Part shown: positions 1-64,000 of the stretch, in pieces | How positions within the stretch are numbered: the stretch's first letter is position 1 | Layout of the letters: the number at the start of each line of letters is the position of its first letter | Virus record (IMG/VR): IMGVR_UViG_3300011862_000001 | Span: 32,001-96,000 of that record | Length of the DNA stretch: 64,000 bases | Strand: one strand, 5' to 3' | From: a virus | Taxonomy: Duplodnaviria; Caudoviricetes | Notes under the pieces: generated by a model | The model's database searches: none | What the model was told of the DNA's origin: nothing | Seen by the model: the letters and a program-made list of their open reading frames with translations, nothing else | Program-made: the position numbers and the translations under genes

Positions 1-2
1 TT

Positions 3-710
3 CTGCTCGGTGCACTGAACATTTTCAACTCGGAAGGTATCTTCTATGCCTTTAACGAATCGAAGCACGTCTTCGACCGTTCGAGTGTGTTCATGCGCAA
101 AGTGCAGGCCGGTAATCTGTTTGGTGAAGAAGACCACCCGCCGTATGTGCAGGGCATGTCGGACGCTGCCTGGATTGAGCGTAACGAATGGATTGAAACC
201 AAGAACGTCTGTATGCACATTCGTGAAGTTGAGCTGAAGCCAACTGACCAGGTGTGTAACGGTCTGCCGGTGGTGGAAATCTGGGGTTGGATTAAGCCGA
301 ACCGTGAACGTGGTCCACTGTTGGCCGAAGCGCTGGAAAACCCGCATCAGAACGTCTGCTTCTCACTGCGTGGTATTGTGAACGAAGGGCGTGTGAACGG
401 TGTGTGCTGCCGTCGTCTGAATAAACTGGTCACCTTTGACTGGGTTATTGAAGACGGTCTGCAAATCTGCAACAAATACTCGGCGATTCAACGTGGCAGT
501 AAAGTGGCCCGTGAATCCACCCGTACGTTCGTTGACCGTCCTATCTCACGTCAGACGCTCGAAGATATCCTGTTCAGGGAAGAAGCGACCTCGGCGGTGG
601 CAACGGAATCACGCCGTGGTCAGTTAAAAGACCTTGCACGCGAATACCTCGGTTACACCGAAGCGCGTTCAAATCTTCGCGTCTTGGGACTTGGCTCAGG
701 GAAATGGTAA
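3..710 (+). CDS. Prohead (head maturation) protease, phiKZ gp175-like; 5'-truncated by the window edge
   Basis: Frame is open from base 3 (LLGALNIFNSEGIFY...). Contains GEEDHP, FSLRG (catalytic Ser region) and TFDWV, typical of this protease family. C-terminus has AxE sites (VARES, VATES). Confidence 0.85.
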   Translation: MLGALNIFNSEGIFYAFNESKHVFDRSSVFMRKVQAGNLFGEEDHPPYVQGMSDAAWIERNEWIETKNVCMHIREVELKPTDQVCNGLPVVEIWGWIKPNRERGPLLAEALENPHQNVCFSLRGIVNEGRVNGVCCRRLNKLVTFDWVIEDGLQICNKYSAIQRGSKVARESTRTFVDRPISRQTLEDILFREEATSAVATESRRGQLKDLAREYLGYTEARSNLRVLGLGSGKW

Positions 711-1325
711 ATGGCGGAATATGACTCATCTTTAGAGCGGTGGTTTGAAAACCAAATGCCCAAGGTCGCTAAAAAGCTGGCCTTGAAAAACGTGGCGACA
801 CCGCCGCTCCACGTTGGTGGAAAAGTGCGCAGCTTCGCACCGCGTTTGCCGAATAACCCGGCCCCGGGTGAAGACCAAACGATTCCACGTATCTGTTGCT
901 CGTTGTCGATTAAAAGCTGTTGTGTGGGCGCACGCCATAATTTCCAGTTCGCTAACGAGAACCCCCGACTGTATCTCTACTCGTTCCTGGAACGCAGTGT
1001 GGTGCAACCATCGGTGGAGGTGACGAAAGAACCGAATCGTGCAGGGGAGGTCTGGATTGTTCCCCATCGGATGGCCAACTGGGACATTACACCGCGAGTA
1101 GTCGGTGAGATGCGCCTCGTTAAAATGGCCGAGCAGTACACCCGCCTGACTTACGTTATGCTGGTATCGGAACCCGTTATCTGGGATGAGAGTCTGACTC
1201 TTAAACCTGACACGGCCTATCAATTCACGGTGCGCTGGACGCCGAACGTCACCTTTACGGTACCGACGCCGGTTGACATCAGTTGCTACCATCAAGCCTT
1301 AGCGGAGTACACTGTCGCCCCATAG
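711..1325 (+). CDS. Hypothetical protein (F-x-PR-x-P...ED-x-T-x-PRIC...GEVW motif family)
   Basis: 204-aa ORF starting directly after the protease stop codon. Confidence 0.7.
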   Translation: MAEYDSSLERWFENQMPKVAKKLALKNVATPPLHVGGKVRSFAPRLPNNPAPGEDQTIPRICCSLSIKSCCVGARHNFQFANENPRLYLYSFLERSVVQPSVEVTKEPNRAGEVWIVPHRMANWDITPRVVGEMRLVKMAEQYTRLTYVMLVSEPVIWDESLTLKPDTAYQFTVRWTPNVTFTVPTPVDISCYHQALAEYTVAP

Positions 1326-1372
1326 TGCCAGTTCGTGGTCTGCAAATCACCACTTGCACCTGGAGGCATTGC

Positions 1373-1669
1373 ATGAAAGTTGTAAACATCACCATACCTC
1401 CATCCCTCACTGCCCTGACCCCTGATGAGTTAAAAGCGCTGGCGCTGGAAGCAATTCACGGTCGGGCAGGTAAAGATGTGTTGGCTACCATTTTGGCTGA
1501 GCGGTTGGATACGAAACGTAAAATCAACAATGTGATAGCAGCGCTGTCGCAGCAGGATTTAACCGAATTGTATCTGGCACTACGCCAAGCCGGTGTAGAA
1601 ATCGACTACACCAAAACCTTTTTCTTACTGACTGAGTCCTACCGCAACATCCTCGCTGTAAAACAGTGA
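1373..1669 (+). CDS. Hypothetical protein
   Basis: ATG at 1373 follows GGAGG; 98 aa. Confidence 0.65.
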   Translation: MKVVNITIPPSLTALTPDELKALALEAIHGRAGKDVLATILAERLDTKRKINNVIAALSQQDLTELYLALRQAGVEIDYTKTFFLLTESYRNILAVKQ

Positions 1670-1670
1670 G

Positions 1671-1697
1671 TTTTTTACGTTAGCCAACTTTAGTGTG
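1671..1697 (+). promoter_or_regulatory. Class-2 phage promoter motif (TTTTAC-N15-TGTG)
   Basis: Same spacing as the copies at 20783, 21413, 21951, 26673, 27159, 32707 and 45412. Confidence 0.55.
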
Positions 1698-1720
1698 AAC
1701 GTGAATAATAAGGACAAACC

Positions 1721-2272
1721 ATGTTGTATCTTGATAGCGACGGACTTTTTGCTCATTGGCGATCTTACGTACTCTCGAAATACTTTCCCCACCTGTGCGC
1801 TCAGGAGTTTAATCAGCTCCCGGAATTACGGCGTCGCAGCCTGATGCGGGAAATGTATCGGCGAGAACCAAATTTGTTCTACAACTTGCCACCTAACCTG
1901 GAGATGGTAGCTGTGGTTGAGGAAGCAGAACGGTTGTGTATTCCATGGTGTATTCTGACCTCCGGGGCAGAGGACCACTTTGATCACGCTTTAGTGGTGG
2001 AGAGTAAACAGCTTTGGTTCGACAAACATTTCGGTATACCTGCCTCAAAAGTCACTGTGACCGAAAGCTCGGCACAGAAAAAGAACTTTGCGGGCCGAGG
2101 ACGATTACTTGTTGATGACTACGGTCGTAACTGTCGTGAGTGGGCGCTGGGCGGTGGAACAGCTTTTTGGACTCGTTCTGAAAAACCTAATCCACAAGTT
2201 CTGGTTCGCCATATTGGACGCTTTGCCGATGCGCCTTACGAGGACAGCGGTTGCATCCTACAAATTCAGTAA
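1721..2272 (+). CDS. HAD-superfamily 5'(3')-deoxyribonucleotidase-like protein
   Basis: N-terminal LYLDSDG (DxDG), ILTS, a conserved K and LLVDDY...N motifs; AAGGA RBS. Confidence 0.75.
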   Translation: MLYLDSDGLFAHWRSYVLSKYFPHLCAQEFNQLPELRRRSLMREMYRREPNLFYNLPPNLEMVAVVEEAERLCIPWCILTSGAEDHFDHALVVESKQLWFDKHFGIPASKVTVTESSAQKKNFAGRGRLLVDDYGRNCREWALGGGTAFWTRSEKPNPQVLVRHIGRFADAPYEDSGCILQIQ

Positions 2273-2352
2273 CCCCTCAGGGTGGCCACGTTCCTTACCG
2301 GGAATGGGTCACCCTGCTTTACTTTATGCGCACCCCTGTTCTAAAATATTTG

Positions 2353-2374
2353 AGATAGATATTATTTTAGTGAA
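2353..2374 (+). promoter_or_regulatory. Class-1 (early-type) phage promoter
   Basis: AGATAGATATTATTTTAGTGAA, identical over 22 nt to 46226-46247; resembles the phiKZ early TATATTAC motif. Confidence 0.7.
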
Positions 2375-2416
2375 CCTACAGCAGTAAGTTCTTTATCGAC
2401 TATCAAGGAGCACATC

Positions 2417-3088
2417 ATGACACCATCTGAAGTTCGTTTACTTTCCGAAAAAGTCATCCGTCACTTTTATGACTTTTATCGCTATACCGATTCCGCGCAT
2501 CGCATCGACCATATTCGTGCGGTGATTTCTAACGTGATACGGCTTTGCTATATGCAAGGTTGGCAAGAGCATTTGAAGTTAGCTATCATTGCTGCCGGTG
2601 CGCATGATATCTACTCAACCAAAGATTTGCGTGCGCAACACCACATCAAAGGTTTTACCTGGGTGCTTGATAACGCACCCGTGATGATGCGTAAGTATAA
2701 GCTGACCAACGATGACTGCTACACGATAGCGTATGCGGTGTTAGAGCATCGCGGTTCATTTAAAGGTCAGTACAACGGTATCGTCTCCGAGATAGTGGCT
2801 GCGGCTGACCGTGGCATTCCGTCTGTGGAAGATGTCCTTGCTTATCTCTCGCGCAGTTATCTGTACGCGCGGGATAACGAAGGGAAGAGCATTAGCAATG
2901 CGAAGTTCCATGCGGTGAATCACATCCAGGATAAATTCGGTCGCAATGCGTATTCCAAAGTGCCTGATTGGTATAATCGTTTATTCGATGACCAGTTGTG
3001 CAAACGTACCGCCGTTATCGAAACCCTCGATATCGGTATCTTTACACCGGCTCTGATTGAAGAGCTGGAACAACGACTCTTAAAGTAA
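2417..3088 (+). CDS. HD-domain phosphohydrolase
   Basis: H-x3-H, AHD, EHR and AADR motifs; AAGGAG RBS. Confidence 0.8.
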   Translation: MTPSEVRLLSEKVIRHFYDFYRYTDSAHRIDHIRAVISNVIRLCYMQGWQEHLKLAIIAAGAHDIYSTKDLRAQHHIKGFTWVLDNAPVMMRKYKLTNDDCYTIAYAVLEHRGSFKGQYNGIVSEIVAAADRGIPSVEDVLAYLSRSYLYARDNEGKSISNAKFHAVNHIQDKFGRNAYSKVPDWYNRLFDDQLCKRTAVIETLDIGIFTPALIEELEQRLLK

Positions 3089-3108
3089 CCATTAAGGAAT
3101 ATTATATC

Positions 3109-3618
3109 ATGTCTAAAGTTGTCTCTGTAAAAGATCTTATCGCTGCCCTGAACGCTGACGCTGCTGAAGGTAAAATTGAGCTGGACAAAGAATTCGACTA
3201 CAGCCCGGAAAGCAAAGCGAAGCTGGTTGGCGAATTCTCCAAAGCGATGCCGACTATCAAAGTTGAGCCGAATGAAAAAGGTGAGCATCAACTCACCATC
3301 GACAACATGAACACGCTGGACAAATACCGTGCGAACTTCCACGAAGCGCTGGGTACCATTACCGCGCCGCTGGTAGCCGCTGCGGCAAAAGCTGACCCGG
3401 AACTGGGTGCGATGGAAGCGAAGCTGGAAGTGGGCGATACCGTGTTCTCCACTGCCTGGGCACGTCCGACTGGTGATGCGCCGACGCAGAAAGAATACGC
3501 CGCCTCCATTGGCTTTGGTTACAGTACACCGAAGAACAGTGCGCTCGGTGGTAAGATTGCTCGCGAATTCGCGAAGAACTTCCTCGAGCAGGAAGAAGAT
3601 GAAGAAGACGAAGAATAA
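3109..3618 (+). CDS. Hypothetical acidic protein, probably highly expressed
   Basis: 169 aa with strong codon bias, AAGGA RBS and an acidic tail EQEEDEEDEE. Confidence 0.8.
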   Translation: MSKVVSVKDLIAALNADAAEGKIELDKEFDYSPESKAKLVGEFSKAMPTIKVEPNEKGEHQLTIDNMNTLDKYRANFHEALGTITAPLVAAAAKADPELGAMEAKLEVGDTVFSTAWARPTGDAPTQKEYAASIGFGYSTPKNSALGGKIAREFAKNFLEQEEDEEDEE

Positions 3619-3640
3619 TCGTCTGTCTTAATAACGCAAT

Positions 3641-3670
3641 AGGGTGGTCTTATGACCACCTTATTTTTTT
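3641..3670 (+). terminator. Intrinsic terminator
   Basis: GGTGGTC-TTAT-GACCACC hairpin followed by a T run. Confidence 0.75.
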
Positions 3671-3687
3671 GATCCAGGAGTAACAAA

Positions 3688-4239
3688 ATGGATTCCATGT
3701 TAGCACAAGGCTTACCGGTTAATAGCACGTCCACCACGGATGAACTTGCCTGCACCTATGGCCGTACAGAACTGATTGGCCGTATCGGTGTGTTGGCTGA
3801 AACGCATCTGTTGGCATTAAAGAACGTTGTCGACGAAGAAGTCTTTGAAGGCGTGTGTGATTTCCCGGTAGAACTGATTGGTCAAACCGTCAACGGTTAC
3901 CAACGTTTTCTGGCAGAGCTCGGTAACGGTAAAGAAACCGCTCAGGTTGTGGCCGGGATGATTATCCGTATGCGTGCCGCCCTGCTGTATGAATTCGGCC
4001 CGGATACCTTACGTCGTCTTCAGGCTGAGCTTATCGGCTTAACCTCAAGCCAGTTAGAAGAAGCGGTGTCACGTCGTGATATCGACTCCCTGTGGAGTGT
4101 GGCGAACCCGACCTTGCGTCAAGCCGAAATCAGTCGCAGCTGGGACTTGTTAGCGACCTTCTTATTTATCAGCCATGCTAAGTGGTTGCTGGTACGCGCT
4201 GCCGCTGCCATGGAGCCTGACCAGAAGACAAAAAAATAA
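3688..4239 (+). CDS. Hypothetical protein
   Basis: 183-aa ORF with AGGAG RBS. Confidence 0.75.
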   Translation: MDSMLAQGLPVNSTSTTDELACTYGRTELIGRIGVLAETHLLALKNVVDEEVFEGVCDFPVELIGQTVNGYQRFLAELGNGKETAQVVAGMIIRMRAALLYEFGPDTLRRLQAELIGLTSSQLEEAVSRRDIDSLWSVANPTLRQAEISRSWDLLATFLFISHAKWLLVRAAAAMEPDQKTKK

Positions 4240-4287
4240 TAAGGCAACCCACTCCCGAAGGAGTGGGTCAACCTTTATTTTTTTTTT
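4230..4287. terminator. Bidirectional intrinsic terminator
   Basis: ACCCACTCC-CGAA-GGAGTGGGT flanked by an A run and a T run, between convergent genes. Confidence 0.8.
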
Positions 4288-4289
4288 GC

Positions 4290-5168
4290 TTAACCACGCA
4301 TCTGGTTGTTCATGAACTCATCAGACACGGTATTGAAACCGCCTGCGGTTGCGTTCACATCCGGGTTGATACCGTCAACCTGCTGCGATGGCGTCAGCCA
4401 CAGCTTACGGGTCATCGGACGCAATCCGTACAACTTCATGCGTTCCAGTTCAGACTGGGCAGCCTGCATCGGGCCCCAACCAGTCCATTGCTGGCTGGTG
4501 AAGCTGATGGACAGTTCGTTAGTCTGCGGCCCGGTGTTCGGGTCACGCTCGCCAATATCCTGACCTGCTGTTTCTGGAATCATGTTGGTCAACCACCAGG
4601 CGTTCTGCGCTTTACGCTGATACGCATCCGGTTCGATATACAGCACGGTCATGCTGTACATATCCGGCAGGTGGTCTGGCACGTTCGGGTTGATTGCCGC
4701 AATACCCGGGTGACCGGTTTGCGGATCAGACAGCCCATAAATCAGCCACGCTGTCAGCATGTTCTGGAACACCTTACCGTATTTATCCGGCGTGGTGTGC
4801 GTTACAGAAGACAGTGCTTCGGTAACCAGACCTGCTTCATACTGCACGCGGTTGTTACGACCCTGTTGGGTCTGTACCGCTTCGTGGCTCAGGGTTTTGT
4901 CCAGACCGGTGATGGTGGTGTGAACCTCGATGAAGGACTTAATTGCCTGCCGCCAGATTGACGGGTTCGGCATGTAGTCCACCCAACGAGGGAACTCCAT
5001 CACACGGGCAATGACGTTACGACGCAGACGGTGGGCGTTGGTAACGAACTTGCCAACCTGTCCAACCGGGCCTTGTTGGCCCGAGCTGAATGGGTTAACC
5101 ATGTCGTACTGACCACCGTCAACGTGGAAGCCCTGGTTAGGCTGGATAATACGTTCTTTGATAGCCAT
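4290..5168 (-). CDS. Tail tube protein (phiKZ gp30-like)
   Basis: 292 aa directly downstream of the sheath gene; size, position and YSMTVLYIEPD...AWWLTNMIP fit the family. Confidence 0.75.
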   Translation of the reverse strand: MAIKERIIQPNQGFHVDGGQYDMVNPFSSGQQGPVGQVGKFVTNAHRLRRNVIARVMEFPRWVDYMPNPSIWRQAIKSFIEVHTTITGLDKTLSHEAVQTQQGRNNRVQYEAGLVTEALSSVTHTTPDKYGKVFQNMLTAWLIYGLSDPQTGHPGIAAINPNVPDHLPDMYSMTVLYIEPDAYQRKAQNAWWLTNMIPETAGQDIGERDPNTGPQTNELSISFTSQQWTGWGPMQAAQSELERMKLYGLRPMTRKLWLTPSQQVDGINPDVNATAGGFNTVSDEFMNNQMRG

Positions 5169-5171
5169 TTA

Positions 5172-7229
5172 TCAGTTCTCCCGACGATAGACTTTGATTG
5201 TGGTGTTCACCTGAGTGAGCAGCACACCGCCGTACGCGAGCAGATCCAGCGTTACTGAATAGCCATTCGCCACGTCTTCTGCGGTGAAGTACGCGTTCGG
5301 AGTAATGTCCGCGATACCATCCAGGCGACCGTTCAGGCGCTCGATGATGCGGCTATTAATCTCTTTGGCGATTTCATCACGAGTCAGACGTGATTCACCT
5401 GACATATCCGCCCACACACGGTCAGAGACACGGTAGGCATACGTCATGATGAAGTTGAACAGCGCGTTATTCAGCACTGAACGTTCTTCGTCGTAGATTG
5501 ACTGAATCGCCGGAATGAACAGGCGATAGTAGTCGTAGGAGCGGGCGGTAATCAGTGACACATCCCAGTCGGATGCATACACGTCATTGCCTTTCCACGG
5601 CATACTCAAATCAGTCAGGTCGCTAATAACGGTCAGTTCACCACGGCTAAAGCGGTGAGCTGGGTCGGCACGGCCTTCGGAAGCACCCAGATATTTGGAG
5701 AACATGTTCGCCAGGGTGTAGTTCATCGGCACCGGCTTCTTGTAAGAAGAGTTGCGGATGAGTGCAGTCTGACCGGTGACGATACCACGCGCAGACGGAG
5801 TGCCGTATTTGGCAGACTCAGGCACGGAGGTAATCAGTTCGATCAGCGCGACTTTGGCGCTTTCTTCGGTCTGGAGGTCATTACGCCCCTGATCGTAGAC
5901 ATGCGTACACAAAGCCAGGAAGGTGTTGCGCGATTTGCCAATGAAGTTCACACAGGCAGCTTTGGTGTCGAAACTGAAACCGGAGTCCCAGAAACAACCC
6001 AGCGAATATTTCAGCTCGTTATCGTAGCTGACTTTTCCACCATCCGGGAACATGAGCATTTCACGGCGTACGAGTTCGTCGTAGGCATCGTTACCCATGG
6101 TACCGTCACTACCGCCTTGCAGATAGTGAATGTTGGTGGCAGAGAACACGGTTTTACCCGTTTCGGTAACCGGGTTCAACTGGAAACCGTCGTACGGCTG
6201 GCCAATCAAATCCATCCCACCGAACAGGTCGATGAGGTACGGATCGCTTGGTGCTGCACTCGGGTTAGCGGCGCTTACCGCAGCGTGAGCCAGGTCCAGC
6301 ACGGCTTTCAGCTCTTCGTGGTAAACGTGGAACGCTTCAAACGGTCCGTAGTGTGGCAGCTCACCCACATCCGGCGTCGTCTTACGATACGCCTCAGGAA
6401 TGACCACATCCACATCGAGTTGCGTTCTCATCGGCTGATAGTATGCATCGGGCTTAAAGCTGAAGTTGATGCTGGAGACGCTGGTCAGCGTTTTCCATAC
6501 TACCGGAGAGGTTACACCGGCCAGGGTTTCAAACCATTGCATGGTGTAGACGCGCGCACCGACCGTCTGCTGATAAGCAGCCGACAGAGACGGGGAGGAT
6601 TTCTCGTTCAGTGGAACCAGTTTAAAACCAAAGCCATTGCAGTCATCACCGGCGTACGGTGCTTTGAAATCGAACAGCGGGTACATCTTCGACTTCGCGC
6701 TGGTAGTGGCATTGGTCAGCGTGCCATCAATGATTTCCGCAGCGCCAAAAGCGGCGTCGTTGGCATTGATTTTCAGGCTACGCAGAACGACCAGAATCCC
6801 GTCTGCTTGGGAAGCAACTTTCGCTTTCCCGGCACCATCGTACTGCACCTTACCATTGATGCGTTCGTAGACCGGCACTTTCGTGGCCAGCACGTCGGCA
6901 TACAGACGGTAGGTTGCAATCGCGGCATCATCAGGTACGAGACGCTGGTACATACACTCGTTGCCGTTCGCATTGAACATCGCCTGGTAAGGCGTGTTGA
7001 ACGTTGCGTACGGACCACGGAGATCGAACACGTTGCGGCCGAGCAGATCGAGTGCGTTATTCCCGTACAACGGGAATGCCTCGTTATCTACCCCGCGCGC
7101 GGCAAAGGTGAAGATCAGCGGCTTGTGAATCGGGTCACCCGTAGGTGTCCGCACAAGCTCGGGGACAGAATTGTCCAGCATCCCTTCCTTGTTATTCAAC
7201 GGCATGCCGTTACGTGAAATATAGGTCAT
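5172..7229 (-). CDS. Tail sheath protein (phiKZ gp29-like)
   Basis: 685 aa with LQGGSDG and FWDSGF sheath motifs; divergent from the gp28-27-26-terminase block as in phiKZ-like phages. Confidence 0.85.
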   Translation of the reverse strand: MTYISRNGMPLNNKEGMLDNSVPELVRTPTGDPIHKPLIFTFAARGVDNEAFPLYGNNALDLLGRNVFDLRGPYATFNTPYQAMFNANGNECMYQRLVPDDAAIATYRLYADVLATKVPVYERINGKVQYDGAGKAKVASQADGILVVLRSLKINANDAAFGAAEIIDGTLTNATTSAKSKMYPLFDFKAPYAGDDCNGFGFKLVPLNEKSSPSLSAAYQQTVGARVYTMQWFETLAGVTSPVVWKTLTSVSSINFSFKPDAYYQPMRTQLDVDVVIPEAYRKTTPDVGELPHYGPFEAFHVYHEELKAVLDLAHAAVSAANPSAAPSDPYLIDLFGGMDLIGQPYDGFQLNPVTETGKTVFSATNIHYLQGGSDGTMGNDAYDELVRREMLMFPDGGKVSYDNELKYSLGCFWDSGFSFDTKAACVNFIGKSRNTFLALCTHVYDQGRNDLQTEESAKVALIELITSVPESAKYGTPSARGIVTGQTALIRNSSYKKPVPMNYTLANMFSKYLGASEGRADPAHRFSRGELTVISDLTDLSMPWKGNDVYASDWDVSLITARSYDYYRLFIPAIQSIYDEERSVLNNALFNFIMTYAYRVSDRVWADMSGESRLTRDEIAKEINSRIIERLNGRLDGIADITPNAYFTAEDVANGYSVTLDLLAYGGVLLTQVNTTIKVYRREN

Positions 7230-7287
7230 GGAACATCTCCATAAATTCGTCTTTTAAGACCAGTTGGTCATACTAAGGTAGCATCTC

Positions 7288-8196
7288 ATGGCACTCGAAA
7301 ACGCATATACAGGCAATATTTTCCGCAGCTTCGACCTGGTTAGCCTCGCAGCCAGCCTGGAGTTAGCACGGAAACTCAATCAAACTGTCGCTCAGTCTGA
7401 CGAAGTACATTACGTCGTTGAGACTGCCGATGTGAAACCATTTCCTTTACCGATTGTTATCGGTGACGACGTGTATGTCGATGCACGTACGTTTACCACG
7501 CTGGATCGTACCGGCGAGCTAAAAATTCGTAACCCGATCGAGCACGCACTGCGGCTCGACCAGGCACGTTGGGAATTGGTGTGGAAACGGAATAACGGGA
7601 AGCATGGTTCCTTAATGGCGCAACTTCCCTACCATCATGAGATATTCAGTAAGTGGGTGGGTGATGCCATCACTCACGCTTATGCACTCACTCCATATCA
7701 AAGTGGGCAAATTCGTGCAGCAGCCGCTTTGTTCTCCGTCGGCCAGTTTTATAATAACTTCGAAGACGAAGTGAAGATGCTGCGTTTGCAGCAAGAACTG
7801 TCCCGCCAACTCGGCTACCCGATGCAGATGTTCGAAGCCGTAACCGGTCACACCGACTTCCTCTACCCGCGCAATATCGAAGAATTTGTGGCGATGCTTC
7901 AGGCGGCCGACATTACGCCGCGTCTGCGCGACATCAGTGTACTGGCCCTGCAACAGTTGCTGAACAGCTCCTTCTTTGGCATCAGCTACGACAAGCAGTT
8001 GTGCACCAGCGCCCTGGAATACCCGCCATCGTTGTTTGTGATGATTGCTGCATCACTCGACAACAACATGTTTAACCGCTCGCGTTTGGGTGGCACGGTG
8101 AAGAAATCAGATACGGCGAAACGAAAAGACAAATTCGAGTTCACCTACAACTTGATCCTTAACCAAAACACCAAGCCGCCGAAAGTAAAAGGCTAA
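7288..8196 (+). CDS. Virion structural protein (phiKZ gp28-like)
   Basis: 302 aa; assigned by synteny between sheath and terminase. Confidence 0.6.
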   Translation: MALENAYTGNIFRSFDLVSLAASLELARKLNQTVAQSDEVHYVVETADVKPFPLPIVIGDDVYVDARTFTTLDRTGELKIRNPIEHALRLDQARWELVWKRNNGKHGSLMAQLPYHHEIFSKWVGDAITHAYALTPYQSGQIRAAAALFSVGQFYNNFEDEVKMLRLQQELSRQLGYPMQMFEAVTGHTDFLYPRNIEEFVAMLQAADITPRLRDISVLALQQLLNSSFFGISYDKQLCTSALEYPPSLFVMIAASLDNNMFNRSRLGGTVKKSDTAKRKDKFEFTYNLILNQNTKPPKVKG

Positions 8197-8206
8197 GAGG
8201 CACGCT

Positions 8207-10717
8207 ATGGAAAACTGGCTGGTTGCTCACGCGTTGCAAAATGCGTGGCAGCGTCCAAGTAATGACGGGGTGTTGAACATCGCCCCGAATCGTATCTCGC
8301 CGCCGAACGGGGCCATTGGCTTCGTTCGTGATGGGCGCGCAACCATCCCCCTGCCTGGCGAAGGGTGGTGGCACATTTACACGGTGGATAAACTTCACCC
8401 CTACCTGGGTAATCTGGCCCTGCCTGCCGAGCGGTGGAAAAAGCTTTCCGCGTGCGTTAACGCCATGAGCACGTTTATGCTGCTGTATAACGACCGGGGT
8501 CTTACGGTACCGTTATCCAAAGCGCGTATCATCAAACGCTCCGGTGGTCAGCTGTTACTGGCGCTACCGCAGTCTGACCGCTACAGCTGGCTTGACACCG
8601 AAACGTTGTACTGGCGCATCTATGCCGGTTACGACGGTGGGGTTTACAGTGGGGTAATACTGCCGACGTTCGTGGAGTTTTGGGAAACCCCGAACGGAAC
8701 CCAGATTCAACGCTCACTGGAACGCTATCGGGCATTGGTTGCCGCCAAACAAGGTTACGTGACCTACTGGAAAAACGGGGTGCTATTAGAAAACCCGGTG
8801 TCCACCGATATTGCGGTGTGGGATGACGTGGAGATTCATGTCGATGGTCGCGTGAAGCGCGTCGTGGATTTTCGCTGTGGCGATTTACCCACGTTCCAGT
8901 CGGCACTTGATGACACCCGTAAGTACCTGCTGCATTTACCGAAGGGCAGCGATGTCTGGACCTTTAACCACGACGTGGAAATCCAGGTGTTGCGTAACCG
9001 GGATGGTCGCTACTACCATCGTCACCGTCATCAGGCGTTGCGTCAACTGACGTTTAACGACTTCAGTATTCCCACGGCACGCATTCGCGAAATGCGCCAG
9101 TCGTTTACTAACCTCACCGACATCGATGACCTGACGATTCGTCTGGTGATTCGTGATGACTACCTGCGTTTACCGGCGCTCTATAACTCAAGCCACATTC
9201 ACGACCTGTACAAGTTGAGCGATGATTTAATCATCAACGCCATCGTCGGGGTGAATGCCACTGTACCTGAGTGGGGAGCCAAGGAGTTAGAGCAGTCATC
9301 GGTCAACCGCTTGGCAGCAGCCAAGATGGCCAACATTACTAAGGAGCTGTGTACCAATGCATACGGTTACAATGCGGTCAGTCGCTACGCGGCGGATACC
9401 CCGCAAGCCTTGGTGTTCGATAACGGTAAATACCGCTGTCAATTGCCACCCTTGTTAGCCGCGCGCTGCGTGGTCTACGAGTACGACGGTAACGGGATGT
9501 TGCTGGGGCATTACTCACACAGCGGTACCGTGGAGTACGTGGCCCGCTCTTCGCAAGCCCGCCTAGTTGAGGCGATTGCCGGTGATGCTGCTGATGCCTT
9601 GAATATCGTTGATAACGCCCCGGACTTTACCGTCCCGGATGGGATTAATGTAGGACTGTGGATTCGCAAGGTCGTCAGTGGGCTTGGCACCAACGAGTAT
9701 GCCCTCGCGGTTGAAGGCACCGATTACACCCGCATCGATAACCAGATTACCTGGACCGTTGACCGTACCCGTCGCTGGCCGACCGTGGTCTACGATGACG
9801 TGCATCTGTTCTTTGAGCAGACAGTTAATGTCACCGATGGCCATATCCGCATTCCGATTTTGGGACGCAGTGCGACGGAGAGTGTGCGTACGCTGTGGAT
9901 GGAAATGGAAACCGTGGAAGTGTGGTTGAACGACCATCCGTTGGTCTACGGTATTGACTACGTCGTCAACTGGCCAGAAATTATGGTAGTGGCGAAGGTG
10001 TGGATTTCCGATGGTGGTACCAACAAAGTCTCGGTACGGGCACGCGGGGGCAGTGGTAAACTGCGTCCACCGAAAACCGGGTTTGTGGCAGCCGGACTGT
10101 TTTCCAACAACGACAGCTTTGACGTGCGTGACGACAAAGTGATTCGTGTGGTGGCAGGCGGTGGGTTATTGCTGCGCGGTGATGTGGTCTTTCGTGAAGA
10201 CAGCAGTGTGGGAACCAGTGTGGTGCCTGACGGCTATCCGTATTCGATTGATGACCCGACTATTCCGTTGCGTACGTTGGTAAGTGGTGACACCTACGAC
10301 CTGCGTGACCGTTCGCGGGATATCGATGGGCGCAGTGAGGAATACCTCAGTACCTTCCTACCGACACCTTCCCCGGTTGACCCGGTGCCACTGAAAGGCT
10401 GGTATCATTTGTTTAGTCCGTTGCTGAATAAGCTGCTGTGGGACTACAAAACCAAAAAACTGGTGCTGACCGAAGACGACCCGACTTACCGTATCTCGAC
10501 TGCCCAGTTGGATACGATATTCGAACGTTATCGGGACTTACTGGCGTTTGACCCGGCACACATCGGCTACAACAAAGCCTTTGTGCGTCTGCATCCGCAC
10601 GCCCAATACCAGATTATCGAAGTTGATGAGCTCGGCTTTGCGTTCTTAGACCGGGTGAATGCCCGCTACCTGAACGGTGAAGTTCAGCTTAACCAGTATC
10701 TGAAAATCAAAGGCTAA
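8207..10717 (+). CDS. Virion structural/baseplate protein (phiKZ gp27-like)
   Basis: 836 aa; N-terminal HALQNAWQRP; synteny. Confidence 0.65.
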   Translation: MENWLVAHALQNAWQRPSNDGVLNIAPNRISPPNGAIGFVRDGRATIPLPGEGWWHIYTVDKLHPYLGNLALPAERWKKLSACVNAMSTFMLLYNDRGLTVPLSKARIIKRSGGQLLLALPQSDRYSWLDTETLYWRIYAGYDGGVYSGVILPTFVEFWETPNGTQIQRSLERYRALVAAKQGYVTYWKNGVLLENPVSTDIAVWDDVEIHVDGRVKRVVDFRCGDLPTFQSALDDTRKYLLHLPKGSDVWTFNHDVEIQVLRNRDGRYYHRHRHQALRQLTFNDFSIPTARIREMRQSFTNLTDIDDLTIRLVIRDDYLRLPALYNSSHIHDLYKLSDDLIINAIVGVNATVPEWGAKELEQSSVNRLAAAKMANITKELCTNAYGYNAVSRYAADTPQALVFDNGKYRCQLPPLLAARCVVYEYDGNGMLLGHYSHSGTVEYVARSSQARLVEAIAGDAADALNIVDNAPDFTVPDGINVGLWIRKVVSGLGTNEYALAVEGTDYTRIDNQITWTVDRTRRWPTVVYDDVHLFFEQTVNVTDGHIRIPILGRSATESVRTLWMEMETVEVWLNDHPLVYGIDYVVNWPEIMVVAKVWISDGGTNKVSVRARGGSGKLRPPKTGFVAAGLFSNNDSFDVRDDKVIRVVAGGGLLLRGDVVFREDSSVGTSVVPDGYPYSIDDPTIPLRTLVSGDTYDLRDRSRDIDGRSEEYLSTFLPTPSPVDPVPLKGWYHLFSPLLNKLLWDYKTKKLVLTEDDPTYRISTAQLDTIFERYRDLLAFDPAHIGYNKAFVRLHPHAQYQIIEVDELGFAFLDRVNARYLNGEVQLNQYLKIKG

Positions 10718-10720
10718 CAC

Positions 10721-12364
10721 ATGACGACTCTATCGACCGATATTATCGATCCGGATCGCGGATGGCGTCACTGGGGGGCAGGTGAACTGTACTCCAAGGA
10801 CAAAATCACGGGCTTTGTGCCCAACCCAAAAGACTGGATTACCGACGAAGACACCGACCTGTTGTATAAAGTGTTAACGGTGAACTACGCGATACCGTCT
10901 TGGACCACCAAAGTCATTAACGGTATCCCGGCGGCGAATGCCGATAAGATTCTCGGTGGCCATTATCCGCTGCGTTCTGACAAGTTCCGCATTTACGTGG
11001 ACTCGACCAAGAACCCAGCGACCATGGTGTTGGATAACAACCTCACCTGGAACGGTCCGGACGTGGATGCGATTCGTATCTTCCGGGGTACGGATATCTC
11101 TGACACCGGTGAGATTCTCTCAGGCTATTACCGTAACGGTAAGCTTGATAAGAACTACCTGCCGATGCAGACCATCTCCAAAGACGGTGTGGATACCGTG
11201 GTGAAAACGGCACTGCCTGGTTGTGCGCTAGCTCCGGTGAAACACGGCGAGGAGTTCTCCTTTGTCGTGTATGCCGATGATGGCAGTGTCATCCAGATGG
11301 GGACCGGTTACTTTATCCTCACTAACCTCGTGATGTCCCAAGAGACGCCGTCACGTCAGGTGGTGGATATCCGCTTGGAATCGCCGTTCATCGTCGATGA
11401 CAACGGCACGGTACTAACCCTGCCGGTGAATATCCCGCTGGACTCCATTCCGTTAAAAGCGGTGGTGCGTTACAGCGATGGCGAGAAGGTGTTGCCGATT
11501 GACGGTGCACGCGTCAAGCTTAACGGCTTACGTAACGCCGGTGCTCACGACACGTATTACATCGCCTCGAACTCCGGTAACGAGTTGCCGCTGGTATTAA
11601 GCTATATGCTGGCCAAAGGCGAAACCTTCGTGGGGCCGAACATCAACGACGGTATGGTCTGGAAAGATTACACCGCTGTGACTGAAGCGGTCGACGGCGC
11701 GTACTCGATGAAACTGTTTGTGGTACCGAAGTGGCTTGATGCGACACGCGGTTATCGTTTACAGTTCTTCTTGTACAACTTAACGCGTGGTTTGGTGTAC
11801 GATGCAACGGCTGCGGTCGCCTTTACCACCGGTACCGCATTTGACCCGCTGTTAATGGGTGTCAAACAACGCCTGAACGTGCAGTGCGACATCAGTCGGG
11901 TGAACCCAGCGTACCGGGCGTTTATCCAGTCACAATCGTTTGCGATTACGCTGGTAAACCCGGGCAACGAGCTCAACACCAACTACCTGCTGGAGTATCT
12001 GCCAGAAGGGCTGAAATACGGCGAGAACGTGTGGGCCGAGTTTAAATACTCGAACGTCAACTACTCGGAATTGAACGTAGCCGTTAAAGCTACTAACAAA
12101 GCCCAGTGGCTGGCCACCCTGTACGACCCGATTTATCCGCTGTACGACCGGCGTAACGAAATGGGCCCGCTGGAACCGACCCACTTCGAAATCCACGTAG
12201 GGGGTAACGTTTATACCTACCCGGTTGATGACTGGATGACCAAGAAGGTTATCGACTATCGTGTGGCGTTAAACGATGTTCTGGTTATACGCTGGATTCG
12301 TCGTACCCCGACGAACGACCTGCAACTGGGTTGCTCCCCGTTGTTGGCGCACAGCATCACCTAA
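10721..12364 (+). CDS. Virion structural protein (phiKZ gp26-like)
   Basis: 547 aa, beta-rich, directly upstream of the terminase. Confidence 0.65.
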   Translation: MTTLSTDIIDPDRGWRHWGAGELYSKDKITGFVPNPKDWITDEDTDLLYKVLTVNYAIPSWTTKVINGIPAANADKILGGHYPLRSDKFRIYVDSTKNPATMVLDNNLTWNGPDVDAIRIFRGTDISDTGEILSGYYRNGKLDKNYLPMQTISKDGVDTVVKTALPGCALAPVKHGEEFSFVVYADDGSVIQMGTGYFILTNLVMSQETPSRQVVDIRLESPFIVDDNGTVLTLPVNIPLDSIPLKAVVRYSDGEKVLPIDGARVKLNGLRNAGAHDTYYIASNSGNELPLVLSYMLAKGETFVGPNINDGMVWKDYTAVTEAVDGAYSMKLFVVPKWLDATRGYRLQFFLYNLTRGLVYDATAAVAFTTGTAFDPLLMGVKQRLNVQCDISRVNPAYRAFIQSQSFAITLVNPGNELNTNYLLEYLPEGLKYGENVWAEFKYSNVNYSELNVAVKATNKAQWLATLYDPIYPLYDRRNEMGPLEPTHFEIHVGGNVYTYPVDDWMTKKVIDYRVALNDVLVIRWIRRTPTNDLQLGCSPLLAHSIT

Positions 12365-12406
12365 ATGCACTCCTCCTCCCCGCAAGGGGAGGAGTGAGGA
12401 GGTTTT

Positions 12407-14518
12407 ATGATATTGCGTGAATCCGACTGGGGCTACTACCCTGGTGCGATTGTGGACGATACCACAACCAACAAACACTTTGTTCGTTTTGCTGATACCC
12501 TGCGAAAACTCGGGGTGCGACACTGGTATTTGGTGCTCGCCCTGCATAACCCGGAATTGCGTGGTGTTAACCCGCACAGCCCCGACCTCACCATTCAGCA
12601 ACAAGGGATGATTATCGAGGAGTGTGCAGAAAACCCGTGGTATTACTTGCGTGAATGCGTCAAGGTTCCCTCGGATGGTACCGATGGGATGCCTTTTAAA
12701 ATCGACCGCGGTAACTTCGCGATGTTCTGGATTTTCTTTAACAACATCGACTCCGGGATTGAGTTCCTTCGCCAGCACGGTAAGACCGTCGGGATGTGTT
12801 CCCTGATGAGTTGGCTGCTGCGCTTTTTAGAGAAGTCTCGTACCATCCTTATCACCAAAGGGCCGGTACTGCGTGAAGAAACCATCACCAAACTCAAAGA
12901 GATTCGCAACGCCTTACCGAAATACCTGTGGCCTATCCACCCTGATGACCCGGACAACAAAGAAGCCTTTGCCTGTATGGCGATGGGCAACAAACTGATT
13001 ACCGCGATTGGTCAGAACGACGAGCAATCCGCAAACGGTGTGGGTCGTGGCTTAACTGCCGGTCGTCTGTTCTCGGATGAAGGCCCCTTTACCAACAACA
13101 TTCACATCATCTTACCGGCCGCGCTGGCATCCGGTACGGCGGCTCGCCAGATTAACGAAGACAACGGGGTGCCATACGGGAACGTGTTTGCCACAACGCC
13201 TGGGGACTTAGCCACCCCGGAAGGCAAATACATGTACGAGCTGATGAATTCAGGCATTATCTGGGATGAGCGACTGATTGACGTGCCGACACGTAAACAG
13301 TTGATTGACATCATTAAGAAGAACTCGATGCGCCCGAAGATGCCGCGTATCATGTTCTACGTCAAGTTCAACCACCGACAGCTCGGTACCAGTGATGAAA
13401 AGCTCGCCGCGATGATTGCGAACGCCACCGGTAGTCCGGATCAGATTCGTCGTGACTTCGGGGGTGAGTGGACCACCGGGGGCTTTAACAAGCCGTTCTC
13501 CGGGGAAGACGCCGAGCGTATGAACAAGTCGCGTATGCGCGCCGTGTTCAAAGACATTAGCTCCTCGAACTACATCACCGATTGGTATTACAAAGAAGAG
13601 GACATGGTTATCAAACTCCAGGACCGCCACATCATCGGTCTGGATACCTCTGAAGCCGTGGGCCGTGATGCCATCGCGATGTCGATTGTTAACTCAGTGA
13701 CTGCCGAGTATGCCGGTAAGTTGACCATCAACGAAACCAACGTCATCGGCTTTGCGATTCACTTAGCGGAGTTCATGGTCACCTACCCTAACACGGTATT
13801 GATTCTCGAACGCCGCTCCACCGGTTCCTCGGTGGCTGACGCCATTATCCTTCAACTGCAATCGAAGGTGCCGGATTTGCACCGTCGGCTGTATGTGAAG
13901 ATAACGCAAGACTACGGCCGTAATGACGAGCTGTATAAAGAATACGCACGCGGACCCGGGAATCGTCCTGAGCTGTTTTGGGACAAGTTCCGTAAATACA
14001 TTGGTTTTGCTACCGACGGAGAGAAACGTAAGAAATTATATGGTGAGGTATTCACCATGGCCCTGCGACTTTCGGCTCACCTGTTACGTAGTGGTGAATT
14101 GATTGACCAAATCCTCAGTCTGGTAGAACGTAACGGTCGTATTGACCACCAACGCTCCGGCCACGATGACTTGGTTATCTCTTGGCTACTGGCAATGTGG
14201 TTATTGATTTTTGGTAAGAACTTAAACCATTACGGAATAAGCAATAATCGCCTGATGATTCGTAACCGGAACATGTTATCGGGAACGAAATCTGACAAGG
14301 ATGAAGATGCCCAGGTTGAGCAAGAGGAGCGCCAACAGCAACTGATGGGAGAAATCGAGCGAGTGATGAAGGAAGGGGCGGGTGTGAGTTGTCCTATCCG
14401 TCAGATGTCCATTCGTGCTCGACTACAATCCCTTATCGATCAACTAGAAACAGACGTGAGAAACGTCGCGTCGATGGAGAGCTTGAAAGAGCTTATCCAA
14501 CGCCAGAGGATGAAGTGA
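12407..14518 (+). CDS. terL: Terminase large subunit
   Basis: Walker A RQHGKT, GRG-x-T, Walker B LFSDE, coupling motif ATT, and nuclease motifs GLDTS and HDDLV. Confidence 0.92.
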   Translation: MILRESDWGYYPGAIVDDTTTNKHFVRFADTLRKLGVRHWYLVLALHNPELRGVNPHSPDLTIQQQGMIIEECAENPWYYLRECVKVPSDGTDGMPFKIDRGNFAMFWIFFNNIDSGIEFLRQHGKTVGMCSLMSWLLRFLEKSRTILITKGPVLREETITKLKEIRNALPKYLWPIHPDDPDNKEAFACMAMGNKLITAIGQNDEQSANGVGRGLTAGRLFSDEGPFTNNIHIILPAALASGTAARQINEDNGVPYGNVFATTPGDLATPEGKYMYELMNSGIIWDERLIDVPTRKQLIDIIKKNSMRPKMPRIMFYVKFNHRQLGTSDEKLAAMIANATGSPDQIRRDFGGEWTTGGFNKPFSGEDAERMNKSRMRAVFKDISSSNYITDWYYKEEDMVIKLQDRHIIGLDTSEAVGRDAIAMSIVNSVTAEYAGKLTINETNVIGFAIHLAEFMVTYPNTVLILERRSTGSSVADAIILQLQSKVPDLHRRLYVKITQDYGRNDELYKEYARGPGNRPELFWDKFRKYIGFATDGEKRKKLYGEVFTMALRLSAHLLRSGELIDQILSLVERNGRIDHQRSGHDDLVISWLLAMWLLIFGKNLNHYGISNNRLMIRNRNMLSGTKSDKDEDAQVEQEERQQQLMGEIERVMKEGAGVSCPIRQMSIRARLQSLIDQLETDVRNVASMESLKELIQRQRMK

Positions 14519-14745
14519 TGACTCAACTTTATTACCTTGCTATTGCGTTAACCTGGATAACCCTACTGATGTGCGTCAGACACACGTATGGGGTTGTTGT
14601 GGAATACGCGTATCAAAATAACATCGGCCGGATGGCCACTTTGCGTTCCCTTGCTTTTGTGGTTAGTGTGGGGGTATTGTTTGGTGGGGCCGCAACCTAC
14701 GGGATGAATTACGTATATACATTACATACGTTGGCGATGTTGTAA
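14518..14745 (+). CDS. Small membrane protein with two predicted transmembrane segments
   Basis: ATG overlaps the terL stop (TGATG); hydrophobic runs LYYLAIALTWITLLM and LAFVVSVGVLFGGAA. Confidence 0.65.
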   Translation: MTQLYYLAIALTWITLLMCVRHTYGVVVEYAYQNNIGRMATLRSLAFVVSVGVLFGGAATYGMNYVYTLHTLAML

Positions 14746-14770
14746 GGTTACTGGCAAAAAAGAAAGACTG

Positions 14771-14808
14771 AGGTACCTACCCGCTATGGGGTAGGTACCT
14801 TTTATTTT
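14771..14808. terminator. Bidirectional terminator
   Basis: AGGTACCTACCC...GGGTAGGTACCT inverted repeat with a T tract, between convergent genes. Confidence 0.8.
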
Positions 14809-16173
14809 TTAACTCGCAATCGCACGAATCAAGAAATAAAGCAGCAGCGCATTACGCACCGCCGCCAGGGCAGCGCCGTTGGTTAAGTGGGTTTGCTTTT
14901 TCACCAGCTTCTCAATGCGCTCACGTAACGATAAGACATATTCGTTGGTGGTCTTAGAAGACTGGTACAACGCCCGCATCCGGTTTAACAAAAACGCCAC
15001 GTCTTTAAAGTTGATACGGTTTGAGACAATCAAATCAAAGGCATGTGCCAAAGCATCCGCCATGATTTGTTCCACCTCGTTACGCTTAGGGCCTAACGGT
15101 TGTGAGGCGATATACAGCAGCACCGTCTTCATCGCCACCGGCGAGGCTTTAGGTACCATCTCAAGGGCTACCCGCGCTAACTCGTCTTTGTAGAAGTTGT
15201 TGATGTCCCAGGAAGCATCGAACAGCGTCTGCTTGGCGGTATTGAGTGCCGTCACCTTATCACGGATAATGGTTTCGCCGTCAAGGTCAATCTTCGAGGA
15301 CTGCGACACCACACGACTGTTCTCCCGACGTACCCGGTCAAGCACCGCGTAGTAGTCCTTCACGGTTTGCTTGGTACGGGTGTTGAGGTCAGTGATAAAG
15401 CGAATCAACAGGTCGGGCGTGTTAAACGCTTTCACTTCGTTGTAGTGCGGTGACTCACGCGAGACGAAATACTCGGCACGCTCGGTGACGTGTTGGCCCC
15501 AGTTACCCATGCGGCGAATATCAAACTTCAGTGACAGTTGGGAGTAGGCCGCTTCAGCAGCGGGCATGTCCACGGGCTTTGGAAAGAAGTGGTAGTAGAT
15601 ACTCGAGTAGAACTTGAACTGCAACAGCTTGACGATATCGACAGCGGCGTTATACAGGTCCTTATCGCTGAACTTCGGAATCAAGCGATGCACCAGGTAA
15701 GTCACGGCCAGGTTAAAGGTATCGCCAGCAACCGCCCATTCGCCGTTGATGGTTTTGGTCTGGTCGATAGTCGCCTGAAGGTAATCCTCGTCGACCTCTA
15801 ATACCTGGTCAAACAGTTTGTTACGGTCGGAGTCAAAAAAGCGGATGGTGTGCACACCCAACAGATTCGAGCCAAACCACTCGACGTTACCCTCACGGCC
15901 AAACACCCCCGAGACGTATAAACGAATACGGGTGGCTAAGCGTTTGTCAAACTGGACATTTTTGAAAGCATCATCAAACGCTTTACGCAGGGCATCGGTT
16001 TTCATCGCCTCGGTAGCGACCAGTTGGCGCAAGGGCAGATAGCCGCCCAAGCTGTAATCGTAATACAGTCCGTCCAGGTCATCATCGTCGTTATTCCGAC
16101 GGGCTTCATGGGCAACGGACAGGCCAGGGTCGACGTATATCCCCCGTTGGAAATCGTAGACTAACTCAGACAT
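14809..16173 (-). CDS. Conserved jumbo-phage protein, probably a processed head protein
   Basis: 454 aa; acidic N-terminal propeptide-like region with two AxE sites (VAHEA, VATEA). Confidence 0.6.
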   Translation of the reverse strand: MSELVYDFQRGIYVDPGLSVAHEARRNNDDDDLDGLYYDYSLGGYLPLRQLVATEAMKTDALRKAFDDAFKNVQFDKRLATRIRLYVSGVFGREGNVEWFGSNLLGVHTIRFFDSDRNKLFDQVLEVDEDYLQATIDQTKTINGEWAVAGDTFNLAVTYLVHRLIPKFSDKDLYNAAVDIVKLLQFKFYSSIYYHFFPKPVDMPAAEAAYSQLSLKFDIRRMGNWGQHVTERAEYFVSRESPHYNEVKAFNTPDLLIRFITDLNTRTKQTVKDYYAVLDRVRRENSRVVSQSSKIDLDGETIIRDKVTALNTAKQTLFDASWDINNFYKDELARVALEMVPKASPVAMKTVLLYIASQPLGPKRNEVEQIMADALAHAFDLIVSNRINFKDVAFLLNRMRALYQSSKTTNEYVLSLRERIEKLVKKQTHLTNGAALAAVRNALLLYFLIRAIAS

Positions 16174-16187
16174 GGTATATAACCTCT

Positions 16188-16217
16188 AAAAAATTACGGA
16201 TAGATATTATCATTGTG
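16188..16217 (+). promoter_or_regulatory. Class-1 promoter
   Basis: AAAAAATTACGGATAGATATTATC..GTG, near-identical to 36558-36587. Confidence 0.65.
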
Positions 16218-16241
16218 TCTAACCTAAAGGAGTTTTAAACC

Positions 16242-17369
16242 ATGCAGAACCTTGAGCGTAAAGTCGTATGGCGTAAACGCTGTACCACCCCCGGCTATGA
16301 CGAGACGAAACGTGTCACCATGTGGGCTTTACCTCATGGCTGCATGTGTACCTTGCGACAAATCAGCGGTATGCCCATTTTAGATAATGGTTCCTACACT
16401 GCTGCGAATTCGCTACTCGCCAAATTACTGATGGATGCCGGTCTTAGCGGCACAGTCATTATTTATTCCACGGAAGTGATTCCGCAAAATACTTCCCGTT
16501 GGTTGACCTGGTGGATGTCCACCGATCCAACGTTGGACGACCCTTTACTGCGGACGATTACGGTAACCACCCTCGGACAAACGCCTACTAAGCCGTTGCC
16601 GTTCCAGGTTAACGTAATTGAACCGTTGCAATTGCAGGCGATGGGCGTAATGTCAACATTACGCGCCCAATCCCGCAACCCAGCCATCTCGATTTTCCTC
16701 CTTGAGGATGAGGGGCTGTTGTACCGACTTGAACCTGAACGGCGTACGGATGCCAAAGTGATCGATTGCACCGCCTATGGGTACGTGCTACGTACTCCAT
16801 CGCATCACGTCTTCCTGGCCAACAAAGTTTCTCGTCGAATACAGGGACAGTTAGCTCAACATGAACTACGTCCCGAAGATCTGATCGGAGCAACCGTGAA
16901 GGTCGAATACACGATGTTTACTGGCGGTAACCGCTTGTGCAACTACAAGTCGCCCATCGTGTTTCGCTGTGCATCGTTAGATAACCTCAACGATGCAGAC
17001 GTCCCCCCATACCATGGCCCTTTCATGTTCCTCTCGAACGAACCGGAGAAAAGTGCGCTGCTGACCGCAACCCGGTGTGGACGAGCAAGAATTGAACTTA
17101 TTGATGGCGCTATTGTGGGACGGGATGTGGAGTCCGACATCGTCCTATTCACCATTCGGAAGGGAGCCGAACCAGGCCTGTATATGGCATTACTGGAGCG
17201 TGGTGGACAGTCGGAAGAATGGCGTTTTGAGTCACCGTTTGCAGTCGATGCACTCGACCCTGATGTGTTTATTCGTTCGGTAGATGATAATATTTATCAC
17301 GCTACGGGATACGGGTTAAAACATTTGGGACTCAAATATGCCGATCATACACAGTCGCCGAAAATATAG
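16242..17369 (+). CDS. Degenerate ATP-dependent DNA ligase-like protein with catalytic motifs lost
   Basis: Ligase-like segments EGLLYRLEPERRTDAKVID and EDLIGATVKVEY...KSPIVF, but no KxDG; AAGGAG RBS. The ORF is secure; the function is inferred. Confidence 0.5.
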   Translation: MQNLERKVVWRKRCTTPGYDETKRVTMWALPHGCMCTLRQISGMPILDNGSYTAANSLLAKLLMDAGLSGTVIIYSTEVIPQNTSRWLTWWMSTDPTLDDPLLRTITVTTLGQTPTKPLPFQVNVIEPLQLQAMGVMSTLRAQSRNPAISIFLLEDEGLLYRLEPERRTDAKVIDCTAYGYVLRTPSHHVFLANKVSRRIQGQLAQHELRPEDLIGATVKVEYTMFTGGNRLCNYKSPIVFRCASLDNLNDADVPPYHGPFMFLSNEPEKSALLTATRCGRARIELIDGAIVGRDVESDIVLFTIRKGAEPGLYMALLERGGQSEEWRFESPFAVDALDPDVFIRSVDDNIYHATGYGLKHLGLKYADHTQSPKI

Positions 17370-17378
17370 GAGTGCGTT

Positions 17379-17888
17379 ATGTTCACTACACCAACAATCA
17401 GTTCCGTGCAGGGGCTGCGTGTGGTCTGTCAAGACGCTCGTCTCGCTCAGCTATGCGACGAAGGCATTATCACCGCGATGGTGAGTTACAACCCATTTGG
17501 AAATTACAGCGACACCCGTGAGATTCGTATCGCGGCGGCTGTGATGAAACGCCTGGTCGGGAACCTTACCGTTCCTGAGCTGTGCCGTATCGTCGATAAC
17601 CAACCCGTGCTGGTAAAAGGGATGGTGGCGTTACTGCAAGACGGCGTAGCATCTTTCGATTCCGGTATTGGAAACTTCCTGGATATTAGCTCTGGGTTTG
17701 AAAATGGTATGTTCTTCGTAAGTAAAGAGCGTTATGACGCGGTATGGAATTATCTGGGGATGTGCGGTGTGACCGTGCCTCAGAAACTTCGTGATTACCA
17801 ACTCTATGACGTGAACGCCTTTGGGGAACCGGGTCTTTGGATTAAACCGGTTTACTTAGGTTTGAATGGCAGTTCCATCCTTGCGTAA
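17379..17888 (+). CDS. Hypothetical protein
   Basis: 169 aa with AGGAG RBS. Confidence 0.75.
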   Translation: MFTTPTISSVQGLRVVCQDARLAQLCDEGIITAMVSYNPFGNYSDTREIRIAAAVMKRLVGNLTVPELCRIVDNQPVLVKGMVALLQDGVASFDSGIGNFLDISSGFENGMFFVSKERYDAVWNYLGMCGVTVPQKLRDYQLYDVNAFGEPGLWIKPVYLGLNGSSILA

Positions 17889-17890
17889 AT

Positions 17891-17932
17891 AGTACCCGTA
17901 CTGCTTCGGCGGTACGGGTACTTTATCTTTTT
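17891..17932 (+). terminator. Intrinsic terminator
   Basis: GTACCCGTAC..TTCG..GTACGGGTAC followed by a T-rich tail. Confidence 0.8.
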
Positions 17933-17950
17933 AATTTTAAGGAGTTTTTC

Positions 17951-18487
17951 ATGTTTAGTATTGTTGATATCATCGACGTCATGTGTGACCACTACGAAGA
18001 CACCCCGACCTGGAAAGAGATGAACCTCGGAGCGCGTACGGTGCTCGAGGTAGGTCAGGAATTCGAAGGGGTACCGATTCTGCGTATGGAGCGTGACGGG
18101 GTGGTCGTCGACTTCCAACTGCTGCGAGCGAACGGCGATAATTTGTTTATCTTTCTGAATAGCTTCCAGGAGCCCCTCAATCGCGCTATGCTGGACGAAC
18201 TGCGTCAGGTGCTACATACGGCCACCCTGGTGGAGAAAGACGCCGTATACGCCGTTGTGGAAGCCCAGTACGTGGCAGAAGAAATCCTGGCTGATATGGT
18301 GGCCCTGGAAATCCCCGACGCCGTGTTGGAAAACAGTCCGGAACTCCAGGAAAAATACGGGGCCATTTTTCAGCACGCGAAAGCGCGTGGCCTGACGCCT
18401 ATCGTCGGGGTACCGTACACCGAAGAATTCATGAGCCAGATGCTCCCGCAAGGCTTCAAGATTCTCGATTACATTTACGTGCTGTAA
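17951..18487 (+). CDS. Hypothetical protein, paralog of 19552-20094
   Basis: 178 aa; shares L-x-ELR-x-V...ATL...A-x-[YF]AV-x-E and a G-[FL]K...Y-x-L C-terminus. Confidence 0.75.
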   Translation: MFSIVDIIDVMCDHYEDTPTWKEMNLGARTVLEVGQEFEGVPILRMERDGVVVDFQLLRANGDNLFIFLNSFQEPLNRAMLDELRQVLHTATLVEKDAVYAVVEAQYVAEEILADMVALEIPDAVLENSPELQEKYGAIFQHAKARGLTPIVGVPYTEEFMSQMLPQGFKILDYIYVL

Positions 18488-18492
18488 ACACG

Positions 18493-18519
18493 AGGGGAGG
18501 CGACTCCCCTTTATTTTTT
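18493..18519 (+). terminator. Intrinsic terminator
   Basis: AGGGGAG-GCGA-CTCCCCT followed by a T run. Confidence 0.8.
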
Positions 18520-18540
18520 GTCCGGTAAGAATAAAAAAGA

Positions 18541-18565
18541 TTTCAGATATATATTACCTCAGTGA
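18541..18565 (+). promoter_or_regulatory. Class-1 promoter
   Basis: TTTCAGATATATATTACCT..GTGA; first 19 nt identical to 25581-25599; contains TATATTAC. Confidence 0.75.
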
Positions 18566-18613
18566 GATTAGACTATTAATCTTAAACCCTATTGATTATC
18601 AAGGAGTAATATC

Positions 18614-18796
18614 ATGTCTACTTTACAACACAGCTACCAACCTTTGGCAGACGATTCTGATATCAGCAAAACCATCATGCAAATCCAGGCTAACCTTGAC
18701 GAGCGTCAACGTCTGGTGAAAGAGATGATGGCAGCCAAGGTTGCCGGTGACGAAATCAAAGCAGCTGAGCTGCGTCGTCATCTGTTTGCGCGTTAA
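18614..18796 (+). CDS. Small hypothetical helical protein
   Basis: 60 aa with AAGGAG RBS, downstream of a class-1 promoter. Confidence 0.7.
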   Translation: MSTLQHSYQPLADDSDISKTIMQIQANLDERQRLVKEMMAAKVAGDEIKAAELRRHLFAR

Positions 18797-18852
18797 GCGT
18801 AAACCCTATAATACCAATTAACCTTAATTATCAGACTATCAAGGATTAACTC

Positions 18853-19494
18853 ATGACTCACTTTATTGCTGTAGAATCCATTCGTGACCACAAACTGTCT
18901 GCGGCTCTGATGGCGGACCTGCCAAACCTTATCCAGGCAGAGAACCTTTTGATGTACACCCCGTACACGCAGTACGCGCTGTTTGAAGACGGCGTCGTCA
19001 CTGAATGCGTGATGGTGATTGAAGAAAACGAAGTGGCCAGTATCCCGTATTTCCACCACGCCTTACTCGGCGATATCGAAGCGCTGGTTCGCCACTATCA
19101 CAAGGGTGTGCGTTACGTTAACGTCTACGCCAGTCACATTGGTGACCTCGGTAACGGTTGGGAAGTGGTGGCCGCCAATTTCAAAACCCGTATCGCTGCC
19201 AAAACCAAACACTACACGCTGGCTGACACCGAGCACCCGCAGGTGAAAGTCTGTCACACTGATATGGGTTCCGTGGTGGCCACGGTGCTTGAGAACGTGA
19301 TGTGTGTGGCGATGTCGACTGAACCGTTCACCGTTGAAACGCAAAAAGCGATTGATGCCGCAGCCGGGGTGGCGGCCTCTGAGGACAAACCGTTCACCGT
19401 CCAGGCGTACTCCACCGTGTGGCAAAACGCGTTTATGGAAAACCCGAACTACGTGTTCACCAACTGCACGGTCAGCAAAGACCTGCGCGCTTAA
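18853..19494 (+). CDS. Hypothetical protein
   Basis: 213 aa with a GACTATCAAGGA leader. Confidence 0.75.
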   Translation: MTHFIAVESIRDHKLSAALMADLPNLIQAENLLMYTPYTQYALFEDGVVTECVMVIEENEVASIPYFHHALLGDIEALVRHYHKGVRYVNVYASHIGDLGNGWEVVAANFKTRIAAKTKHYTLADTEHPQVKVCHTDMGSVVATVLENVMCVAMSTEPFTVETQKAIDAAAGVAASEDKPFTVQAYSTVWQNAFMENPNYVFTNCTVSKDLRA

Positions 19495-19551
19495 TTGACT
19501 AATCACGGGGAGCCTGCGCTCCCTGTCTTTTTTTGACCTTCGAGGATTATC

Positions 19552-20094
19552 ATGTTTATACTTCAAAAACACCACGACATTGTCACTAACCCGGCTTACC
19601 GTGATTGTACCGATGCCAAAGAATTCTTAGCACCGGTCAGTATCGCGCATCTCAATTACTTGAAAAAGCTGACGTACCTCGCGACGTTCGAAGACGGCAA
19701 ACCTGTCCACGTTCAGAAGCTGACTGCGGTTGAGAATACGGTGTATCTCTACGTCGATAAACTGACACCGAAGTTACTCAATGAACTGCGCATGGTGGTA
19801 CGTCCCGCAACACTTACCTATCCGGGGGCGTTCTTTGCGGTGTGTGAGCCGGAAGGACGTGACCCGTCGATGGAAGCAGTCACATTCGGTTTCACGGTGC
19901 CGCCAGAGCTGCGGTCTATCGAGAAACTGGCCCCGTTAATTGGTCACCCGAACGCGCAAATTATTCTCGAGGGGATAGCCTCGGTCACTAATCCGCAACA
20001 CGAATACGTGATGAACTGGAAGGGTGACGAAGAGATGGCGGAATACTTCCAACAACACGGTTTGAAATTCGTCAGTGCGTTTTACGCGCTGTAA
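19552..20094 (+). CDS. Hypothetical protein, paralog of 17951-18487
   Basis: 180 aa with GAGGA RBS; shares motifs with the 17951 gene. Confidence 0.75.
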   Translation: MFILQKHHDIVTNPAYRDCTDAKEFLAPVSIAHLNYLKKLTYLATFEDGKPVHVQKLTAVENTVYLYVDKLTPKLLNELRMVVRPATLTYPGAFFAVCEPEGRDPSMEAVTFGFTVPPELRSIEKLAPLIGHPNAQIILEGIASVTNPQHEYVMNWKGDEEMAEYFQQHGLKFVSAFYAL

Positions 20095-20100
20095 TAAATC

Positions 20101-20128
20101 GGGGAGCTTCGGCTCCCTGTTTTTTTTT
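20101..20128 (+). terminator. Intrinsic terminator
   Basis: GGGAGC-TTCG-GCTCCC followed by a T run. Confidence 0.8.
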
Positions 20129-20349
20129 GTTTCAACCCGCATCACTGCTCATTTTTTGACCACTTTCTGTACACATTTTAACCAGTGAAAATAAGCAGCC
20201 AAAACGCGCTTTACAGCGGTCGTAACCGAACCCGGTACACTTGGGTTCCTTTCCCTAAATAACGTCTCCTGGGTACCGCTGCGTTCGAATTTGACGGTGT
20301 CCCGACCCCGACTTGCGACCCCCTCGTCATCGACTGGCGACCGCCACGC

Positions 20350-20780
20350 CGATCAAACGTTGGGTACCGCTTCGCGGAACTGGGGATCTAAAACAGGGAA
20401 ATCTTGACAAACGAATCTTCGTGAGTTTGTCTGATTTGGTTGTTTTTTAACCAATAACCCCTAGCCAGCCTCCAGCTGGCTTAATTTACCCTTTTAAAAA
20501 TTTTCTTTTTAAAAAACAAAGACTTACAACCGATCTTACCCCTCCCCTCAGGGGGAGGGTAAAAAACTCTTCTATTAGTCGCGTGCGCGTGCGCACGCCA
20601 TTTCCTACAGGATCTTTTAAAAGAATTATATTATTATAATTATATATATCCCGTAGGGATATAATTATAAATATAAATATATATAACTCTTCGAGTTTAA
20701 ATATACTAACGCGCGTGATCCTTATTAAGAGATCGGATCTCGGATCGGCAGGTTGACCACCCCGATCGGGGGGGGGGGAA
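20350..20780. other. Candidate replication origin or other cis-acting region
   Basis: Non-coding; very AT-rich core at 20613-20710 with an inverted repeat; nine GATC sites, several palindromes and a G11 run. Confidence 0.35.
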
Positions 20781-20782
20781 GT

Positions 20783-20811
20783 CCAATTACAGGTTTACCC
20801 AGTAGTATGCT
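20783..20811 (+). promoter_or_regulatory. Class-2 promoter, duplicate of the promoter upstream of tRNA-Trp
   Basis: CCAATTACAGGTTTACCCAGTAGTATGCT matches 21951-21979 at 25 of 29 positions. Confidence 0.65.
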
Positions 20812-21070
20812 CGAAGGCACATGCACCACGTTGCCATCATCCAATCTCCCGGTTGACATCGGGCCGGGAGACTTTTTCGAGTCCGACTCACGCAGGGTGA
20901 GACGCGCTTACTGGCCAGTTGTGGTACAGGACCCGCAGTGCTGATCCCGCTGCGGGGATTTTTTCCCCAGGCGCTCATCCTGTTCAGGAATTGCTGTGTG
21001 TAGTTCGCCCCGTTCCTACCGGGGCGCTTTTTCGAGAGTCTTCCCCGAGGGTTGTCGACAAAGCGAAAAA
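20809..21070 (+). ncRNA. Putative structured non-coding RNA A
   Basis: Starts at the TATG of a class-2 promoter; no credible ORF; consecutive hairpins (CTCGAAGG/TTTTCGAG, TCTCCCGG/CCGGGAGA, CTCAC/GTGAG, CGCCCCG/CGGGGCG). Confidence 0.45.
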
Positions 21071-21109
21071 CCGTTCAGCCTAACACTCAACGTGATTTTG
21101 TTTTAGTAT

Positions 21110-21410
21110 GTCCAGAGATTCAGGTTCCCGCCGGGCTTTCACCCCGGTCGGTACCGCGGTAGCCTCAGGGGCGTTCTGCCCCGCCGGACCGTCATCCGTC
21201 GCCATGGCCATGAACTTACGCGTGGCCCACGTCGGTTGGATGCTCCTGAGGCGCGACCGAATTCGGCGTTGCGTCGAAACGTTCCCTGCGTGGAGACACC
21301 GCAGGGGTGGGATTGTCCCGAAGGGGGTGATTGGTTGTTTATCTTGGCGGCTCGGAAAGACGAGAGGGGGATGCCTGCACGCTGTGAAGCAGTTCGGGCA
21401 CCGCTGTCGA
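21110..21410 (+). ncRNA. Putative structured non-coding RNA B
   Basis: Starts at AGTATG (21105-21110); GC-rich; long-range pairing GGTCG..GCCTCAGG / CCTGAGGC..CGACC and a CCCTGCG/CGCAGGG hairpin; ends at the next promoter. Confidence 0.45.
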
Positions 21411-21412
21411 TA

Positions 21413-21439
21413 TTTTTTACAGATTCCCCAGTTCATGTG
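21413..21439 (+). promoter_or_regulatory. Class-2 promoter
   Basis: TTTTTTACAGATTCCCCAGTTCATGTG; same spacing as, and similar spacer to, 20783 and 21951. Confidence 0.6.
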
Positions 21440-21464
21440 TTCAAACCCAGCGAGGAATTTCAGC

Positions 21465-21965
21465 GTGACCACGATTGCATTCGACGGTAATACTCTGGCG
21501 GCGGACAGCCAGACAACCCAAGAGAACATTCGCCTCTCGAACTCTGCGGTAAAAATCTTCACCCGCGTCGCGCAGTCTGATGACTGGGCAATCGAGGGGA
21601 AACGCATCACCGCGTTTGGGGTGGCGGGTAACCTACACGCAGCCAACGATTTGCGCAGAGCGATGGAAACGTTTGCTGGCCACAAAGCCGGTGACCCGTT
21701 CGCCAAAGGCATCACCTTCGCGTTCATCGCGATTGCTGAAGACCGTACCGTGTTTGTTGGCGGGAAGTATTCTGACGATGACCGTTCGTGGGTCGTCGAA
21801 GCACAGGCACCGGTTGCTGTTGGTAGCGGTGGGGATTTCGCCATGGGTGCCATGGCCGCTGGGGCTACAGCCGAACAGGCTGTGGAGATTGCTGCTCGGT
21901 TCGATGTGAATACCGGCGGCCTTGTCCAGGCGATTAACCTCGCCAAAAGCCCAATTACAGATTAA
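21465..21965 (+). CDS. HslV/proteasome beta-type Ntn peptidase
   Basis: GTG start after GAGGA gives M-TTIAFDGNTLAADSQ...K-IF...VGSGG..AMGAM...AARFD..TGG, the N-terminal-Thr protease pattern. Confidence 0.85.
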   Translation: MTTIAFDGNTLAADSQTTQENIRLSNSAVKIFTRVAQSDDWAIEGKRITAFGVAGNLHAANDLRRAMETFAGHKAGDPFAKGITFAFIAIAEDRTVFVGGKYSDDDRSWVVEAQAPVAVGSGGDFAMGAMAAGATAEQAVEIAARFDVNTGGLVQAINLAKSPITD

Positions 21966-21979
21966 CCCAGTGCTATGCT
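21951..21979 (+). promoter_or_regulatory. Class-2 promoter of the tRNA cluster
   Basis: CCAATTAC-N15-TATG, about 37 nt upstream of tRNA-Trp. Confidence 0.65.
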
Positions 21980-22013
21980 GAGAGGCGCACGTCGGTTTCT
22001 CTGAAAGAATTCT

Positions 22014-22089
22014 AGGGAAGTAGCTCAGCAGGCAGAGCGCTGATCTCCAAAATCAGATGCCACAGGTTCGATTCCTGTCTTCCCTGCCA
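22014..22089 (+). tRNA. trnW: tRNA-Trp (CCA)
   Basis: 76-nt cloverleaf: AGGGAAG/CTTCCCT acceptor, CTGAT-CTCCAAA-ATCAG anticodon arm, GGTTCGATTCC T arm, encoded CCA. Confidence 0.95.
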
Positions 22090-22182
22090 ATTTCCAATAG
22101 CTCGATGACCCGGTTATCCATCTGGCCCGAGCGAATCAACACCGCATAGCCGCAAGGCGTGAGTGATGGATTGGGAAAAGCA

Positions 22183-22302
22183 ATGGCAAAAGTAAAAATT
22201 ATCACGGGGCGTAATGGCGTGCAGTACGCCGAACGCAATGGGGTGGTTTGTCGTTTAGACTTACCAGCTCCTAAACCAAAAAAGAATTTAGCCAGCAAGT
22301 AA
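22183..22302 (+). CDS. Small basic hypothetical protein (39 aa)
   Basis: MAKVKIITGRNGVQYAERNGVVCRLDLPAPKPKKNLASK after GGGA; below the ORF-track length cutoff. Confidence 0.4.
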   Translation: MAKVKIITGRNGVQYAERNGVVCRLDLPAPKPKKNLASK

Positions 22303-22348
22303 GCGAGTTACCGCGGAAGGCCAATTAGCCAATCAGCGGAGAACGCCC

Positions 22349-22570
22349 ATGAACTTGTATTTGCTAGAACGAACGGATGATGTTGGTCACGACGAATTTG
22401 ATTCCATAGTCGTTGCAGCTCCTACGGAGCACGCCGCGTGTGCAATTCGTCCACGAGGTGGATGGGTGCCAGACAACCAAGCCGAAGACGGGGTTACCCT
22501 GAGGATAGCGTTGATAGGCACTACCCACCTACCCGCCGGCATCGTCCACACATCGTTCAACGCAGGCTGA
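22349..22570 (+). CDS. Small hypothetical protein
   Basis: 73 aa with GGAG RBS; MNLYLL...DS-x-VVAA...SFNAG is a pattern seen in small phage proteins. Confidence 0.7.
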   Translation: MNLYLLERTDDVGHDEFDSIVVAAPTEHAACAIRPRGGWVPDNQAEDGVTLRIALIGTTHLPAGIVHTSFNAG

Positions 22571-22599
22571 ATAATCGGTGGGCTTCGGCCCACCACCCT

Positions 22600-22675
22600 G
22601 GGGCAATGGCTCGAGCGGTTAGGCGACGAATTGCAAATTCGGATAAGGTCGGTTCAAATCCGGCTTGCCCCTCCA
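22600..22675 (+). tRNA. trnC: tRNA-Cys (GCA)
   Basis: GGGGCAA/TTGCCCC acceptor, U discriminator, TT-GCA-AA loop, GGTTCAAATCC T arm, encoded CCA. Confidence 0.93.
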
Positions 22676-23318
22676 AATACACCAACAGGAATATTTCGAT
22701 ATTCGTGTTGAAGCTGACTGTCACTTGCTCACAAGTGTATACCCATAGGCGTCGGGGCTGGTATCCCCGCTGCCACGGTAATAGCGAAGACCTATCGCAT
22801 ACCCCTAAGTCGATAGTAGCCGGTTACACAAAAGACCACCCTAGGGTGGGTAGCTGACCGTGAACAAACTTACTCGATAACTTAAGAGAGTTGTTATATG
22901 CAAGGATGGAGAGTAGCACTGGGGGAAATGATGGCGACCTTACGCTATTTCATTGCCCACGCGCACCTCTGGTCACTTGCCCATTATCGGCTTACAGGCG
23001 GTGGGAGTTCCCGTGAGGGTTCCCGACACAGACAACTTCCTGCGTGGAACTATTTGTCCGTATCGGACAGGCCAGCACCGGACTGCTAATCCGTCTCGCT
23101 AACGCCTGTAATACTACAATCTGAAATCTGATTGGGATTAAGTTCCCAGAAGTGAACGGGTGGCAGACGCCACCGTAGGCGCGGTACCTCATACGGCCGG
23201 TACGCCGCAAAAGCAAGACGGATAGGGGATGGTGCTTGGAGAGGTTCAGACCAGCGTATCGTTGGCTCAACTGAAGAAGTCCATCATCCCCGTTTCCTAC
23301 AACGTATGTGAGGCGTGT

Positions 23319-23645
23319 ATGGAACAATACCGCGAAGGGCCGAAAAGCACCGTGACGCACCAGTGTCACGACTATAACGTCGATGATTTACTGGACGTCG
23401 TTGCCACACACCGTCTCGTCCAGATTCCTCTTTCCAAGGTGGAGTGGATTCTGGAGGAAACTCAGGTGGAACCTGAGCGGGTGGAGTCTGCGGATATTGA
23501 TTATCCGATTATCGTACTCCACCAACGTAATCAGTATATTGTATTGGATGGTGCCCATCGACTTACCAAAGCCAAACGCTTAGGGGAAAAGACGATTGCG
23601 GCCAAGGTCATAGTTCCGGCAGAGTTACCGAAACCGGTACGCTAA
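23319..23645 (+). CDS. ParB/sulfiredoxin N-terminal-domain protein
   Basis: YPIIV...VLDGAHRL motif; ATG at 23319 follows GAGG (alternative start at 23229). Confidence 0.75.
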   Translation: MEQYREGPKSTVTHQCHDYNVDDLLDVVATHRLVQIPLSKVEWILEETQVEPERVESADIDYPIIVLHQRNQYIVLDGAHRLTKAKRLGEKTIAAKVIVPAELPKPVR

Positions 23646-23660
23646 CGCTACGAGGTTATC

Positions 23661-23837
23661 ATGCCAACAGTTCATCTTCCTAAAGATTTGAATGAGAAGC
23701 TCGACGACCTGTACGTTCGTCTGGTGACTGAAAGTCAGCAGAAGTTAAAACGCACACGCGTGGTTGAAATCGCATTTGCGAAAGGCATTGACAATGTCAC
23801 TGTCGCCGATGTGATACGCAAAGATTTGGAGAATTAA
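23661..23837 (+). CDS. Ribbon-helix-helix-like small protein (58 aa)
   Basis: MPTVHLPKDLNEKLDDL...KRTRVVEIAF; GAGGT RBS; not in the ORF track. Confidence 0.55.
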   Translation: MPTVHLPKDLNEKLDDLYVRLVTESQQKLKRTRVVEIAFAKGIDNVTVADVIRKDLEN

Positions 23838-23875
23838 CCGAGTGGCCGAAAGTGCTCCGGTCGATTCGTTTCAAT

Positions 23876-23972
23876 GAACGATGAAGTTAGAGGCATAAAC
23901 ACCCGACTCATAATCGGACAGCGGTTTACCTGGCAGGTACTCCTTCGCAGTTTCGAATCCTGTCATCGTTCG
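23876..23972 (+). pseudogene. Degenerate tRNA-like element with CAT anticodon and a long variable region
   Basis: GAACGATG/CATCGTTC acceptor-like stem, CCGA-CTCATAA-TCGG arm and TTCGAATCC T loop; T-stem mismatch; no CCA. Confidence 0.55.
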
Positions 23973-23984
23973 ATCTAATTAAAC

Positions 23985-24007
23985 TCAGATATATTTTACC
24001 TAAATGA
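23985..24007 (+). promoter_or_regulatory. Class-1-like promoter
   Basis: TCAGATATATTTTACCT..ATGA upstream of the HNH gene. Confidence 0.5.
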
Positions 24008-24034
24008 ATCAGTAAATATATTTGAGAGGTAATA

Positions 24035-24574
24035 ATGAAAACATTTTCTTTACCACCTGGCGACTGGGTGCCTGCACCTGATGCCCCCGACCTGTTTATG
24101 GTCTCGAGGAAAGGTGAGCTTTATTCCCTTCGTTCTAATCGCATCGTTTCTCAAAATGTGATAGGCAATGGGTATCTTGCCCACGTCACGAAAGTAGGTG
24201 GGAGGAAAGGGACTAATCTTGTGCTTAAAACGCACATACAGGTGGCCAAAGCTTTTCATCCCAACCCTGAGAACAAACCGGAAGTTAATCACAAAAACGG
24301 TATCAAGACTTGTAATGAGGATTGGAACGTTGAGTGGTCTACGCGGCAAGAGAATATTGACCATGCGGTTGAAACTGGTCTTTTTTCATGCATATCTTCC
24401 CATTCCGGCACAAAGCTTCCGAGAATGTCCGGCGAGCAAATTCGCGAGCTGTTAGAAAATCCAGCTGGCAGCGTCAGGGATTGTGCGAAAGAATATAATG
24501 TGGACCGTAAAACTATTCAGAACATACGGAAAAATCCTGCGCATTATCTCGCCATGACTCTTACAAAGAAGTAA
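24035..24574 (+). CDS. Free-standing HNH homing endonuclease with C-terminal HTH
   Basis: H..VAKAF.PNP..KPEVNHKNGIKTCN...NVEWSTRQENIDHA; lower GC than neighbours. Confidence 0.88.
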   Translation: MKTFSLPPGDWVPAPDAPDLFMVSRKGELYSLRSNRIVSQNVIGNGYLAHVTKVGGRKGTNLVLKTHIQVAKAFHPNPENKPEVNHKNGIKTCNEDWNVEWSTRQENIDHAVETGLFSCISSHSGTKLPRMSGEQIRELLENPAGSVRDCAKEYNVDRKTIQNIRKNPAHYLAMTLTKK

Positions 24575-24591
24575 TCGTTCGCCCTTATTCT

Positions 24592-24667
24592 TGGTGATTA
24601 GTTCAGTCGGTAGAACAGTGGACTGTTAATCCATACGTCACAGGTTCGATTCCTGTATCACCAGCCA
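24592..24667 (+). tRNA. trnN: tRNA-Asn (GTT)
   Basis: TGGTGAT/ATCACCA acceptor, TGGA-CTGTTAA-TCCA anticodon arm, GGTTCGATTCC T arm, encoded CCA. Confidence 0.95.
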
Positions 24668-24967
24668 TATTTTGCACTGCCCCTTATCCCGAAAGGCATT
24701 CCGAAAAATATCATTCATGGTCGGGGGTAGTGCAGAACCAAATCCCAGCTTTTGCACCTCAAACCGCCTACCTGCATGGGCTCCTCAGGGTGCGAGGGCT
24801 GGGTCCAAATACAGGCCGGGAGCCAATTGGGTTTTTAGTGCTATTATGCCGTCGAACCATCACGGCTTCCGGTCTGTGCCAACTTTGCTGGTTAACAGTA
24901 AAGCCCTTGCGGGGGATAAGCCGCTAACAACAACAATAGAAACAGAAACAGTAATAAGGTAGTCAAC

Positions 24968-25447
24968 ATGTATACAGTGATGCGTATTGTAGGGGGCAAC
25001 CGCTCGCCTATCGACCTGGAAGAGTACACGCTGGGTGACCACAACTCACAGGTGTTTGCGGAAGCGATGCGTTATGCCAAAGAATCGGATGTTTATCAGC
25101 AAGTGTCCCTGGCGGACGCCTCGCAACTGATAAAGGCGCAGAAAGAGTTTGAGTCTGTTGAGTGCGAGAACGCTGCGAACTACTGCCAAGAGATAAGCTG
25201 TGTGGAGTTAGAGCTTCACCATCCGTCTACTGGCTTGCCACCGAGCGAAATGGTGTGCATGGGCACCCGTTCAGGTTCTCGTGCGTTAGAAGACGCTATC
25301 GGTGTGTTGGCGTACGAACTGCCAGACGTAACAGACCCTGATGACCCTGGCTATATGTGCCAGACATCACGTTGGGAATTCATCTATCCGGGCGATTCTG
25401 TCTTTGTGACGAACCGCTTTGGTAAGACCGTGGATTCTCTGCGCTAA
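24968..25447 (+). CDS. Hypothetical protein
   Basis: 159 aa with AAGGT RBS; C-terminal YPGDSVFVTNRFGKTV. Confidence 0.7.
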   Translation: MYTVMRIVGGNRSPIDLEEYTLGDHNSQVFAEAMRYAKESDVYQQVSLADASQLIKAQKEFESVECENAANYCQEISCVELELHHPSTGLPPSEMVCMGTRSGSRALEDAIGVLAYELPDVTDPDDPGYMCQTSRWEFIYPGDSVFVTNRFGKTVDSLR

Positions 25448-25540
25448 CCATATTAGCATGCTCGCTAATGGCTACTCTGGGATTGACCCTCCCGTGCCTG
25501 AAGAGTAGTAGATGTACCTTTGTAAAAGCCACACCAGCTC

Positions 25541-25583
25541 GGTATTACCCACCCTTCGGGGTGGGTAATACCTTATATTTTTT
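25541..25583 (+). terminator. Intrinsic terminator
   Basis: GGTATTACCCACCC-TTCG-GGGTGGGTAATACC followed by a T-rich tail. Confidence 0.85.
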
Positions 25584-25606
25584 CAGATATATATTACCTA
25601 GGTGAC
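25581..25606 (+). promoter_or_regulatory. Class-1 promoter
   Basis: TTTCAGATATATATTACCTAGGTGAC. Confidence 0.75.
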
Positions 25607-25649
25607 ATTGACGTACTAATCTTTTTCACTGACTATCAAGGAAACTATC

Positions 25650-26642
25650 ATGCGCCCAATCGCCTCTTCTGCTGTTGAGACATTAACTTCATTAGGCTAC
25701 ACTGAACTGGAAGCGAAACGCATCCGTCCGTATCTGCCAAAACATTTCCAGATTGACCACCCGGCCCCGCCGCGTACCAACGTGGAGTTCTGGTTGGCTT
25801 ACTACGCCGCTCAACACTTTACCACCTCCTCAGCCAGCCGGGGTAAGTTTACCTCCGAATTGGTTGTCGGTTTCTGGCCTTATAACAACATCACTTACAC
25901 CTGCGATGCGTTTACCGTGAGCTTCTCTGAGATTGAGTTTATCCGCCACTTCGGCGAAGCTCTGTTCACCGACTTCGACACCAACCTCGGTCGTCGTGTG
26001 GTGGCCCTCAACAATGACGGCAGTCTCAAGTTAAAGAACCGCCCTTTGCAAATTCGCCTGCGTGAGATTGAGGTGGAAATCGAGGAAATCAAAAACGATT
26101 ACGGTTTCCACTACGGCTGGTTCCAAACCCGTTACCACACCGGCAACCTGCAATTGCCACCGCGTGGTTGTCCGAACGTGAAAAGCATCCTGCCCCTGTT
26201 AGCCCAGGCTGCCCTCGCCCTGGAGTATCAGGTGGATGCTCACCACCGTCGGATGTTATCGAACCAACTGGACTACGTAGCTATTGCTAAGTTCTTGTTT
26301 TTCCTGGAATACAACAGAATGCGTGGCATGCCGCTTAAGGAGTTCAGTTCCCTGCGCAATCAGATATTTAGAAACATGCTCTCCCGCAGTCCTATCAATT
26401 GCAATATCCGTGTCGATGTACCGACCAGTGTGTTTATGGTGCCGAATAAAGGCTTCTTTACCGCCGACGGTTTTAGACAGTTCCCGATTGGCAACGGCTC
26501 ACCGTACGCCAACTATTATATCGGCGACTTGCTGGTACGTTACACAGACCACACCAACAGCATGCGTACGTGTGTCAAGGTGCCTGAGTCGTTGTACGAT
26601 ATGTTTACCGAAGCCGAATGGGCTGAAGCGGTAAGTGCTTGA
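25650..26642 (+). CDS. Hypothetical early protein
   Basis: 330 aa with a GACTATCAAGGA leader, its own promoter and a terminator at 26650-26677. Confidence 0.8.
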   Translation: MRPIASSAVETLTSLGYTELEAKRIRPYLPKHFQIDHPAPPRTNVEFWLAYYAAQHFTTSSASRGKFTSELVVGFWPYNNITYTCDAFTVSFSEIEFIRHFGEALFTDFDTNLGRRVVALNNDGSLKLKNRPLQIRLREIEVEIEEIKNDYGFHYGWFQTRYHTGNLQLPPRGCPNVKSILPLLAQAALALEYQVDAHHRRMLSNQLDYVAIAKFLFFLEYNRMRGMPLKEFSSLRNQIFRNMLSRSPINCNIRVDVPTSVFMVPNKGFFTADGFRQFPIGNGSPYANYYIGDLLVRYTDHTNSMRTCVKVPESLYDMFTEAEWAEAVSA

Positions 26643-26711
26643 TTAAACTAGGCGGGTTCGTCCCGCCTTCTTTTTTTACTGGTGATGGATTTTTTATAGG
26701 AGGATAACCCC

Positions 26712-27158
26712 ATGAACAATGTGAAGTACAACGGTTTTCAGAACACGCTCGAGCAATTGTTAAAAGAAGACCTGTTCGACGTTTTGGAAAAAAATATATT
26801 ACCCAGCCACTTCCTGCCGAGCAATCGCTACGACGAAGTGTTACTGGAAACGGGTCTCGGTTATGTCATGAACGACCCGATGTTTATTGACTGGCGACAC
26901 ACGCTAAAGCTGCAAGGCGAAATGCAATGTGTGCGTAGCGGTGAAGATACCCCGGTGATTGAAACCGGCTATAACCTGTCGATTGACGAGGTCCGTGCGC
27001 TTCGTTTAAACCACCGGGTTCTGCTCACCTTTATGCGCTCTATGGCAAGAGCACTGTGCGATCGTGCCCTACCTTATGACGAGGTGTTTGCGTGCATCCT
27101 GGATGCGATTTACACCCAAGAACATGTGATGTCCAGTCGCCTGGAGAACATCCACTGA
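26712..27158 (+). CDS. Hypothetical protein
   Basis: 148 aa with AGGAGG RBS. Confidence 0.75.
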   Translation: MNNVKYNGFQNTLEQLLKEDLFDVLEKNILPSHFLPSNRYDEVLLETGLGYVMNDPMFIDWRHTLKLQGEMQCVRSGEDTPVIETGYNLSIDEVRALRLNHRVLLTFMRSMARALCDRALPYDEVFACILDAIYTQEHVMSSRLENIH

Positions 27159-27225
27159 TTTTTTACGCCAGAGACCCTCCCTATAGGGAATCTGTGCTCT
27201 ACAAGATTCCGATAGGAGATGAAGC

Positions 27226-27609
27226 ATGAAGACGAAGCTGCGTCCGATGGACGTCATCCTCGCTGACCCGGAAACGTTAAGTAAGATTAAACCAAAATCA
27301 GAACTTGACTCGGCTTTGTTGGATAGTATCGAATGGGGATTTGCATTCCACCCGAACGAAACCTCCAACACTCGACGCATTGACGTGTCGGATGAGGTGG
27401 AAATAGACTGGAGTGAAAAAGAAGGGTTTGACGACGTTAAGCGTTACGTTGCCGAAGCAACGGTCCCTGCTAACATTCCGATTGCGGGACGTGCCGAACA
27501 CATCATCTCGCTGCGCCGTATTTGTAACGCCCAGGACGAAAGCGTACGAAACGGTGAAGCGTGGACGTATGGTACTGCCAGCCATTTGAAGAATGTACTT
27601 CAGCAGTGA
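27226..27609 (+). CDS. Hypothetical protein
   Basis: 127 aa with AGGAG RBS. Confidence 0.75.
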   Translation: MKTKLRPMDVILADPETLSKIKPKSELDSALLDSIEWGFAFHPNETSNTRRIDVSDEVEIDWSEKEGFDDVKRYVAEATVPANIPIAGRAEHIISLRRICNAQDESVRNGEAWTYGTASHLKNVLQQ

Positions 27610-27655
27610 AGCCATCCCCCGCCAACACGCGGGGGAGAGCCTTTCTTTTTTTTGC

Positions 27656-28468
27656 TTACGACTTAAAGCGGCCACCGGACATGTAGTTGTAACGGTCACC
27701 GATATTGTCGTTGTGAATCATGGCACGTTTCACCGCAGGCAGCATATCGTTAAACGAATCGCCCGCATCTGAATAACCTTCAATCACATTACGAAACGCC
27801 CCGAACTCCATCCCGTTCTCAAGCTTACCGGCATCCATGTCAAAGATAAGTTTGTTATAGATGTATTGCTTGACGGCAAACACAGCCATATCAGCAATCA
27901 GCGGGAAGAAGTCGGCTTTGATTTCGTTAAGCTCATCAGACATCGAGAGTTTGGCCATCAGCTTGGTGGCATAGACAAACATCCCGGGGTCTTTGATTTT
28001 CACCGTGTTAGGGCCGAGTACCCTGACTTCCGGTGAGGAGATACGCGGCAGAGCCGAGTGGGAATCAACCACTTGTTGGGTGGAAGACAGCACCCCGGTG
28101 GTTGCCCCGTCCAGATAACTGCCCGCAGGCGGTAAAGTATAGGCTTGACCCGCGACCGGTGTGACAGCCAGGTAAGCGCCAATAATCTCACGCCCGCCCG
28201 TTTTGAAATCGTCAATATAGTAGATACGACTGTAGTAGTCCTCCTGGTCATTTTTGTACGGCAATCCCTGGAGGTCGATTTCTGCATACTGACCCATACG
28301 GCTAATTTCGGGTACCACGAACTCGTCGAGAACCAACGTGGTAATTTGATGGTCAACGGCGCTCGCAATTCCCGCACGACGAAGCTCTTCTGGGATAAAG
28401 GCTATCCGTAGTACGGCTTCAGGTATACGTTGGCGAATACGTCGCAGACAATAATCGATGACGTTCAT
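27656..28468 (-). CDS. Conserved jumbo-phage protein, probably a virion component
   Basis: 270 aa; AGGAG RBS and an upstream minus-strand TATG. Confidence 0.6.
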   Translation of the reverse strand: MNVIDYCLRRIRQRIPEAVLRIAFIPEELRRAGIASAVDHQITTLVLDEFVVPEISRMGQYAEIDLQGLPYKNDQEDYYSRIYYIDDFKTGGREIIGAYLAVTPVAGQAYTLPPAGSYLDGATTGVLSSTQQVVDSHSALPRISSPEVRVLGPNTVKIKDPGMFVYATKLMAKLSMSDELNEIKADFFPLIADMAVFAVKQYIYNKLIFDMDAGKLENGMEFGAFRNVIEGYSDAGDSFNDMLPAVKRAMIHNDNIGDRYNYMSGGRFKS

Positions 28469-28584
28469 TTAAAGCTCCTATGAAGCGTTTTGGCGGTGTT
28501 CATACCAACGGGTAAGGTTACCTATTACTTTTATAAAAAATACGTTAGCGTGCCATTATGTGGGCACCATAATCGAAGATTTTT

Positions 28585-28607
28585 GACATAGATATTATCT
28601 TGATGAC
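28585..28607 (+). promoter_or_regulatory. Class-1 promoter
   Basis: GACATAGATATTATCTTGATGAC at the head of the nine-gene operon. Confidence 0.6.
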
Positions 28608-28629
28608 ATTCCATAAGGAGTATCAACCG

Positions 28630-28941
28630 ATGAAGGTGTATTTCACCCTGAACCCCCCACCGGAGGACGTCAGTGTCATCGAGATAATCCGCGGTATCCG
28701 CGAGCTGTTATTCTTGGACATTTACGATCTTCCTAAACGCGTACTCGACGCCGCCAAACTGTATGACGGTAGTGAAGCGTGGGAAACACTCTGGTGGCTT
28801 GGACGAGAACATACCGGGTCATTCACCTATTGCAATGGAGTAGTACAAACGTGGTCAAAATACACATTAAACCAGGTGAGGTGCATGCAAGCTTTTGGAA
28901 ACCCTTACTCCAATCGCCCTATGCTAGCGCACTCAGCATGA
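28630..28941 (+). CDS. Hypothetical protein (operon gene 1)
   Basis: ATG after AAGGAG. Confidence 0.65.
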   Translation: MKVYFTLNPPPEDVSVIEIIRGIRELLFLDIYDLPKRVLDAAKLYDGSEAWETLWWLGREHTGSFTYCNGVVQTWSKYTLNQVRCMQAFGNPYSNRPMLAHSA

Positions 28942-29501
28942 CGCAGCCGCAGATGGAAGAAGTTACCATGCAGATGCTGCACACTGCCCTCGAGGATATT
29001 TTCTTGTCGGTGGAAGAGATGCCGAATGCACGCCTGTGCGATCACCTCGAACCGTATCTCAACGTCAAGTTGTTGCATGAGATGTTGCACAAAGAAGGGC
29101 GGATTGACGCGCCTGATTCAGTAAGAAGTATCTCTCGTATTGTCTTAACCACCCCGATTGGGACGGATGCCATTGATAAGCGAATGGTAGAGCAAACAGA
29201 ATACGCCTCACCTTCTTTATTGCTCGATATGGCCTTCGACCCGATGTACCGCAAGTTTGTGGAAGAACTGGAAGAGAGCATCGTTAATTCTCTACGGGTG
29301 TTAAATCGCAAGTTTAACCCGTATGCCATTGTCGAGCTGACTCCTCTATTGCTCCATACACGTATCCTCTCATTGGAACTGAGTATTGGCGATGATATCC
29401 GACATGTCTACTTTGAACAGCAATTTCCGAGCGGCCGGTACTGTTCAAACAACAATGATAAGCTTCGTGACGAACAAAGCGTATGTGAGGATACTGAATG
29501 A
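28938..29501 (+). CDS. Hypothetical protein (operon gene 2)
   Basis: ATGA overlap with the previous stop. Confidence 0.7.
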   Translation: MTQPQMEEVTMQMLHTALEDIFLSVEEMPNARLCDHLEPYLNVKLLHEMLHKEGRIDAPDSVRSISRIVLTTPIGTDAIDKRMVEQTEYASPSLLLDMAFDPMYRKFVEELEESIVNSLRVLNRKFNPYAIVELTPLLLHTRILSLELSIGDDIRHVYFEQQFPSGRYCSNNNDKLRDEQSVCEDTE

Positions 29502-29835
29502 GGATTTTCCTTACAGCAGCTATGATGCTGCGGTAAAGATAAAGCAAATCATTCTGGATCTGTTTGAGTACCTGTTAGCGAATTTGAACGAACACGGATC
29601 GTGGGATTCGAATGTGGTGTACACCATTGCGAAATGTACCCGCAGTAATACCACTCGCGAGGAAGCCAACTGCTGGGCCCGTATTGTACGCCAGGCGTTG
29701 TGCGAAGAACTCCAGATTCCTTCCAAAGGCTATCGCGTCTACTATCGCGTGGTGGGGGAATTTATCCAATTCGTTCCTAAGAGGATGCCGAACTATGAAG
29801 ACCATCTTTGTGGAGCTCTCCCCAGTCTATCGTGA
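29455..29835 (+). CDS. Hypothetical protein (operon gene 3)
   Basis: Overlapping ORF; start position uncertain. Confidence 0.6.
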   Translation: MISFVTNKAYVRILNEDFPYSSYDAAVKIKQIILDLFEYLLANLNEHGSWDSNVVYTIAKCTRSNTTREEANCWARIVRQALCEELQIPSKGYRVYYRVVGEFIQFVPKRMPNYEDHLCGALPSLS

Positions 29836-30202
29836 GTTTGCAACGATACTGGAGAACTTCGGCCTCAGTTACACAACCTGCCCTGATACGATTGACTATT
29901 ACATCGAGCAGTTAGTGCGACTTGAGGTAGCACGACGATGGTTCAATAGTGATTTATCACGCGCTCAGGACTATCTTAAGAGACACATCGCCAACTACCC
30001 CGTGAGTCAGGATTACTTCCTTAATCAGGCTATCCAAACTTACGTGATATATTCACCAGCGTTATGGCGAGCGGTGTCTGACACCTTAACCTTTACTCCA
30101 CGCGCGTACTTCATGATGTGGCATGTTGAACGTGGGTTGTGGAAAATGATTGCATCAGGAGTAGACCCTTATGTACAGCAGTTCCTACTTTCTCATTCCT
30201 GA
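29795..30202 (+). CDS. Hypothetical protein (operon gene 4)
   Basis: ATG after GAGGA. Confidence 0.65.
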   Translation: MKTIFVELSPVYREFATILENFGLSYTTCPDTIDYYIEQLVRLEVARRWFNSDLSRAQDYLKRHIANYPVSQDYFLNQAIQTYVIYSPALWRAVSDTLTFTPRAYFMMWHVERGLWKMIASGVDPYVQQFLLSHS

Positions 30203-30677
30203 CTATCAGGAAGTGGCGGGTCCGCTTACCGAGTTTGACCCCAACGCGGTGTTGCGTGAGATTAATGACGATCTCAACAGCGTGATTAACCTGGCGTTCA
30301 AATTCGTGGAGGAAGGTTCCATTGGCGACACCCTGCCGTATATGCTGCCGAACACCTTTAAGTACGTGTCCACGGAACTGGCGACCATGGGCGTGTTACT
30401 GACGGATGCCCAGGCGATGGAATACGGCCGTGCCATTCAAGACGTGGCCCGGGGATTCATGACCGCTGTGTCTACCTCCCCACACTGGTTTACCCGTTAT
30501 GGCAAGTGGATAGCCGCCCGTTACAGCGCTACGCGAATCGGTGCGGTGGAGTTTAAGCTTGACTATAACCAAGTGAAGTTCCCGGCGCTTGAGAACCGTG
30601 AAACGTTTGAGCGGGTGAGTCCACGCATGTTAACGGTCATTGACATGCTGATAGGCTCACTGGGAGGGCGTCTATGA
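30171..30677 (+). CDS. Hypothetical protein (operon gene 5)
   Basis: ATG after AGGAG. Confidence 0.7.
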   Translation: MYSSSYFLIPDYQEVAGPLTEFDPNAVLREINDDLNSVINLAFKFVEEGSIGDTLPYMLPNTFKYVSTELATMGVLLTDAQAMEYGRAIQDVARGFMTAVSTSPHWFTRYGKWIAARYSATRIGAVEFKLDYNQVKFPALENRETFERVSPRMLTVIDMLIGSLGGRL

Positions 30678-31240
30678 TTGTTTACTACGACGCCACCGAA
30701 CAAGTGGCGCAGTATGGTAAAGCCAAGTTCTACGAGATGGTGCGCGAGCATATCGCGCAAATCTTTGAGGCCAGCGGGTTGGAAGTGTGTGGTGATGATC
30801 AGGCCATCATCGCTATCTACCAACAATACGCGTACGCCTTTGCGATTGGTGCGAAAACGCAGAACCCATTGTTGTTTCAGGAGAATTTCTTTGAGGAGTT
30901 CATTGATCCGATTGGCGGTTGGGAAACGGTGACCGATAACTCGGGACAGCTGTTACTCGAAGCAGGGGTGGAACGTGGGTTAATCAAAGGACCGTTGGTG
31001 GTATCTGACTCCGCTGCCTCTGTGACCTACACCGAGGTGGTGGTTCCCAATTCTGCGGGTACCGCACACGCACAACAACTTGCCCTTCGCACTTCGCTTG
31101 AGATGTTCCACCGTGAGTGTGTGGAATCCGTCGGTCTGTATGGCTTAATGCAACAACTGTTCCCTGGGCGTTACCTTAATCATTATGGTGACGATTTCAA
31201 AGGTCTAATATTGGTGTGCGAGCATGAAGGTTTATTTTGA
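30674..31240 (+). CDS. Hypothetical protein (operon gene 6)
   Basis: ATGA overlap; GGAGG RBS. Confidence 0.7.
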   Translation: MIVYYDATEQVAQYGKAKFYEMVREHIAQIFEASGLEVCGDDQAIIAIYQQYAYAFAIGAKTQNPLLFQENFFEEFIDPIGGWETVTDNSGQLLLEAGVERGLIKGPLVVSDSAASVTYTEVVVPNSAGTAHAQQLALRTSLEMFHRECVESVGLYGLMQQLFPGRYLNHYGDDFKGLILVCEHEGLF

Positions 31241-31658
31241 TCTCGGTGATGTGTGTGATATTGATGGCATTCTCGGTCGTGTGGTGCCCCACAGGAACGC
31301 TGATGACCACAAAATCGCTAACCTGTGTTACCTGTTTGTGGCGCAATATGCTCTCGCCTCTGTAAAAGCCATCGTCATATCTGGCGTGGGTGAAAACTTC
31401 GTGACGTTCACCCCACCGAACCAACACAAAATCTTCGCGGAAATGAGTGGCGTGTGGGGTGATGAAAATATCATCTTGTTGAAGCTGACCTTTGATTCTA
31501 TTGATTTGGAAGAGGAAGTCAGATTCGCAGAGTTACAAACGGTGATTAATACTGTCCTTGTTCGCTCTGGCAAATCCCGTGTTGAAATGGCAATGAGCGC
31601 GAAAGTCTCACTCATTATGAACGAGATTGGTAACGCACTCATTTGCCTGGAGTGCTAA
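31224..31658 (+). CDS. Hypothetical protein (operon gene 7)
   Basis: 144-aa overlapping ORF. Confidence 0.65.
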   Translation: MKVYFDLGDVCDIDGILGRVVPHRNADDHKIANLCYLFVAQYALASVKAIVISGVGENFVTFTPPNQHKIFAEMSGVWGDENIILLKLTFDSIDLEEEVRFAELQTVINTVLVRSGKSRVEMAMSAKVSLIMNEIGNALICLEC

Positions 31659-31667
31659 GGAGCGTAC

Positions 31668-32264
31668 ATGATTTACAAAGTGTTAGCCGTGCACAAATGG
31701 GCCATGAAGCTCGGCGTCATCGGTTACCTGACAGACGGCGAAGTGTTTCAGCAAGCCGTGGAGAAGCTGGTCGTCAGCTTTCCCAAGATGTACATTGACT
31801 TGCCGGAACGTGAGCTGGATAGTGATACCATTTATACGGCTTTTCACCACACTGCTGCGCGTTACTTGTCGGATTACAAAGCCCCGTTATCGCGTGCAGA
31901 ACTGACATTGATTAAAGGCTTTCTGGATTCGCTTAACGACGAATACCGACGTTGGCGATTTGATGCCGGGATGGGTTGTCAACGCGATGACTCGGTGATG
32001 GAAGAGTTGCAGCTGTTAGTGAACTTACACAAAGCCGTACGCAGCGATAACTTTAGCGTCATCAAAACCCTTATCGATTACACGATAGAGGAGTTGGCGC
32101 AGTTCTTCTCTACGGCAATTGTGGAAGAGTTCCAGGATGCGGTTACTCTGTTCACTCACCATCATCAACGACCGATATCCAACCTTGCGGTCAGCGTGGA
32201 CTTTCCGAAGAGTCAATATAACATCATGGATATGAGACTGCTTATCCACATCCCGGAGGAATAA
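31668..32264 (+). CDS. Hypothetical protein (operon gene 8)
   Basis: AAGGAG RBS. Confidence 0.75.
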   Translation: MIYKVLAVHKWAMKLGVIGYLTDGEVFQQAVEKLVVSFPKMYIDLPERELDSDTIYTAFHHTAARYLSDYKAPLSRAELTLIKGFLDSLNDEYRRWRFDAGMGCQRDDSVMEELQLLVNLHKAVRSDNFSVIKTLIDYTIEELAQFFSTAIVEEFQDAVTLFTHHHQRPISNLAVSVDFPKSQYNIMDMRLLIHIPEE

Positions 32265-32671
32265 TGTATAACATCAAAACGATCCCAGACGGGGTCGTTG
32301 TCAATATCGTCTACGACACGCCCATTCTGCTCTCGGAAACCCGGGTAGTGGTATTGGGTACGTGCGGCTATGAACTGGCCCGCAACTACGAAGACGTCAA
32401 TGCCAAGCAAAAGAACATCTATTCAAGCCTGGTGGCTCAGCCGGAAGACAACACGGCCAAGTACACCTACTTGATGTTCAAAGATTCAAATGGCAAAGTG
32501 CGTGTGGCAGCCGATGCCTGGATTCGCAACGTCAATATCATTAAGAACCTCAGCGTGCGCTTTGTCGTAACCGTTGATAACCGTGATGAGATTGACGAAA
32601 TCACCAAAGCATTAGCAGCGCGCGGCATCGATAAGGTCAGTTACGACATTATCGACAACAGCGCCGGTTAA
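32264..32671 (+). CDS. Conserved hypothetical protein (phiKZ gp49-like by position)
   Basis: TAATG coupling and GGAGGA RBS; directly upstream of the DNA polymerase. Confidence 0.7.
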   Translation: MYNIKTIPDGVVVNIVYDTPILLSETRVVVLGTCGYELARNYEDVNAKQKNIYSSLVAQPEDNTAKYTYLMFKDSNGKVRVAADAWIRNVNIIKNLSVRFVVTVDNRDEIDEITKALAARGIDKVSYDIIDNSAG

Positions 32672-32674
32672 CCG

Positions 32675-32710
32675 TATCCCGCTTCGGCGGGATATTTTTT
32701 TTTTCTTTTT
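32675..32710 (+). terminator. Intrinsic terminator
   Basis: TATCCCGC-TTCG-GCGGGATA followed by a long T run. Confidence 0.85.
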
Positions 32711-32760
32711 CACGGGTGCCCCTAGTCTTATAGCAGAGAACCCACCGTTAGGAGTATCGC

Positions 32761-35073
32761 GTGGAATACAACGAACCGTTCCGATTATCGCTTGATGAAT
32801 ACCATCGTGATATCGATATCCAGGATGCATACCTGGAACAATTAACGCTCTATATTTGGCATCAAACTGAACACAAATACACTCAGGAATATATTCGTAA
32901 GCAAGTCGAAGAGATGTTTGCCGAGGGTGGTGAGCTGACCCACAGTTACCCAACGTGTAAATTGTGGGTGCGGAACCAAACCACCGGTGACCGCGAAGAG
33001 AAATACACTACCGTCGATAAATTATTTCGCACGGTAATCGATAAGCAGATTATTTCTGCACCTTCGCTGACCTTTTATTTACCGGAGCATGTCAAGCGTT
33101 CTAAGCTTGCCGAGTTCACCGCAGAAAACGTGCGTAAACGTGCCGTGGTGAAAAACGAGATGTACGCTGCGGCGGCTGCCGGTAACGAAGTCTTAAAGAT
33201 TAACAAGAAGAACGAACAGAACGCCGTAAAGACCCTGAACAACGGGATGTCTGGTGCGTTCTCATCACCGTACACCGTTATCTTCAACCAGTCTTCGCAC
33301 TCGGTGTTGACCTCGACGTGTCGTACGGCGACCTCGTTTGGTAACGCCGGTAACGAACGCTTGTTAGGCGGTTCTCGCCACTATGACTCGCCGTCTCGTG
33401 TTATCGACCACTTCTTGAGCATCGGTACCCTGACTGACTTCCAGGCGTTTAAAGCCTGTATTGAGCGCTACAACCTGCACATCCCAACCGTTGATGAAAC
33501 GATGGATGTTATCCACTACTCCGCTGACCTGTATTGGCGAACCGATGAAGGGGCAGAACGAGTACGTGAGTTTGTGGGACGTGTTTCCGATCTGGAACGT
33601 GCGGCATTCGTTTACATGGGAGACTTCTTCCATTTAGCGAAATACAACGACCAGTTCATGCGCGGTTTCATCGGGGCACTGATTTCCGAACAGATGGTGG
33701 AAGATTGCACTAACTGGACGGACGACGATTGGTCGGCTGCTGAGAAAACCATTGACGGTGACATGAAAATTGTTATCGCCCAGTTCCGTACCGATATCGT
33801 GCCGATGGGCAAATCGTTTAGTGACGTCAAGCTCAAAGACGAGAACACCAAGAAAGCGCTGCCCTGGCACACGCAGGACAAATACAAAGAGCTTATCCGC
33901 TCGGCGGTATTCTTGCAGCGCACCATCGGTGAGTACGCGTGTTTGATTCGTAATATCCTGACCACCAAAAACCTGCCGATTAACATTGCGCGTATGCCAG
34001 ATGTGGTTCGTCGGGTGGGTGTGGTATCGGATACTGACTCCACGATGATGACCGCACAGTGGTGGGCACAGTGGTATTGTGGTAAGCATTACGGTCGTGA
34101 AGCGACCCGTGTGTCGGATGCAATGATTTACATTGCCACCCAGCACCTGCGTCACCTGATGGCCAGTATGTCTGCCAACATCGGTGTAGCGAAAGAGCGT
34201 ATCTTCCTGTACGCCATGAAGAACGAGTATAAGTTTGACTCGTTTGCGCTGACCACCAAAGCCAAACACTACTTCTCGATTATTACCGGACAGGAAGGCC
34301 AGCTTAAGAAAGACCCAGAGCTGGAAGTAAAAGGGGTATCCTTGCGTACCTCGAACATTCCGCCGGTTATCATGAAAGAGTTCAAGAAAACCATTCGTCA
34401 GCTGTGTATCTCGGTGGCCTCTGGTGAGAAAATCGAAATCGTACCGTTGCTTGAGAAAATCGCCGCGATTGAACAAAACGTGGTCGATTCATTGCGTGCG
34501 GGTAATGCGGGTTATCTAAAAACGACCAACATTAAATCACGCGATGCCTACAAGGAAAAGGACGAGAAGAACTATCACTACCACCGCATGTATAACACTA
34601 TCTTTGGGCCGAAGTATGGTTACGTGGAAGAGCCGCCGTATGACGCTGTGAAACTTCCTGTCAACCTGCAAACCAAAACGGCGATTCGTGATTGGCTGAA
34701 AACCATCGACGATCCGATTATCCGTAATGGTGCTGAGCGCTGGTTTGAAGAAACCAACTTCCGCTGTTATCGTACCTTGATTCTGCCAGAGTATCTGGTA
34801 GAGAACCACGGTATCCCACAGGAGTTGATTAATGCAGCCGACGTTCGACGCACTGCCTTTGCAACTGTTGAGCCGTACTATCATGTCCTGGAATGCCTGG
34901 GTGTGTTTATGATGGACAAGAACCGTACGCGGTTGCTTTCCGATTATTACGGCGAATCGTTGGATGTTGAGGAAGTGTTACCGGAACTCAAAGATGTCCG
35001 TTACGTACCGAAAGCGGAACGTGAAGAAGAGGAAGAGGAGGACGAGGATGAAGACGAAGCCAGTGCAGACTAA
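32761..35073 (+). CDS. Family-B DNA polymerase, polymerase-domain subunit of the split jumbo-phage enzyme (phiKZ gp50-like)
   Basis: Motif B-like QNAVKTLNNGMSG, motif C VVSDTDS, K-x-Y and EVKGV; no exonuclease domain or motif A in this ORF. Confidence 0.85.
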   Translation: MEYNEPFRLSLDEYHRDIDIQDAYLEQLTLYIWHQTEHKYTQEYIRKQVEEMFAEGGELTHSYPTCKLWVRNQTTGDREEKYTTVDKLFRTVIDKQIISAPSLTFYLPEHVKRSKLAEFTAENVRKRAVVKNEMYAAAAAGNEVLKINKKNEQNAVKTLNNGMSGAFSSPYTVIFNQSSHSVLTSTCRTATSFGNAGNERLLGGSRHYDSPSRVIDHFLSIGTLTDFQAFKACIERYNLHIPTVDETMDVIHYSADLYWRTDEGAERVREFVGRVSDLERAAFVYMGDFFHLAKYNDQFMRGFIGALISEQMVEDCTNWTDDDWSAAEKTIDGDMKIVIAQFRTDIVPMGKSFSDVKLKDENTKKALPWHTQDKYKELIRSAVFLQRTIGEYACLIRNILTTKNLPINIARMPDVVRRVGVVSDTDSTMMTAQWWAQWYCGKHYGREATRVSDAMIYIATQHLRHLMASMSANIGVAKERIFLYAMKNEYKFDSFALTTKAKHYFSIITGQEGQLKKDPELEVKGVSLRTSNIPPVIMKEFKKTIRQLCISVASGEKIEIVPLLEKIAAIEQNVVDSLRAGNAGYLKTTNIKSRDAYKEKDEKNYHYHRMYNTIFGPKYGYVEEPPYDAVKLPVNLQTKTAIRDWLKTIDDPIIRNGAERWFEETNFRCYRTLILPEYLVENHGIPQELINAADVRRTAFATVEPYYHVLECLGVFMMDKNRTRLLSDYYGESLDVEEVLPELKDVRYVPKAEREEEEEEDEDEDEASAD

Positions 35074-35129
35074 CGAATTATCCACTGTGATTCACAAAGC
35101 GGTGGGTGAATGGACACAGGAGAAATGTA

Positions 35130-35312
35130 ATGGCGTATCGTGATCCAAAGAAAGCCGTCGATATGCTGCGTGAAATCTTAACCGACTTACAAGAGCGTGG
35201 TTGTGAGAACATCTGTCAACTCTCTGGCGGGGAAACGATTCACGTTACGGCGTACGATCCGAAGAAGAAGCGCAACGTCAATGTGATAGGAAAGCCGTAT
35301 GCAAACGGATGA
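35130..35312 (+). CDS. Small hypothetical protein
   Basis: 60 aa with AGGAG RBS. Confidence 0.55.
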   Translation: MAYRDPKKAVDMLREILTDLQERGCENICQLSGGETIHVTAYDPKKKRNVNVIGKPYANG

Positions 35313-35456
35313 GAGTATCGGTCATGTGTGTAAGGCGCTGAATGTCGCGTTCTACCAACGCAAAAAATAAAAAGGGTTCTGCACACCGAAGTGTGCAGAA
35401 TTATTTCCCTATTATATGTACACTGAATACAGTGTGCGAACAGGGAGACCTTTTTC

Positions 35457-36518
35457 CTAAATCTCGAACTGGTTTTGGAGCGGTAAAAATAAGGTAGACC
35501 GATAGTGGTTAAACACCGGCTTGGGTAACTTACCCAACACCTTACTGTCCAGAAGTCTCTCGAGGTCGACAGCCAGTTCCTTTTTGAACTTGCTCATGAC
35601 CCCGTTATCGTAACGGAAACAGTAATGTGCCCAAGACCAGTTCACCAGTTGAATTGGCCATGACCCTTGTATCGTGGTGCCCGCATCACGAAAGACAATG
35701 CGGTCAAGGGCAGTACGGTCTTCTCCCGGCAGATTGAAAAACTGCGGAATGTGGGCCAACACCACCCCCGGTAACGGATTGCCCGTTAGCAATATCTCGC
35801 GAATACGCTTGGCATTGCGAATGGCCATACCCTGCAACGGAGGAACCGGCAACACACGCATAGGCGCATCGTCTTCGATTTTCTGATCCCGAGCGACGGC
35901 CCGGTGAATATTAAGAAAAGCGATGTCCATATACGACGGTAGCATACGACTCACGACGTGACGTTGTACGTAAACCGGACTGGTAATCGGTTCGCGTTGG
36001 GTACGGTAGTAAAGCTCGGCTTTGACATACTGCCAGAGTAGTGCTACCAGGTTTACTTCAATAATGCTTACCCCGCGTGGTTTATCGTCACCGAGTTGCC
36101 AATTGAGATTGGTGTACTCGTGATACAGATAGCGTGCAGGGGTGTAATCGCGAAACGAGAGTTCGGGGTCGACAGGACGGGCAACAAGCATCACTATCTC
36201 GTCTTGTCCTTCGATGAACTCACCGTTAAACACTTGTCCAAACTCCCCAACAGATGTCAGGCGCATGGCATTGCCGATCCCGGCGAGCCGTCGGCGACAG
36301 GCCCACTCGATATCATCGTAGTCAGGGTCAGCCGCATAGCCTATCTGGGACAGGATCTTTAGGATGATGTGACCGGATGCTACACGAGTCTGGACCGAGT
36401 CAAAGTAGTTGCGAATACGTTGGTGGTTGTTTTTTACAGCAGCAGCTATTTGTATAGCAGAAGGGTCTGCGGTATGACCCTTTATGGCCACTTGCTTTAA
36501 TTCGGCTTGACTGAACAT
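35457..36518 (-). CDS. Conserved jumbo-phage protein (phiKZ gp52-like by position)
   Basis: ATG at 36518 after CAGGAG; lies between the DNA polymerase and chimallin, on the opposite strand. Confidence 0.65.
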   Translation of the reverse strand: MFSQAELKQVAIKGHTADPSAIQIAAAVKNNHQRIRNYFDSVQTRVASGHIILKILSQIGYAADPDYDDIEWACRRRLAGIGNAMRLTSVGEFGQVFNGEFIEGQDEIVMLVARPVDPELSFRDYTPARYLYHEYTNLNWQLGDDKPRGVSIIEVNLVALLWQYVKAELYYRTQREPITSPVYVQRHVVSRMLPSYMDIAFLNIHRAVARDQKIEDDAPMRVLPVPPLQGMAIRNAKRIREILLTGNPLPGVVLAHIPQFFNLPGEDRTALDRIVFRDAGTTIQGSWPIQLVNWSWAHYCFRYDNGVMSKFKKELAVDLERLLDSKVLGKLPKPVFNHYRSTLFLPLQNQFEI

Positions 36519-36557
36519 GGCGGTCTCCTGTGTGATACATAGGAACGGCCACATTCA

Positions 36558-36678
36558 AAAAAATTACGGATGTATATTATCCATGTGACAGTTCCGGCAT
36601 ATCTTGCTGTCCATGGTCGCGCTAAGCGACGGCTTAGTTGTATCCCATGAATTCTCAGTTAGATATTATCGCTGTGAA
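36558..36678 (+). promoter_or_regulatory. Two tandem class-1 promoters upstream of chimallin
   Basis: ATTACGGATGTATATTATCCATGTG and CAGTTAGATATTATCGCTGTG. Confidence 0.65.
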
Positions 36679-36718
36679 CTCTACAATGTAATTCAACTTA
36701 TTTAAGGAATATTTAACC

Positions 36719-38521
36719 ATGGTTAAAGTCGTAGAAGAAAATCAAGGCACCCACACTACTCCTGGCGCAGAAGCACTGAACATGGCTTCCCCTGAACTGG
36801 GTACCATCAAACCGAAAGCAGATTCCGTGACGGACTTCTCGAACCTCTTTGACCGTGCGCTGGGTTGGGATTCCGCCAGCAGCATGGCCGCTGACTTCGT
36901 TCGCGTGCTGGGCGAGATTGCTGAGAAGAACCCGAAACTCAACCTGTTCAAATACGGCGTTGTGGAAGGCATTGCTGCTGAGATGGGTTCTGCTGCTTAT
37001 GTGGCAGGCGAAAACAACGGCAGCTGGCTGTACGGTGTACTGTTCTTTGAGAAAGGCCAGTCCATGCGTTTCCGCGAGCTGACCAACCGTCAGGAAGATT
37101 ACTTCACCCTGGTCGACCTGATTAACCGCAATGTGCTGGACCGTGTAGAAGAAGCCATTCGTGCCAACGGCATCGATAGCGCGAACTACATGGTAACCAA
37201 CACCGTGCCGGATATCTCCGATCATCGCATGACCCCTGAATGGGCACAGTCTCTGATGGGTCAGATGATGCTTGGCATCTTCGGCCGTATCCCGGGCAAA
37301 CTGGGCAAGATGGTACTGAGCAAAAACGACCGCTTCCAGGTCAACGTTGCTACGCCTGAAACCGGTATCGCGATGGATGATAACGGTCACCCGAGCCGTG
37401 CTGACTTCGCTGTGTATCTTGAGCACACCCCGGTGAGCCAAGACCAGGATAGCGCTACCCTGCTGGATAACACCTCCCATCAGGAATTCCCGCCTGTCCG
37501 TGCAGCAGGTTACACCAACCTGCGTTTCACTGGTCTGAAGCCGCCTAAAGATGGCGTACAGGATCTGAAACAGCTCCAGGGCGAAGTGGTCGTTTCCCTG
37601 ATTGACTCTCAGGCGAAAGGTTCTCGTGCACCGTACGAACGTCAGCTGGTAACTCTGGCAGCGTTTGCAGAAATCGCACAGAACGGCGGCTGGCGTGATA
37701 TGGTTATCAACACGCTGAACACCTCTGACCGTAAGTTCTCTGCACTGGCAGGGTACCTGGTCTGGGGCAACGACGGTGTACCGGATCTGTCCAAACTGGA
37801 TAAGAGCCGTGAGCACATCGACAATGCCCTGAAAGTGTTCGCACCGTCAGCAGCTGCGCTGGTAGTCAACCATCGTGCCGGTAACGGCGTCGGTGGCCTG
37901 TCTAACCTGCTGGCTGAAATCGGCGTGGGTAACCTGAACAGCCTGGCACAGTTGCTGAACATCTGTGATGCCATGTTCTATCAGAGCGGTAAAGACCTGT
38001 TCCGTAAACAACTGGCCACTGCGCTGGAAGTTACTGAACTGAAAACGTCTCACGTTGTTGCGGCGGCCGTACCTTCTATCGCTGGTGTTTACACCGGTGC
38101 TGGTACTAAGCGCACCACGCAGGATATGGACCTGATTTCTGTGACCACCTACCTGGGTGACAAACAGACTGACGTCATGCGTTATGTTCACGCCCAGTCC
38201 TACGCTAACCGTGAAATGCAGTCCAAACCGCAACGTATCTACCTGGCCAAACTGGCTACGGCTATGTACGGTTCTCGCAGCCTGCGCCTGACTGGCGAAT
38301 CGTTGGATATGGCAATCAACCCAACCTTCGCACGTCTGCTGCTGGAGAAAGTGAAAGAACGTGCTGGCTGGCAGGTTAACGGCGTTAACGCGTATAACGA
38401 AATCGACACCAACCTGTTCTACAACACGGGTGCACCGTCCCTCATCCTGAGCGGCAACGGCGCAACCGGTGGCCTGTCCGACTTCGGTCTGGGCATGACC
38501 ATCAGCGATTTCAACGTATAA
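36719..38521 (+). CDS. chmA: Chimallin, the major phage nuclear shell protein (phiKZ gp54-like)
   Basis: 600 aa directly upstream of the nvRNAP beta'-N gene; extreme codon bias, double early promoter and own terminator. Assigned mainly by synteny and size. Confidence 0.8.
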   Translation: MVKVVEENQGTHTTPGAEALNMASPELGTIKPKADSVTDFSNLFDRALGWDSASSMAADFVRVLGEIAEKNPKLNLFKYGVVEGIAAEMGSAAYVAGENNGSWLYGVLFFEKGQSMRFRELTNRQEDYFTLVDLINRNVLDRVEEAIRANGIDSANYMVTNTVPDISDHRMTPEWAQSLMGQMMLGIFGRIPGKLGKMVLSKNDRFQVNVATPETGIAMDDNGHPSRADFAVYLEHTPVSQDQDSATLLDNTSHQEFPPVRAAGYTNLRFTGLKPPKDGVQDLKQLQGEVVVSLIDSQAKGSRAPYERQLVTLAAFAEIAQNGGWRDMVINTLNTSDRKFSALAGYLVWGNDGVPDLSKLDKSREHIDNALKVFAPSAAALVVNHRAGNGVGGLSNLLAEIGVGNLNSLAQLLNICDAMFYQSGKDLFRKQLATALEVTELKTSHVVAAAVPSIAGVYTGAGTKRTTQDMDLISVTTYLGDKQTDVMRYVHAQSYANREMQSKPQRIYLAKLATAMYGSRSLRLTGESLDMAINPTFARLLLEKVKERAGWQVNGVNAYNEIDTNLFYNTGAPSLILSGNGATGGLSDFGLGMTISDFNV

Positions 38522-38536
38522 TCGCGTAATAAAGGA

Positions 38537-38576
38537 AAGGGTGGGGGCGAAGGCTCTCACCCTCCCCTCTTTTTTT
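38537..38576 (+). terminator. Intrinsic terminator
   Basis: AGGGTGGGGGC-GAAG-GCTCTCACCCT followed by a T run. Confidence 0.7.
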
Positions 38577-38589
38577 GCCTGAGGTTCAA

Positions 38590-39960
38590 ATGCAGAAAGC
38601 ACCAAAGTTTTATGGAATTTCCGGGAGACTGGAAAGCCAGGACAAATATCTCCTTGACTTGAGGATTCAGGCTGCGGCGAATTCAACCAAACCGCCGACC
38701 ATCATCAACGACATCGCGATAGACGGTGACCCGATTAAGGTCGCTGAGCAAATTGACCTGTTGGTGCAGAACCGAATCGTAGGTGAACAATTAAACTCGA
38801 CACCCATCTGTGACATCATGTGCGAGAATCCGACAGCGCACCGCTATAACCTGGGTAAGATTTGCCCTTGTTGCGGGTACCGCGTTACGGAGAACCGTAT
38901 TGAGTCTGAGGTGTGGCTACGAGCACCTGACGAAATCGGCTACTTTATCAACCCGCGCTTCTGGGCGATGTTCAATGCCTTTTATAACACCAAGAAGACG
39001 CGTAAGTTTGATCGCAATAAACCGACCTCCACCTCGGGTTCGGATTTGTTGATGTGGTTTCTCGATCCCTATTACCGTCCCGATGAAGAAGACTCTAAAC
39101 GGGCAGTGATAGTCAAGCGCATCATGGAAGAACATGGTATCCGTCGTGGCATCAACTACTTTGTTGACCACCACAAAACCATCTTCTCGATCCTGACCAG
39201 TCCCGATGTGTGGCGTGAGATTTATGCGCCCCAGCGTAATAACTTGGCCGCCAGCGAAGTGCTGCGCAGTCAATGGGTAGAGTTCTTTAATACCCAAGGC
39301 TCGGAAATCTTTACCAAGCATTTGCCTATCATCTCCTCGAAACTTATCGTCTCGGAAGAAGGCAAGCGTGGCGTAATGATTGACCCCGTGTTCACGAGTG
39401 CTATTGATGCGGTGAAGAACGTCGCACAGTTGTACACCCGTAAGCGCAGTATCGAATCACGGTTTATGATTAGCCGCGCATTGAAAGCTAACCGTCAACT
39501 GGCCTATTTCTTTATCGACTTCCGTCGTGAGAACTTAGAACAGAAGCCGGGTGCTTATCGTGCGAAGGTGAGTTCTACCCATGTGTGTAACTCTGGTCGT
39601 GCGACGATATCGCCGATTGCTTCTCCACACGATGCCTGGAAGCTTAAAGCACCATGGCGTTGGTCCGTCGGGTTGCTGTCTGTGGATATTGAAGCGAAAC
39701 TCATGCAACGTGGCTATACGTCACGACAGTGTGAGCGCATTGTGGCGAAAGCAGCGATGCAATACGATCCGTTAGTCCATGAGATATTCAAAGAGTTGAT
39801 TGCCGAATCACCGGGCGGCTTAGGTATCCTTGTGCTACCTCTGCGTAACCCGACGCTGGTACAGCTGTCGATTCAGGCTCTGTGGATTGATGAAATCGTT
39901 ACGGATGTTAACCAGTGTTCTATCCGTATTTCGGACCGGGTTATCAAGATGGCAAACGCT
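38590..39960 (+). CDS. Non-virion RNA polymerase beta' N-terminal subunit (phiKZ gp55-like), exon 1
   Basis: Zn-site cysteines (C..C...CPCC), SGRATISP and RNPTL; ends ...KMANA, the first half of NADFDGD. Confidence 0.88.
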
Positions 39961-41372
39961 TCGACATTTATTCTGCTATTCCTTATTGTTTGGTTTTTAC
40001 TGGTAATAAGGAATGGGCTATGGAGATTTGCAAACTAAGTAGGAAACTGCGTAGCGATCTGGAACCTTCGTATTTGTTTCGTGGGTTTTATCGCCACCCT
40101 GAGCTGCGTGATGTGTTTGCGAATGCTCTTGGTGTTTGTGTTTCAAAAAGAAAGGTCATCCCTTTACCAGTCACCTTCCTGAAAAGTGGCTACTATGGTA
40201 TACGTGGATGTCGTGGCCGAACTCATTTGCACACAGTTATCGCAGAAACATTCTTAGATAGATATAATGTAAAGGATGAGGTTAATCATCGCGATGGTGT
40301 AAAAACCAATCCCAGTGTGGTTAATCTTGAGTGGGTAAGTCGCTCTAAAAATGTCACACATGCTTTCGAAAACGGTCTACGTGATGAAAACATCGAAGTT
40401 GATGTCAGGAATCTGGAAACTGGTGAGGTGGTAGCATGTCGTAGCATTATCGAAGCGGCAAAGGTTGTCGGTATAAATCAACACACAGTTTCAAGTTATC
40501 TAATGCGCGGCCTTCACCGGCAGTATACGCTGAAGGATGTCTATGAAATTAAATTGAAGTGTGAGGATTGGATCTTGACAAAGAATTCGATTGGTAAGAA
40601 TTCTGGTCCCGGCAACAAAGGTGTGGTCGTTAGAAGGATGGGAACTTCACAATACTTCCTGTTCAGTTCAGCGCCCGCCGCAGGAGAATACATTGGTTTG
40701 AAACCACACCTTCTATACTCCCACCTTTCTGGTGGTACCGTTGATTTGAAAAATCACGGATATGAGGCGTGGTATATGGTTGACATCGACGTCCCTATTA
40801 CAGAGATGGTAGACCTGAGAAAACCTAGACCTGCACCCCTAGTCCCAAGACGTGTCGCTCCAATGGTTCGCGTTTACGATAAGTTAAACGAGACGACCAC
40901 AATTTACAACTCATTACAAGAGTTCTGTACGTTGATTGGTAAAAAGAAAGAAACGGTCGGTAAAGCCGTATCAATCAAGGGCGAATACAAACATTATGTC
41001 ATTGCGTACATCTGACAGAATAAATGAGGCCCACCGGGCGAGAAATCCCCGGTGCGTATCTCCTTGAATTGCTGGGAATCCCTAAAGCTCATTTGCCCAT
41101 GTGGAGACGAAAGTCTGAAACAAGTAATGAGATGACCTATGCTAACCAATACGGCTAAGGGTTGTAATAATGGGTTATCTAGCAGCGAAGACCCGAATGG
41201 GTAACGTTCAACGACTAGAGCTGAAATGCTCGTAGGTTCTTAGATTAGAGCCGAAGTGGGGAGAGACCTAAGGGTAGAAATACCTATGGTTAAGATATAG
41301 TCTGTGTCCCAGTGAGAGCTGGGAAGGGTACCTTAGCGTACCTGCTCCAAAGGGAATGGAGTGGACAAGCAG
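39961..41372 (+). mobile_element. Group I intron (1412 nt) carrying an HNH ORF in the P1 loop
   Basis: Exon ends in U and intron ends in G; elements P (AATTGCTGGGAA, 41067), Q (ATCTAGCAGC, 41177), R (GTTCAACGACTA, 41206) and S (AAGATATAGTCT, 41292). Removal restores NA|DFDGD in frame. Confidence 0.92.
40020..41015 (+). CDS. Intron-encoded HNH homing endonuclease with NUMOD1-like repeats
   Basis: HTVIAETF...EVNHRDGVKTNP...NLEWVSRSKN..HA; repeated S..EAA-like helices; AAGGA RBS. Confidence 0.88.
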   Translation: MEICKLSRKLRSDLEPSYLFRGFYRHPELRDVFANALGVCVSKRKVIPLPVTFLKSGYYGIRGCRGRTHLHTVIAETFLDRYNVKDEVNHRDGVKTNPSVVNLEWVSRSKNVTHAFENGLRDENIEVDVRNLETGEVVACRSIIEAAKVVGINQHTVSSYLMRGLHRQYTLKDVYEIKLKCEDWILTKNSIGKNSGPGNKGVVVRRMGTSQYFLFSSAPAAGEYIGLKPHLLYSHLSGGTVDLKNHGYEAWYMVDIDVPITEMVDLRKPRPAPLVPRRVAPMVRVYDKLNETTTIYNSLQEFCTLIGKKKETVGKAVSIKGEYKHYVIAYI

Positions 41373-41594
41373 GACTTCGATGGCGACCAGCTTATGGTGT
41401 ACCGCCCAACCGACCAGATCGAAATCGACCTGGCTCTGGCGTACCGTCCAGACAATGGCTTCATGTCATCCACCAACGTCAATCAGGTGGAACGTGGCAT
41501 GGTACTACACAGCGAGCTTATCAGCATGCAGAACCGGTTCCTTATTGAAGCCGATGAAGATGATGAGATAGGCGTAGCGCTTGAAGATCTATAA
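41373..41594 (+). CDS. nvRNAP beta' N-terminal subunit, exon 2
   Basis: Begins DFDGDQL; spliced product is about 530 aa. Confidence 0.88.
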   Translation, partial: DFDGDQLMVYRPTDQIEIDLALAYRPDNGFMSSTNVNQVERGMVLHSELISMQNRFLIEADEDDEIGVALEDL

Positions 41595-41608
41595 CGCAGG
41601 AGAAACGT

Positions 41609-42196
41609 ATGGGGATGTGGAATAACCTATCCAGTGCCTACACGAAGCAAGAAGAAGGCAGTGGGATGTTTGAGTATTTCAGACAGAAGTTCGATTACGA
41701 ACGTATCGCCCCTGACATGATCGAACGCGTAAATGAGCACCGGCGTGAGCTGCTCTCCCTGGATATGTTTCGTAAGACGAGCGCAGCCGTACGTAAGCTG
41801 CGCTACAGCGATGGCACTGATTGCATTCGCCAGCTTACGGAAGTGGGTGAGTTCCAACACGCCAACTCATTGTTGCAGCCGTTCCTGGTAGCGATGCCGG
41901 AGTATCGTAAGCTGTATAACGAGAATCTGGCTACAGGGTACGAAACAGGCTTCTCCCAGTACGACCGTTATCGTGGTAATGCGTATATGCACACCGATGA
42001 TAACTATCGTGAGATGACGTCTGATTTCGCAACAGAGTATGACGAAGACAAGATTTGGCACTGGGTCTCCAATGAAGAACGTCAGCACTCTCTTAACAAT
42101 ATCGAGCGTGTCGAATTAACCATTAACCGCGTGCGGATGCGCGATATGGACTGGGAAGATAGCGATCCCTGCTCTGAACTGAACGCGTCCTGTTAA
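41609..42196 (+). CDS. Conserved hypothetical protein
   Basis: 195 aa with AGGAG RBS, followed by a hairpin terminator at 42203-42236. Confidence 0.75.
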   Translation: MGMWNNLSSAYTKQEEGSGMFEYFRQKFDYERIAPDMIERVNEHRRELLSLDMFRKTSAAVRKLRYSDGTDCIRQLTEVGEFQHANSLLQPFLVAMPEYRKLYNENLATGYETGFSQYDRYRGNAYMHTDDNYREMTSDFATEYDEDKIWHWVSNEERQHSLNNIERVELTINRVRMRDMDWEDSDPCSELNASC

Positions 42197-42388
42197 TACC
42201 GTAGAAGGGGTCTAGGCAACCCCTTCTATTTTTTTCTTTAGGTTGGTTTTGCCTACCCGATCGTGAGTGGAAATTAAACGTCACGGATAATTTATTTGAG
42301 TAGTGCAACGCCTAACTTTACCGGCTGTAGCACGTCAATCTGCACCCTGGCAAATTCTATGTTGAGGTTCATGTTTGGATAGGAGTGG

Positions 42389-42775
42389 ATGATGGCAATC
42401 GCAGTGGGTACTGTTTCAACCCGAGGATGGGCACGCACCACCTCAGAAAAAATTACTGAACTGATGAATAACTACACCGAGGCGGGCTATAGCCAGTCGG
42501 TGATTTATCGGGACAACATTAAATCGTACGCCTTTGCCGTAGCGCAATATTGTCAGCAGCCTGATTTGCTGTGTCAGCAAGTAGAGGCAGACCTTCGTCG
42601 TCTATACGGTAATGTGTTTACCGAAGGCGTTGAAGTCGAGACGGCTTACGAGTTCTTACCTGACAGCGACATTCGCTACCGGGTGGTGATATCCCTGCGC
42701 GTTAAAGTAAACGGCGAATGGGTAGATGCCACGCGTTCTGTAAATGTTGACATGGAGAAGAAAGCAAGTGTCTGA
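42389..42775 (+). CDS. Conserved protein, possibly T4 gp25-like (baseplate wedge/sheath initiator)
   Basis: 128 aa with a helix followed by alternating beta strands (VEVETAY...YRVVISLRV); fold assignment tentative. Confidence 0.45.
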   Translation: MMAIAVGTVSTRGWARTTSEKITELMNNYTEAGYSQSVIYRDNIKSYAFAVAQYCQQPDLLCQQVEADLRRLYGNVFTEGVEVETAYEFLPDSDIRYRVVISLRVKVNGEWVDATRSVNVDMEKKASV

Positions 42776-43436
42776 ACAACAAATGGAAAACGCGGAAATG
42801 TATTCGCGTGATAAGATGAAAGCGAGCGAGGTGTATAACCTTGAGCGGGCGTTAGAAGTCGAGAAAGAGATTCTTGAAAATATCGACCCGATGGCGCGCT
42901 TCACGGAAAGCATGTTCCGTCGCCAAGCGTTACCTATCCTCACCGGTTTGCTGGATGATACCTTTGATCACAACCAGTACATTAACTGCGTGGGTTCTCA
43001 GTTTGTGCCGTTACAGGTGGTCGACGATGCCGATCACAGCAAAGTGCTGTTTACCATTCCAGCGCTGATGTATACCGGCGACACCCTGATGCACGTTGAG
43101 GGACAGCAATCGCTTACTGACGAATCGCTTGAAATCCAAAGCTATGCTGAGCTTATCCCCTCTGTGGGTGAGCAGGCCAAACACGACATGATAGTCGGTG
43201 TGTTGGACGGGATTGAAAAGCTGACGTATGAGCGTAATCGTCGTCGTGCGAAAGCCACGATTGACCTCCTCAACGGTCTCTTTAAACGCTACAACGCACA
43301 CGGTCAGATCCCGTATCCCGCAGGTATGGAAGATTTAGTTAACGCACCTGTGGAAGCGCAAAAGGCTGTGGCGGCAGTAGCCACCAACAAAGTGGAATTA
43401 AGTGATGGTGGAATCGAGGACGGCGCGGATCTCTAA
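42768..43436 (+). CDS. Conserved hypothetical protein
   Basis: GTG start after GGAG, overlapping the previous gene. Confidence 0.7.
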   Translation: MSEQQMENAEMYSRDKMKASEVYNLERALEVEKEILENIDPMARFTESMFRRQALPILTGLLDDTFDHNQYINCVGSQFVPLQVVDDADHSKVLFTIPALMYTGDTLMHVEGQQSLTDESLEIQSYAELIPSVGEQAKHDMIVGVLDGIEKLTYERNRRRAKATIDLLNGLFKRYNAHGQIPYPAGMEDLVNAPVEAQKAVAAVATNKVELSDGGIEDGADL

Positions 43437-44589
43437 GCGTCCTGTTGCGTCGGCAATTGAAAAAATCTATCAGGTGCCCGCTCTCCCAGAGGGGCAAACG
43501 CGCATTGTCGTGTTGTCTGATGTTCACCTTCTGCACAAGCGGGTACCTACCTGGCACATCATCGCGGTACTGGAAAAGATGTTGGGTCAGGCCGCAAAAA
43601 CGGCAGCTGCAATTTATATAGCGGGGGATCTCTTTGACGACTCCCGCTATCTCCGTCAGGATGATTCTCAGGAAGCAGTTGGCTTCCTCACCTGGCTCCT
43701 CGAATGGTGTCGAGACCACAGAGTTGCGCTACGTATCCTCGAAGGCACGCCTTCACATGACCATGGCCAGAGTCGCATTGTCCAGTCTCTTAACCGAACG
43801 GTAGGAGCAGACTGCAAATATCTGGATGGGATTGGCATCTTTTACGATGAGGCCATACAAGCCACTGTCGGTTGGGTACAGGACGAATACAAGGACAGGG
43901 TTGCTGAGAATACTCAAGCTGAAATGGCGGAGTTAATGGCAACGCGTGGACTGGAGAAGGTTGACTTCTTCTTCATGCACGGCTGCTTTAAATTCCAAGC
44001 TCCAATTGAATCCCCACATTGGTTTGATGAGGACTTTTGGATATCACGTTGTCGATTAGGCATCTATATTGGCCATGACCATCGTGAGAAAGTCTATGGG
44101 ATTATCCGGGTGACCGGGAGTGTGGATAGGTTGGCACACGGTGAGAATGAAGACAAAGGCATGACTATTGTCGACTTCACTGCCAGCGCCGCGAGGAATT
44201 ATTTCTTCGTGAATACCGACGCGTGTCCACAACGCGCGGTCGACGCTATGGAGGACTACGACGCGCAGTATGCGGCGTGCCTTGAAGCTTTGGCCTTTAT
44301 TGATACGCACCCATCGGCAGCCATTGGCCGCTTTAAAGTCGAGTATCATACTGGCTCACCCATCGCTGACCACGTCAGCCGTTGGAAACGGGAATACGCT
44401 TTCCATATCGAGGGTAAGCGTGTTAACACCGCCGATGAGGAAGAGAAACTCATCGCCGTATTCTCTACCGAAGCACAGGTAGATGAAAAGATTGCGCCAG
44501 ACAATGTCGAGCGCCTTCTGCTAAAAGAGATGACGGGAATGAAGTACGATCCCGATATCGTGACTGATATCATTAGGAGCATCCAATGA
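43402..44589 (+). CDS. sbcD: SbcD/Mre11-like metallophosphoesterase nuclease
   Basis: SDVH, AGDLFD, GTPSHD, MHG and GHDH motifs; exact start uncertain. Confidence 0.85.
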   Translation: MMVESRTARISKRPVASAIEKIYQVPALPEGQTRIVVLSDVHLLHKRVPTWHIIAVLEKMLGQAAKTAAAIYIAGDLFDDSRYLRQDDSQEAVGFLTWLLEWCRDHRVALRILEGTPSHDHGQSRIVQSLNRTVGADCKYLDGIGIFYDEAIQATVGWVQDEYKDRVAENTQAEMAELMATRGLEKVDFFFMHGCFKFQAPIESPHWFDEDFWISRCRLGIYIGHDHREKVYGIIRVTGSVDRLAHGENEDKGMTIVDFTASAARNYFFVNTDACPQRAVDAMEDYDAQYAACLEALAFIDTHPSAAIGRFKVEYHTGSPIADHVSRWKREYAFHIEGKRVNTADEEEKLIAVFSTEAQVDEKIAPDNVERLLLKEMTGMKYDPDIVTDIIRSIQ

Positions 44590-45410
44590 GTCCCATTAGC
44601 GTTGATCGCAAATTTGGGAGTTATCCGATATCAATCGCCGGTTCGCTGGCGATGGAAGGTTTGTTGCACACCGGCGAATTTGCCGAACGCGATGGCAAAA
44701 TTGTCATCGGCGATTATCAGGCTTTGTACCTGAACTTACGGACGCTATTCCGCAATGCATTTTACGCATTCGAAGAACACCGAGAACGCCTTACGCCCGA
44801 CGTATTGAAGACATGTATCGACGAAGATATTGAAAATATATTTGCCACCGCACGCGCGGTGGCCCCTTCGATGGTATGCGCTCTTTACGTGTGTGAGTAC
44901 CACACGGTGAACAAAGTCTTCCCCAAGGGAGACTTCCGAAATGCCAACACCCCGCTTCAGGTTTTCTATAATTCCGTTGAGCAGGATGTGTTGAAAATGT
45001 ATTTGCGCGAAGAGCCTCGTCGCGACGACTTCCATGTTTTTGATGTCTTCCCCAAAGGCGATAAAGACACCCTGCTATTAACCCACATGCCTGCCGATTT
45101 ATTGGCGGTAAAAGACTTCCCCAAACTGGGCCTGTTGGAATCCCACACCGGTGAAGTCAAAACGCAGCTGCAATGGAACAGCAAGCTGTACAATAAGCCG
45201 GAACGTATCCCGTTTAACAAAGGGTTCCTGACGCTCTTTGGTGACAACGTGATGTTCCACCCGCAAGACCGTAAGATCAGAAACGTGGTATTGAAAACGG
45301 CCGAGAAATATTCTTGGCATCCCAATACCACGATGGATCGTATCTACAACTGTTTGAAACTGGTCAATGAACCACACATCATCGACTACCTGCGTAAGCT
45401 AAATAGCTAA
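44586..45410 (+). CDS. Conserved jumbo-phage protein
   Basis: 274 aa; ATGA coupling; NLRTLFRN and LLESHTG motifs. Confidence 0.7.
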   Translation: MSPISVDRKFGSYPISIAGSLAMEGLLHTGEFAERDGKIVIGDYQALYLNLRTLFRNAFYAFEEHRERLTPDVLKTCIDEDIENIFATARAVAPSMVCALYVCEYHTVNKVFPKGDFRNANTPLQVFYNSVEQDVLKMYLREEPRRDDFHVFDVFPKGDKDTLLLTHMPADLLAVKDFPKLGLLESHTGEVKTQLQWNSKLYNKPERIPFNKGFLTLFGDNVMFHPQDRKIRNVVLKTAEKYSWHPNTTMDRIYNCLKLVNEPHIIDYLRKLNS

Positions 45411-45411
45411 C

Positions 45412-45437
45412 TTTTTACATCACCAGGGTATCATGTG
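45412..45437 (+). promoter_or_regulatory. Class-2 promoter
   Basis: TTTTTAC-N15-TGTG. Confidence 0.55.
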
Positions 45438-45472
45438 TGATACCCCTAATTGACTACCGAAGGACCATCGCC

Positions 45473-46153
45473 ATGGGCATGAATACTGAACTCTTTAACA
45501 ATAAATGGTGCTATCCGCAGACTGAGCCGGATAACCAGGGAAAAACCCGTAAGCTGGGTATCGAACCAAACTTCTTCAAAGATAGCCAAGACTGCGAAGG
45601 GCTGAAATTCAGCTACTCCTTTGGCAAAGGCGAAGGGTTGTACTATAACGCTAACCCAGAAATTAGCCAGGCTATCTTGGATGCCCTGCGTGATGTGTTG
45701 CGTAAGTCTGAGAAGGACGTTATCACTATCGGTAACACCTCCGGTAACCGTGGCACCATTAGCATCTCCGTCGGTCGTGGTGATGATCTGGTACCGTTTA
45801 TCGCGATCTCAGGCGAAATTAACGGCCAGCGTCGTAGCAAGAAATTCTTCTTCCCGATCCCGAAAGGGTATATCATCAGCCGTAATGGTCAACCGATCAG
45901 CGATCTGGAAGCAGCTGAACGTATGGCGCGTGTCTTTACTGAACGCTACAGCAAGTTCCAGGAGTGGTTAGACAATTCCTATAAAGCCAAAGTGTGGAAC
46001 CCGACTGGCGGTGGTAACCCAGGCCGTGGTGGCTATAGCGGCGGCGGCCAAGGCGGTGGTGGTAACAATAACTACCAAGGCGGCAATAACAACTATCAAA
46101 GTGGTGGTGCAAGCCAACCGACGGCTACTGATAACTTCGACGACTTCGTGTAA
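45473..46153 (+). CDS. chmC: Probable ChmC, the nucleus-associated Whirly-like nucleic-acid-binding protein
   Basis: Directly upstream of the gp68-like gene; Gly/Asn-rich low-complexity tail (GGNNNYQ twice) with an acidic tip. Confidence 0.65.
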   Translation: MGMNTELFNNKWCYPQTEPDNQGKTRKLGIEPNFFKDSQDCEGLKFSYSFGKGEGLYYNANPEISQAILDALRDVLRKSEKDVITIGNTSGNRGTISISVGRGDDLVPFIAISGEINGQRRSKKFFFPIPKGYIISRNGQPISDLEAAERMARVFTERYSKFQEWLDNSYKAKVWNPTGGGNPGRGGYSGGGQGGGGNNNYQGGNNNYQSGGASQPTATDNFDDFV

Positions 46154-46225
46154 CCGTAACGTTCCCGCAGGGTTTTCCCTGCGGGAATACGCCTGACTGA
46201 TCCCAGGCATATCGTACGGAATTTT

Positions 46226-46247
46226 AGATAGATATTATTTTAGTGAA
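46226..46247 (+). promoter_or_regulatory. Class-1 promoter
   Basis: Identical to 2353-2374. Confidence 0.7.
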
Positions 46248-46274
46248 TATAACTCTGTCGGAGCACTGACAATA

Positions 46275-47900
46275 ATGAAAATTGAAAAATATAAAGAGTC
46301 GGCCACCATCACTCACAATGACCAAACCATTGTGTTCGATGGCTTTCCGACCATCCGCAAGCCACAAGGCCCGGAAGTACGCGACGCTCACGGTAAGGTC
46401 ATTACGCGCGATCATCTCCTGTTCAGTGAACTTAATCATTACTGGGCACAGTTGTCCTCAGCGGCACAGGACGAAATCTTTGAAGCCTACACGTTCTTGA
46501 AAGCGATGGACGGTGAAAAAGACGATGTGTTACGTGAACACATGCCCAAGGTGATGGCGGTACTCGCCAAGCACCACACGTTGGAAGGGTTTATGAAGTT
46601 GTATCCCATCCACAAAGTGTTTATCCCAGAGAAGCTGCATACGTCGTTTAACGACATGTCGCCGAACTATACCGAGGCAATGACCTATATTGTCCCGGAC
46701 TATTATCAGCTGTTGATTCTGACGCTGATGGTGAAACCGTTTATGCCTGCTTTCGCTGTGCTCGGCGCATTCATTGGCGGTAAAGGGTTGTCACAAGAAT
46801 CCAAGCGTAAGGTGGTGTACAACATCAACCTGGCGTTTGAGATGCTGGCCCAAACTGAGGTGCTAAACCCAGCAGCCCTCACCAAACTGAGCTTGTTCTT
46901 AAGCAGCTTAGTCGAGAAGTTCCAGAAGGAGTTCGCCAACCGTTCGAACGGAACCAGCCTCGCGGTCCTCGCGTCGGTGTGCGGTTACGGGTCGGATATG
47001 CTGGACGAGTACCTGCTGGCACTGACCGTGATACGTATCCTCGCCCTGCGCCCAGGCTTTGCGGATTACCCGGATGGTCGCATGGAAGATAATTCTATTG
47101 TCTCCAGCATCTATTTTGGCATTAAGTCCGAAGTAGAGAGCGGCTTTGCTGGACGTATCTCTGGACAAAGTGTGCTGATGAAGCAACACCCGACCTCGGT
47201 GGTGTTCAACGGTGAGAAAGGTAAAGTCAGTGCGATTGATATCGTCACCGCGCGCAGTATTGCGCCGATGAAAGAACCAATCCGTACTGGGGTCGCTTTC
47301 CTTAATTACCGCCGCTTTATTAAATCGGCCAATCTCGATATGCCCCCTGCCGATGTCAAAGTGTTGATTGACTCGATGGTGGCGAACCACACCGGCGTAA
47401 CGTACGAACTGCATGAGTGGCTGACTGCGGCTGCCCTGCATCGTTATACCGAACACCGTTCTTTTAAGGACGTTGACCCCGATAAGTTCCCGTGGGGTAT
47501 GGCAATTGCTCAAGCTATCTATCTCAACTACGGCATGTACGAAGTTGCCCAGTTGTTGAGCTGTGAAATGCGTCCCGGCAATATCAGTGGTCATCCCATT
47601 GAGCCTATCGACAATGAAGTGAAAATATCTGTAGATAGATATTATCCACAGGCATACCGTCCTAATCGTAATCAGGATACTCAAAGCGTTGTACGTACAT
47701 CACTGGACCTTTTGGTGCGTAACCATATCAGTCCGTACTACTTCCATCTGAAAGCGACACCGGATGCGGCAGCCTTGCTGCACTGTGCACCCGATATTCC
47801 AGAGTACCGTCCTGGCGGGCGTATTCTGACGCAGTTAACAGAGTTTCTCGGCATTCAGGCGCGGGGCAAACTCAAAGAAGTTGAATGGTTCAACCAATAA
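46275..47900 (+). CDS. nvRNAP promoter-specificity subunit (phiKZ gp68-like)
   Basis: 541 aa; LFSELNHYW...Q..IF..Y N-terminus; synteny in the nvRNAP block. Confidence 0.7.
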   Translation: MKIEKYKESATITHNDQTIVFDGFPTIRKPQGPEVRDAHGKVITRDHLLFSELNHYWAQLSSAAQDEIFEAYTFLKAMDGEKDDVLREHMPKVMAVLAKHHTLEGFMKLYPIHKVFIPEKLHTSFNDMSPNYTEAMTYIVPDYYQLLILTLMVKPFMPAFAVLGAFIGGKGLSQESKRKVVYNINLAFEMLAQTEVLNPAALTKLSLFLSSLVEKFQKEFANRSNGTSLAVLASVCGYGSDMLDEYLLALTVIRILALRPGFADYPDGRMEDNSIVSSIYFGIKSEVESGFAGRISGQSVLMKQHPTSVVFNGEKGKVSAIDIVTARSIAPMKEPIRTGVAFLNYRRFIKSANLDMPPADVKVLIDSMVANHTGVTYELHEWLTAAALHRYTEHRSFKDVDPDKFPWGMAIAQAIYLNYGMYEVAQLLSCEMRPGNISGHPIEPIDNEVKISVDRYYPQAYRPNRNQDTQSVVRTSLDLLVRNHISPYYFHLKATPDAAALLHCAPDIPEYRPGGRILTQLTEFLGIQARGKLKEVEWFNQ

Positions 47901-47911
47901 GGAGTATTATC

Positions 47912-49618
47912 GTGCTTTTACAAACCCTTGACATTTTCCCGGTCTATGAAGTTCCAGAGCAAATCCGTCGCCGTATTGATATCAACGGCACTACCGGTTC
48001 CCTTACCGAGCTTGCGGATATCGTAGCCCAGAAAGGCCAGTCTGCCACCGGCACGATGGAGTATCAGTCCGCTCTGTCAGGTGTGGTTGGCTTTGACCCG
48101 AAAAAAGACGGGTTCGAGCGCCCGTTGATTAATATCTCCGGTGATGACAAGTACGTCGCGCAGTTCAAATACGAATCGCGTGACACCGGTGTGTTTAACT
48201 TCGTGATGGTGTTGGTTGCCAATCCTATCAACGAAACCCGTTCGCAGGAAATGCGCTACGTGGTCACCGGTTATACCTCACAAGCCGAAGCGTCGCTGCT
48301 CGGTACCTTGCCGGAAGATATGGTGTTGTTCATTAACGACATCTTCGGGATTCAGACCTCGTATACCCGCAACAGCATGGGTGAACGTGTGGTCAACCCG
48401 AACGGCTTTATCATGGTCGACAACTATGTGCTATCGCGTGCACTGGCTGCCGGGGAGTATCAAGAAGCGAGCATCAACGCGATTAACATTACCAAGTCTG
48501 CGGACATGGTGAAGAAGCTGAACCTGGCTAATAACGAGCAGATTCATCTGACTGACGACACGCTGTTTGCGCCGGTGTCTTCTGTTACCCCAACCCTGTT
48601 GGCCGGTAACTTAACCCAGCCCACGAACTTCGTGACCGCTATCAGTAACTCTTATCTGAAAACCATGGGACGCGATGAGTCGCTGAATATGGTGGACAGC
48701 TTCTTCGAAGGTACCGGTGGTTCCTCTGTGGAGCAAGAGTTGCAGTCCATGGGTGTGGTGCGACAGTTCACCAACTACGAGCTCATCAAATCATTCCGCC
48801 AGGCATTGAACAACGCGACCGGCAACAGCCAGGAAGGTTGGAAGATATCTCAGCGGGCGAACTTCCGTCTGCGTGATTTGCGTGCAGCACTGTCCAATAG
48901 CTTTGATCTGGATAACATGTTGAGCCGTTCCTTGGCGATTCATCGCCGTAGCGGTTTAGGCCAGATTGAGCAAACGGATAACTGGGTAGGTAATCGTGGC
49001 TATTCTGTCGCCGGTTCATTGGTGGCGTACGATCTGGCAATGCAGTTGGGTGCGATTCTGTCGCGTGCGCTTATCGGTCGTGTGAGCTTTATGTTTGACA
49101 ACCGTGACGCGGACTTCACCCAACGTCCGGTACTGAACGTGTATGAGAACTCTGTGTCATCGTTAAGCGATGCGCAGCTCACTCGTGCACTGGCCGAGCG
49201 TTTCCACAACGATCTGCATAGCCTGTTCGTGAAGGTCAGTAAACATAACCATCTTCGTTTCTCCATGCATGTGGTTGCGATTCTCGGGTCGGTTACCCGT
49301 ATCGAAGTCACCATGGAAGGCGAGCTGCAAAAAGAGTTCTATACGTTTGCCGGATTTATGTCCTCACGTCTGCATGGCGGTAACACCACCAGTCTGGCGT
49401 ATGCAGGTAAACTGGCACAACAGACCAGCCTGTTGATGGAAGCGATAGAGAATGGCTTTGGTAGCTTTGAGAACAATCGCGGTGTTGAGCGCTTGAAGTC
49501 CAACATCCCGTCCCAACCAAATGGACTGACGGGCAATTCTCTTATTGACAGTATCGATATCCCATCTGACTTCTCTGGTCTGGGCGGGTTAGGTAAACGT
49601 AATAGCCTCCTGGATTAA
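47912..49618 (+). CDS. picA: Probable nuclear import factor PicA/Imp1 (phiKZ gp69-like)
   Basis: GTG after AAGGAG; about 568 aa directly after the gp68-like gene; RYVVTGYT motif. Assigned by synteny. Confidence 0.6.
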   Translation: MLLQTLDIFPVYEVPEQIRRRIDINGTTGSLTELADIVAQKGQSATGTMEYQSALSGVVGFDPKKDGFERPLINISGDDKYVAQFKYESRDTGVFNFVMVLVANPINETRSQEMRYVVTGYTSQAEASLLGTLPEDMVLFINDIFGIQTSYTRNSMGERVVNPNGFIMVDNYVLSRALAAGEYQEASINAINITKSADMVKKLNLANNEQIHLTDDTLFAPVSSVTPTLLAGNLTQPTNFVTAISNSYLKTMGRDESLNMVDSFFEGTGGSSVEQELQSMGVVRQFTNYELIKSFRQALNNATGNSQEGWKISQRANFRLRDLRAALSNSFDLDNMLSRSLAIHRRSGLGQIEQTDNWVGNRGYSVAGSLVAYDLAMQLGAILSRALIGRVSFMFDNRDADFTQRPVLNVYENSVSSLSDAQLTRALAERFHNDLHSLFVKVSKHNHLRFSMHVVAILGSVTRIEVTMEGELQKEFYTFAGFMSSRLHGGNTTSLAYAGKLAQQTSLLMEAIENGFGSFENNRGVERLKSNIPSQPNGLTGNSLIDSIDIPSDFSGLGGLGKRNSLLD

Positions 49619-49627
49619 GGATAAATA

Positions 49628-50980
49628 ATGCACATCATTAGCTTCTACCAGTCTCAGCTGGAATCGTTGGGCTACGCGCGTGACGGCGATCTGCTGGTTT
49701 ACGCACAAGACGGTACGCCCGCCTACTTTACGTACAATAAAGAGAAGCGCCGCTTGGCGCTTCCTACCAGCGCCATGATCCGCAAGGGCATGGAAGATAC
49801 CAATGGCAACGAATGTCATGCGTATCACCCGCTGTGTGAGTCGGTGTTGCAGGGTGAATCCGGTACCATCCGCTTCTTGAAGAAAGCCATTCGCAATAGC
49901 CTGTGGTGTCGCAGTATGGAACTGATTGATGCCATCATGGAGATTTCCGCGTCTGGTAAATCTATCCGTGCAGCGGCGTACAAGAAGTTCATGACCGAAG
50001 TGATCTGCGAAGGCATCAAAGAGCCGAAGCTTGATGAAAAGCTCAAAGCCAGTTGGGTTGCGCTCAGTAATCATGTCGAATCCACAACGGATGTTAAGAA
50101 GCGTACCAATCTGTTTATCGCCTCTGACATGTCCGTTGACGGCTCCAAGTACGTGCGGGTCGCCAACTTCAAGCACATGTTTGAAGAAGAGACCCTGGAT
50201 GACACAGCGACTTACTTCGGTGTCAAGTTGAACCGTAAGCAAGACAAAGTGATTATTCATCGTCTGCTGATGGCGGTGTTCGGCTGGTATCCAAGCCTGT
50301 GTGGTTCCAATGACAACCGTCCGTACTTCGGTTGCCTGGCACGCGGTTGGGCGCAGTATGTGGTAAACTACAACCAGATTGTCAAGGGGCTGCGTGAACA
50401 CACAGCGCTGAAAACACTCAGTGATGAATGGATTGGTCAGCTGGACTCGTTGTCGCAATACGACAACGTGATTCAGACCCTGCCGTTCAACACCGGTTCG
50501 CAGTCTAAAGAACCGGGTCAGGATACCACCAAGCAAGAGTACCGCATTAAAGCACAACCGGATACGACACCGACACAGCGTTTTGCCTCGAAGGAAAACG
50601 ATGAGCCGAAAGACGAGCTGGATGCGTTCTTTAAGAAACGTCTGGGCACTAGCGATCGCAGTGGGCGTGTGAACATTGCAGCGCTGCCGTTGGTGCAACA
50701 GCAAGCGCTTCAGAAATACGGACAGCTTATCAGTCCGCAGTCTGAAGGTCCAAGCGTGATGGAACTGTCATTGGTGAAAACCCATGGCGGTCGCAAAGCG
50801 CAAAGCGTGCTGGGAACCATGTCGGAACTCACTGCTGCTACACAACAGACCGGTAACTCGCTGTTAGATGGCGGTGGTCCACGTCTGGCGGGTCTCGGCG
50901 GTGGTAATAACGGTCTGCTGAACACCGGGCCGCAGTTGGGTCCGATTAACGGTGGTACCAAAGACGGTTACCACTGGTAA
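49628..50980 (+). CDS. Conserved protein (phiKZ gp70-like)
   Basis: 450 aa; YHPLCESVLQGES motif; low-complexity C-terminus. Confidence 0.65.
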   Translation: MHIISFYQSQLESLGYARDGDLLVYAQDGTPAYFTYNKEKRRLALPTSAMIRKGMEDTNGNECHAYHPLCESVLQGESGTIRFLKKAIRNSLWCRSMELIDAIMEISASGKSIRAAAYKKFMTEVICEGIKEPKLDEKLKASWVALSNHVESTTDVKKRTNLFIASDMSVDGSKYVRVANFKHMFEEETLDDTATYFGVKLNRKQDKVIIHRLLMAVFGWYPSLCGSNDNRPYFGCLARGWAQYVVNYNQIVKGLREHTALKTLSDEWIGQLDSLSQYDNVIQTLPFNTGSQSKEPGQDTTKQEYRIKAQPDTTPTQRFASKENDEPKDELDAFFKKRLGTSDRSGRVNIAALPLVQQQALQKYGQLISPQSEGPSVMELSLVKTHGGRKAQSVLGTMSELTAATQQTGNSLLDGGGPRLAGLGGGNNGLLNTGPQLGPINGGTKDGYHW

Positions 50981-50990
50981 AAAAATAAGA

Positions 50991-51021
50991 GAAAGAAGGG
51001 ACCGAGGTCCCTTCTTTTTTT
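50991..51021. terminator. Bidirectional terminator
   Basis: AAGAAGGGAC-CGAG-GTCCCTTCTT between convergent genes. Confidence 0.8.
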
Positions 51022-51022
51022 C

Positions 51023-51343
51023 TTACAATATCGTGTTCAATACCTCATTCACCGCGAGTGCTGACGGAACTATCAGGGTCTGGTATTTCTCCGCACTGAA
51101 TTGCAGCGGTTCATCGATCCGGTTTAGCAACATCACCGGGTAAACTTGAATGGGGTCGAGATCGATTAAATTACAGTAGGCGTAAAAGTTATGTACCTCA
51201 GGCCAGGCAAACTCCGGGTTAATCGGCACAATCCGGGTGTCTGGGTGCTTGCGCAGATACTCGGTGTGGTCGCGCAACACTCGGCGTTTGGTACTGTCCA
51301 CTGAAGGCACAACTTCAGCGAGGGTGATGAATTTGTCCAGCAT
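51023..51343 (-). CDS. Small conserved protein, possibly LysM/T4 gp53-like baseplate protein
   Basis: 106 aa with GAGGAG RBS; MLLNRIDEP..F...LIVP pattern. Confidence 0.5.
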   Translation of the reverse strand: MLDKFITLAEVVPSVDSTKRRVLRDHTEYLRKHPDTRIVPINPEFAWPEVHNFYAYCNLIDLDPIQVYPVMLLNRIDEPLQFSAEKYQTLIVPSALAVNEVLNTIL

Positions 51344-51360
51344 AAGCTCTCCTCGAAAAG

Positions 51361-51386
51361 ATTACGAATATATATTATCCTGGTGG
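51361..51386 (+). promoter_or_regulatory. Class-1 promoter
   Basis: ATTACGAATATATATTATCCTGGTGG. Confidence 0.6.
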
Positions 51387-51410
51387 AGTAACCAAAAGGA
51401 GTATTAATCA

Positions 51411-53627
51411 ATGAGTACACCGGTACAACTTGTCGGGTCGCACGCAGACCGGGAAACTACCTCACCAGAGCAATCCGGTGCCCGTGCATCAATGGTAGGT
51501 GGGCATATGAAATCGGCAGCGCCGATTGACCATCCCCAACCCACGTTGCATTTTACGGGTGCTGATGTTAACTACCACGATATTGTCTTTAATGACATCG
51601 TGGAAGATTCGGGTACCGTATGCGTTTATAACGATCGGGGTGTCCATAAACGGGCAGTGTTTACTCGTCATTCGCGAGTGGGTCACACTGTGCCTCTAGA
51701 GCATGCCATCTTTTTCCGCCGTAGCGAAACCAGCGCGGCAATGCACCATAAACCGGTTATCGATCTCATCGAGATCAACCACTATACTTCTCACGATAAC
51801 GTCTTTACTTCAGAGAAGCGCACTACCGATAAGCTGCGGGCCATTATCCGTGGTGAAACCTCGGTACTCGATAAAGACGAAATCCTCACCACCATGAACT
51901 GCCTGAAAGATGGCGAGTTCGTCGATGGGGTTAATTTGCCGACGGTGACGATATCCCACCCGGACATTATTGAGGACTCCTATACCATTTCCGAAACGGC
52001 CGCATCGTTGATGCACGCCTACGGTTTGAAAACCATCGAGCTGGTGTTACGCGAAGATGAGTTCTTGCTTGACATCTACGGGACGGATACCCCAGACGGA
52101 CGTCGCCCACAATACTTCCCAGAAGTAGGCCAGGCGATTCGTGACGATGGCTTAGTGATTGCTGCCCGCCAATATGACCCGCTGTATGCGGCGATTAATG
52201 CGAGCATCGGTGAATGTCAACACGCGTCACCGTTCTACGATCACTGCGAGTATGTGGATGCTGACCCGGCACACTACCAGAACCCACAACCGGATAACGG
52301 TTCGCGGGTGGTGGATATTCAGGTCTGGCGTAACGAAACAGAAATCCACAACGGCGTTAACAATATCCGAGCCACCGAAGAAAACAAAACGGTACTCGAC
52401 CAATATGCGTTAGGCCAAAAGCTGTACTACCGGGAAATCGTTCGTTTCTTCTTCTTGATGAAAGACGATGTGGTGTGGACACCGAAAGCCGGGGAGTTTC
52501 TGGAGAAAGCCTTTGCATCGGAAACCCATGAGGTGTACGCCGAGTTTCGTAATGAGATTCGCGAAGTGGTGGATGCCGCTGTGCGTCGTGGTGAATATAA
52601 GCGTACGGATCTGGACAGTAAAATCCTGAACCGTCTTAATTCCCCGGTTGAGCGTTCGCTGCGTGATACCATTAAAACCTACACCATTCGTTTAGTGGTG
52701 CGTTATCCGATCCCGGTGACGGTCTCTTCGAAAATCACTGACCGCTCCGGTACCAAAGGTATCGTCGGTAATGTGCTGCCCGATGAGAAAATGCCGATTA
52801 ACGAGTTTGGTCAACGGGTGCATGTATTGCGTTCCATGAACGCCGTACCGCGCCGTTCAACGTATTCGGGGCTGTTCCACATGTATTGGTCTGCCGCGTC
52901 TGAACAGTTGAAGATGCGTCTCAAGCCGATGTTGGATGAAGGCAAGGTGGATGAATGCTTTGAGATCCTGCTAGACTATCTGGCGTGCTACAATCCCGAT
53001 TGGGCGAATGTGGTTATGCAAGATAACGCCACGCCGGAGCGTAAGCGTGAACTCTTCGAGGAGATTTACGATTTCAGTATCCGCATCTGGTTACCGCATG
53101 AGCTGCCTAAGAGCTCGGTGGAACTGGTGAAGGCACTGGAGGAGAAATACAAGCCGAAGAAATCCAAGCTGCTGCTCACCAACTACGACGGCGTTCAAGA
53201 ATGGACCAAGAACGAGTTCTACGTGGGCTTTGTCGAAACCTTACGTCTGGATAAAACCGGTCGTGAGTTCTCCTCGATATCGTCGATGTACACCAACTAC
53301 TTGGGGATGATTGATGCGTCGAACCAGGGTCGCGGATCGTATCCGATTAACTACTCAGCGAAGAAGTGGGGTGGCGAAGCGGAGCACCGTCTGTGCGATG
53401 GGTACGGACTGGGTATGTTTGATGAGGTACACAACCGCTCAAACTCACCGGATGTCCACCGTCAGATTGTTGAAGGGATGTACAATTCCCCGACGCCGTC
53501 TAACCCAGGTGTGCTGGTTGACCGTGCGAAGTACCCGCTTGGGGATTCGCAGGTTGACCGAATGATTGACAATATTCATCGCTGTGAAGGCTTGATATTG
53601 GTAAGACCGGAACGGGAGGATAATTAA
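51411..53627 (+). CDS. nvRNAP beta subunit, C-terminal part (phiKZ gp71-73-like)
   Basis: IEDS, SKITDRSGTKGIV, MP and KWGGEAE match beta-subunit motifs; uninterrupted here. Confidence 0.85.
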   Translation: MSTPVQLVGSHADRETTSPEQSGARASMVGGHMKSAAPIDHPQPTLHFTGADVNYHDIVFNDIVEDSGTVCVYNDRGVHKRAVFTRHSRVGHTVPLEHAIFFRRSETSAAMHHKPVIDLIEINHYTSHDNVFTSEKRTTDKLRAIIRGETSVLDKDEILTTMNCLKDGEFVDGVNLPTVTISHPDIIEDSYTISETAASLMHAYGLKTIELVLREDEFLLDIYGTDTPDGRRPQYFPEVGQAIRDDGLVIAARQYDPLYAAINASIGECQHASPFYDHCEYVDADPAHYQNPQPDNGSRVVDIQVWRNETEIHNGVNNIRATEENKTVLDQYALGQKLYYREIVRFFFLMKDDVVWTPKAGEFLEKAFASETHEVYAEFRNEIREVVDAAVRRGEYKRTDLDSKILNRLNSPVERSLRDTIKTYTIRLVVRYPIPVTVSSKITDRSGTKGIVGNVLPDEKMPINEFGQRVHVLRSMNAVPRRSTYSGLFHMYWSAASEQLKMRLKPMLDEGKVDECFEILLDYLACYNPDWANVVMQDNATPERKRELFEEIYDFSIRIWLPHELPKSSVELVKALEEKYKPKKSKLLLTNYDGVQEWTKNEFYVGFVETLRLDKTGREFSSISSMYTNYLGMIDASNQGRGSYPINYSAKKWGGEAEHRLCDGYGLGMFDEVHNRSNSPDVHRQIVEGMYNSPTPSNPGVLVDRAKYPLGDSQVDRMIDNIHRCEGLILVRPEREDN

Positions 53628-55765
53628 TGGAAGGTCGTGCGGTTCATGTTCGCGAGTTGCGTAATCTTGACTCGAATAAAGTCTGGCGGCTTCGCGGTCG
53701 ATATGAAGTGACGTTTGATGACGGTGTGACGGTACCCATGTCTGGCCGCCACATCAAACTGAGCTGGCCTTATTGGGGCCTGTCGCGCTTCTATCCACAA
53801 ATCCCGACCCCACACACCCTGTGCTATAAGCGCGGCGGTGAATGGTCGACTGATGACCGGCATCTCGATTTGATGTCTGAGGCATCGGTACTGGCGCGTG
53901 AAGTGGGTATTCCCTTAGCGGATACCCGCTACCTGCTCAGTCAGCACATCTATGCAGATGCGTTCAACCTGACGGTGAAGAACCTGCTCTCGTATTGTAC
54001 GACGATTGACGTCGATACGTTGTTGCAGATTTACGACCACCCAAGCTATCAGATTATCAATGAGTGGATGAAACAGTATCCTACCGGGTACGACGCCGAA
54101 GGAACTGACTACGTCGATAAGGCGTATGAAATCATCGACGAAATCATTCGCTCACCGGAATTGTTTGGTAACCCGCTGGCGATGTCAGTGGTGGATCAGA
54201 CGCTGAAGCTTGATCAGGTACTGCAAGCCTTTGTGCGCGGTAAAACCTCAGAGATTGATTCGCGTGTCTATACCAACCAGGTATGGGAAGGCTTCTTTAC
54301 GGGACTGAACACGGTTATCAGTCGTTTGAAAGAAGCCGGGGCAACATCACGTTCGCACCTGTATAACACCGATAAGATTGCCGAAGCAGAATACGGTTCT
54401 CGTAAGTTGCAGCTGGCGGCTAACGTGTTGACCCATTTCACGTTAGACGATTGCGGTACCCCACACGCTCACCGCTTTACCTTCCGTGATAACAGTGATG
54501 ACCGCGCGAAGTATCAGGCGATGGTTGGCATGCGTTATCGCTTCGAAGGGGAAACGGGTCCATGGCGGGTATTCGAGAAAGATATCGGTGAACGGGATGC
54601 TGAGGGCAATGTCCTGACCCCGCAGTTCGATTCGGTGGTCGGTAAGCCGTTGTTGTTCCGTACCGCGATGTGTTGTCTGCATATGCGCAAGCAAGGTGTT
54701 TGCGCCGTGTGCATGGGCGATCTCGTTTATAACCTGTCTGAGAAAACCTCACCGGGTCACCTGGCCTCCACCTCCATCTCGGAGAAAGGTACCCAGGGGA
54801 TTCTCTCCACCAAACACCTGGACTTCTTGCGTTATCTGTTCAAGCTTGTGATCTCGGGCCGTATCGGCGCGTTCTTCACTGAGCACGAACGGGGATCGGA
54901 GAAAGGGTTACGGTTAAAAGAGAAACCGGAGTTCGGTAACTGGGACGAATACGTGTTGGTAGTAAACGACAAGCTGCACTCTGAACTGAGCCAGGTGGCC
55001 TATTATGAAAACCTGGAAGACGTGGATGAAACCAGCCTGCCGGATATTACCGATGTGACCTTTAGCCGCATTAACAAAGACGGTGACGTCATTGGCGGGG
55101 AATCACTGGACGTTCGCATGGGTGTCTGCGGGAACTTCTCCAAACAGTTCCTGGCGTTTTATGTGAAGGTACGTGATAAGGTCAAGTTCGTCCGTAAGGG
55201 TGAGATTCGTATCCCATTAGCCGGGTGGAAAACCAAACAACCGTTCCTGGTCTACACCAACCGTTCTGAATCGATGGCAGAGTTCGTAGCCGGTCTTGAG
55301 ACCAAACTGCGTTCGGTGGCTGCCGATAAGAACGAAGACCCAATTGATTTCACCACCGATGCGACGGTGAAGATGAATAAAGACGGTCGGGTGAAAACCT
55401 TGACGCTTGTCGAGATGGGGGGTTCTACCGAAGCGCAGTGTACCTATGCGCTGTTCGATACGTTCCGTTACATCAAACGTAAGCTCAAAGGGATACCGAT
55501 GACGCATGTGGGGATTATGTTAGCCATCTCCCGTGTGGAATCACCCACCAACCCGTTCCCTGCCGCTGGCTTTGACAGTGAGGAGGCAACCGGAGTAATG
55601 GGTAAACGGTTCTTGGACCACAACACCTTGATTGCGATTCGTTCTGCGGCTCCGATGTTGTTCTTCCAGGGCCAGCAAGACAATCTCAACCAACCGGGGT
55701 TCTACACGAACCGCAAGGTGCCGGCATCGTTGTATGACGGGTCATTCAAGACACGCTTGCATTAA
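53627..55765 (+). CDS. nvRNAP beta' C-terminal subunit (phiKZ gp74-like)
   Basis: DCGT, RTAMCC...GVCAVCMG Zn site, and TQGILSTKH trigger loop. Confidence 0.88.
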   Translation: MEGRAVHVRELRNLDSNKVWRLRGRYEVTFDDGVTVPMSGRHIKLSWPYWGLSRFYPQIPTPHTLCYKRGGEWSTDDRHLDLMSEASVLAREVGIPLADTRYLLSQHIYADAFNLTVKNLLSYCTTIDVDTLLQIYDHPSYQIINEWMKQYPTGYDAEGTDYVDKAYEIIDEIIRSPELFGNPLAMSVVDQTLKLDQVLQAFVRGKTSEIDSRVYTNQVWEGFFTGLNTVISRLKEAGATSRSHLYNTDKIAEAEYGSRKLQLAANVLTHFTLDDCGTPHAHRFTFRDNSDDRAKYQAMVGMRYRFEGETGPWRVFEKDIGERDAEGNVLTPQFDSVVGKPLLFRTAMCCLHMRKQGVCAVCMGDLVYNLSEKTSPGHLASTSISEKGTQGILSTKHLDFLRYLFKLVISGRIGAFFTEHERGSEKGLRLKEKPEFGNWDEYVLVVNDKLHSELSQVAYYENLEDVDETSLPDITDVTFSRINKDGDVIGGESLDVRMGVCGNFSKQFLAFYVKVRDKVKFVRKGEIRIPLAGWKTKQPFLVYTNRSESMAEFVAGLETKLRSVAADKNEDPIDFTTDATVKMNKDGRVKTLTLVEMGGSTEAQCTYALFDTFRYIKRKLKGIPMTHVGIMLAISRVESPTNPFPAAGFDSEEATGVMGKRFLDHNTLIAIRSAAPMLFFQGQQDNLNQPGFYTNRKVPASLYDGSFKTRLH

Positions 55766-55768
55766 CAC

Positions 55769-55795
55769 AGAGGGGCCAGGTGCCCCTCTTTTTTT
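55769..55795 (+). terminator. Intrinsic terminator
   Basis: AGAGGGGC-CAGGT-GCCCCTCT followed by a T run. Confidence 0.75.
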
Positions 55796-55807
55796 GTAGA
55801 GGGGTAT

Positions 55808-58558
55808 ATGCACGAGATACACATCACGCACACCTCGATGGGGGTGCGCGTAGAGGCAACGGTTAGGCAGGTGGAGATAGCTCTCAAAACCTGGGCTGAA
55901 CGTTCCCTACACGCCCCGAAAATGGGGAAATCGGACGGCCGAATTACCATCGAGCAGGGTGATGGGTTTTATGCACACTTAGCAGGTTCCCGCACCTTTA
56001 TCTTTCATAAGGCGTTCTTAGAACCGATCCTCTCGATCATCAAGAATGTCGCAGTAGAGTACCGTCTCGACATTCAGGTTATTCACCACGATGCTACCAA
56101 GAATCGTAAGCAACCGTATGGTTGTACATTCCCCAACCACGGGTTTGAATTAAGCGTCGACGATCCTAACTCCAGGTTTTATTACCAGAACGACGTAGTA
56201 GAAGCCGCACTTGATCCACTTCGTGCACAGGTTATCTTTGCCATTCAGACAGGCAGAGGAAAAGCGGCTGCTCATGGAACACGAGTTAGAGTTCCAGGCG
56301 GCTGGAAGAAAATTGAAGAAATAAAAGTGGGAGACTACGTTACCGGCGGTGATGGCCGTCCAACGCGCGTTACTGGGGTGCATCCGCAAGGTATCGTACA
56401 GCTTTATCAGGTTACGTTTGATGATGGGCGAAGCGTTGATGTATGTGGTGAACACTTATGGCAATCGTTTTATGTCAACACGACAGAAAACCGACGTTGG
56501 GGCGTTCGTTCCACCCTAGAGATGAAGCGTCTGATCTCAATGCCGAATCCTCGCGTTTACATCCCACTGCCTGAGCCAGAAGAAACCACTGAAAAAGAAT
56601 TTTCTATCCACCCGTACGTACTTGGTGTATTAATCGGCGACGGCTGTATTAGTAGCGGTTCAGTTAAATACGCTAAAGCAGACATGGAGATTTTTGAACG
56701 CGTATCAGCCCTAGGTCCAGAGCATCATACGCTTGCTCCGACCGAGTATCGTGATATCGTCAAAGGTTTCACTAACCGTGGCCCGAGCGAGGGCCACATT
56801 AGGCGACGGTTAGAACATATGGGTTTATGGGGTTGTCGCTCATGGGAGAAATTTATTCCAGCTGAGTATTTTGAAGGGTCTATTGAACAGCGTTGGGAAC
56901 TGTTGCGTGGCTTGTTCGATACCGATGGCACTACGAACAAGGATGGCGGTCAGCCCTCCTTCACATCGACCAGCAAGGCGCTAGCTATTGGTGTGCAGGA
57001 ATTAGTACGTTCTTTAGGCGGTATTGCTTCGATGTATATCAGGCATACCCACTACACTTGGAAAGGAGAGAAGAAACGTGGGCGTGAGAGCTACACCGTT
57101 CGCGTACGCCACAAGAAACCGTCAAATTTCTTCCATCTACCAAGGAAGAAAAATTTGTGTCGCGATGAAGGTCAATACACCGATATCCTGAAGCTTCGGG
57201 TAAAGTCTATTGAGCCTACTACTCGTGACTTCGCTACTTGTATCAGTGTTGATAACGCCGACAGCCTGTACGTGGTTGATCAGTATATCGTGACACACAA
57301 CACCAAGTCACTCCAGAAGGTCATGGTAAGGATGGGGGTGCGAACGGCGCTTATCATGCGACCGACGTACAAAGACAAATGGCTGTTTGACTGCTGCGAA
57401 GACAAGACCGGTCTGCTCGTGCCCAAAGAACAGGTGTTGGTCTGCCAGGGCGTACAATCTATTTACGACGCCTATGAGATGGGTGAGAACGGGGAACTCG
57501 ATAAGCGCGATATTCGTATTGTGATTATCCCGACCACCACCCTTCAGCTGTTTCTGAAAGAGTATTGCAATACCTCTGCTTCTAACCCAGTGAACCTGGA
57601 TAACTTTTACGACGCCTTGGGCGTCGGCCTTGTAGGGTATGATGAGGTACACGAGCACTTCCTGCTGGTTTACCTCAGTGGTATCATGTTGAACCCGCCG
57701 AAGACCGTGGAGATGTCCGCCACACTCGAACCGGGTGCCAACAAGGTGTTTATCCGTGACCGCTATATGGAACGCTTCCCGCCGCCGTTCAGGCTGTCGG
57801 TGGCCCATATTCCTGTCGTGGATGTGCGTGGCTTCTATTACACCATCGAGGATAAGAAACTCGCCTGGTGGGCTAGTAAGATGACGCCGTATAACCACAA
57901 GGTGTTTGAAGGCAAACTGATGCGTGAGGGTTACCATGAATCGTACGCCCAGATGTGGTACGACATTATGGAGAAAACGTATCTCAAGAATTACCAACCC
58001 GGTCAGAACGTGGTGTTCTTGTTTGCGACCATTGACTTCTGCGAATACTTCACGCAGTTTGTGAAAGCTAAGCTCGCAGCGTCCGACCAGTTCCATGCTT
58101 TAATGGTGTCGAAGTATAACGGTGGCGATTCGTATGATGACTTCATCATGGCGGATATCGGTATCTCGACACCGAGTAAAGCGGGAACGGCAATCGATAA
58201 GCCGGGGATGATACACATGTACGTCTCCACGCCTATTGACGATCAGCAGTTAAACGAACAGATAGCTGGACGTCCGCGTCCAGTGAATCTGACGTTTGGG
58301 TGGGACATGAACCCGACTGTGTGGTTTGGCCATGCCATGAACATTGCTAAACACGGGTCGTACCTTAACTCGCGGATGAAGTCGTTAACATCGAAAGTTC
58401 TCTCATTCAAGATTGCGGCATCGCCGTACGTGATAAGGAAAGGTTATGATCACCCCCCCACTTCCTCTCGATCCAGAAGTCCCTTACGTCGGCTTGAGTT
58501 TAGCAAAGTTTCTCGAAAACGTGCTAAGGGCGTATCCGGGCGTAGAAGACGTCGCTAA
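55808..58558 (+). CDS. SF2 (DExH) helicase, phiKZ gp75-like, containing an intein
   Basis: Walker A QTGRGK|T, YDEVH, MSAT and QIAGR motifs. Confidence 0.88.
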   Translation: MHEIHITHTSMGVRVEATVRQVEIALKTWAERSLHAPKMGKSDGRITIEQGDGFYAHLAGSRTFIFHKAFLEPILSIIKNVAVEYRLDIQVIHHDATKNRKQPYGCTFPNHGFELSVDDPNSRFYYQNDVVEAALDPLRAQVIFAIQTGRGKAAAHGTRVRVPGGWKKIEEIKVGDYVTGGDGRPTRVTGVHPQGIVQLYQVTFDDGRSVDVCGEHLWQSFYVNTTENRRWGVRSTLEMKRLISMPNPRVYIPLPEPEETTEKEFSIHPYVLGVLIGDGCISSGSVKYAKADMEIFERVSALGPEHHTLAPTEYRDIVKGFTNRGPSEGHIRRRLEHMGLWGCRSWEKFIPAEYFEGSIEQRWELLRGLFDTDGTTNKDGGQPSFTSTSKALAIGVQELVRSLGGIASMYIRHTHYTWKGEKKRGRESYTVRVRHKKPSNFFHLPRKKNLCRDEGQYTDILKLRVKSIEPTTRDFATCISVDNADSLYVVDQYIVTHNTKSLQKVMVRMGVRTALIMRPTYKDKWLFDCCEDKTGLLVPKEQVLVCQGVQSIYDAYEMGENGELDKRDIRIVIIPTTTLQLFLKEYCNTSASNPVNLDNFYDALGVGLVGYDEVHEHFLLVYLSGIMLNPPKTVEMSATLEPGANKVFIRDRYMERFPPPFRLSVAHIPVVDVRGFYYTIEDKKLAWWASKMTPYNHKVFEGKLMREGYHESYAQMWYDIMEKTYLKNYQPGQNVVFLFATIDFCEYFTQFVKAKLAASDQFHALMVSKYNGGDSYDDFIMADIGISTPSKAGTAIDKPGMIHMYVSTPIDDQQLNEQIAGRPRPVNLTFGWDMNPTVWFGHAMNIAKHGSYLNSRMKSLTSKVLSFKIAASPYVIRKGYDHPPTSSRSRSPLRRLEFSKVSRKRAKGVSGRRRRR
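56264..57301 (+). mobile_element. Intein (346 aa) with LAGLIDADG endonuclease; class 3 type
   Basis: Starts AAAHGTRV and ends YIVTHN|T; block B CGEHLW, block F ATCISV; LAGLIDADG motifs LGVLIGDG and LRGLFDTDG. Confidence 0.92.
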
Positions 58559-58829
58559 GGTGTTGTGTCAGGACCCGAAGATTAATCGGGCCTTTCACTA
58601 CTACATGGTGACCGAGCGCTGCACCGGTTTGTTTTTGGAGCAACGCGGGTTGCGTTATTACGTGACCCGCACCTCCAGCATTCGCGGCACCGCCGCTTAT
58701 GAACTGTATACCTATACCCTGTGGACGGATAACCCCGCAGGGAATGAGGATCAGAACCCGAAAATGGCGTACGCGCTGTTCTCTGAAAAATGGCACGATT
58801 GGGTGACGGTAGCACACAACGCTGTATAA
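58446..58829 (+). CDS. Hypothetical protein overlapping the helicase 3' end
   Basis: 127 aa with AAGGA RBS; 113-nt overlap. Confidence 0.6.
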   Translation: MITPPLPLDPEVPYVGLSLAKFLENVLRAYPGVEDVAKVLCQDPKINRAFHYYMVTERCTGLFLEQRGLRYYVTRTSSIRGTAAYELYTYTLWTDNPAGNEDQNPKMAYALFSEKWHDWVTVAHNAV

Positions 58830-58882
58830 ACAGGTGTTGCCTTTAATGTGTATTGTCACTCGTTTCAATAAGGAATAATCCC

Positions 58883-59479
58883 ATGTCCCGTCGTAAAAAG
58901 CTTAACGGTTACAACCCTAAACAAGAAGCGCGCGATGCTATCATTCGCCAGATGCGTGCGATTAATAGCACTGAGCATCTCTTTATCCACGAATCCCGTC
59001 TGATGGCGGATAACCTGGATGCGGAAATGGCAAGCCTGGCGGCAATTGCTGATCCTGACCTGCGTACCTATTTGCAGGGGCGTATGGAAATCGTTAAGAA
59101 AGGCTATGCTGGCCTGTTGCAAGAGTTCTTGCAGAAGATTGCTGATGTTCGCACCCCGGCTGATAAAGTTGCCACGGCCATGATGGACCGTCTGGCTAAC
59201 GAGAAGTGGGATGCGGTGCGTGATGTCTTCACACTCACTGAAATCCAGCTCGGCGCAGCTGAAACTGAAGCAGTGGTGCTGGGTCAGTCCGCGATGGGTG
59301 CTGGGATTGATTTGTTTACCGACTACGCCTCACGTCGTGCTGCCGTTGATCGCGGTATCAAGGCCAATGCCTCCACCCAAGATATCCTGGCGCAGATGAC
59401 CGCGCTTGATAAAGAACTGGCTGAAAAACAGACGGCTGCTGAAGATGCGTCCGTCTCTGAGGAACCGAACAATGTCTGA
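58883..59479 (+). CDS. Hypothetical helical protein
   Basis: ATG after AAGGA. Confidence 0.75.
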   Translation: MSRRKKLNGYNPKQEARDAIIRQMRAINSTEHLFIHESRLMADNLDAEMASLAAIADPDLRTYLQGRMEIVKKGYAGLLQEFLQKIADVRTPADKVATAMMDRLANEKWDAVRDVFTLTEIQLGAAETEAVVLGQSAMGAGIDLFTDYASRRAAVDRGIKANASTQDILAQMTALDKELAEKQTAAEDASVSEEPNNV

Positions 59480-61406
59480 ACAACTTGACCCGCGCCCGTC
59501 TGTGGTGCGTCGTGACGAAACCCCTGCGCCGGAGACTGCATCATTCGTGATGCTTCCCGACGAACAGCTGCGCGTCCTCGATAAGGGGACCGCAGTCATG
59601 GAGCTGCTTCGTACCAACCCCACTTTTTCTTTGATCGAAGCCGGTCGTCGTTACGAAGCGTGGGCTGCTGCACAGGCACCTGCCCCACAGCCAGAACCGG
59701 TTGCTGTTAAACCGGAACCCGTTGTCGAACCCGCACCGGTGGTTCCACCTGCTCCAGCACCAACGCCGGAACCGGAACCGGTCGTGACGGCACCTGTCAC
59801 TCCTGTTGCCGCTGCTGCGGTTAACACTGCCGTGGTAGACCCTGCGACGGTTGCTGCTCAGACCTTGATTGAAGAATCGCGTGCTGATGCCGCCCCGCAA
59901 GTGGCCAGTGTCAAAGTGCGTCGTACCAACTTCGGTACCCAACCGCATCGTGAAGAAATTTCTACGCTGGCGGAAGATGACCCGCACCAGATTCTGATTC
60001 GCTCTGATGAACTGATTGGCAGTACCGTGCCGATTACCGGTGAGGAAGACGTGCGTCGTTTCTTTGCCAGTATCAAGCGTAATGGTAAAGGCCAGCCGAT
60101 GTTCGCCTCCGAAGCAGAAGCGGAACGTTACCAGACCCTGGTCACTGCACTCGAACTGACCCCGCCGAATGGTGGTAACGGTCGTCCGGCGTTTGACACT
60201 GCGCTTGAGCGTGAAGACACGGCCTGGACACAACAGCTGCGTCTGCCTGACGGTAAGTGGGTAGGCCCGGTAACGGACCGTGGTGCTGGGGCACCGGGTG
60301 CACTTGCTGCGCTGCGTCGTCGTCGTCAGTCCGGTTCTCCGGTGTCGGTGTGGTTACCGGCTACCGGTATCTACGTGGGCTTTCGTGCACCGCTTGAGCG
60401 CGAGATGTGCGACTTCGATATTCGTCTGGCTGCGGAAACGGCGCAGATTGGGATGCAGACCTATGGCCTGTTGCTCTCAAGCATGTCGGGTGTGTACCTG
60501 CGTCACATGGTGGAACATTCACTGAACTTCGCTGTGGAAACCACCTTTGACTGTCAGGGTAATGACATCAAAACCGCACTGATTGACATTGTCGATCTCG
60601 ACGATTACTGGTTGCTGCTGCTCGGCCCAATCATCGCCAAGTTCCCAAGCGGGATTCCGTGGAAGCTGATTTGTCCGAAAGACTGTGGGCATGAGCGTGA
60701 TGTACGTTTGAACCTGGCTCGCTGTATCCGTATGGCAGACGGCCTGTTCACTGACCTGCATCGCTCTTTGCTGGCGCGTCAACGCGGTACCACCAACCGC
60801 ATTATCAGCCCGGAAGATTACCTGGCGTACCGTAACGACCTGCCGCACAACCCGGCTGCGGTGTTTGCCCGTCCTGACCTCGGTATCACCATTAACTTTG
60901 GTCGCTCGACCATCGGTGATTACCTGGACAGCACCGACCGTTGGTTAGAAGAAATCAACCGCTCTGCAACCGAAGCCCTGTCGTCTAACGCCAGTGACTA
61001 CGAGCGCAGCCAACACATTCGCTTAACGGCGGAGATTCGTCGTCTGACGCGTCACGCCCACCACATCAAATCCATTACCGTGGAAGAAGAAGTGAAAGGC
61101 GAAGTGGTGGAAGTCGTGGAAACCGACCCGGCCAAGATTGTCGAGATTCTCGAAGAGCTGTCGTCTGACCGTCCGTATGTGTTAGCGTTTGAAGATGCGC
61201 TGGCAAAATACAACGACCTGTCACGCTTAGCAGTCCTCGGCTATATGGGTCACCCGTGTCCACACTGTAAGACACCTGAAGGCGAAGAAGACGGACCGTT
61301 CCGTGGTATTGTTACCATTTCACCGGACCGGGTTTTTTTCGTGCTATCTCGTGTGGTGTCCGAGATACAGAAAGTCTATTTACAACAATTCGCAAATATT
61401 GGCTAG
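59472..61406 (+). CDS. Conserved protein (phiKZ gp77-like by position); tail-chaperone/T4 gp26-like C-terminal Zn domain
   Basis: 644 aa with GAGGA RBS; Pro/Ala/Glu-rich linker; CPKDC and CPHC; ends near ...PDRVFF. Confidence 0.7.
   Translation: MSEQLDPRPSVVRRDETPAPETASFVMLPDEQLRVLDKGTAVMELLRTNPTFSLIEAGRRYEAWAAAQAPAPQPEPVAVKPEPVVEPAPVVPPAPAPTPEPEPVVTAPVTPVAAAAVNTAVVDPATVAAQTLIEESRADAAPQVASVKVRRTNFGTQPHREEISTLAEDDPHQILIRSDELIGSTVPITGEEDVRRFFASIKRNGKGQPMFASEAEAERYQTLVTALELTPPNGGNGRPAFDTALEREDTAWTQQLRLPDGKWVGPVTDRGAGAPGALAALRRRRQSGSPVSVWLPATGIYVGFRAPLEREMCDFDIRLAAETAQIGMQTYGLLLSSMSGVYLRHMVEHSLNFAVETTFDCQGNDIKTALIDIVDLDDYWLLLLGPIIAKFPSGIPWKLICPKDCGHERDVRLNLARCIRMADGLFTDLHRSLLARQRGTTNRIISPEDYLAYRNDLPHNPAAVFARPDLGITINFGRSTIGDYLDSTDRWLEEINRSATEALSSNASDYERSQHIRLTAEIRRLTRHAHHIKSITVEEEVKGEVVEVVETDPAKIVEILEELSSDRPYVLAFEDALAKYNDLSRLAVLGYMGHPCPHCKTPEGEEDGPFRGIVTISPDRVFFVLSRVVSEIQKVYLQQFANIG
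61334..61367 (+). promoter_or_regulatory. Putative programmed -1 ribosomal frameshift signal
   Basis: In-frame T TTT TTC heptamer followed 4 nt later by a TATCTCG/CGAGATA hairpin. Confidence 0.7.
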
Positions 61407-61813
61407 ACGCCGACGACATCCCCTCGGGGACCATCATCAACGCCTTAAAGCTGGATACCACCTCGCTGTTTAAACAGCGCAGCAGCCGTCCCATTACGTA
61501 TCAGGAAGCGCACGACGAGTTATTGTCGACCTACGACGGTGTGTTGGACCTGAACACCGGCGAGAACAACGTCGGGCTGTCTGATTTCGAGAACCCGATG
61601 ATGGGTTCGTTGTACGAAATCTGGATGTCGACGTATGTGCGTGAACAGATTGGGGAAATCTTCCGTGTTAGTTTCGATGAGTTCCTCAATCGACCACGGT
61701 GGGAAATGATGAAGATGTTGGAAGTCGCGAAACGTCGTACTGCGGAGTTGAAAAAGACACACGACAGCGTTGTCCCGGACGATTGGGAGAAGCAGTTGCA
61801 GGGTCGTTTATAA
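61340..61813 (+). CDS. -1 frame extension forming the C-terminal part of a frameshift fusion protein
   Basis: Frame is open from 61280 to 61813 with no ATG, GTG or TTG before 61523; ends in ...SFDEFLNRPRWEMMKMLE. Confidence 0.65.
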   Translation, partial: RAISCGVRDTESLFTTIRKYWLDADDIPSGTIINALKLDTTSLFKQRSSRPITYQEAHDELLSTYDGVLDLNTGENNVGLSDFENPMMGSLYEIWMSTYVREQIGEIFRVSFDEFLNRPRWEMMKMLEVAKRRTAELKKTHDSVVPDDWEKQLQGRL

Positions 61814-61816
61814 TAG

Positions 61817-61845
61817 AAGGGGCTTCGGCCCCTTTATTTTTTTTT
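61817..61845 (+). terminator. Intrinsic terminator
   Basis: AAGGGGC-TTCG-GCCCCTT followed by a T run. Confidence 0.85.
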
Positions 61846-61879
61846 GTGTTGATATGAAACCCGCTTTAGGAAAGGTACT

Positions 61880-62734
61880 ATGGAAAACTTGTATGACGAT
61901 TATGCTGACGTATTGGGAATGGTTCGTCAGGAATACCGACTGGCTCCCCTGCTTGATTTGGTGACGCTGGCGATTGACTATGGTTACGATACGACGCTTG
62001 CAGATATCTACTACCAGCCGTTACCTGACCAGAACGAAGAATGCCTGCGTCTGGAGGCGATTATCAACCGCTGTGCCATTGCACTCGCCCAACGCTTAGG
62101 GATTGGGCTACACCCGCAACAGGCCCTCAATAAACCCAAAGAGGTGGTACGTATCCTCCACGGGCTGTTAGAGACCTTTGACGAGTTCGAAGACAAAGAC
62201 AGCCTGTACGGTATCCTGTGCTCTGGTGAACCGCCTCAGTACATTCTGGAGAACCTCTGTCGCCATGTCTACGGGGACAACGAGCTGCACTTTGAAGACT
62301 TAATCACGGTGGTCGAACCACGTTGTTTAACGGTGATGCGTAACTTCCTTGCCGCCAGTGCCAGTGAAGAAGCCGAAGAAGGACTCGCTAATCCTCGCAT
62401 GGCGCGTATCGTACCGTATCTGCGAATCTTTCCGGAAAACCCGTCCTCGTTTGTCTTCCTGAATCTCCCGGATGTGATTGATGAGAACGCGGTTATCCAA
62501 TCGCTGGACTTCAGCGAAGATAACGCCGTCAGTGATATTCAGCTCCTGACGATTTATACGGTGGGGCTGGCAATTATTGCTGCTGACACCTTTGAAGAAG
62601 CGTACGAGTTACTGGAAGACAAATTAGTGCTGCTTAACAACGACGAATTACCGGAAGGTCCTATCCTGAAGGACGCGTTGGCCGCATTAAGAGAAATCTA
62701 CGGTACCCAGGAGGACGAGGATGACGAAGGTTGA
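61880..62734 (+). CDS. Conserved acidic protein (phiKZ gp79-like by position)
   Basis: 284 aa upstream of the vRNAP subunit. Confidence 0.7.
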   Translation: MENLYDDYADVLGMVRQEYRLAPLLDLVTLAIDYGYDTTLADIYYQPLPDQNEECLRLEAIINRCAIALAQRLGIGLHPQQALNKPKEVVRILHGLLETFDEFEDKDSLYGILCSGEPPQYILENLCRHVYGDNELHFEDLITVVEPRCLTVMRNFLAASASEEAEEGLANPRMARIVPYLRIFPENPSSFVFLNLPDVIDENAVIQSLDFSEDNAVSDIQLLTIYTVGLAIIAADTFEEAYELLEDKLVLLNNDELPEGPILKDALAALREIYGTQEDEDDEG

Positions 62735-64000
62735 GTATTTACTTGCCGCGTGTAAGTCCGGCGCGTGGAAGCGTCTGGTGTGGCGTATGGGCATCTTTAA
62801 CGTGTGTGTCTTCCCCGAACAAGGTGAAGGCCCAAGCCAGTACGACCTGACCTTTATTGAAGGGATGCCGCACTACTGGGAAAGCAGCGACGATGACAGT
62901 CCGGGTGAATGGATTGCCATTACCGATGCGGCAAAAGACGAAGAGTTGTTCTTCCCGGAAACGGTACTGTCATTACCGAAAGATGGCTACCCGGGTCTGG
63001 ACGAAGACATTACTACCACCGTTGGTCGTTACGTGCTGAACTGGATTGTCATTTACTTTGCGTTTGGTACCCGAATGCCGTACCTGCGTGAAGGTGGCCC
63101 GATGAGTTATGCCAAGGTGATGTACGAACGTTGCCTGGAAAACGAAGACGATAATCCTGAGGATGAAGAAGCCATTCGTCCAAGCATGGTAGGACGCTTT
63201 GTAAACGGCCTCAGCGAGCTCGCACCGATGGCTAAGGCAATTTCCCCAACCGGGACGTTGCGCTCGTTCCAGGTGCATCCAGACGCGTACAAGATACGTG
63301 ATGCGCTGTTGCTTAAGCACAAAGACGAGCTGGACAACCCAGCGGTGATTGCCACCATCGAAAAAGCCCTCGATGACCTCGATAAAGAGTGGCTCGCCGG
63401 TGACCAGTCGGTTCAGTTCTACGCCTCGAAGAAAGCGGTGATGCGTCGGCGTAAGCTGATGCTGTTCTACGGGATTGAATCCTCGTTCCACGAAGGGACG
63501 GACTTTACCTTGATTCCTACGGCTCTCGTGGAAGTCGATAAAGCCGGGATGGAAAACCTGGTGGCGAAGTACAACTCGATTCGTGAGGGTTCCTTCTCCC
63601 GTGGTGCTGAAACCGCCAAAGGGGGTGAGCAGGTACGTATCATCCAGATGATTTTCCAGAACCACCGGATTATCCCGGGTGACTGTGGTACCAAGCTTAC
63701 CCATGCTGCGCTTATCACTGAAGTCAACGCCGAACGCTACGTCGGGATGAACGCGATGGTTGATGGCAAGCCGATGCCGATTACCGCTGAGTGGATTGCC
63801 AAACAGCACGGTAAAATTGTGCGTCTGCGCCGCCCCATCTTATGCCAGATGGGCCACGTTGATAGCTGCTCTACCTGTGCATCATCTCACAAGGCTGAAG
63901 AACCGCGCGCAATTGCGGCGGATATCTCAACCGCCTTCTCGAACATCATGGGGGTGGCGATGGCCAAGATGCACGGTTCTGAGAACATTGTGCGTGAGTT
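62721..64000 (+). CDS. Virion RNA polymerase beta' middle subunit (phiKZ gp80-like); 3'-truncated
   Basis: ATG at 62721 (MTKVEYLLAAC...); REGSFSRGAETAKGG bridge helix, DCGT, RRPILC...CSTC and AKMHG; runs off the window end. Confidence 0.85.
   Translation, partial: MTKVEYLLAACKSGAWKRLVWRMGIFNVCVFPEQGEGPSQYDLTFIEGMPHYWESSDDDSPGEWIAITDAAKDEELFFPETVLSLPKDGYPGLDEDITTTVGRYVLNWIVIYFAFGTRMPYLREGGPMSYAKVMYERCLENEDDNPEDEEAIRPSMVGRFVNGLSELAPMAKAISPTGTLRSFQVHPDAYKIRDALLLKHKDELDNPAVIATIEKALDDLDKEWLAGDQSVQFYASKKAVMRRRKLMLFYGIESSFHEGTDFTLIPTALVEVDKAGMENLVAKYNSIREGSFSRGAETAKGGEQVRIIQMIFQNHRIIPGDCGTKLTHAALITEVNAERYVGMNAMVDGKPMPITAEWIAKQHGKIVRLRRPILCQMGHVDSCSTCASSHKAEEPRAIAADISTAFSNIMGVAMAKMHGSENIVRE

Follow-up and report, generated by a model that had tools for sequence, protein, structure and literature searches.

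We analysed a window of 64,000 nucleotides that spans bases 32001-96000 of a virus record; the record is 236,909 bases long and carries terminal repeats. Positions below are window positions unless stated otherwise. The closest database relatives of this phage (~75% identity) are the Erwinia Machinaviruses ChrisDB, Caitlin and pEa_SNUABM_4/8/9, and farther relatives are the Salmonella SPN3US group (Seoulvirus) and the Erskineviruses Asesino and phiEaH2. Both SPN3US and Asesino have been demonstrated experimentally to build a phage nucleus (PMC13282480), which bears out, for these relatives, the description of the window phage as nucleus-forming.

The element under study, RNA A, lies within a ~1.3-kb non-coding region (about 20120-21464), the largest in the genome, in which the starts or ends of many database records fall. 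The region is bounded by a terminated upstream gene and by a small gene labelled HslV-family in the record of phage SPAsTU. Pfam returned no match for this small gene or for the upstream ORF, so the 'HslV-like' label is that of the SPAsTU record alone. GTG 21465, 8 nt past GAGGAA, is a likelier start for the small protease-like gene than 21108; the first part (21108-21464) of the 285-codon ORF at 21108-21965 is probably a false 5' extension over a second RNA, RNA B, and Pfam matches neither part of the ORF. The upstream half of the non-coding region (20383-20740) is conserved too; it contains hairpins that covary, such as 20541-20566, and an AT-rich block that has a palindrome at its centre. 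Directly 5' of RNA A, at 20760-20782, a GATC palindrome leads into a run of eleven G that is unique to the window phage; relatives carry an A-rich stretch there. In the Erwinia phage Wellington, a putative HNH endonuclease gene (962-1471 of locus L030) stands directly 5' of the RNA B core, in the place that RNA A occupies in other phages. Elsewhere in the window, the Rfam tRNA model scores 32.8 bits over the 95 nt at 23877-23971, where ARAGORN makes no call; this may be a long-arm tRNA, an interrupted tRNA or a tRNA-like element. The features discussed below are collected in Table 1.

Table 1 Features of the RNA A locus and related sites (window positions unless stated otherwise)
Feature	Position	Strand	Details
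Promoter-like site P_A	20783-20811	+	TTAC 20787-20790, TATG 20806-20809, predicted +1 G20809
5' hairpin P1	20813-20838	+	Predicted fold; helix 1 of the consensus; 5 phages compared: one pair changed in a compensatory way (AU/CG), several G-U changes
Terminator-like module T1	20845-20877	+	10-bp hairpin 20845-20871, U-run 20873-20877; predicted RNA ~69 nt; terminator scan
Central hairpins	20878-20931	+	Local 20879-20909 plus 20911-20929, or long-range stem 20893-20901 with 20974-20982
Terminator-like module T2	20932-20964	+	9-bp hairpin 20932-20956, U-run 20959-20964; predicted RNA ~156 nt; terminator scan
Invariant single-stranded motif UGCUGUGU	20992-20999	+	Immediately 5' of the last hairpin; left unpaired by the consensus fold
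Terminator-like module T3	21006-21032	+	7-bp hairpin 21006-21026, U-run 21028-21032; predicted full-length RNA A ~224 nt; terminator scan
Clade-wide structured stretch beyond RNA A	21032-21107	+	Hairpin Px 21032-21058; CYUAACAC hairpin, stem 21060-21104, loop ~21079-21086
Third, looser promoter subfamily member (TGTG variant)	21417-21439	+	26 nt 5' of GTG start 21465 of the small protease-like gene
Second 29-mer copy	21951-21979	+	5' of tRNA-Trp (22014-22089); TATG 21974-21977, predicted +1 G21977
AT-rich motif copies	18555, 25595, 87508, 137524, 179013, 181545	-	Window numbering; the last four are genome 119508-213545, beyond the window
'Hypothetical proteins' annotated over RNA A/RNA B in relatives	L001 3462-3680, 4037-4261; L024 1899-2719; L032 1153-1974; L027 1927-2370; L028 1262-1740		Records of ChrisDB, Huxley, Parshik, Asesino and phiEaH2

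At its 5' end, the locus carries a 29-mer, P_A, that is identical at 25 of 29 positions to a second copy in front of tRNA-Trp, as the preliminary description had noticed. A degenerate pattern spanning both 29-mers has exactly 2 matches in the window against 0 in 100 shuffles, and the same pattern finds exactly those 2 sites across the whole genome. A weaker likeness of the two copies goes on to about +15 of the predicted transcripts (10/15). The tRNA-proximal copy overlaps the stop codon of the gene upstream of it. Both copies are positionally kept in relatives, which also carry sites equivalent to the looser member in front of the small protease-like gene.

The two copies belong to a broader class defined by a fixed spacing. 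The pattern TTAC-N15-T(A/G)TG occurs at 34 genome sites, compared with 8-16 at other spacings (10-14 and 16-20). Eleven of the 34 TRTG-form sites and 7 of the 16 TATG-form sites are intergenic in a genome that is 6.5% intergenic. Almost all of the eleven lie on the + strand, and most precede a + strand ORF by 24-78 nt. The rule extends to relatives: TTTAC-N15-TRTG yields 23 forward sites in SPN3US, 19 in ChrisDB and 17 in Asesino, compared with 0-3 for a reversed-pattern control. In the window, the class has four members, with +1 at 20809, 21439 and 21977 and, for a TAAC variant, at 22900; a candidate +1 at 21110 lacks the class spacing. The fixed-spacing motif and its location before genes support the earlier proposal that the 29-mer at 20783-20811 is a promoter, and we consider this very likely. 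A sigma-70 reading of the same 29-mer was rejected: the hexamer spacing is too short, and a sigma-70 scan gave no site there.

For the start site, we rely on the likeness to phage phiKZ, whose middle and late promoters carry AAanTTACc near -24 and T-3 A T G+1, respectively (Yakunina et al. 2015, PMC4666361); the same layout, in which the middle element has TTAC near -24 and the G of the late TATG is the first transcribed base, is also given in PMC7598289. The class described here shares the TTAC 15 nt 5' of TATG and coding-strand sites before genes, and the final G is its predicted start; in P_A, TTAC lies at -22 to -19 relative to the predicted +1. Unlike the phiKZ promoters, it has rigid spacing and a common TGTG variant, and the two copies at this locus share much beyond the class consensus (25/29). 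By this analogy we accept G20809 as the inferred transcription start, and by the same analogy the class would be used by the phage's own polymerase.

RNA A had been described as driven by a copy of the tRNA-operon promoter and as co-regulated with the tRNAs. A near-identical promoter is indeed common to the RNA A site and the tRNA-Trp leader. The direction of copying is probably the reverse. The tRNA-proximal 29-mer is absent from SPN3US, SPAsTU and pEa_SNUABM_29 and confined to the window's subgroup, whereas the promoter at the RNA A site is found clade-wide; the tRNA promoter is therefore more likely the copy and the RNA A promoter the older of the two.

Two further observations concern transcription signals elsewhere in the genome. 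Some gene-end terminators run directly into the next promoter (window-numbered 1671-1697, 120915-120949 and 191995; genome 33671, 152915 and 223995), so that the terminator T-run doubles as the T-rich stretch 5' of TTAC. Separately, the genome has six - strand copies of a ~30-nt AT-rich motif (CACCTARGT-like, an alternating A/T run, CTGAAA); this is a likely candidate consensus for the phage's early promoters, those used by the virion polymerase. When the AT-rich block upstream of P_A was searched by k-mers, it yielded no rightward copy of this leftward motif, and no promoter of either class was recognised within 20383-20740.

What follows P_A is neither a recognisable tRNA nor a known RNA family, as the preliminary description had supposed for tRNAs. 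Neither ARAGORN nor the Rfam tRNA model finds a cloverleaf in 20783-21107. In a wider search of 20400-21465, ARAGORN and the Rfam covariance models, whose use that description had proposed, gave no match at E<=1, and at the same threshold Rfam found nothing besides tRNAs in five homologous loci.

The absence of a credible ORF was likewise borne out by comparison. Stop-free stretches of 36-89 codons exist on both strands in the window, and the record of one relative, ChrisDB, annotates a 72-codon ORF here (gp287), so we considered that the region might encode one or more small proteins. No reading frame, however, stays open across the five phages with the window-type RNA A: stop-free stretches change frame from phage to phage, and the indels among the five are not multiples of three. 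Most relative records annotate nothing over RNA A, and the 11-codon ORF that follows the predicted +1 in the window phage shrinks to 2 codons in ChrisDB. A protein-coding role is thus scarcely credible, and gp287 is probably spurious. The 'hypothetical proteins' placed over RNA A and RNA B in other records (Table 1) are ORFs that are not conserved and overlap covarying hairpins; these too are probably mis-annotations.

The transcript predicted from P_A would be structured. Folding of 20809-21070 gave a z-score of -3.3 relative to shuffles on the + strand (1 of 200) and -1.8 on the - strand. A consensus fold of the five phages consists of a 5' hairpin, T1, a central domain with T2, T3 and then two more hairpins. 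With five sequences of the window-type form, from which the structure itself was derived, 96% of cells are paired under this consensus, compared with 36-45% when partners are slid by 1-3 columns, and 4 pairs (7 cells) have changed on both sides; none of 500 shuffles matches the observed double-change cell count, paired percentage or covariation score, in a test whose power is low because only these five sequences carry the form. Compensatory changes in the four close relatives agree with the expectation of covarying structure among homologues. They include two pairs in T1 and, in T2, one pair of three types (UA/AU/GC) plus G-U changes, and an equivalent of the 5' hairpin covaries in the Seoulvirus/Erskinevirus set. 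The two folds available to the central hairpins are mutually exclusive and both are built on invariant bases (helix 4 never varies), so the comparison cannot pick between them. Overall, the comparison supports a non-coding stretch with hairpins conserved through compensatory changes.

One pairing proposed earlier did not hold. Two complementary 8-mers had been read as a closing stem beginning at the predicted +1; they are complementary in sequence, but their pairing is absent from the minimum-energy and consensus folds and from the wider family and shows no compensatory change, and we rejected it.

The same features bear on whether the conserved hairpins act in RNA or in DNA. A DNA-level element (a transcription-activated replication origin, a packaging site or a protein-binding array, with the hairpins as cruciforms or binding sites and the promoter opening the DNA) would suit a position in the genome's largest non-coding region, where many database records start or end and where an AT-rich, palindrome-rich block lies just upstream (20580-20720). 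Against this, the pairing depends on G-U pairs, as suits a + strand RNA, and each of these would become a C-A mismatch in the opposite strand; the hairpins have trailing U-runs on the + strand alone; and the AT-rich block lies upstream rather than downstream of the promoter. Cumulative GC skew also has no turning point near genome position 52.8 kb, a weak test in a genome whose genes lie mostly on one strand. We regard a DNA-level element as very improbable.

The run of consecutive hairpins reported earlier is present and more stable than shuffles, and it resolves into three terminator-like modules, T1, T2 and T3, which end 69, 156 and 224 nt after the predicted +1 with no conserved ORF between. 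To place these modules in context, consider the genome-wide census of + strand hairpins followed by at least five T: of 27 such sites, 25 are intergenic, nearly all of them 1-56 nt past a stop codon, and this combination is taken to be a working terminator signal in the genome. Most of these sites have tetraloops and T-runs of 6-10. T1-T3 are three intergenic exceptions, with 7-nt loops, T-runs of 5-6 and a distance of 778-933 nt from the nearest ORF end. Their long loops and short T-runs suggest weak intrinsic terminators. An equivalent of T1 (a hairpin plus U4-5) stands at the matching place in six distant relatives, and a U-run is retained after each hairpin in all lineages. For T2 and T3, a resemblance to CRISPR repeats, judged by eye, was dropped as it is not kept in relatives.

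Comparison across the clade also moves the 3' boundary. The interval first reported ended at 21070, which does not correspond to a natural boundary: its last 40 bases belong to a more widely conserved structure (21032-21107), and on comparative grounds the natural 3' end of RNA A is T3, at about 21032. The T3 position is occupied by a hairpin in 15 phages; its stems vary widely among them and the 10-11-nt tail that comes next is the same in all, and the stems of Px and of the CYUAACAC-loop hairpin show compensatory changes across 12-15 phages. Because pairing is kept with quite different stem sequences, all three are RNA structures.

This structured stretch continues into RNA B and lies upstream of a TATG at 21107-21110 that is lacking before RNA B in the Huxley-type phages. 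Some transcripts must therefore pass T3, and with conserved structure just beyond it, termination at T3 would be at most partial. The read-through would come from P_A or, in Seoulvirus, from a second promoter, P2. The U-run of T3, flanked by two conserved helices, could also be a structural linker rather than a stop.

Beyond the closest relatives, RNA A diverges rapidly in sequence. A BLAST search with 20740-21130 recovered the middle part (20815-21020) from no more than four distinct relatives; synteny, the order of parts and short motifs, rather than alignable sequence, are therefore what defines the wider family. The IMG/VR scans for homologues returned only Caitlin and ChrisDB, plus one unrelated contig; 11 loci from a metagenome scan with a 21-nt degenerate promoter pattern were all unrelated chance matches and were discarded. 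The same order of parts is found at the same site in SPN3US, Salmonella phage 1252, SPAsTU, pEa_SNUABM_29, Asesino and phiEaH2. In these Seoulvirus/Erskinevirus forms, TTAC-N15-TGTG is followed by a 5' part made of a short conserved motif and a hairpin, then by a long hairpin that bears U4-5, by small hairpins and UGCUGUGU, and last by a terminal hairpin whose U-run is U6-9.

The 8-nt motif UGCUGUGU is invariant: it is identical in 11 phages of three genera while its flanks diverge, and it sits 3-9 nt before the terminal hairpin. That hairpin has 6 distinct stem sequences in the 11 phages, a diversity that does not depend on the method; its paired state does, as MAFFT could not register the terminal hairpins of the wide set and each was therefore folded singly, making 'paired' true by construction.

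In Seoulvirus/Erskinevirus, the terminal U-run, a U6-9 terminator, abuts P2 (TTAC-N15-TATG), which makes the unit clearly a separate gene there. P2 starts a 70-nt leader that leads to another hairpin; this has a conserved tail, whose first bases are CUUUUUCGA. The window-type phages lack the P2 unit, and their RNA A terminal hairpin is joined directly to the CUUUUUCGA-type tail; a deletion between the two U-runs would explain this loss. Huxley, Parshik, pEa_SNUABM_43 and pEa_SNUABM_6 have a promoter, 25 nt, a single hairpin and the tail, without T1, T2 or UGCUGUGU. These Huxley-type Machinaviruses have thus lost nearly all of RNA A, which is dispensable in them. The comparison portrays RNA A as an old, fast-evolving, modular unit, dispensable in at least the Huxley-type subgroup.

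These arrangements weigh on whether RNA A and RNA B could be one long structured RNA of about 610 nt, in which hairpins and U-runs are architectural and do not terminate transcription. Conservation is indeed continuous between P_A and about 21420, Px takes in the bases that directly follow the T3 U-run, and the Huxley-type arrangement is compatible with such a molecule. RNA B, however, is intact in phages that lack the T1-T2 part, a U-run follows every hairpin in every lineage despite differing stems, and Seoulvirus has a promoter between the two RNAs. A single long RNA is, in our judgement, quite unlikely.

We instead favour, with little more than even confidence, a promoter-proximal small RNA gene with leaky termination whose product would act in trans. 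The phage's own multisubunit RNA polymerase would start at G20809, from a promoter of the TTAC-N15-T(A/G)TG class, transcribe the 5' hairpin and then meet the three weak intrinsic terminators. A partial stop at each would leave nested RNAs of ~69, 156 and 224 nt with a common 5' end, and the remaining polymerases would continue into the downstream structured RNA: Px, the CYUAACAC hairpin and RNA B. Full-length RNA A would be the counterpart of the discrete promoter-to-terminator RNA gene in Seoulvirus/Erskinevirus. The single-stranded UGCUGUGU, which adjoins the terminal hairpin and U-tail, is its likely functional part, as a pairing seed or protein-binding site, in which case RNA A would act in trans. 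A literature search found no transcript data for any phage of the SPN3US-like clade.

The principal competitor places the function in cis. Here RNA A would be a leader only, its modules serving as conditional terminators that meter the flow from P_A to RNA B, the small protease-like gene and the tRNAs, with the short RNAs as functionless by-products. Such a leader requires read-through, which must occur at T3 given the conserved RNA structure between T3 and the next TATG, and in the Huxley-type phages, with no TATG before RNA B, P_A is the only promoter upstream, 25 nt before the single hairpin. There is also a precedent in phiKZ, with two read-through modes at 81% of its 5'UTR terminators (PMC10914365). 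The distant relatives are difficult to reconcile with this role: in Seoulvirus/Erskinevirus a strong terminator closes RNA A and P2, directly beyond it, serves RNA B, so RNA A cannot be the leader of RNA B there and is conserved nonetheless. The invariant UGCUGUGU moreover has no evident part in termination. We therefore think a purely cis-acting leader unlikely.

A more specific version of trans action can be sketched, and we offer it tentatively, as improbable in its detail. RNA A would be made in the phage nucleus and exported to the cytoplasm, where CA-rich sites in host or phage mRNAs would be the pairing partners of the GU-rich UGCUGUGU, or the motif would titrate away an RNA-binding protein of the host. 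The phage genome contains no 10-mer complement of UGCUGUGU and a single 9-mer match, inside an other-strand ORF; the best complementarity of RNA A to the phage genome is a 13-mer, at about chance level, in a non-conserved part. If the trans-acting reading is true, RNA A would be the first defined riboregulator family of nucleus-forming phages, and the nested terminators would set the dose of three isoforms.

Transcription and translation are kept apart in nucleus-forming jumbo phages. The RNA A locus offers a comparative handle on promoter-proximal RNA in such a phage, combining a promoter class, three graded terminators and an 8-nt invariant motif. Cultivable Erwinia and Salmonella phages carry natural variants (full, two-unit and near-deletion forms), so the function of RNA A is directly testable. 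For SPN3US-like phages, which have no published transcription map, the analysis also provides a census of terminators and a practical rule for promoters, TTAC-N15-T(A/G)TG, and it suggests that several database 'hypothetical proteins' across the RNA A/RNA B region are spurious.

RNA A can be compared first with its neighbour. RNA B, like RNA A, is non-coding and absent from Rfam; the two are adjacent on the same strand and probably fed at least in part by the same promoter. RNA B is conserved in sequence clade-wide, whereas in RNA A only the architecture and two short motifs are constant, the number of modules differs and one subgroup has lost the RNA. A second likeness is to RNAs C and D of phage T4, small stable non-coding RNAs that lie beside tRNA genes, are expressed with the tRNAs and are processed from a tRNA precursor. 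RNA A resembles them as a small non-coding RNA encoded near phage tRNA genes; unlike them, it has its own predicted promoter and terminators, ~1 kb 5' of the first tRNA, rather than being cut from a tRNA precursor.

Hosts of the clade (Salmonella, Erwinia, E. coli) possess Hfq/ProQ-type chaperones, and RNA A resembles enterobacterial sRNAs of the Hfq or ProQ type in that a short, conserved and unpaired motif immediately precedes a GC-rich terminal hairpin ending in a U-tail. It differs from them in that the U-tail of the window form has only 5 residues and that UGCUGUGU has no target in the phage genome.

The closest documented parallel is phiKZ, which makes many short promoter-proximal RNAs. 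Its promoter-proximal terminators stop >90% of transcripts prematurely and yield RNAs of 71 nt and 141 nt, which northern blots confirmed (Putzeys et al. 2024, PMC10914365). In common with these 5'UTR-derived ncRNA candidates, RNA A belongs to a nucleus-forming jumbo phage with its own RNA polymerases, has a phage promoter and a hairpin/U-run terminator within 250 nt, and is predicted to be a short structured RNA sharing its 5' end with a read-through transcript. The two have no sequence or Rfam relation; RNA A has three stacked terminators where the phiKZ ncRNAs have one, and another non-coding RNA downstream where phiKZ has a protein gene. The phiKZ RNAs have been seen by ONT-cappable-seq and northern blot (PMC10914365), whereas RNA A is predicted from sequence. 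We thus consider RNA A a candidate new family of a kind already documented in phiKZ.

Follow-up and report, generated by a model that had tools for sequence, protein, structure and literature searches.

A structured RNA, very probably of an undescribed family, beside the tRNA genes of SPN3US-like jumbo phages

Orphan phage RNAs and the locus described here

Few RNAs are both large and ornately folded, with covarying pairs by the dozen, and those few have usually proved to be machines or sensors. GOLLD and ROOL, both of them Rfam families, are large and ornate RNAs of unknown function that phages carry beside tRNA genes; they measure roughly 580-800 nt and come mainly from Firmicutes prophages and environmental sequences. 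Similarly, the tRNA cluster of phage T4 gives rise to two stable RNAs of about 120-140 nt, species 1 and 2 (rnaD/rnaC), which are of unknown function and were probably matured from longer transcripts, and for which we know of no Rfam model. Non-coding RNAs, not further specified, are also mentioned for phiKZ in a 2026 review of jumbo phages (PMC13282480).

The RNA that we describe here is one more case in the puzzle posed by phage orphan RNAs beside tRNA genes. Like GOLLD and ROOL it is an orphan, elaborately folded with many covarying helices and lying in phage DNA next to tRNA genes, a likeness of context and not of membership; however, it matches no covariance model, its length is about 300-450 nt and its carriers are lytic jumbo phages of enterobacteria. 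T4 species 1 and 2 resemble it by description, as phage-encoded RNAs of unknown function in a tRNA gene region, although the jumbo-phage RNA is larger and has two domains. The phiKZ RNAs are likewise non-coding transcripts of a nucleus-forming jumbo phage with its own RNA polymerases, but phiKZ belongs to a separate lineage, and a covariance model of our 3' domain (R1) gave 0 matches, in a fast first-pass search that may miss weak relatives, in the five remoter jumbo phages searched (Xanthomonas RTH11, Proteus phage 10, RisingSun, Simmy50 and Moabite). Furthermore, the multi-helix build, the GNRA loop and an HNH endonuclease gene lodged in a peripheral hairpin (P10, in phages Kwan and Wellington) recall the group I introns that carry homing-endonuclease genes in peripheral loops, from which this RNA differs in that no model matches it, no exons flank it and no P7/G-binding core is recognised in it. 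Since the carrier phages use their own polymerases and include the genetically tractable SPN3US on Salmonella, the RNA would offer a testable entry to the roles of non-coding RNA in jumbo phages.

The window, by which we mean the whole stretch of 64,000 nucleotides that was analysed, spans positions 32001-96000 of a virus record that is 236,909 bp long and has terminal repeats (IMGVR_UViG_3300011862_000001), and DNA and protein searches place this genome among the SPN3US/Machinavirus-like jumbo phages (~237 kb), its nearest relatives being Machinaviruses of Erwinia, among them Caitlin, ChrisDB and pEa_SNUABM_4/8/9. The RNA candidate sits within a 1.35-kb stretch without credible ORFs (20100-21464; Table 1). 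The original prediction, which a model made from the letters of the sequence, was of a GC-rich RNA with long-range pairing, and the region is indeed richer in GC than its flanks (0.62-0.635 for 21100-21399 against 0.50-0.59 in the flanking genes); the value for an AT-rich tract at 20500-20799 is 0.33-0.36. Bases 20500-20780 form the most AT-rich and GATC-dense stretch of the region, some 400-500 bp from the RNA candidate.

Table 1. Features of the RNA and of its surroundings, in coordinates of the window
Feature	Position	Strand	Remarks
180-codon gene	ends at 20094		Upstream neighbour of the ORF-free stretch
Intrinsic-terminator-like hairpin, tail CUUUUUCGAG	21006..21035	+	7 G-C pairs and T run; every homologue group has the conserved hairpin and tail before the RNA
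Putative phage promoter	21081..21110	+	Box CTAACAC (21081-87), then TAGTATG (21104-10); invariant among close relatives
Whole structured ncRNA as proposed	21110..21410	+	Putative ends; alignments with covariation counts
UUCAGGU, 5' edge	21119..21125	+	Invariant in 17/17 sequences
P2 hairpin	21123..21155	+	GGU/ACC base, covarying stem, variable tip; two helices 98% and 92% paired; both-side changes in 3/4 stem pairs
P3, CGGU with ACCG	21157-60 with 21256-59	+	Long-range outer helix; 100% paired
P4, GCCUCAGG with CCUGAGGC	21162-69 with 21245-52	+	Long-range; 95.6% paired; compensatory changes in 6/8 pairs
P6 hairpin, CGGA-CCGUCA-UCCG	21185..21198	+	Machinavirus-type members; A-U versus G-C, 5 sequences each
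P7 hairpin	21206..21227	+	Apical loop with conserved GAACUUAC(C), 21212-21219
P8 hairpin, UCGGCG-UUG-CGUCGA	21263..21277	+	94% paired; both-side changes in 5/6 pairs
P9 hairpin, CCCUGCG / CGCAGGG	21284..21306	+	Both-side changes in 4/7 pairs
P10 imperfect hairpin	21311..21332	+	3' strand is the conserved GGUGAU(C); HNH insertion site in Kwan and Wellington
28-nt tract, UCUUGNCGGCUCGGRA(N)AGACGAGAGGGG	21342..21369	+	Almost invariant; contains P11
P11 hairpin, CUCG-GAAAGA-CGAG	21351-64	+	Never varies
P12 long hairpin	21370..21402	+	96.9% paired; both-side changes in 9/12 pairs; GNRA tetraloop GUGA at 21384-87
GCUG, 3' edge	21403..21406	+	Invariant; possible 3' strand of P1; A/U-rich tail next
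TTTACAG-N13-TGTG	21416..21439	+	Promoter-like, for the HslV-like gene; shape like a phiKZ middle promoter
HslV-like (proteasome-type) peptidase gene	21465..21965	+	Outside the RNA; start GTG 21465; homologues annotated 'peptidase HslV family'
tRNA-Trp	22014-22089		Downstream of the HslV-like gene
tRNA-Cys	22600
tRNA-Asn	24592
Group I intron	40985-41324		True intron (Rfam match), elsewhere in the window

Fold and comparative tests

The RNA folds into a 5' domain, in which a variable P2 is followed by the long-range helices P3 and P4 enclosing a junction whose apical loop bears GAACUUAC(C), and a 3' domain in which a row of hairpins, P8 to P12, is arranged around the 28-nt tract with the GNRA-capped hairpin last. 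The end pairs of P3 covary (U-A in 12 sequences and C-G in four; C-G in nine and U-A in seven), its two inner G-C pairs are invariant, and P3 and P4 taken together have changes on both sides in 8 of their 12 pairs. The long-range pairing had been foreseen with GGUCG/CGACC on the outside; the GCCUCAGG/CCUGAGGC part of it stands, being conserved with compensatory changes, but the outer GGUCG/CGACC is specific to this phage and the conserved outer helix is CGGU/ACCG. The stem read as CCCTGCG/CGCAGGG is real and covarying (P9), with GUCUGCG/CGCAGAC, GCUUGUG/CGCAAGC, CCCAGCG/CGCUGGG and GUACACGG/CCGUGUAC as its variants in relatives and a conserved GUAGAAC motif in its loop (GGAGACAC in the window's phage), and the 'further stems' placed after it are found as P8, P10 and the GNRA-capped P12. 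The P12 tetraloop is always GNRA, appearing as GUGA, GCGA, GAGA or GGGA among the members, and GAACUUAC(C) in the P7 loop hardly varies except in Wellingtonvirus. A closing helix P1 of 3-6 bp (UUCAG with CUG(AA)) is a further candidate that could form in most members, with only 3 bp in the window's phage; its partners are invariant and hence without covariation, and it rivals a two-pair extension of P12. Two other pairings were given up, namely an RNAalifold helix joining CCGC of P9 to GCGG of the invariant tract, which clashes with the covarying P9, and a three-strand 'switch' at P10 (CUCC with an upstream GGGG or a downstream GGAG), where one long imperfect hairpin with GGUGAU(C) as its 3' strand fits better.

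The 5' domain (helices P2, P3, P4, P6 and P7) was tested on a plain MAFFT alignment of 17 sequences that had not been fitted to any structure: 93.1% of cells pair, compared with 29-47% when the partners are slid by 1-3 columns, and 15 of 26 pairs have changes on both sides, a value that 0 of 500 shuffles reach. For the 3' domain, the 20 matches of model R1 (P8-P12) were realigned, giving 19 distinct sequences in which 90.4% of cells pair as against 37-47% in the slid controls, with changes on both sides in 20 of 33 pairs and again 0 of 500 shuffles attaining as much; being fitted to R1, this alignment is biased toward structure, though the evidence of the slid controls and of the many double changes holds regardless. 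A lack of covariation, together with that of a transcript, was named beforehand as an outcome that would speak against the RNA, and covariation is seen in both domains; RNAalifold, applied to the whole RNA in a 16-sequence alignment, returns 52 pairs of which 19 have compensatory changes. In addition, 125 of the 1,022 paired cells in both domains are G-U or U-G wobbles; in DNA or on the opposite strand these would read as A-C mismatches, and therefore it is the + strand that acts as RNA. Folding of the single sequence gives a long-range structure near the one first drawn, at a minimum free energy of -137.6 kcal/mol (z = -1.18; 13 of 100 shuffles fold equally well), and the minus strand folds no better than chance (z = 0.08); since such single-sequence energies are uninformative, the case rests on covariation.

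Relatives, natural variants and transcription

The homologous stretch was found by blastn in 55-61 phage records of the genera Seoulvirus, Machinavirus, Erskinevirus and Wellingtonvirus, all of them jumbo phages of Erwinia, Salmonella, Escherichia or Proteus, and a few uncultured contigs also carry homologues. From these, 18 annotated homologous loci were retrieved for comparison, a divergent IMG/VR contig (L020) and three SPN3US-like contigs from metagenomes came from pattern scans, and the loci found suffice for the seed alignment of a new RNA family. Six of the nine metagenome matches to a 22-nt core were due to chance, in unrelated and mostly G+C-rich sequence, and two wastewater metagenome runs labelled 'RNA-Seq' held only short, diverged contigs that are probably DNA. 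Exact matches to the invariant core, the 28-nt tract, numbered 0 in 185,579 prokaryote species genomes, and R1 detects one copy in the genome from which the window comes. Over its full length the RNA shares about 78% identity with that of Caitlin and ChrisDB, the core at 21257-21390 keeps 75-80% identity out to SPN3US, and a 50-nt sub-core at 21341-21390 reaches 96% in Huxley/Machina, whereas the HslV-like protein has just 37% identity to its SPN3US counterpart; across the four giant-phage genera, conservation of the RNA is far above that of the protein genes beside it. Judged by these comparisons, every SPN3US-like giant phage of enterobacteria retains the RNA, and its fold is under strong purifying selection and specific to one jumbo-phage clade.

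The RNA nevertheless differs in size among these phages, with a 5' domain of 217 nt in SPN3US against 147 nt in the window's phage, P2 insertions that are much larger in relatives, and a conserved fold of about 320-370 nt in Seoulvirus and Erskinevirus, which would be about 80 nt longer if the TATG found upstream there is the start. The RNA gene of Kwan and Wellington is split at P10 by an inserted HNH endonuclease gene, P8-P9 are absent from contig L020, and an internal deletion in pEa_SNUABM_6 has removed P4 through P9; because of these last two cases, part of the RNA would seem dispensable, at least for propagation.

Upstream of the RNA, the hairpin with tail CUUUUUCGAG is terminator-like and would close the preceding RNA unit. 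The box that follows reads CTAACAC or GCAACAC in all homologue groups, and T(A/T)(G/T)TATGTTC occurs in three of the five groups, those of the window's phage, Seoulvirus and Erskinevirus; the TATG motif is missing in Huxley-type, Wellingtonvirus and L020 (UViG) members. The late promoters of phiKZ share the consensus TATG, whose G is the start site, and AAanTTACc is found near -24 in its middle promoters (PMC4666361). By analogy, a start of the RNA at G21110 of AGTATG is plausible. The start had been set at AGTATG from the outset, and in favor of it is the likeness to the phiKZ TATG, but the motif, as TTTAGTATG, occurs once in the 237-kb genome with no genome-wide enrichment and is absent from two of the five homologue groups. 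In Seoulvirus and Erskinevirus two extra hairpins with compensatory differences (compared by eye) come directly after the TATG, which is placed about 80 nt further upstream in these genera; such a position of the hairpins is consistent with a start at the G. A sigma-70 reading of the upstream box was rejected, the spacing of TCGACA and TAACAC being 10, 17 or 20 nt depending on the phage.

At the other end, the region was expected to stop at the promoter of the HslV-like gene, and a promoter-like TTTACAG-N13-TGTG does lie there; the same motif stands before tRNA-Trp (ending at 21977) and at 20809, and the looser pattern TTAC..N12-14..TRTG has 15 sites against 10.2 expected from shuffles, which is not an enrichment. 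Because these motifs are not enriched genome-wide, the promoter assignments rest on conservation and the phiKZ analogy. The 3' end of the RNA has no intrinsic terminator, as the U run at 21413-18 starts 10 nt past P12 and is part of the next promoter-like motif, and many homologues are without a U run after the RNA. Most members have a separate promoter-like motif between the RNA and the next gene; it is absent in six phages, where an ORF with a ribosome-binding site begins 20-25 nt after the RNA, and because of this the RNA would physically be a 5' leader in those six unless it is processed.

What the RNA may be

Rfam 15, a set of 4227 models that includes GOLLD, ROOL, HEARO, OLE, raiA, RNase P, tmRNA, 6S, T-box, group I/II introns and small ribozymes, was searched with the window's locus (at gathering thresholds and with E up to 10) and with six homologous loci, and no family matched, T-box included. 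The sole row within 21105-21410 was ROSE_3 on the minus strand, which at 17 bits against the 43 needed and E = 2.9 is at noise level, and the same runs did recover the three tRNAs and the group I intron elsewhere in the window. The absence of tmRNA, RNase P and intron motifs noted at first reading is thus matched by Rfam and ARAGORN, neither of which detected a tmRNA or tRNA-like element at the locus. As for an intrinsically terminated sRNA, no G+C-rich hairpin directly precedes a U run here, and literature searches returned no description of this RNA. The RNA fits none of the described families and is confined to the SPN3US-like jumbo-phage clade. The original prediction of a new multi-domain non-coding RNA is therefore upheld by some 59 pairs tested for covariation, the strand signal of the G-U pairs, the lack of a conserved frame and the lack of an Rfam family, and we have little doubt that this is a real structured RNA of an undescribed family.

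Our preferred reading, held with moderate confidence, is that of a stand-alone, trans-acting non-coding RNA of about 300 nt on the + strand, belonging to that undescribed family. It would be transcribed within the phage's tRNA/RNA island from its own promoter, with a terminator upstream and then CTAACAC...TAGTATG, and might be released as a discrete and stable molecule that acts in trans. The covarying helices would serve as a scaffold only, and the invariant single-stranded tract and the loops would form the surface that does the work, most likely by binding a phage or host protein, as in an RNP, or another RNA. A bolder version, which we regard as speculative and rather unlikely, is that the RNA represents a new class of large RNAs of SPN3US-like nucleus-forming jumbo phages, whether a ribozyme, an RNA-only machine or an RNP machine, in which the 28-nt tract and the GAACUUAC(C) loop would be the core for a phage-specific step such as the maturation or handling of stable RNAs or the neutralising of a host factor.

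An explanation that deserves weight, even if we consider it unlikely, is that the RNA acts in cis, as the untranslated 5' leader of what is transcribed downstream (gene X, the HslV-like peptidase, tRNA-Trp), and governs how stable that transcript is or how it is processed, read through or translated, perhaps in response to a ligand or protein. The RNA is not followed by a terminator; furthermore, the next gene in SNUABM_4/_9, Huxley, SNUABM_10, SNUABM_29 and SPAsTU is a 'gene X' of about 125 aa, an ORF with GGAG and ATG that begins 20-25 nt past the last helix, and the order RNA, gene X, small gene, HslV-like gene, tRNA-Trp looks ancestral, with X homologues in three genera. However, the downstream gene varies: the HslV-like gene takes this place in the window's phage, SPN3US and the Erskineviruses, gene X having no copy in the window, and a 235-245-aa relative of X does so in the Wellingtonviruses, the RNA being present there although no Wellingtonvirus record is among the tblastn matches listed for the HslV-like gene. 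The RNA is the constant element of the locus and a dedicated leader is therefore disfavoured. The promoter-like motif that separates RNA and next gene in most members also counts against a leader, as do a conserved fold that never overlaps the ribosome-binding site of the next gene and a length of 300-450 nt, far in excess of known leaders of such kind.

A ribozyme or self-processing RNA, the other half of the original prediction, would explain the compact multi-helix architecture, the invariant joining segments, the GNRA tetraloop and the very strongly conserved unpaired nucleotides, with the invariant tract and loops as a catalytic core that might excise the RNA from the island transcript or act on phage tRNA precursors, and a homing-endonuclease gene in a peripheral hairpin, as in Kwan and Wellington, is common in group I introns; but with E up to 10 no Rfam ribozyme or intron model matches a locus in whose window a true group I intron was found, and there are no exons to join, the upstream flank being about 1 kb without ORFs that ends in a terminator and the downstream flank a separate gene with its own start, so we judge this improbable. 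Far less probable still is an element acting at the DNA level (a replication origin, a packaging site or a cruciform array), for which one could cite the most AT-rich, GATC-dense stretch some 400-500 bp away and the several records whose numbering begins at this locus: the 125 G-U cells would be mismatches on the complementary strand and make a cruciform unlikely, the reverse strand folds at chance level, and GNRA variation together with helix-preserving double changes and variable loop lengths is a signature of RNA and not of protein-binding DNA repeats. The chance that the stretch is protein-coding is close to negligible, be it as an N-terminal extension of the HslV-like protein from ATG 21108 or as the small ORFs annotated in relatives. 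The frame starting at 21108 runs for 119 codons without a stop and in register with the HslV-like gene, and GenBank records of ChrisDB, Asesino, Stratton, Huxley and phiEaH2 list 'hypothetical proteins' over parts of the homologous stretch, but that frame is open in the window's phage only; the homologues have 1-8 stops in nearly every frame and no single frame open in all, with at least two stops in all six frames in pEa_SNUABM_29, their indels are not multiples of three, a Pfam search of the 21108 frame gave 0 matches and the substitutions are paired across helices. The initial view that the ORFs here are not protein-like thus agrees with the homologues, and several of the annotated proteins, which differ in frame, strand and place, are probably artefacts.

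A few short resemblances to known RNAs may be recorded, from which we draw no claim. The GGUACCGCG at the P2/P3 junction resembles what we take to be a T-box sequence, and ACGAGAGG is presumably common to the 23S sarcin-ricin loop; a sarcin-ricin mimic through ACGAGAGG is unlikely, as CGAG is predicted to lie in a stem here. Lastly, GAACUUACC is near to what we assume to be the 16S sequence GAACCUUACC.

Interrupted and reduced forms of the RNA

The structured RNA gene (about 300 nt, helices P2-P12) is not kept intact in every relative. In Erwinia phage Kwan hairpin P10 is the insertion site of an HNH homing-endonuclease gene (Pfam HNH_3), which parts the 5' half of the RNA from its 3' part, and in phage Wellington the RNA gene is likewise interrupted at P10 by an HNH homing-endonuclease gene; in the sister phage pEa_SNUABM_11 the RNA is uninterrupted. 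Natural reduced forms also occur, one in pEa_SNUABM_6, from which P4 through P9 are deleted with two GCCCC repeats as the endpoints, and another in the uncultured contig UViG_3300011741, which is without P8-P9 and has P2-P4 and P10-P12.

Coordinates of the RNA variants and of neighboring features
Feature	Sequence	Position	Tail
Kwan RNA, 5' half	L013	~620-880	
Kwan HNH gene	L013	962-1471	
Kwan RNA, 3' part	L013	~1480-1590	
Reduced RNA, pEa_SNUABM_6	L011	~1446-1480	
Reduced RNA, UViG_3300011741	L020, minus strand	3609-3903	
AT-rich tract	window	20500-20780	
Hairpin array	window	20783-21035	
Terminator-like hairpin 1	window	20845-80	CUUUUUCGAG
Terminator-like hairpin 2	window	20932-66	
Terminator-like hairpin 3	window	21006-35	CUUUUUCGAG
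HslV-like gene	window	21465-21965	
Two-small-gene interval	L006	1856-2517	
	L014	1593-2209	
	L007	1680-2202	
	L016	1619-2326	
Group I intron	window	40985-41324	

Protein annotations and rRNA resemblances

GenBank records place "hypothetical protein" CDSs across the RNA gene or the hairpins upstream of it in ChrisDB (gp287), Asesino (gp288/289), Stratton (gp288), Huxley (gp278), phiEaH2 and pEa_SNUABM_43 (00280), with frame and strand varying between phages, and all of these probably arose as artefacts of annotating G+C-rich RNA sequence. Two short identities to rRNA, in the almost invariant tract 21342-21369 and the conserved P7 loop 21212-21219, are probably coincidence: ACGAGAGG presumably matches the 23S sarcin-ricin loop, and GAACUUACC, the relatives' version, presumably comes close to 16S GAACCUUACC.

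Flanking genes and elements

Downstream, the HslV-like gene product had no Pfam match at E up to 0.01; its homologues carry the annotation "peptidase HslV family", the protein is 37-82% identical among RNA-keeping phages, and no Wellingtonvirus record is among the matches listed. Many relatives have two small conserved genes between the RNA and this gene, both missing from the window, and neither product reached the threshold of any Pfam family; the first (about 125 aa) is in Wellingtonviruses the C-terminal part of 235-245-aa proteins, and the second (about 60-73 aa) begins MTPEQ(R/E)(R/Q).

Upstream, the promoter-like motif of tRNA-Trp recurs in a copy ending at 20809, and three terminator-like hairpins follow it in succession. 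The same layout is kept ahead of the RNA in relatives, and this stretch probably holds further small RNA units. The tract before it is very AT-rich (GC 0.33-0.36) and contains palindromes, GATC sites and a G11 run. Conservation of its block 20557-20685 reaches SPN3US, and the tract could be an origin or serve in packaging. Elsewhere in the window, Rfam model RF00028 detects a group I intron at 57.9 bits, exceeding the gathering score.

Follow-up and report, generated by a model that had tools for sequence, protein, structure and literature searches.

A putative -1 frameshift in the Chimalliviridae core gene cg18 and the two protein forms it is predicted to yield

The core gene cg18 of the Chimalliviridae, as found in a 64,000-nucleotide stretch of phage DNA (IMG/VR record IMGVR_UViG_3300011862_000001, positions 32,001 to 96,000; hereafter the window), likely makes two proteins, of 644 and 780 amino acids, by means of a -1 ribosomal frameshift at a T_TTT_TTC heptamer, with a function resembling that of T4 gp26 and gp51 as the likeliest role. 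On the evidence of sequence comparison, the reading frame very probably slips back by one base at a run of seven T's; the ribosomal origin of this shift, its efficiency and its function are the parts of the explanation that we infer. Judged by its profile matches, the gene is the local copy of cg18, which in phiKZ corresponds to gp77 plus gp76.4. More specifically, the 644-residue open reading frame (ORF) matches PHROG 8054 (E 1e-279) and PHROG 4585 (E 1e-59), families that PHIKZ077 (phiKZ gp77), Simmy50 and RSF1 match too, and a tblastn search with this large ORF returned 202 phage records, phiKZ-like phages among them.

The features of the locus are as follows, in coordinates of the window.

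59472-61406, + strand: frame-0 ORF of 644 aa, cg18/phiKZ gp77 family (matches to PHROG 8054 and 4585)
59472-60188, + strand: N-terminal region of about 240 aa, variable among relatives (missing or poorly alignable in distant ones)
60672-60686, + strand: first Cys pair, CPKDC, aa 401-405 (both Cys invariant in 33 homologues)
61257-61268, + strand: second Cys pair, CPHC, aa 596-599, followed by FRGI at aa 610-613
61334-61340, + strand: putative slippery heptamer T_TTT_TTC, in frame and inside the T7 run (P site TTT, A site TTC)
61340-61813, + strand: -1 extension of 157 codons plus stop, predicted helical, phiKZ gp76.4 family (tblastn; PHROG 7580 and 12109)
61341-61406, + strand: dual-coding overlap of the 21-residue frame-0 tail and its stop with the first 22 codons of the -1 frame (few variable sites)
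61345-61367, + strand: 7-bp hairpin TATCTCG / CGAGATA, loop of 9 nt, separated from the heptamer by 4 nt (candidate only)
61407-61522, + strand: apparent intergenic gap, coding in the -1 frame without a start codon (codon-position variability)
61816-61845, + strand: hairpin resembling an intrinsic terminator, followed by T9, at the close of the unit (GGGGCTTCGGCCCC stem identical in 5 aligned relatives)

The slip site and the two reading frames

The frame-0 ORF runs on the plus strand from the ATG at 59472 to the TAG at 61404-61406, and its product is rich in proline and alanine between residues 60 and 135 (A+P 49%). Its two consecutive phenylalanines (aa 622-623) are encoded within the T7 run at 61333-61339, where the frame-0 codons are CGG GTT TTT TTC and the in-frame heptamer is of the X_XXY_YYZ type; the run is unchanged in an alignment across 5 close relatives. 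The -1 frame is open from 61280 to 61813, and no ATG, GTG or TTG follows the run in it until the TTG at 61523, which leaves 61 codons with neither a start nor a stop. A shift at the heptamer would join 623 residues to 157, giving a product of 780 aa with the predicted junction ...SPDRVFF|RAISCGVR and a junction-spanning Asp-N peptide, DRVFFRAISCGVR, that would be diagnostic of the long form.

A preliminary description made from the letters of this DNA had proposed a programmed -1 frameshift joining the two ORFs, and the proposal is now supported by the open frame, by coding selection and by conservation. Recomputation returned the heptamer, the start-less -1 frame, both product sizes and every coordinate as first given, and the terminator said to follow the -1 frame is indeed matched by a terminator-like hairpin with T9. 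The proposed downstream hairpin fared less well. It is present, with arms at 61345-61351 and 61361-61367, but a role as stimulator finds no support: it is weak (-8.2 kcal/mol) and, when the downstream 45 nt are compared with shuffled sequence (z = -0.5), no better than chance, and its stem falls to 5 bp in SPN3US and EarlPhillipIV.

The pattern of variable sites, counted in an alignment of the window with its 4 closest relatives, is revealing of the constraint on both frames. Across the T-run and overlap (61333-61406) only 6 of 74 sites vary, compared with 205 of 597 in the 600 nt upstream, and among frame-0 third positions the corresponding figures are 2 of 25 and 134 of 199. Past the frame-0 stop, the stretch that the -1 frame had been said to fill (61407-61522) evolves as -1-frame coding sequence, with 3/38, 0/39 and 28/39 variable sites at codon positions 1, 2 and 3 of that frame. 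Judged by these site patterns, the -1 frame is under protein-coding selection from the T-run onward, a signal that exceeds chance. When the -1 product was used as a tblastn query, 62 of the 68 phage records aligned with it from residue 1 onward, with identities of 45-83%.

Public records examined annotate two genes here, as unrelated hypotheticals, and none marks a frameshift or the 644/780-aa pair. The downstream partner is annotated inconsistently, sometimes as a small ORF whose start is arbitrary and sometimes, as in phiKZ, only in part. No description of a frameshift in cg18/gp77 was found in a search of the literature, and cg18 is listed in a supplementary table just as a hypothetical protein (PMC10299810). 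The pairs phiKZ gp77 and PHIKZ076.4 and SPN3US gp39 and gp40 belong to the same families as the two parts in the window (PHROG 8054/4585 and 7580/12109), and both show a T-run at the aligned FF codons followed by an open -1 frame. The window protein differs from phiKZ gp77 in its length (644 versus 533 aa), in its longer Pro/Ala-rich N-terminal region and in its frame-0 tail, which has 21 residues rather than the 11 of phiKZ. The neighbours of the gene are an intein-bearing helicase, a 208-aa ORF, a 284-aa ORF and then the gene of a virion RNA-polymerase beta-like subunit, in an arrangement that is identical in relatives. When the 208-aa and 284-aa neighbours were compared with phiKZ gp78 and gp79 by pairwise BLAST, no significant match resulted, so that support for synteny with phiKZ comes just from size and from the adjacent RNA-polymerase gene.

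Conservation across phages and the origin of the shift

The check that the preliminary description had called for, of the heptamer and the open -1 frame across the Chimalliviridae, was carried out on 19 phage records rather than on IMG/VR contigs, the phages representing about 15 genera (SPN3US, phiKZ, Agricanvirus, Moabite, Ralstonia, Vibrio and others), and conservation reaches far beyond close relatives. The downstream domain lies in the -1 frame relative to the large ORF in all 19 phages; 18 of them have this frame open from the T-run onward, with an extension of 149-172 aa, and 15 retain an in-frame T_TTT_TTY/G heptamer. The start-less -1 stretches after the heptamer in 18 phages (18-85 codons) hold no stop at all, while the other two frames of the identical stretches hold 46 and 70; phiKZ itself has T_TTT_TTT followed by 85 start-less codons free of stops. 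A perfect heptamer is missing in four phages, namely PA1C (A_TTT_TTC), RVTF4 (A_TTT_TTT), pVa-21 (CTT_TTT_A) and SNUABM_54 (Z = G). The -1 peptide just past the slip site is conserved between genera (xNDEY...R.L..DFG in Simmy50, SA002 and Proteus phage 10), and so are the frame-0 tails (FFxL plus 8-37 aa).

Among the surveyed phages the residue that precedes FF may be V, L, T, A, G or Y, yet in the 15 phages with the heptamer its codon ends in T without exception (GTT, CTT, ACT, GCT, GGT, TAT), and in all 15 the T-run reaches past the FF codons on their upstream side, in none on the downstream side. A variable residue with an invariably T-ending codon, together with the upstream extension, suggests selection at the level of the nucleotides. 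The FF dipeptide is itself conserved at the protein level, T4 gp26 having it too, so that conservation of the T-run is in part a matter of the protein.

In the mechanism proposed, most ribosomes would remain in frame 0 and stop at 61406, giving the 644-aa protein, while a fraction would slip by -1 with two tRNA-Phe on TTT in the P site and TTC in the A site (61334-61340) and would then read the -1 frame to 61813, giving the 780-aa protein. The long form would end in a conserved helical domain of 157 residues where the short form has its final 21 residues. By a slip of this kind in a fraction of ribosomes, one gene would thus yield two C-terminally different isoforms, in a ratio that is probably set by the sequence. 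Both T7 gene 10A/10B and E. coli dnaX (tau/gamma) use a -1 ribosomal frameshift to make isoforms that differ only at their C-termini, in proteins and functions other than those of cg18. The T7 site is U-rich (G_GUU_UUC), lies late in its gene and adds an extension. The dnaX slip is accompanied by a strong SD-like element upstream and by a hairpin downstream; neither is evident at the slip site in the window, and comparison of the 19 phages revealed no common downstream structure. A stimulatory element is not obligatory for a -1 ribosomal frameshift site. The lack of a conserved downstream stimulatory structure may mean that efficiency is low or that the mechanism is non-ribosomal.

A non-ribosomal origin, to which the analysis gives a small chance, would be transcriptional slippage, in which the RNA polymerase of phage or host adds one U on the A7 template and the resulting U8 mRNAs are read through. 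Consistent with this, runs of 7-8 T's are a common feature (14 of 19 phages), these phages use their own divergent multisubunit RNA polymerases, and, of the homopolymer hybrids, rU:dA is the weakest; the missing stimulatory RNA structure points the same way. However, the run is positioned so as to keep X_XXY_YYZ in frame 0 and to extend upstream, and a polymerase needs neither. The heptamer is also intact in Yong XC31 with six T's only, and PA1C and pVa-21 have T5 yet retain an open -1 frame. With bacterial RNA polymerase, runs of 7 give no more than low slippage. Ribosomal slippage is thus favoured from the arrangement of the site.

Less probable still is that two separate genes are present, the downstream domain being started from the TTG at 61523 or from a non-canonical start and the frame kept open by translational coupling or another constraint. 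This agrees with the annotation in all public records examined and with an ATG about 37 codons after the run in SPN3US and Machina-like phages, and pVa-21 has GAGGA-N5-ATG before the downstream domain, a good enough signal that independent initiation is possible in some lineages. Against it, the candidate starts lie at non-homologous positions, the 61 start-less codons of the window are under clear -1-frame coding selection, and conservation of the -1 peptide starts right at the T-run; nor would two genes account for a -1 relation found in every surveyed phage with all 18 surveyed stretches free of stops.

A search of 1.84 billion representative proteins yielded no in-frame fusion of the two parts. 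Each of the 52 homologues of the large ORF has a length within 604-706 aa, and the true homologues of the extension in that set are all ORFs of 71-165 aa, the longer matches being just an assembly fragment and an unrelated repeat protein. Two continuous ORFs, in SEGD1 and in the metagenomic fragment P0004, were rejected as genuine fusions because both shift frame upstream of an intact T-run: in SEGD1 the T7 is kept and the long ORF arises from an extra base in a scrambled 25-nt patch, and in P0004 the frame changes about 30 codons before the run. The repeat protein among the longer matches, P0111 (580 aa), is unrelated to the core and was likewise set aside.

That the locus is really a single 780-aa gene, split by a sequencing error in the homopolymer or by a recent frameshift mutation, is very improbable, for although T7 runs are error-prone and SEGD1 and one metagenomic fragment do have a continuous ORF, the same split occurs in more than 60 independently sequenced genomes as well as in metagenome-derived proteins, the frame-0 tail past the run is conserved as protein, and the frame changes of SEGD1 and P0004 lie upstream of the run.

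Likeness to tail and baseplate assembly factors

Frameshifts of this arrangement are familiar from tail morphogenesis. In lambda gpG/gpGT, P2 E/E+E' and Mu a -1 slip near the 3' end of the gene adds a C-terminal domain, as is proposed here, and the lambda locus resembles that of the window in having a simple heptamer, a morphogenesis-type gene and a short and a long isoform from one locus. The heptamers themselves differ (U_UUU_UUC in the window, G_GGA_AAG in lambda G/GT). Levin and colleagues reportedly found in 1993 that the lambda frameshift works without a strong stimulatory structure. The preliminary description had gone further and placed the pair among G/GT tail-assembly chaperones (TAC), an assignment that does not hold. 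Products of the lambda type measure about 100-150 aa (G) and 250-300 aa (GT), compared with 644 and 780 aa here, roughly 5 times larger; there is no TAC Pfam domain, and no tape-measure gene lies nearby, the latter a point that the same description had itself made and that the list of neighbours bears out. In a search of BFVD with the extension model, the sole TAC-named row stood at rank 48 with E = 3.9.

T4 gp26 and gp51 are listed as hub assembly chaperones (PMC3004832). Both belong to PF12322 (T4_baseplate; 216 and 178 bits). The cg18 protein is probably an enlarged and distant relative of these two chaperones, as the predicted fold and the order of its motifs suggest. The AF2 model of aa 240-644 (pLDDT 81, pTM 0.81) gave about 20 matches named baseplate hub subunit or hub assembly protein in a Foldseek search of BFVD, with E from 5e-6 to 1e-2, probability 0.95-1.0 and rmsd 7-20 A, the models on both sides being predictions; the target-normalised TM of these matches was 0.35-0.59, about 0.5. 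Matches within the cg18/phiKZ gp77 family reached a query-normalised TM of 0.75-0.89. Collinear with the T4 proteins are a Cys pair, a GD-I-x-F strand, CPxC, RG[IL] and an FF near the C-terminus; the individual motifs read CTC, CPEC, IRGL and FF in gp26 (which ends CPEC...IRGL..FFELL) and CPKDC, CPHC, FRGI and FF in the window, while in gp51 the Cys pairs are CPKC and CC. The cysteines of the window protein, a putative Zn site, are unchanged across its 33 homologues.

The likeness that had been proposed from such motifs thus gains partial support from predicted fold and motif order, and none from profile comparison. The PF12322 HMM matched neither the window protein nor its 33 homologues, even at E <= 10, and the window protein had no Pfam family of any kind at E <= 0.1. 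Across Pfam, NCBIfam and PHROG HMMs, neither part was linked to PF12322, to PHROG 150/634 or to any TAC family. NCBIfam gave no match under the name 'gp26 family baseplate hub assembly chaperone', T4 gp26 included. Comparison of the family alignments with the single T4 gp26 and gp51 sequences by hhalign gave short local matches of low probability only, one of which sets the window CPHC against CPECGK...IRGL of gp26. The further suggestion that the downstream ORF resembles gp51 failed, with an hhalign probability of 0.06% and with BFVD returning only its own family for the extension model (pLDDT 78). Among solved structures, a sequence search found no match for the core or the extension, and Foldseek against the PDB and wide VIA-align searches gave nothing meaningful (helical-hairpin matches only, Z <= 5.9, for the core; Z <= 4.7 for the extension). 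A predicted complex of the core (aa 240-623) with the -1 extension scored 0.07 against a mark of 0.32, which speaks neither for nor against their association.

The T4 proteins are also much smaller, at 208 aa (gp26) and 249 aa (gp51), than the window core, which has about double their length, contains additional helical insertions and follows a long N-terminal region. The two related T4 products come from paralogous genes and not from a frameshift; T4 gp26 does have A_TTT_TTT, after which its -1 frame reads TGA. If cg18 is indeed gp26/gp51-like, its two products would be short and long forms of an assembly factor, acting as lambda G/GT do in tail assembly. The paper on the structure of the Goslar virion, in which 28 proteins are modelled, makes no mention of the Goslar homologue gp81 in its main text, a weak hint that the protein may be absent from the virion.

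Implications for the Chimalliviridae

Members of the Chimalliviridae such as phiKZ, SPN3US, Goslar and others have been studied intensively, yet cg18 is still listed as a hypothetical protein. Reading the locus as one recoded gene would correct its annotation in every family record examined and would extend a core protein by a conserved domain of about 155 residues. Assembly of the baseplate hub, which structure predictions suggest, would be the first functional lead for cg18. The site would also be a natural and phylogenetically deep case of a U-rich -1 frameshift without a stimulator. Two testable questions follow: whether the shift is made by the ribosome or by the unusual RNA polymerases of these phages, and whether giant contractile-tail phages without a G/GT pair use a chaperone ratio controlled by frameshifting.

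A broader reading, offered tentatively and with well under even confidence, is that all nucleus-forming jumbo phages set the isoform ratio of a giant gp26/gp51-like hub-assembly factor by one obligatory -1 frameshift, as a tail or baseplate chaperone system of an origin independent of lambda G/GT that works alike. If this were true, the core proteome of the family would include an overlooked component in the hidden domain of about 155 aa, which would recruit a partner, which may be the tape-measure protein, the spike complex or a compartment-specific factor, and the slip site would be a conserved point at which the fidelity of translation controls the assembly of the virion.

Coding selection across the junction

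The large open reading frame, which belongs to the phiKZ gp77 family, and the downstream extension, which belongs to the phiKZ gp76.4 family, meet at a run of seven T's. The sequence features upon which the preliminary description was based, namely the ORF, the heptamer, the open -1 frame, the TTG at 61523 and the presence of a hairpin, were confirmed by re-reading of the coordinates:

55808-58558, + strand, helicase ORF with intein, 916 aa
59472-61406, + strand, large ORF from ATG (59472) to TAG (61406), 644 aa
61280-61813, + strand, open -1 frame, in which the first ATG, GTG or TTG past the run is TTG 61523
61333-61339, + strand, T7 run within codons CGG GTT TTT TTC, containing the in-frame slippery heptamer T_TTT_TTC (61334-61340)
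61816-61845, + strand, terminator-like hairpin with a T9 tail

Slippage at the heptamer is predicted to yield a product of 780 aa, consisting of residues 1-623 followed by 157 residues of the -1 frame, with the predicted junction ...SPDRVFF/RAISCGVR and the predicted junction peptide DRVFFRAISCGVR. Towards its N-terminus the 644-aa protein carries a Pro/Ala-rich low-complexity stretch of the PEPV type (A+P = 49% over aa 60-135), encoded at window positions 59650-59880. Its length and sequence vary even between close relatives, and phiKZ-like homologues are without it.

Variable columns were counted per codon position in an alignment of the window and the four phages most closely related to it (Erwinia Machinavirus phages, approximately 78% DNA identity). 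The 600 nt 5' of the run are ordinary coding sequence, with frame-0 positions 1, 2 and 3 variable at 45/199, 26/199 and 134/199 sites. In the supposed intergenic gap (61407-61522) variation concentrates on the -1-frame third positions (28/39 sites, against 3/38 and 0/39 for positions 1 and 2); this stretch encodes protein in the -1 frame despite lacking a start codon. Within the overlap (61333-61406) 6 of 74 sites are variable, as are 2 of 25 frame-0 third positions, and two superimposed reading frames would produce such near-invariance. A tblastn search of 50,697 phage records with the 157-residue -1 product matched 68 records; in 62 of them the alignment begins with the first residue, at 45-83% identity, and the match always spans two annotated 'hypothetical' genes.

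Distribution of the site and search for fused forms

The large ORF (PHROG 8054/4585; the extension corresponds to PHROG 7580/12109) was found by tblastn in 202 phage records, including those of Pseudomonas, Serratia, Klebsiella, Ralstonia, Vibrio and Xanthomonas phages. Its counterpart in phiKZ is PHIKZ077, followed by PHIKZ076.4, and gp77 is entered as cg18, a core gene labelled 'hypothetical protein', in a supplementary table to the core-genome study of Chimalliviridae (PMC10299810).

Conservation of the heptamer and of the open -1 frame across Chimalliviridae, the check put forward in the preliminary description, was surveyed by script at the junctions of 19 phages from about 15 genera. All 19 encode the downstream domain in the -1 frame, and in 18 no stop interrupts this frame between the T-run and the domain's end, with an extension of 149-172 aa in each of these (18/18); the exception is RVTF4, which has an additional frame break. 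No stop occurs in the start-less -1 stretches, which span 18-85 codons (85 in phiKZ), against 46 and 70 stops in the two alternative frames over the same codons. An in-frame T_TTT_TTY/G heptamer is kept in 15 of the 19 phages, including SNUABM_54 with the variant T_TTT_TTG. The residue preceding the conserved Phe-Phe varies (V, L, T, A, G, Y), with a codon ending in T in every heptamer-bearing phage (15/15), and in the same 15 phages the T-run stretches 5' of the Phe codons, never 3'. Vibrio phage Yong XC31 retains the heptamer with only six T's, and weaker sites are found in PA1C (A_TTT_TTC), RVTF4 (A_TTT_TTT) and pVa-21 (CTT_TTT_A).

Individual phages differ in the organization of this region. 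In RVTF4 (fetched stretch L015, 2734-2936) the -1 extension stops after 57 codons and the remaining domain lies in another frame, through either a further change of frame or an error in sequencing. In pVa-21 (fetched stretch L008, 3855-3976) a good GAGGA-N5-ATG precedes the domain, and the -1 frame nonetheless stays open from the T-run onward; the two parts may no longer be coupled in this lineage, perhaps on the way to separate genes. In phiKZ (fetched stretch L014, 5603-5820) 218 unannotated nt between gp77 and gp76.4 lie within the open -1 frame and exhibit protein-level conservation with PA1C, Viktualia and RVTF4 (GGPES...SRL...GHV..FG).

A genuine in-frame fusion was not found among 52 large-ORF homologues or in an exhaustive HMMER search of 1.84 billion representative proteins with the extension. 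The homologues, many of them metagenomic and the most distant at 41% identity, range from 604 to 706 aa in length and all span the query through its frame-0 end; the extension search returned 32 hits, the true ones all being ORFs of 71-165 aa. Thus, the split is universal among the homologues searched, and that it is never resolved by a simple indel argues that the short and long products are both needed.

Some longer sequences were considered as fusions and rejected. A 312-aa hit is a fragment of a 1.6-kb contig with a frame change approximately 30 codons before an intact run, and a second longer hit is an unrelated repeat protein. In SEGD1 (an SPN3US-species strain; Enterobacteria phage, KU726251) the T7 is intact, and the single annotated ORF of 796 aa owes its length to one additional base. 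This base lies in a scrambled patch of 25 nt just 5' of the run (fetched stretch L006, about 3975-4000), which differs from SPN3US and resembles a local error or edit in the sequence.

Probable recoding at the T-run

The evidence agrees with a recoding event at the run of T's and supports the earlier proposal of a frameshift joining two genes. Ribosomal -1 frameshifting, in which two tRNA-Phe would slip in tandem on the heptamer, is favoured because the phase of the heptamer is conserved but the length of the run (T5 to T8) is not. Alternatively, RNA polymerase may add one U by transcriptional slippage, which would give the same protein and is rather unlikely. Independent initiation of the downstream domain is more doubtful still, since coding selection is already present upstream of every candidate start and the candidate starts occupy non-homologous positions between phages. 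A sequencing error at the T-run is excluded in practice by the conservation of the site.

With regard to ribosomal frameshifting, the 7-bp hairpin located 4 nt 3' of the heptamer in the window has a folding energy of only -8.2 kcal/mol (z = -0.5 relative to shuffles). Because no conserved stimulatory structure was found when 19 downstream regions were folded (z < -2 in only 1), the shift may be of low efficiency, like that at the lambda G/GT site, where frameshifting is inefficient.

Relationship to phage assembly proteins

Pfam and NCBIfam searches of the large protein gave no match, and no solved structure of any sequence relative was found. A confident AlphaFold2 model of aa 240-644 (33 homologues; pLDDT 81, pTM 0.81) had no match in a PDB structure search. 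In BFVD, a database of predicted viral protein models, the same model recovered its own family first (query-normalised TM 0.75-0.89), followed by some 20 models, each 245-285 aa long, that carry the names baseplate hub subunit, baseplate hub assembly protein (T4-like) or hub assembly chaperone (E 5e-6 to 1e-2, target-normalised TM about 0.5). A review of the T4 tail names gp26 and gp51 as hub assembly chaperones (PMC3004832). Because both match Pfam PF12322 in full (fetched phage T4 stretch L024, 4803-6229), they are paralogues.

The window protein contains, in order, CPKDC (aa 401-405), a GD-I-x-F strand, CPHC (596-599), FRGI (610-613) and FF (622-623). T4 gp26 is collinear, with CTC, a GD-I-x-F strand, CPEC, IRGL and an ending in ...FFELL (C-terminus ...CPECGKTHAHVIRGLKEFFELL). 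This collinearity suggests that the slippery Phe-Phe is the counterpart of an ancestral Phe-Phe, which in gp26 sits three residues from the C-terminus. The likeness to gp26/gp51 noted in the preliminary description is therefore upheld in part: the BFVD matches and the collinear motifs speak for it, whereas HMM and profile comparisons did not support the link and the extension has no likeness to the gp51 C-terminus. Remote homology of the large protein to gp26/gp51 is fairly probable. The extension is predicted to be a helical domain (pLDDT 78), and its model matched only its own family in structure searches. PHROG 634, 'baseplate hub assembly catalyst' (121 aa), matches gp51 over its last 100 residues only, and therefore some T4-like phages may annotate this part as a separate small gene.

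Membership in the lambda G/GT family did not hold. In contrast to lambda G/GT, the window gene is about five times larger, lacks a tail assembly chaperone domain and is not beside a tape-measure gene, because its neighbours are the helicase and two ORFs of 208 and 284 aa, and the gene for an RNA-polymerase subunit lies one gene beyond these. The helicase intein was recognized by Pfam (LAGLIDADG_3, aa 363-419; Hom_end-associated Hint, aa 164-206), and the insert would be roughly 350 aa because relatives' helicases are about 567 aa.

A frameshift annotation is absent from the phage genome records examined, and a paper describing the gp77 frameshift was not found in a full-text literature search; this instance appears to be undescribed. 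The type of event is already well known: a -1 programmed frameshift through which a phage assembly protein is made in two forms that differ at the C-terminus. Of the 19 surveyed phages, which span about 15 genera, 18 conserve the present instance. By analogy the gene may work like G/GT, with a single locus supplying an assembly factor in a short and a long form.
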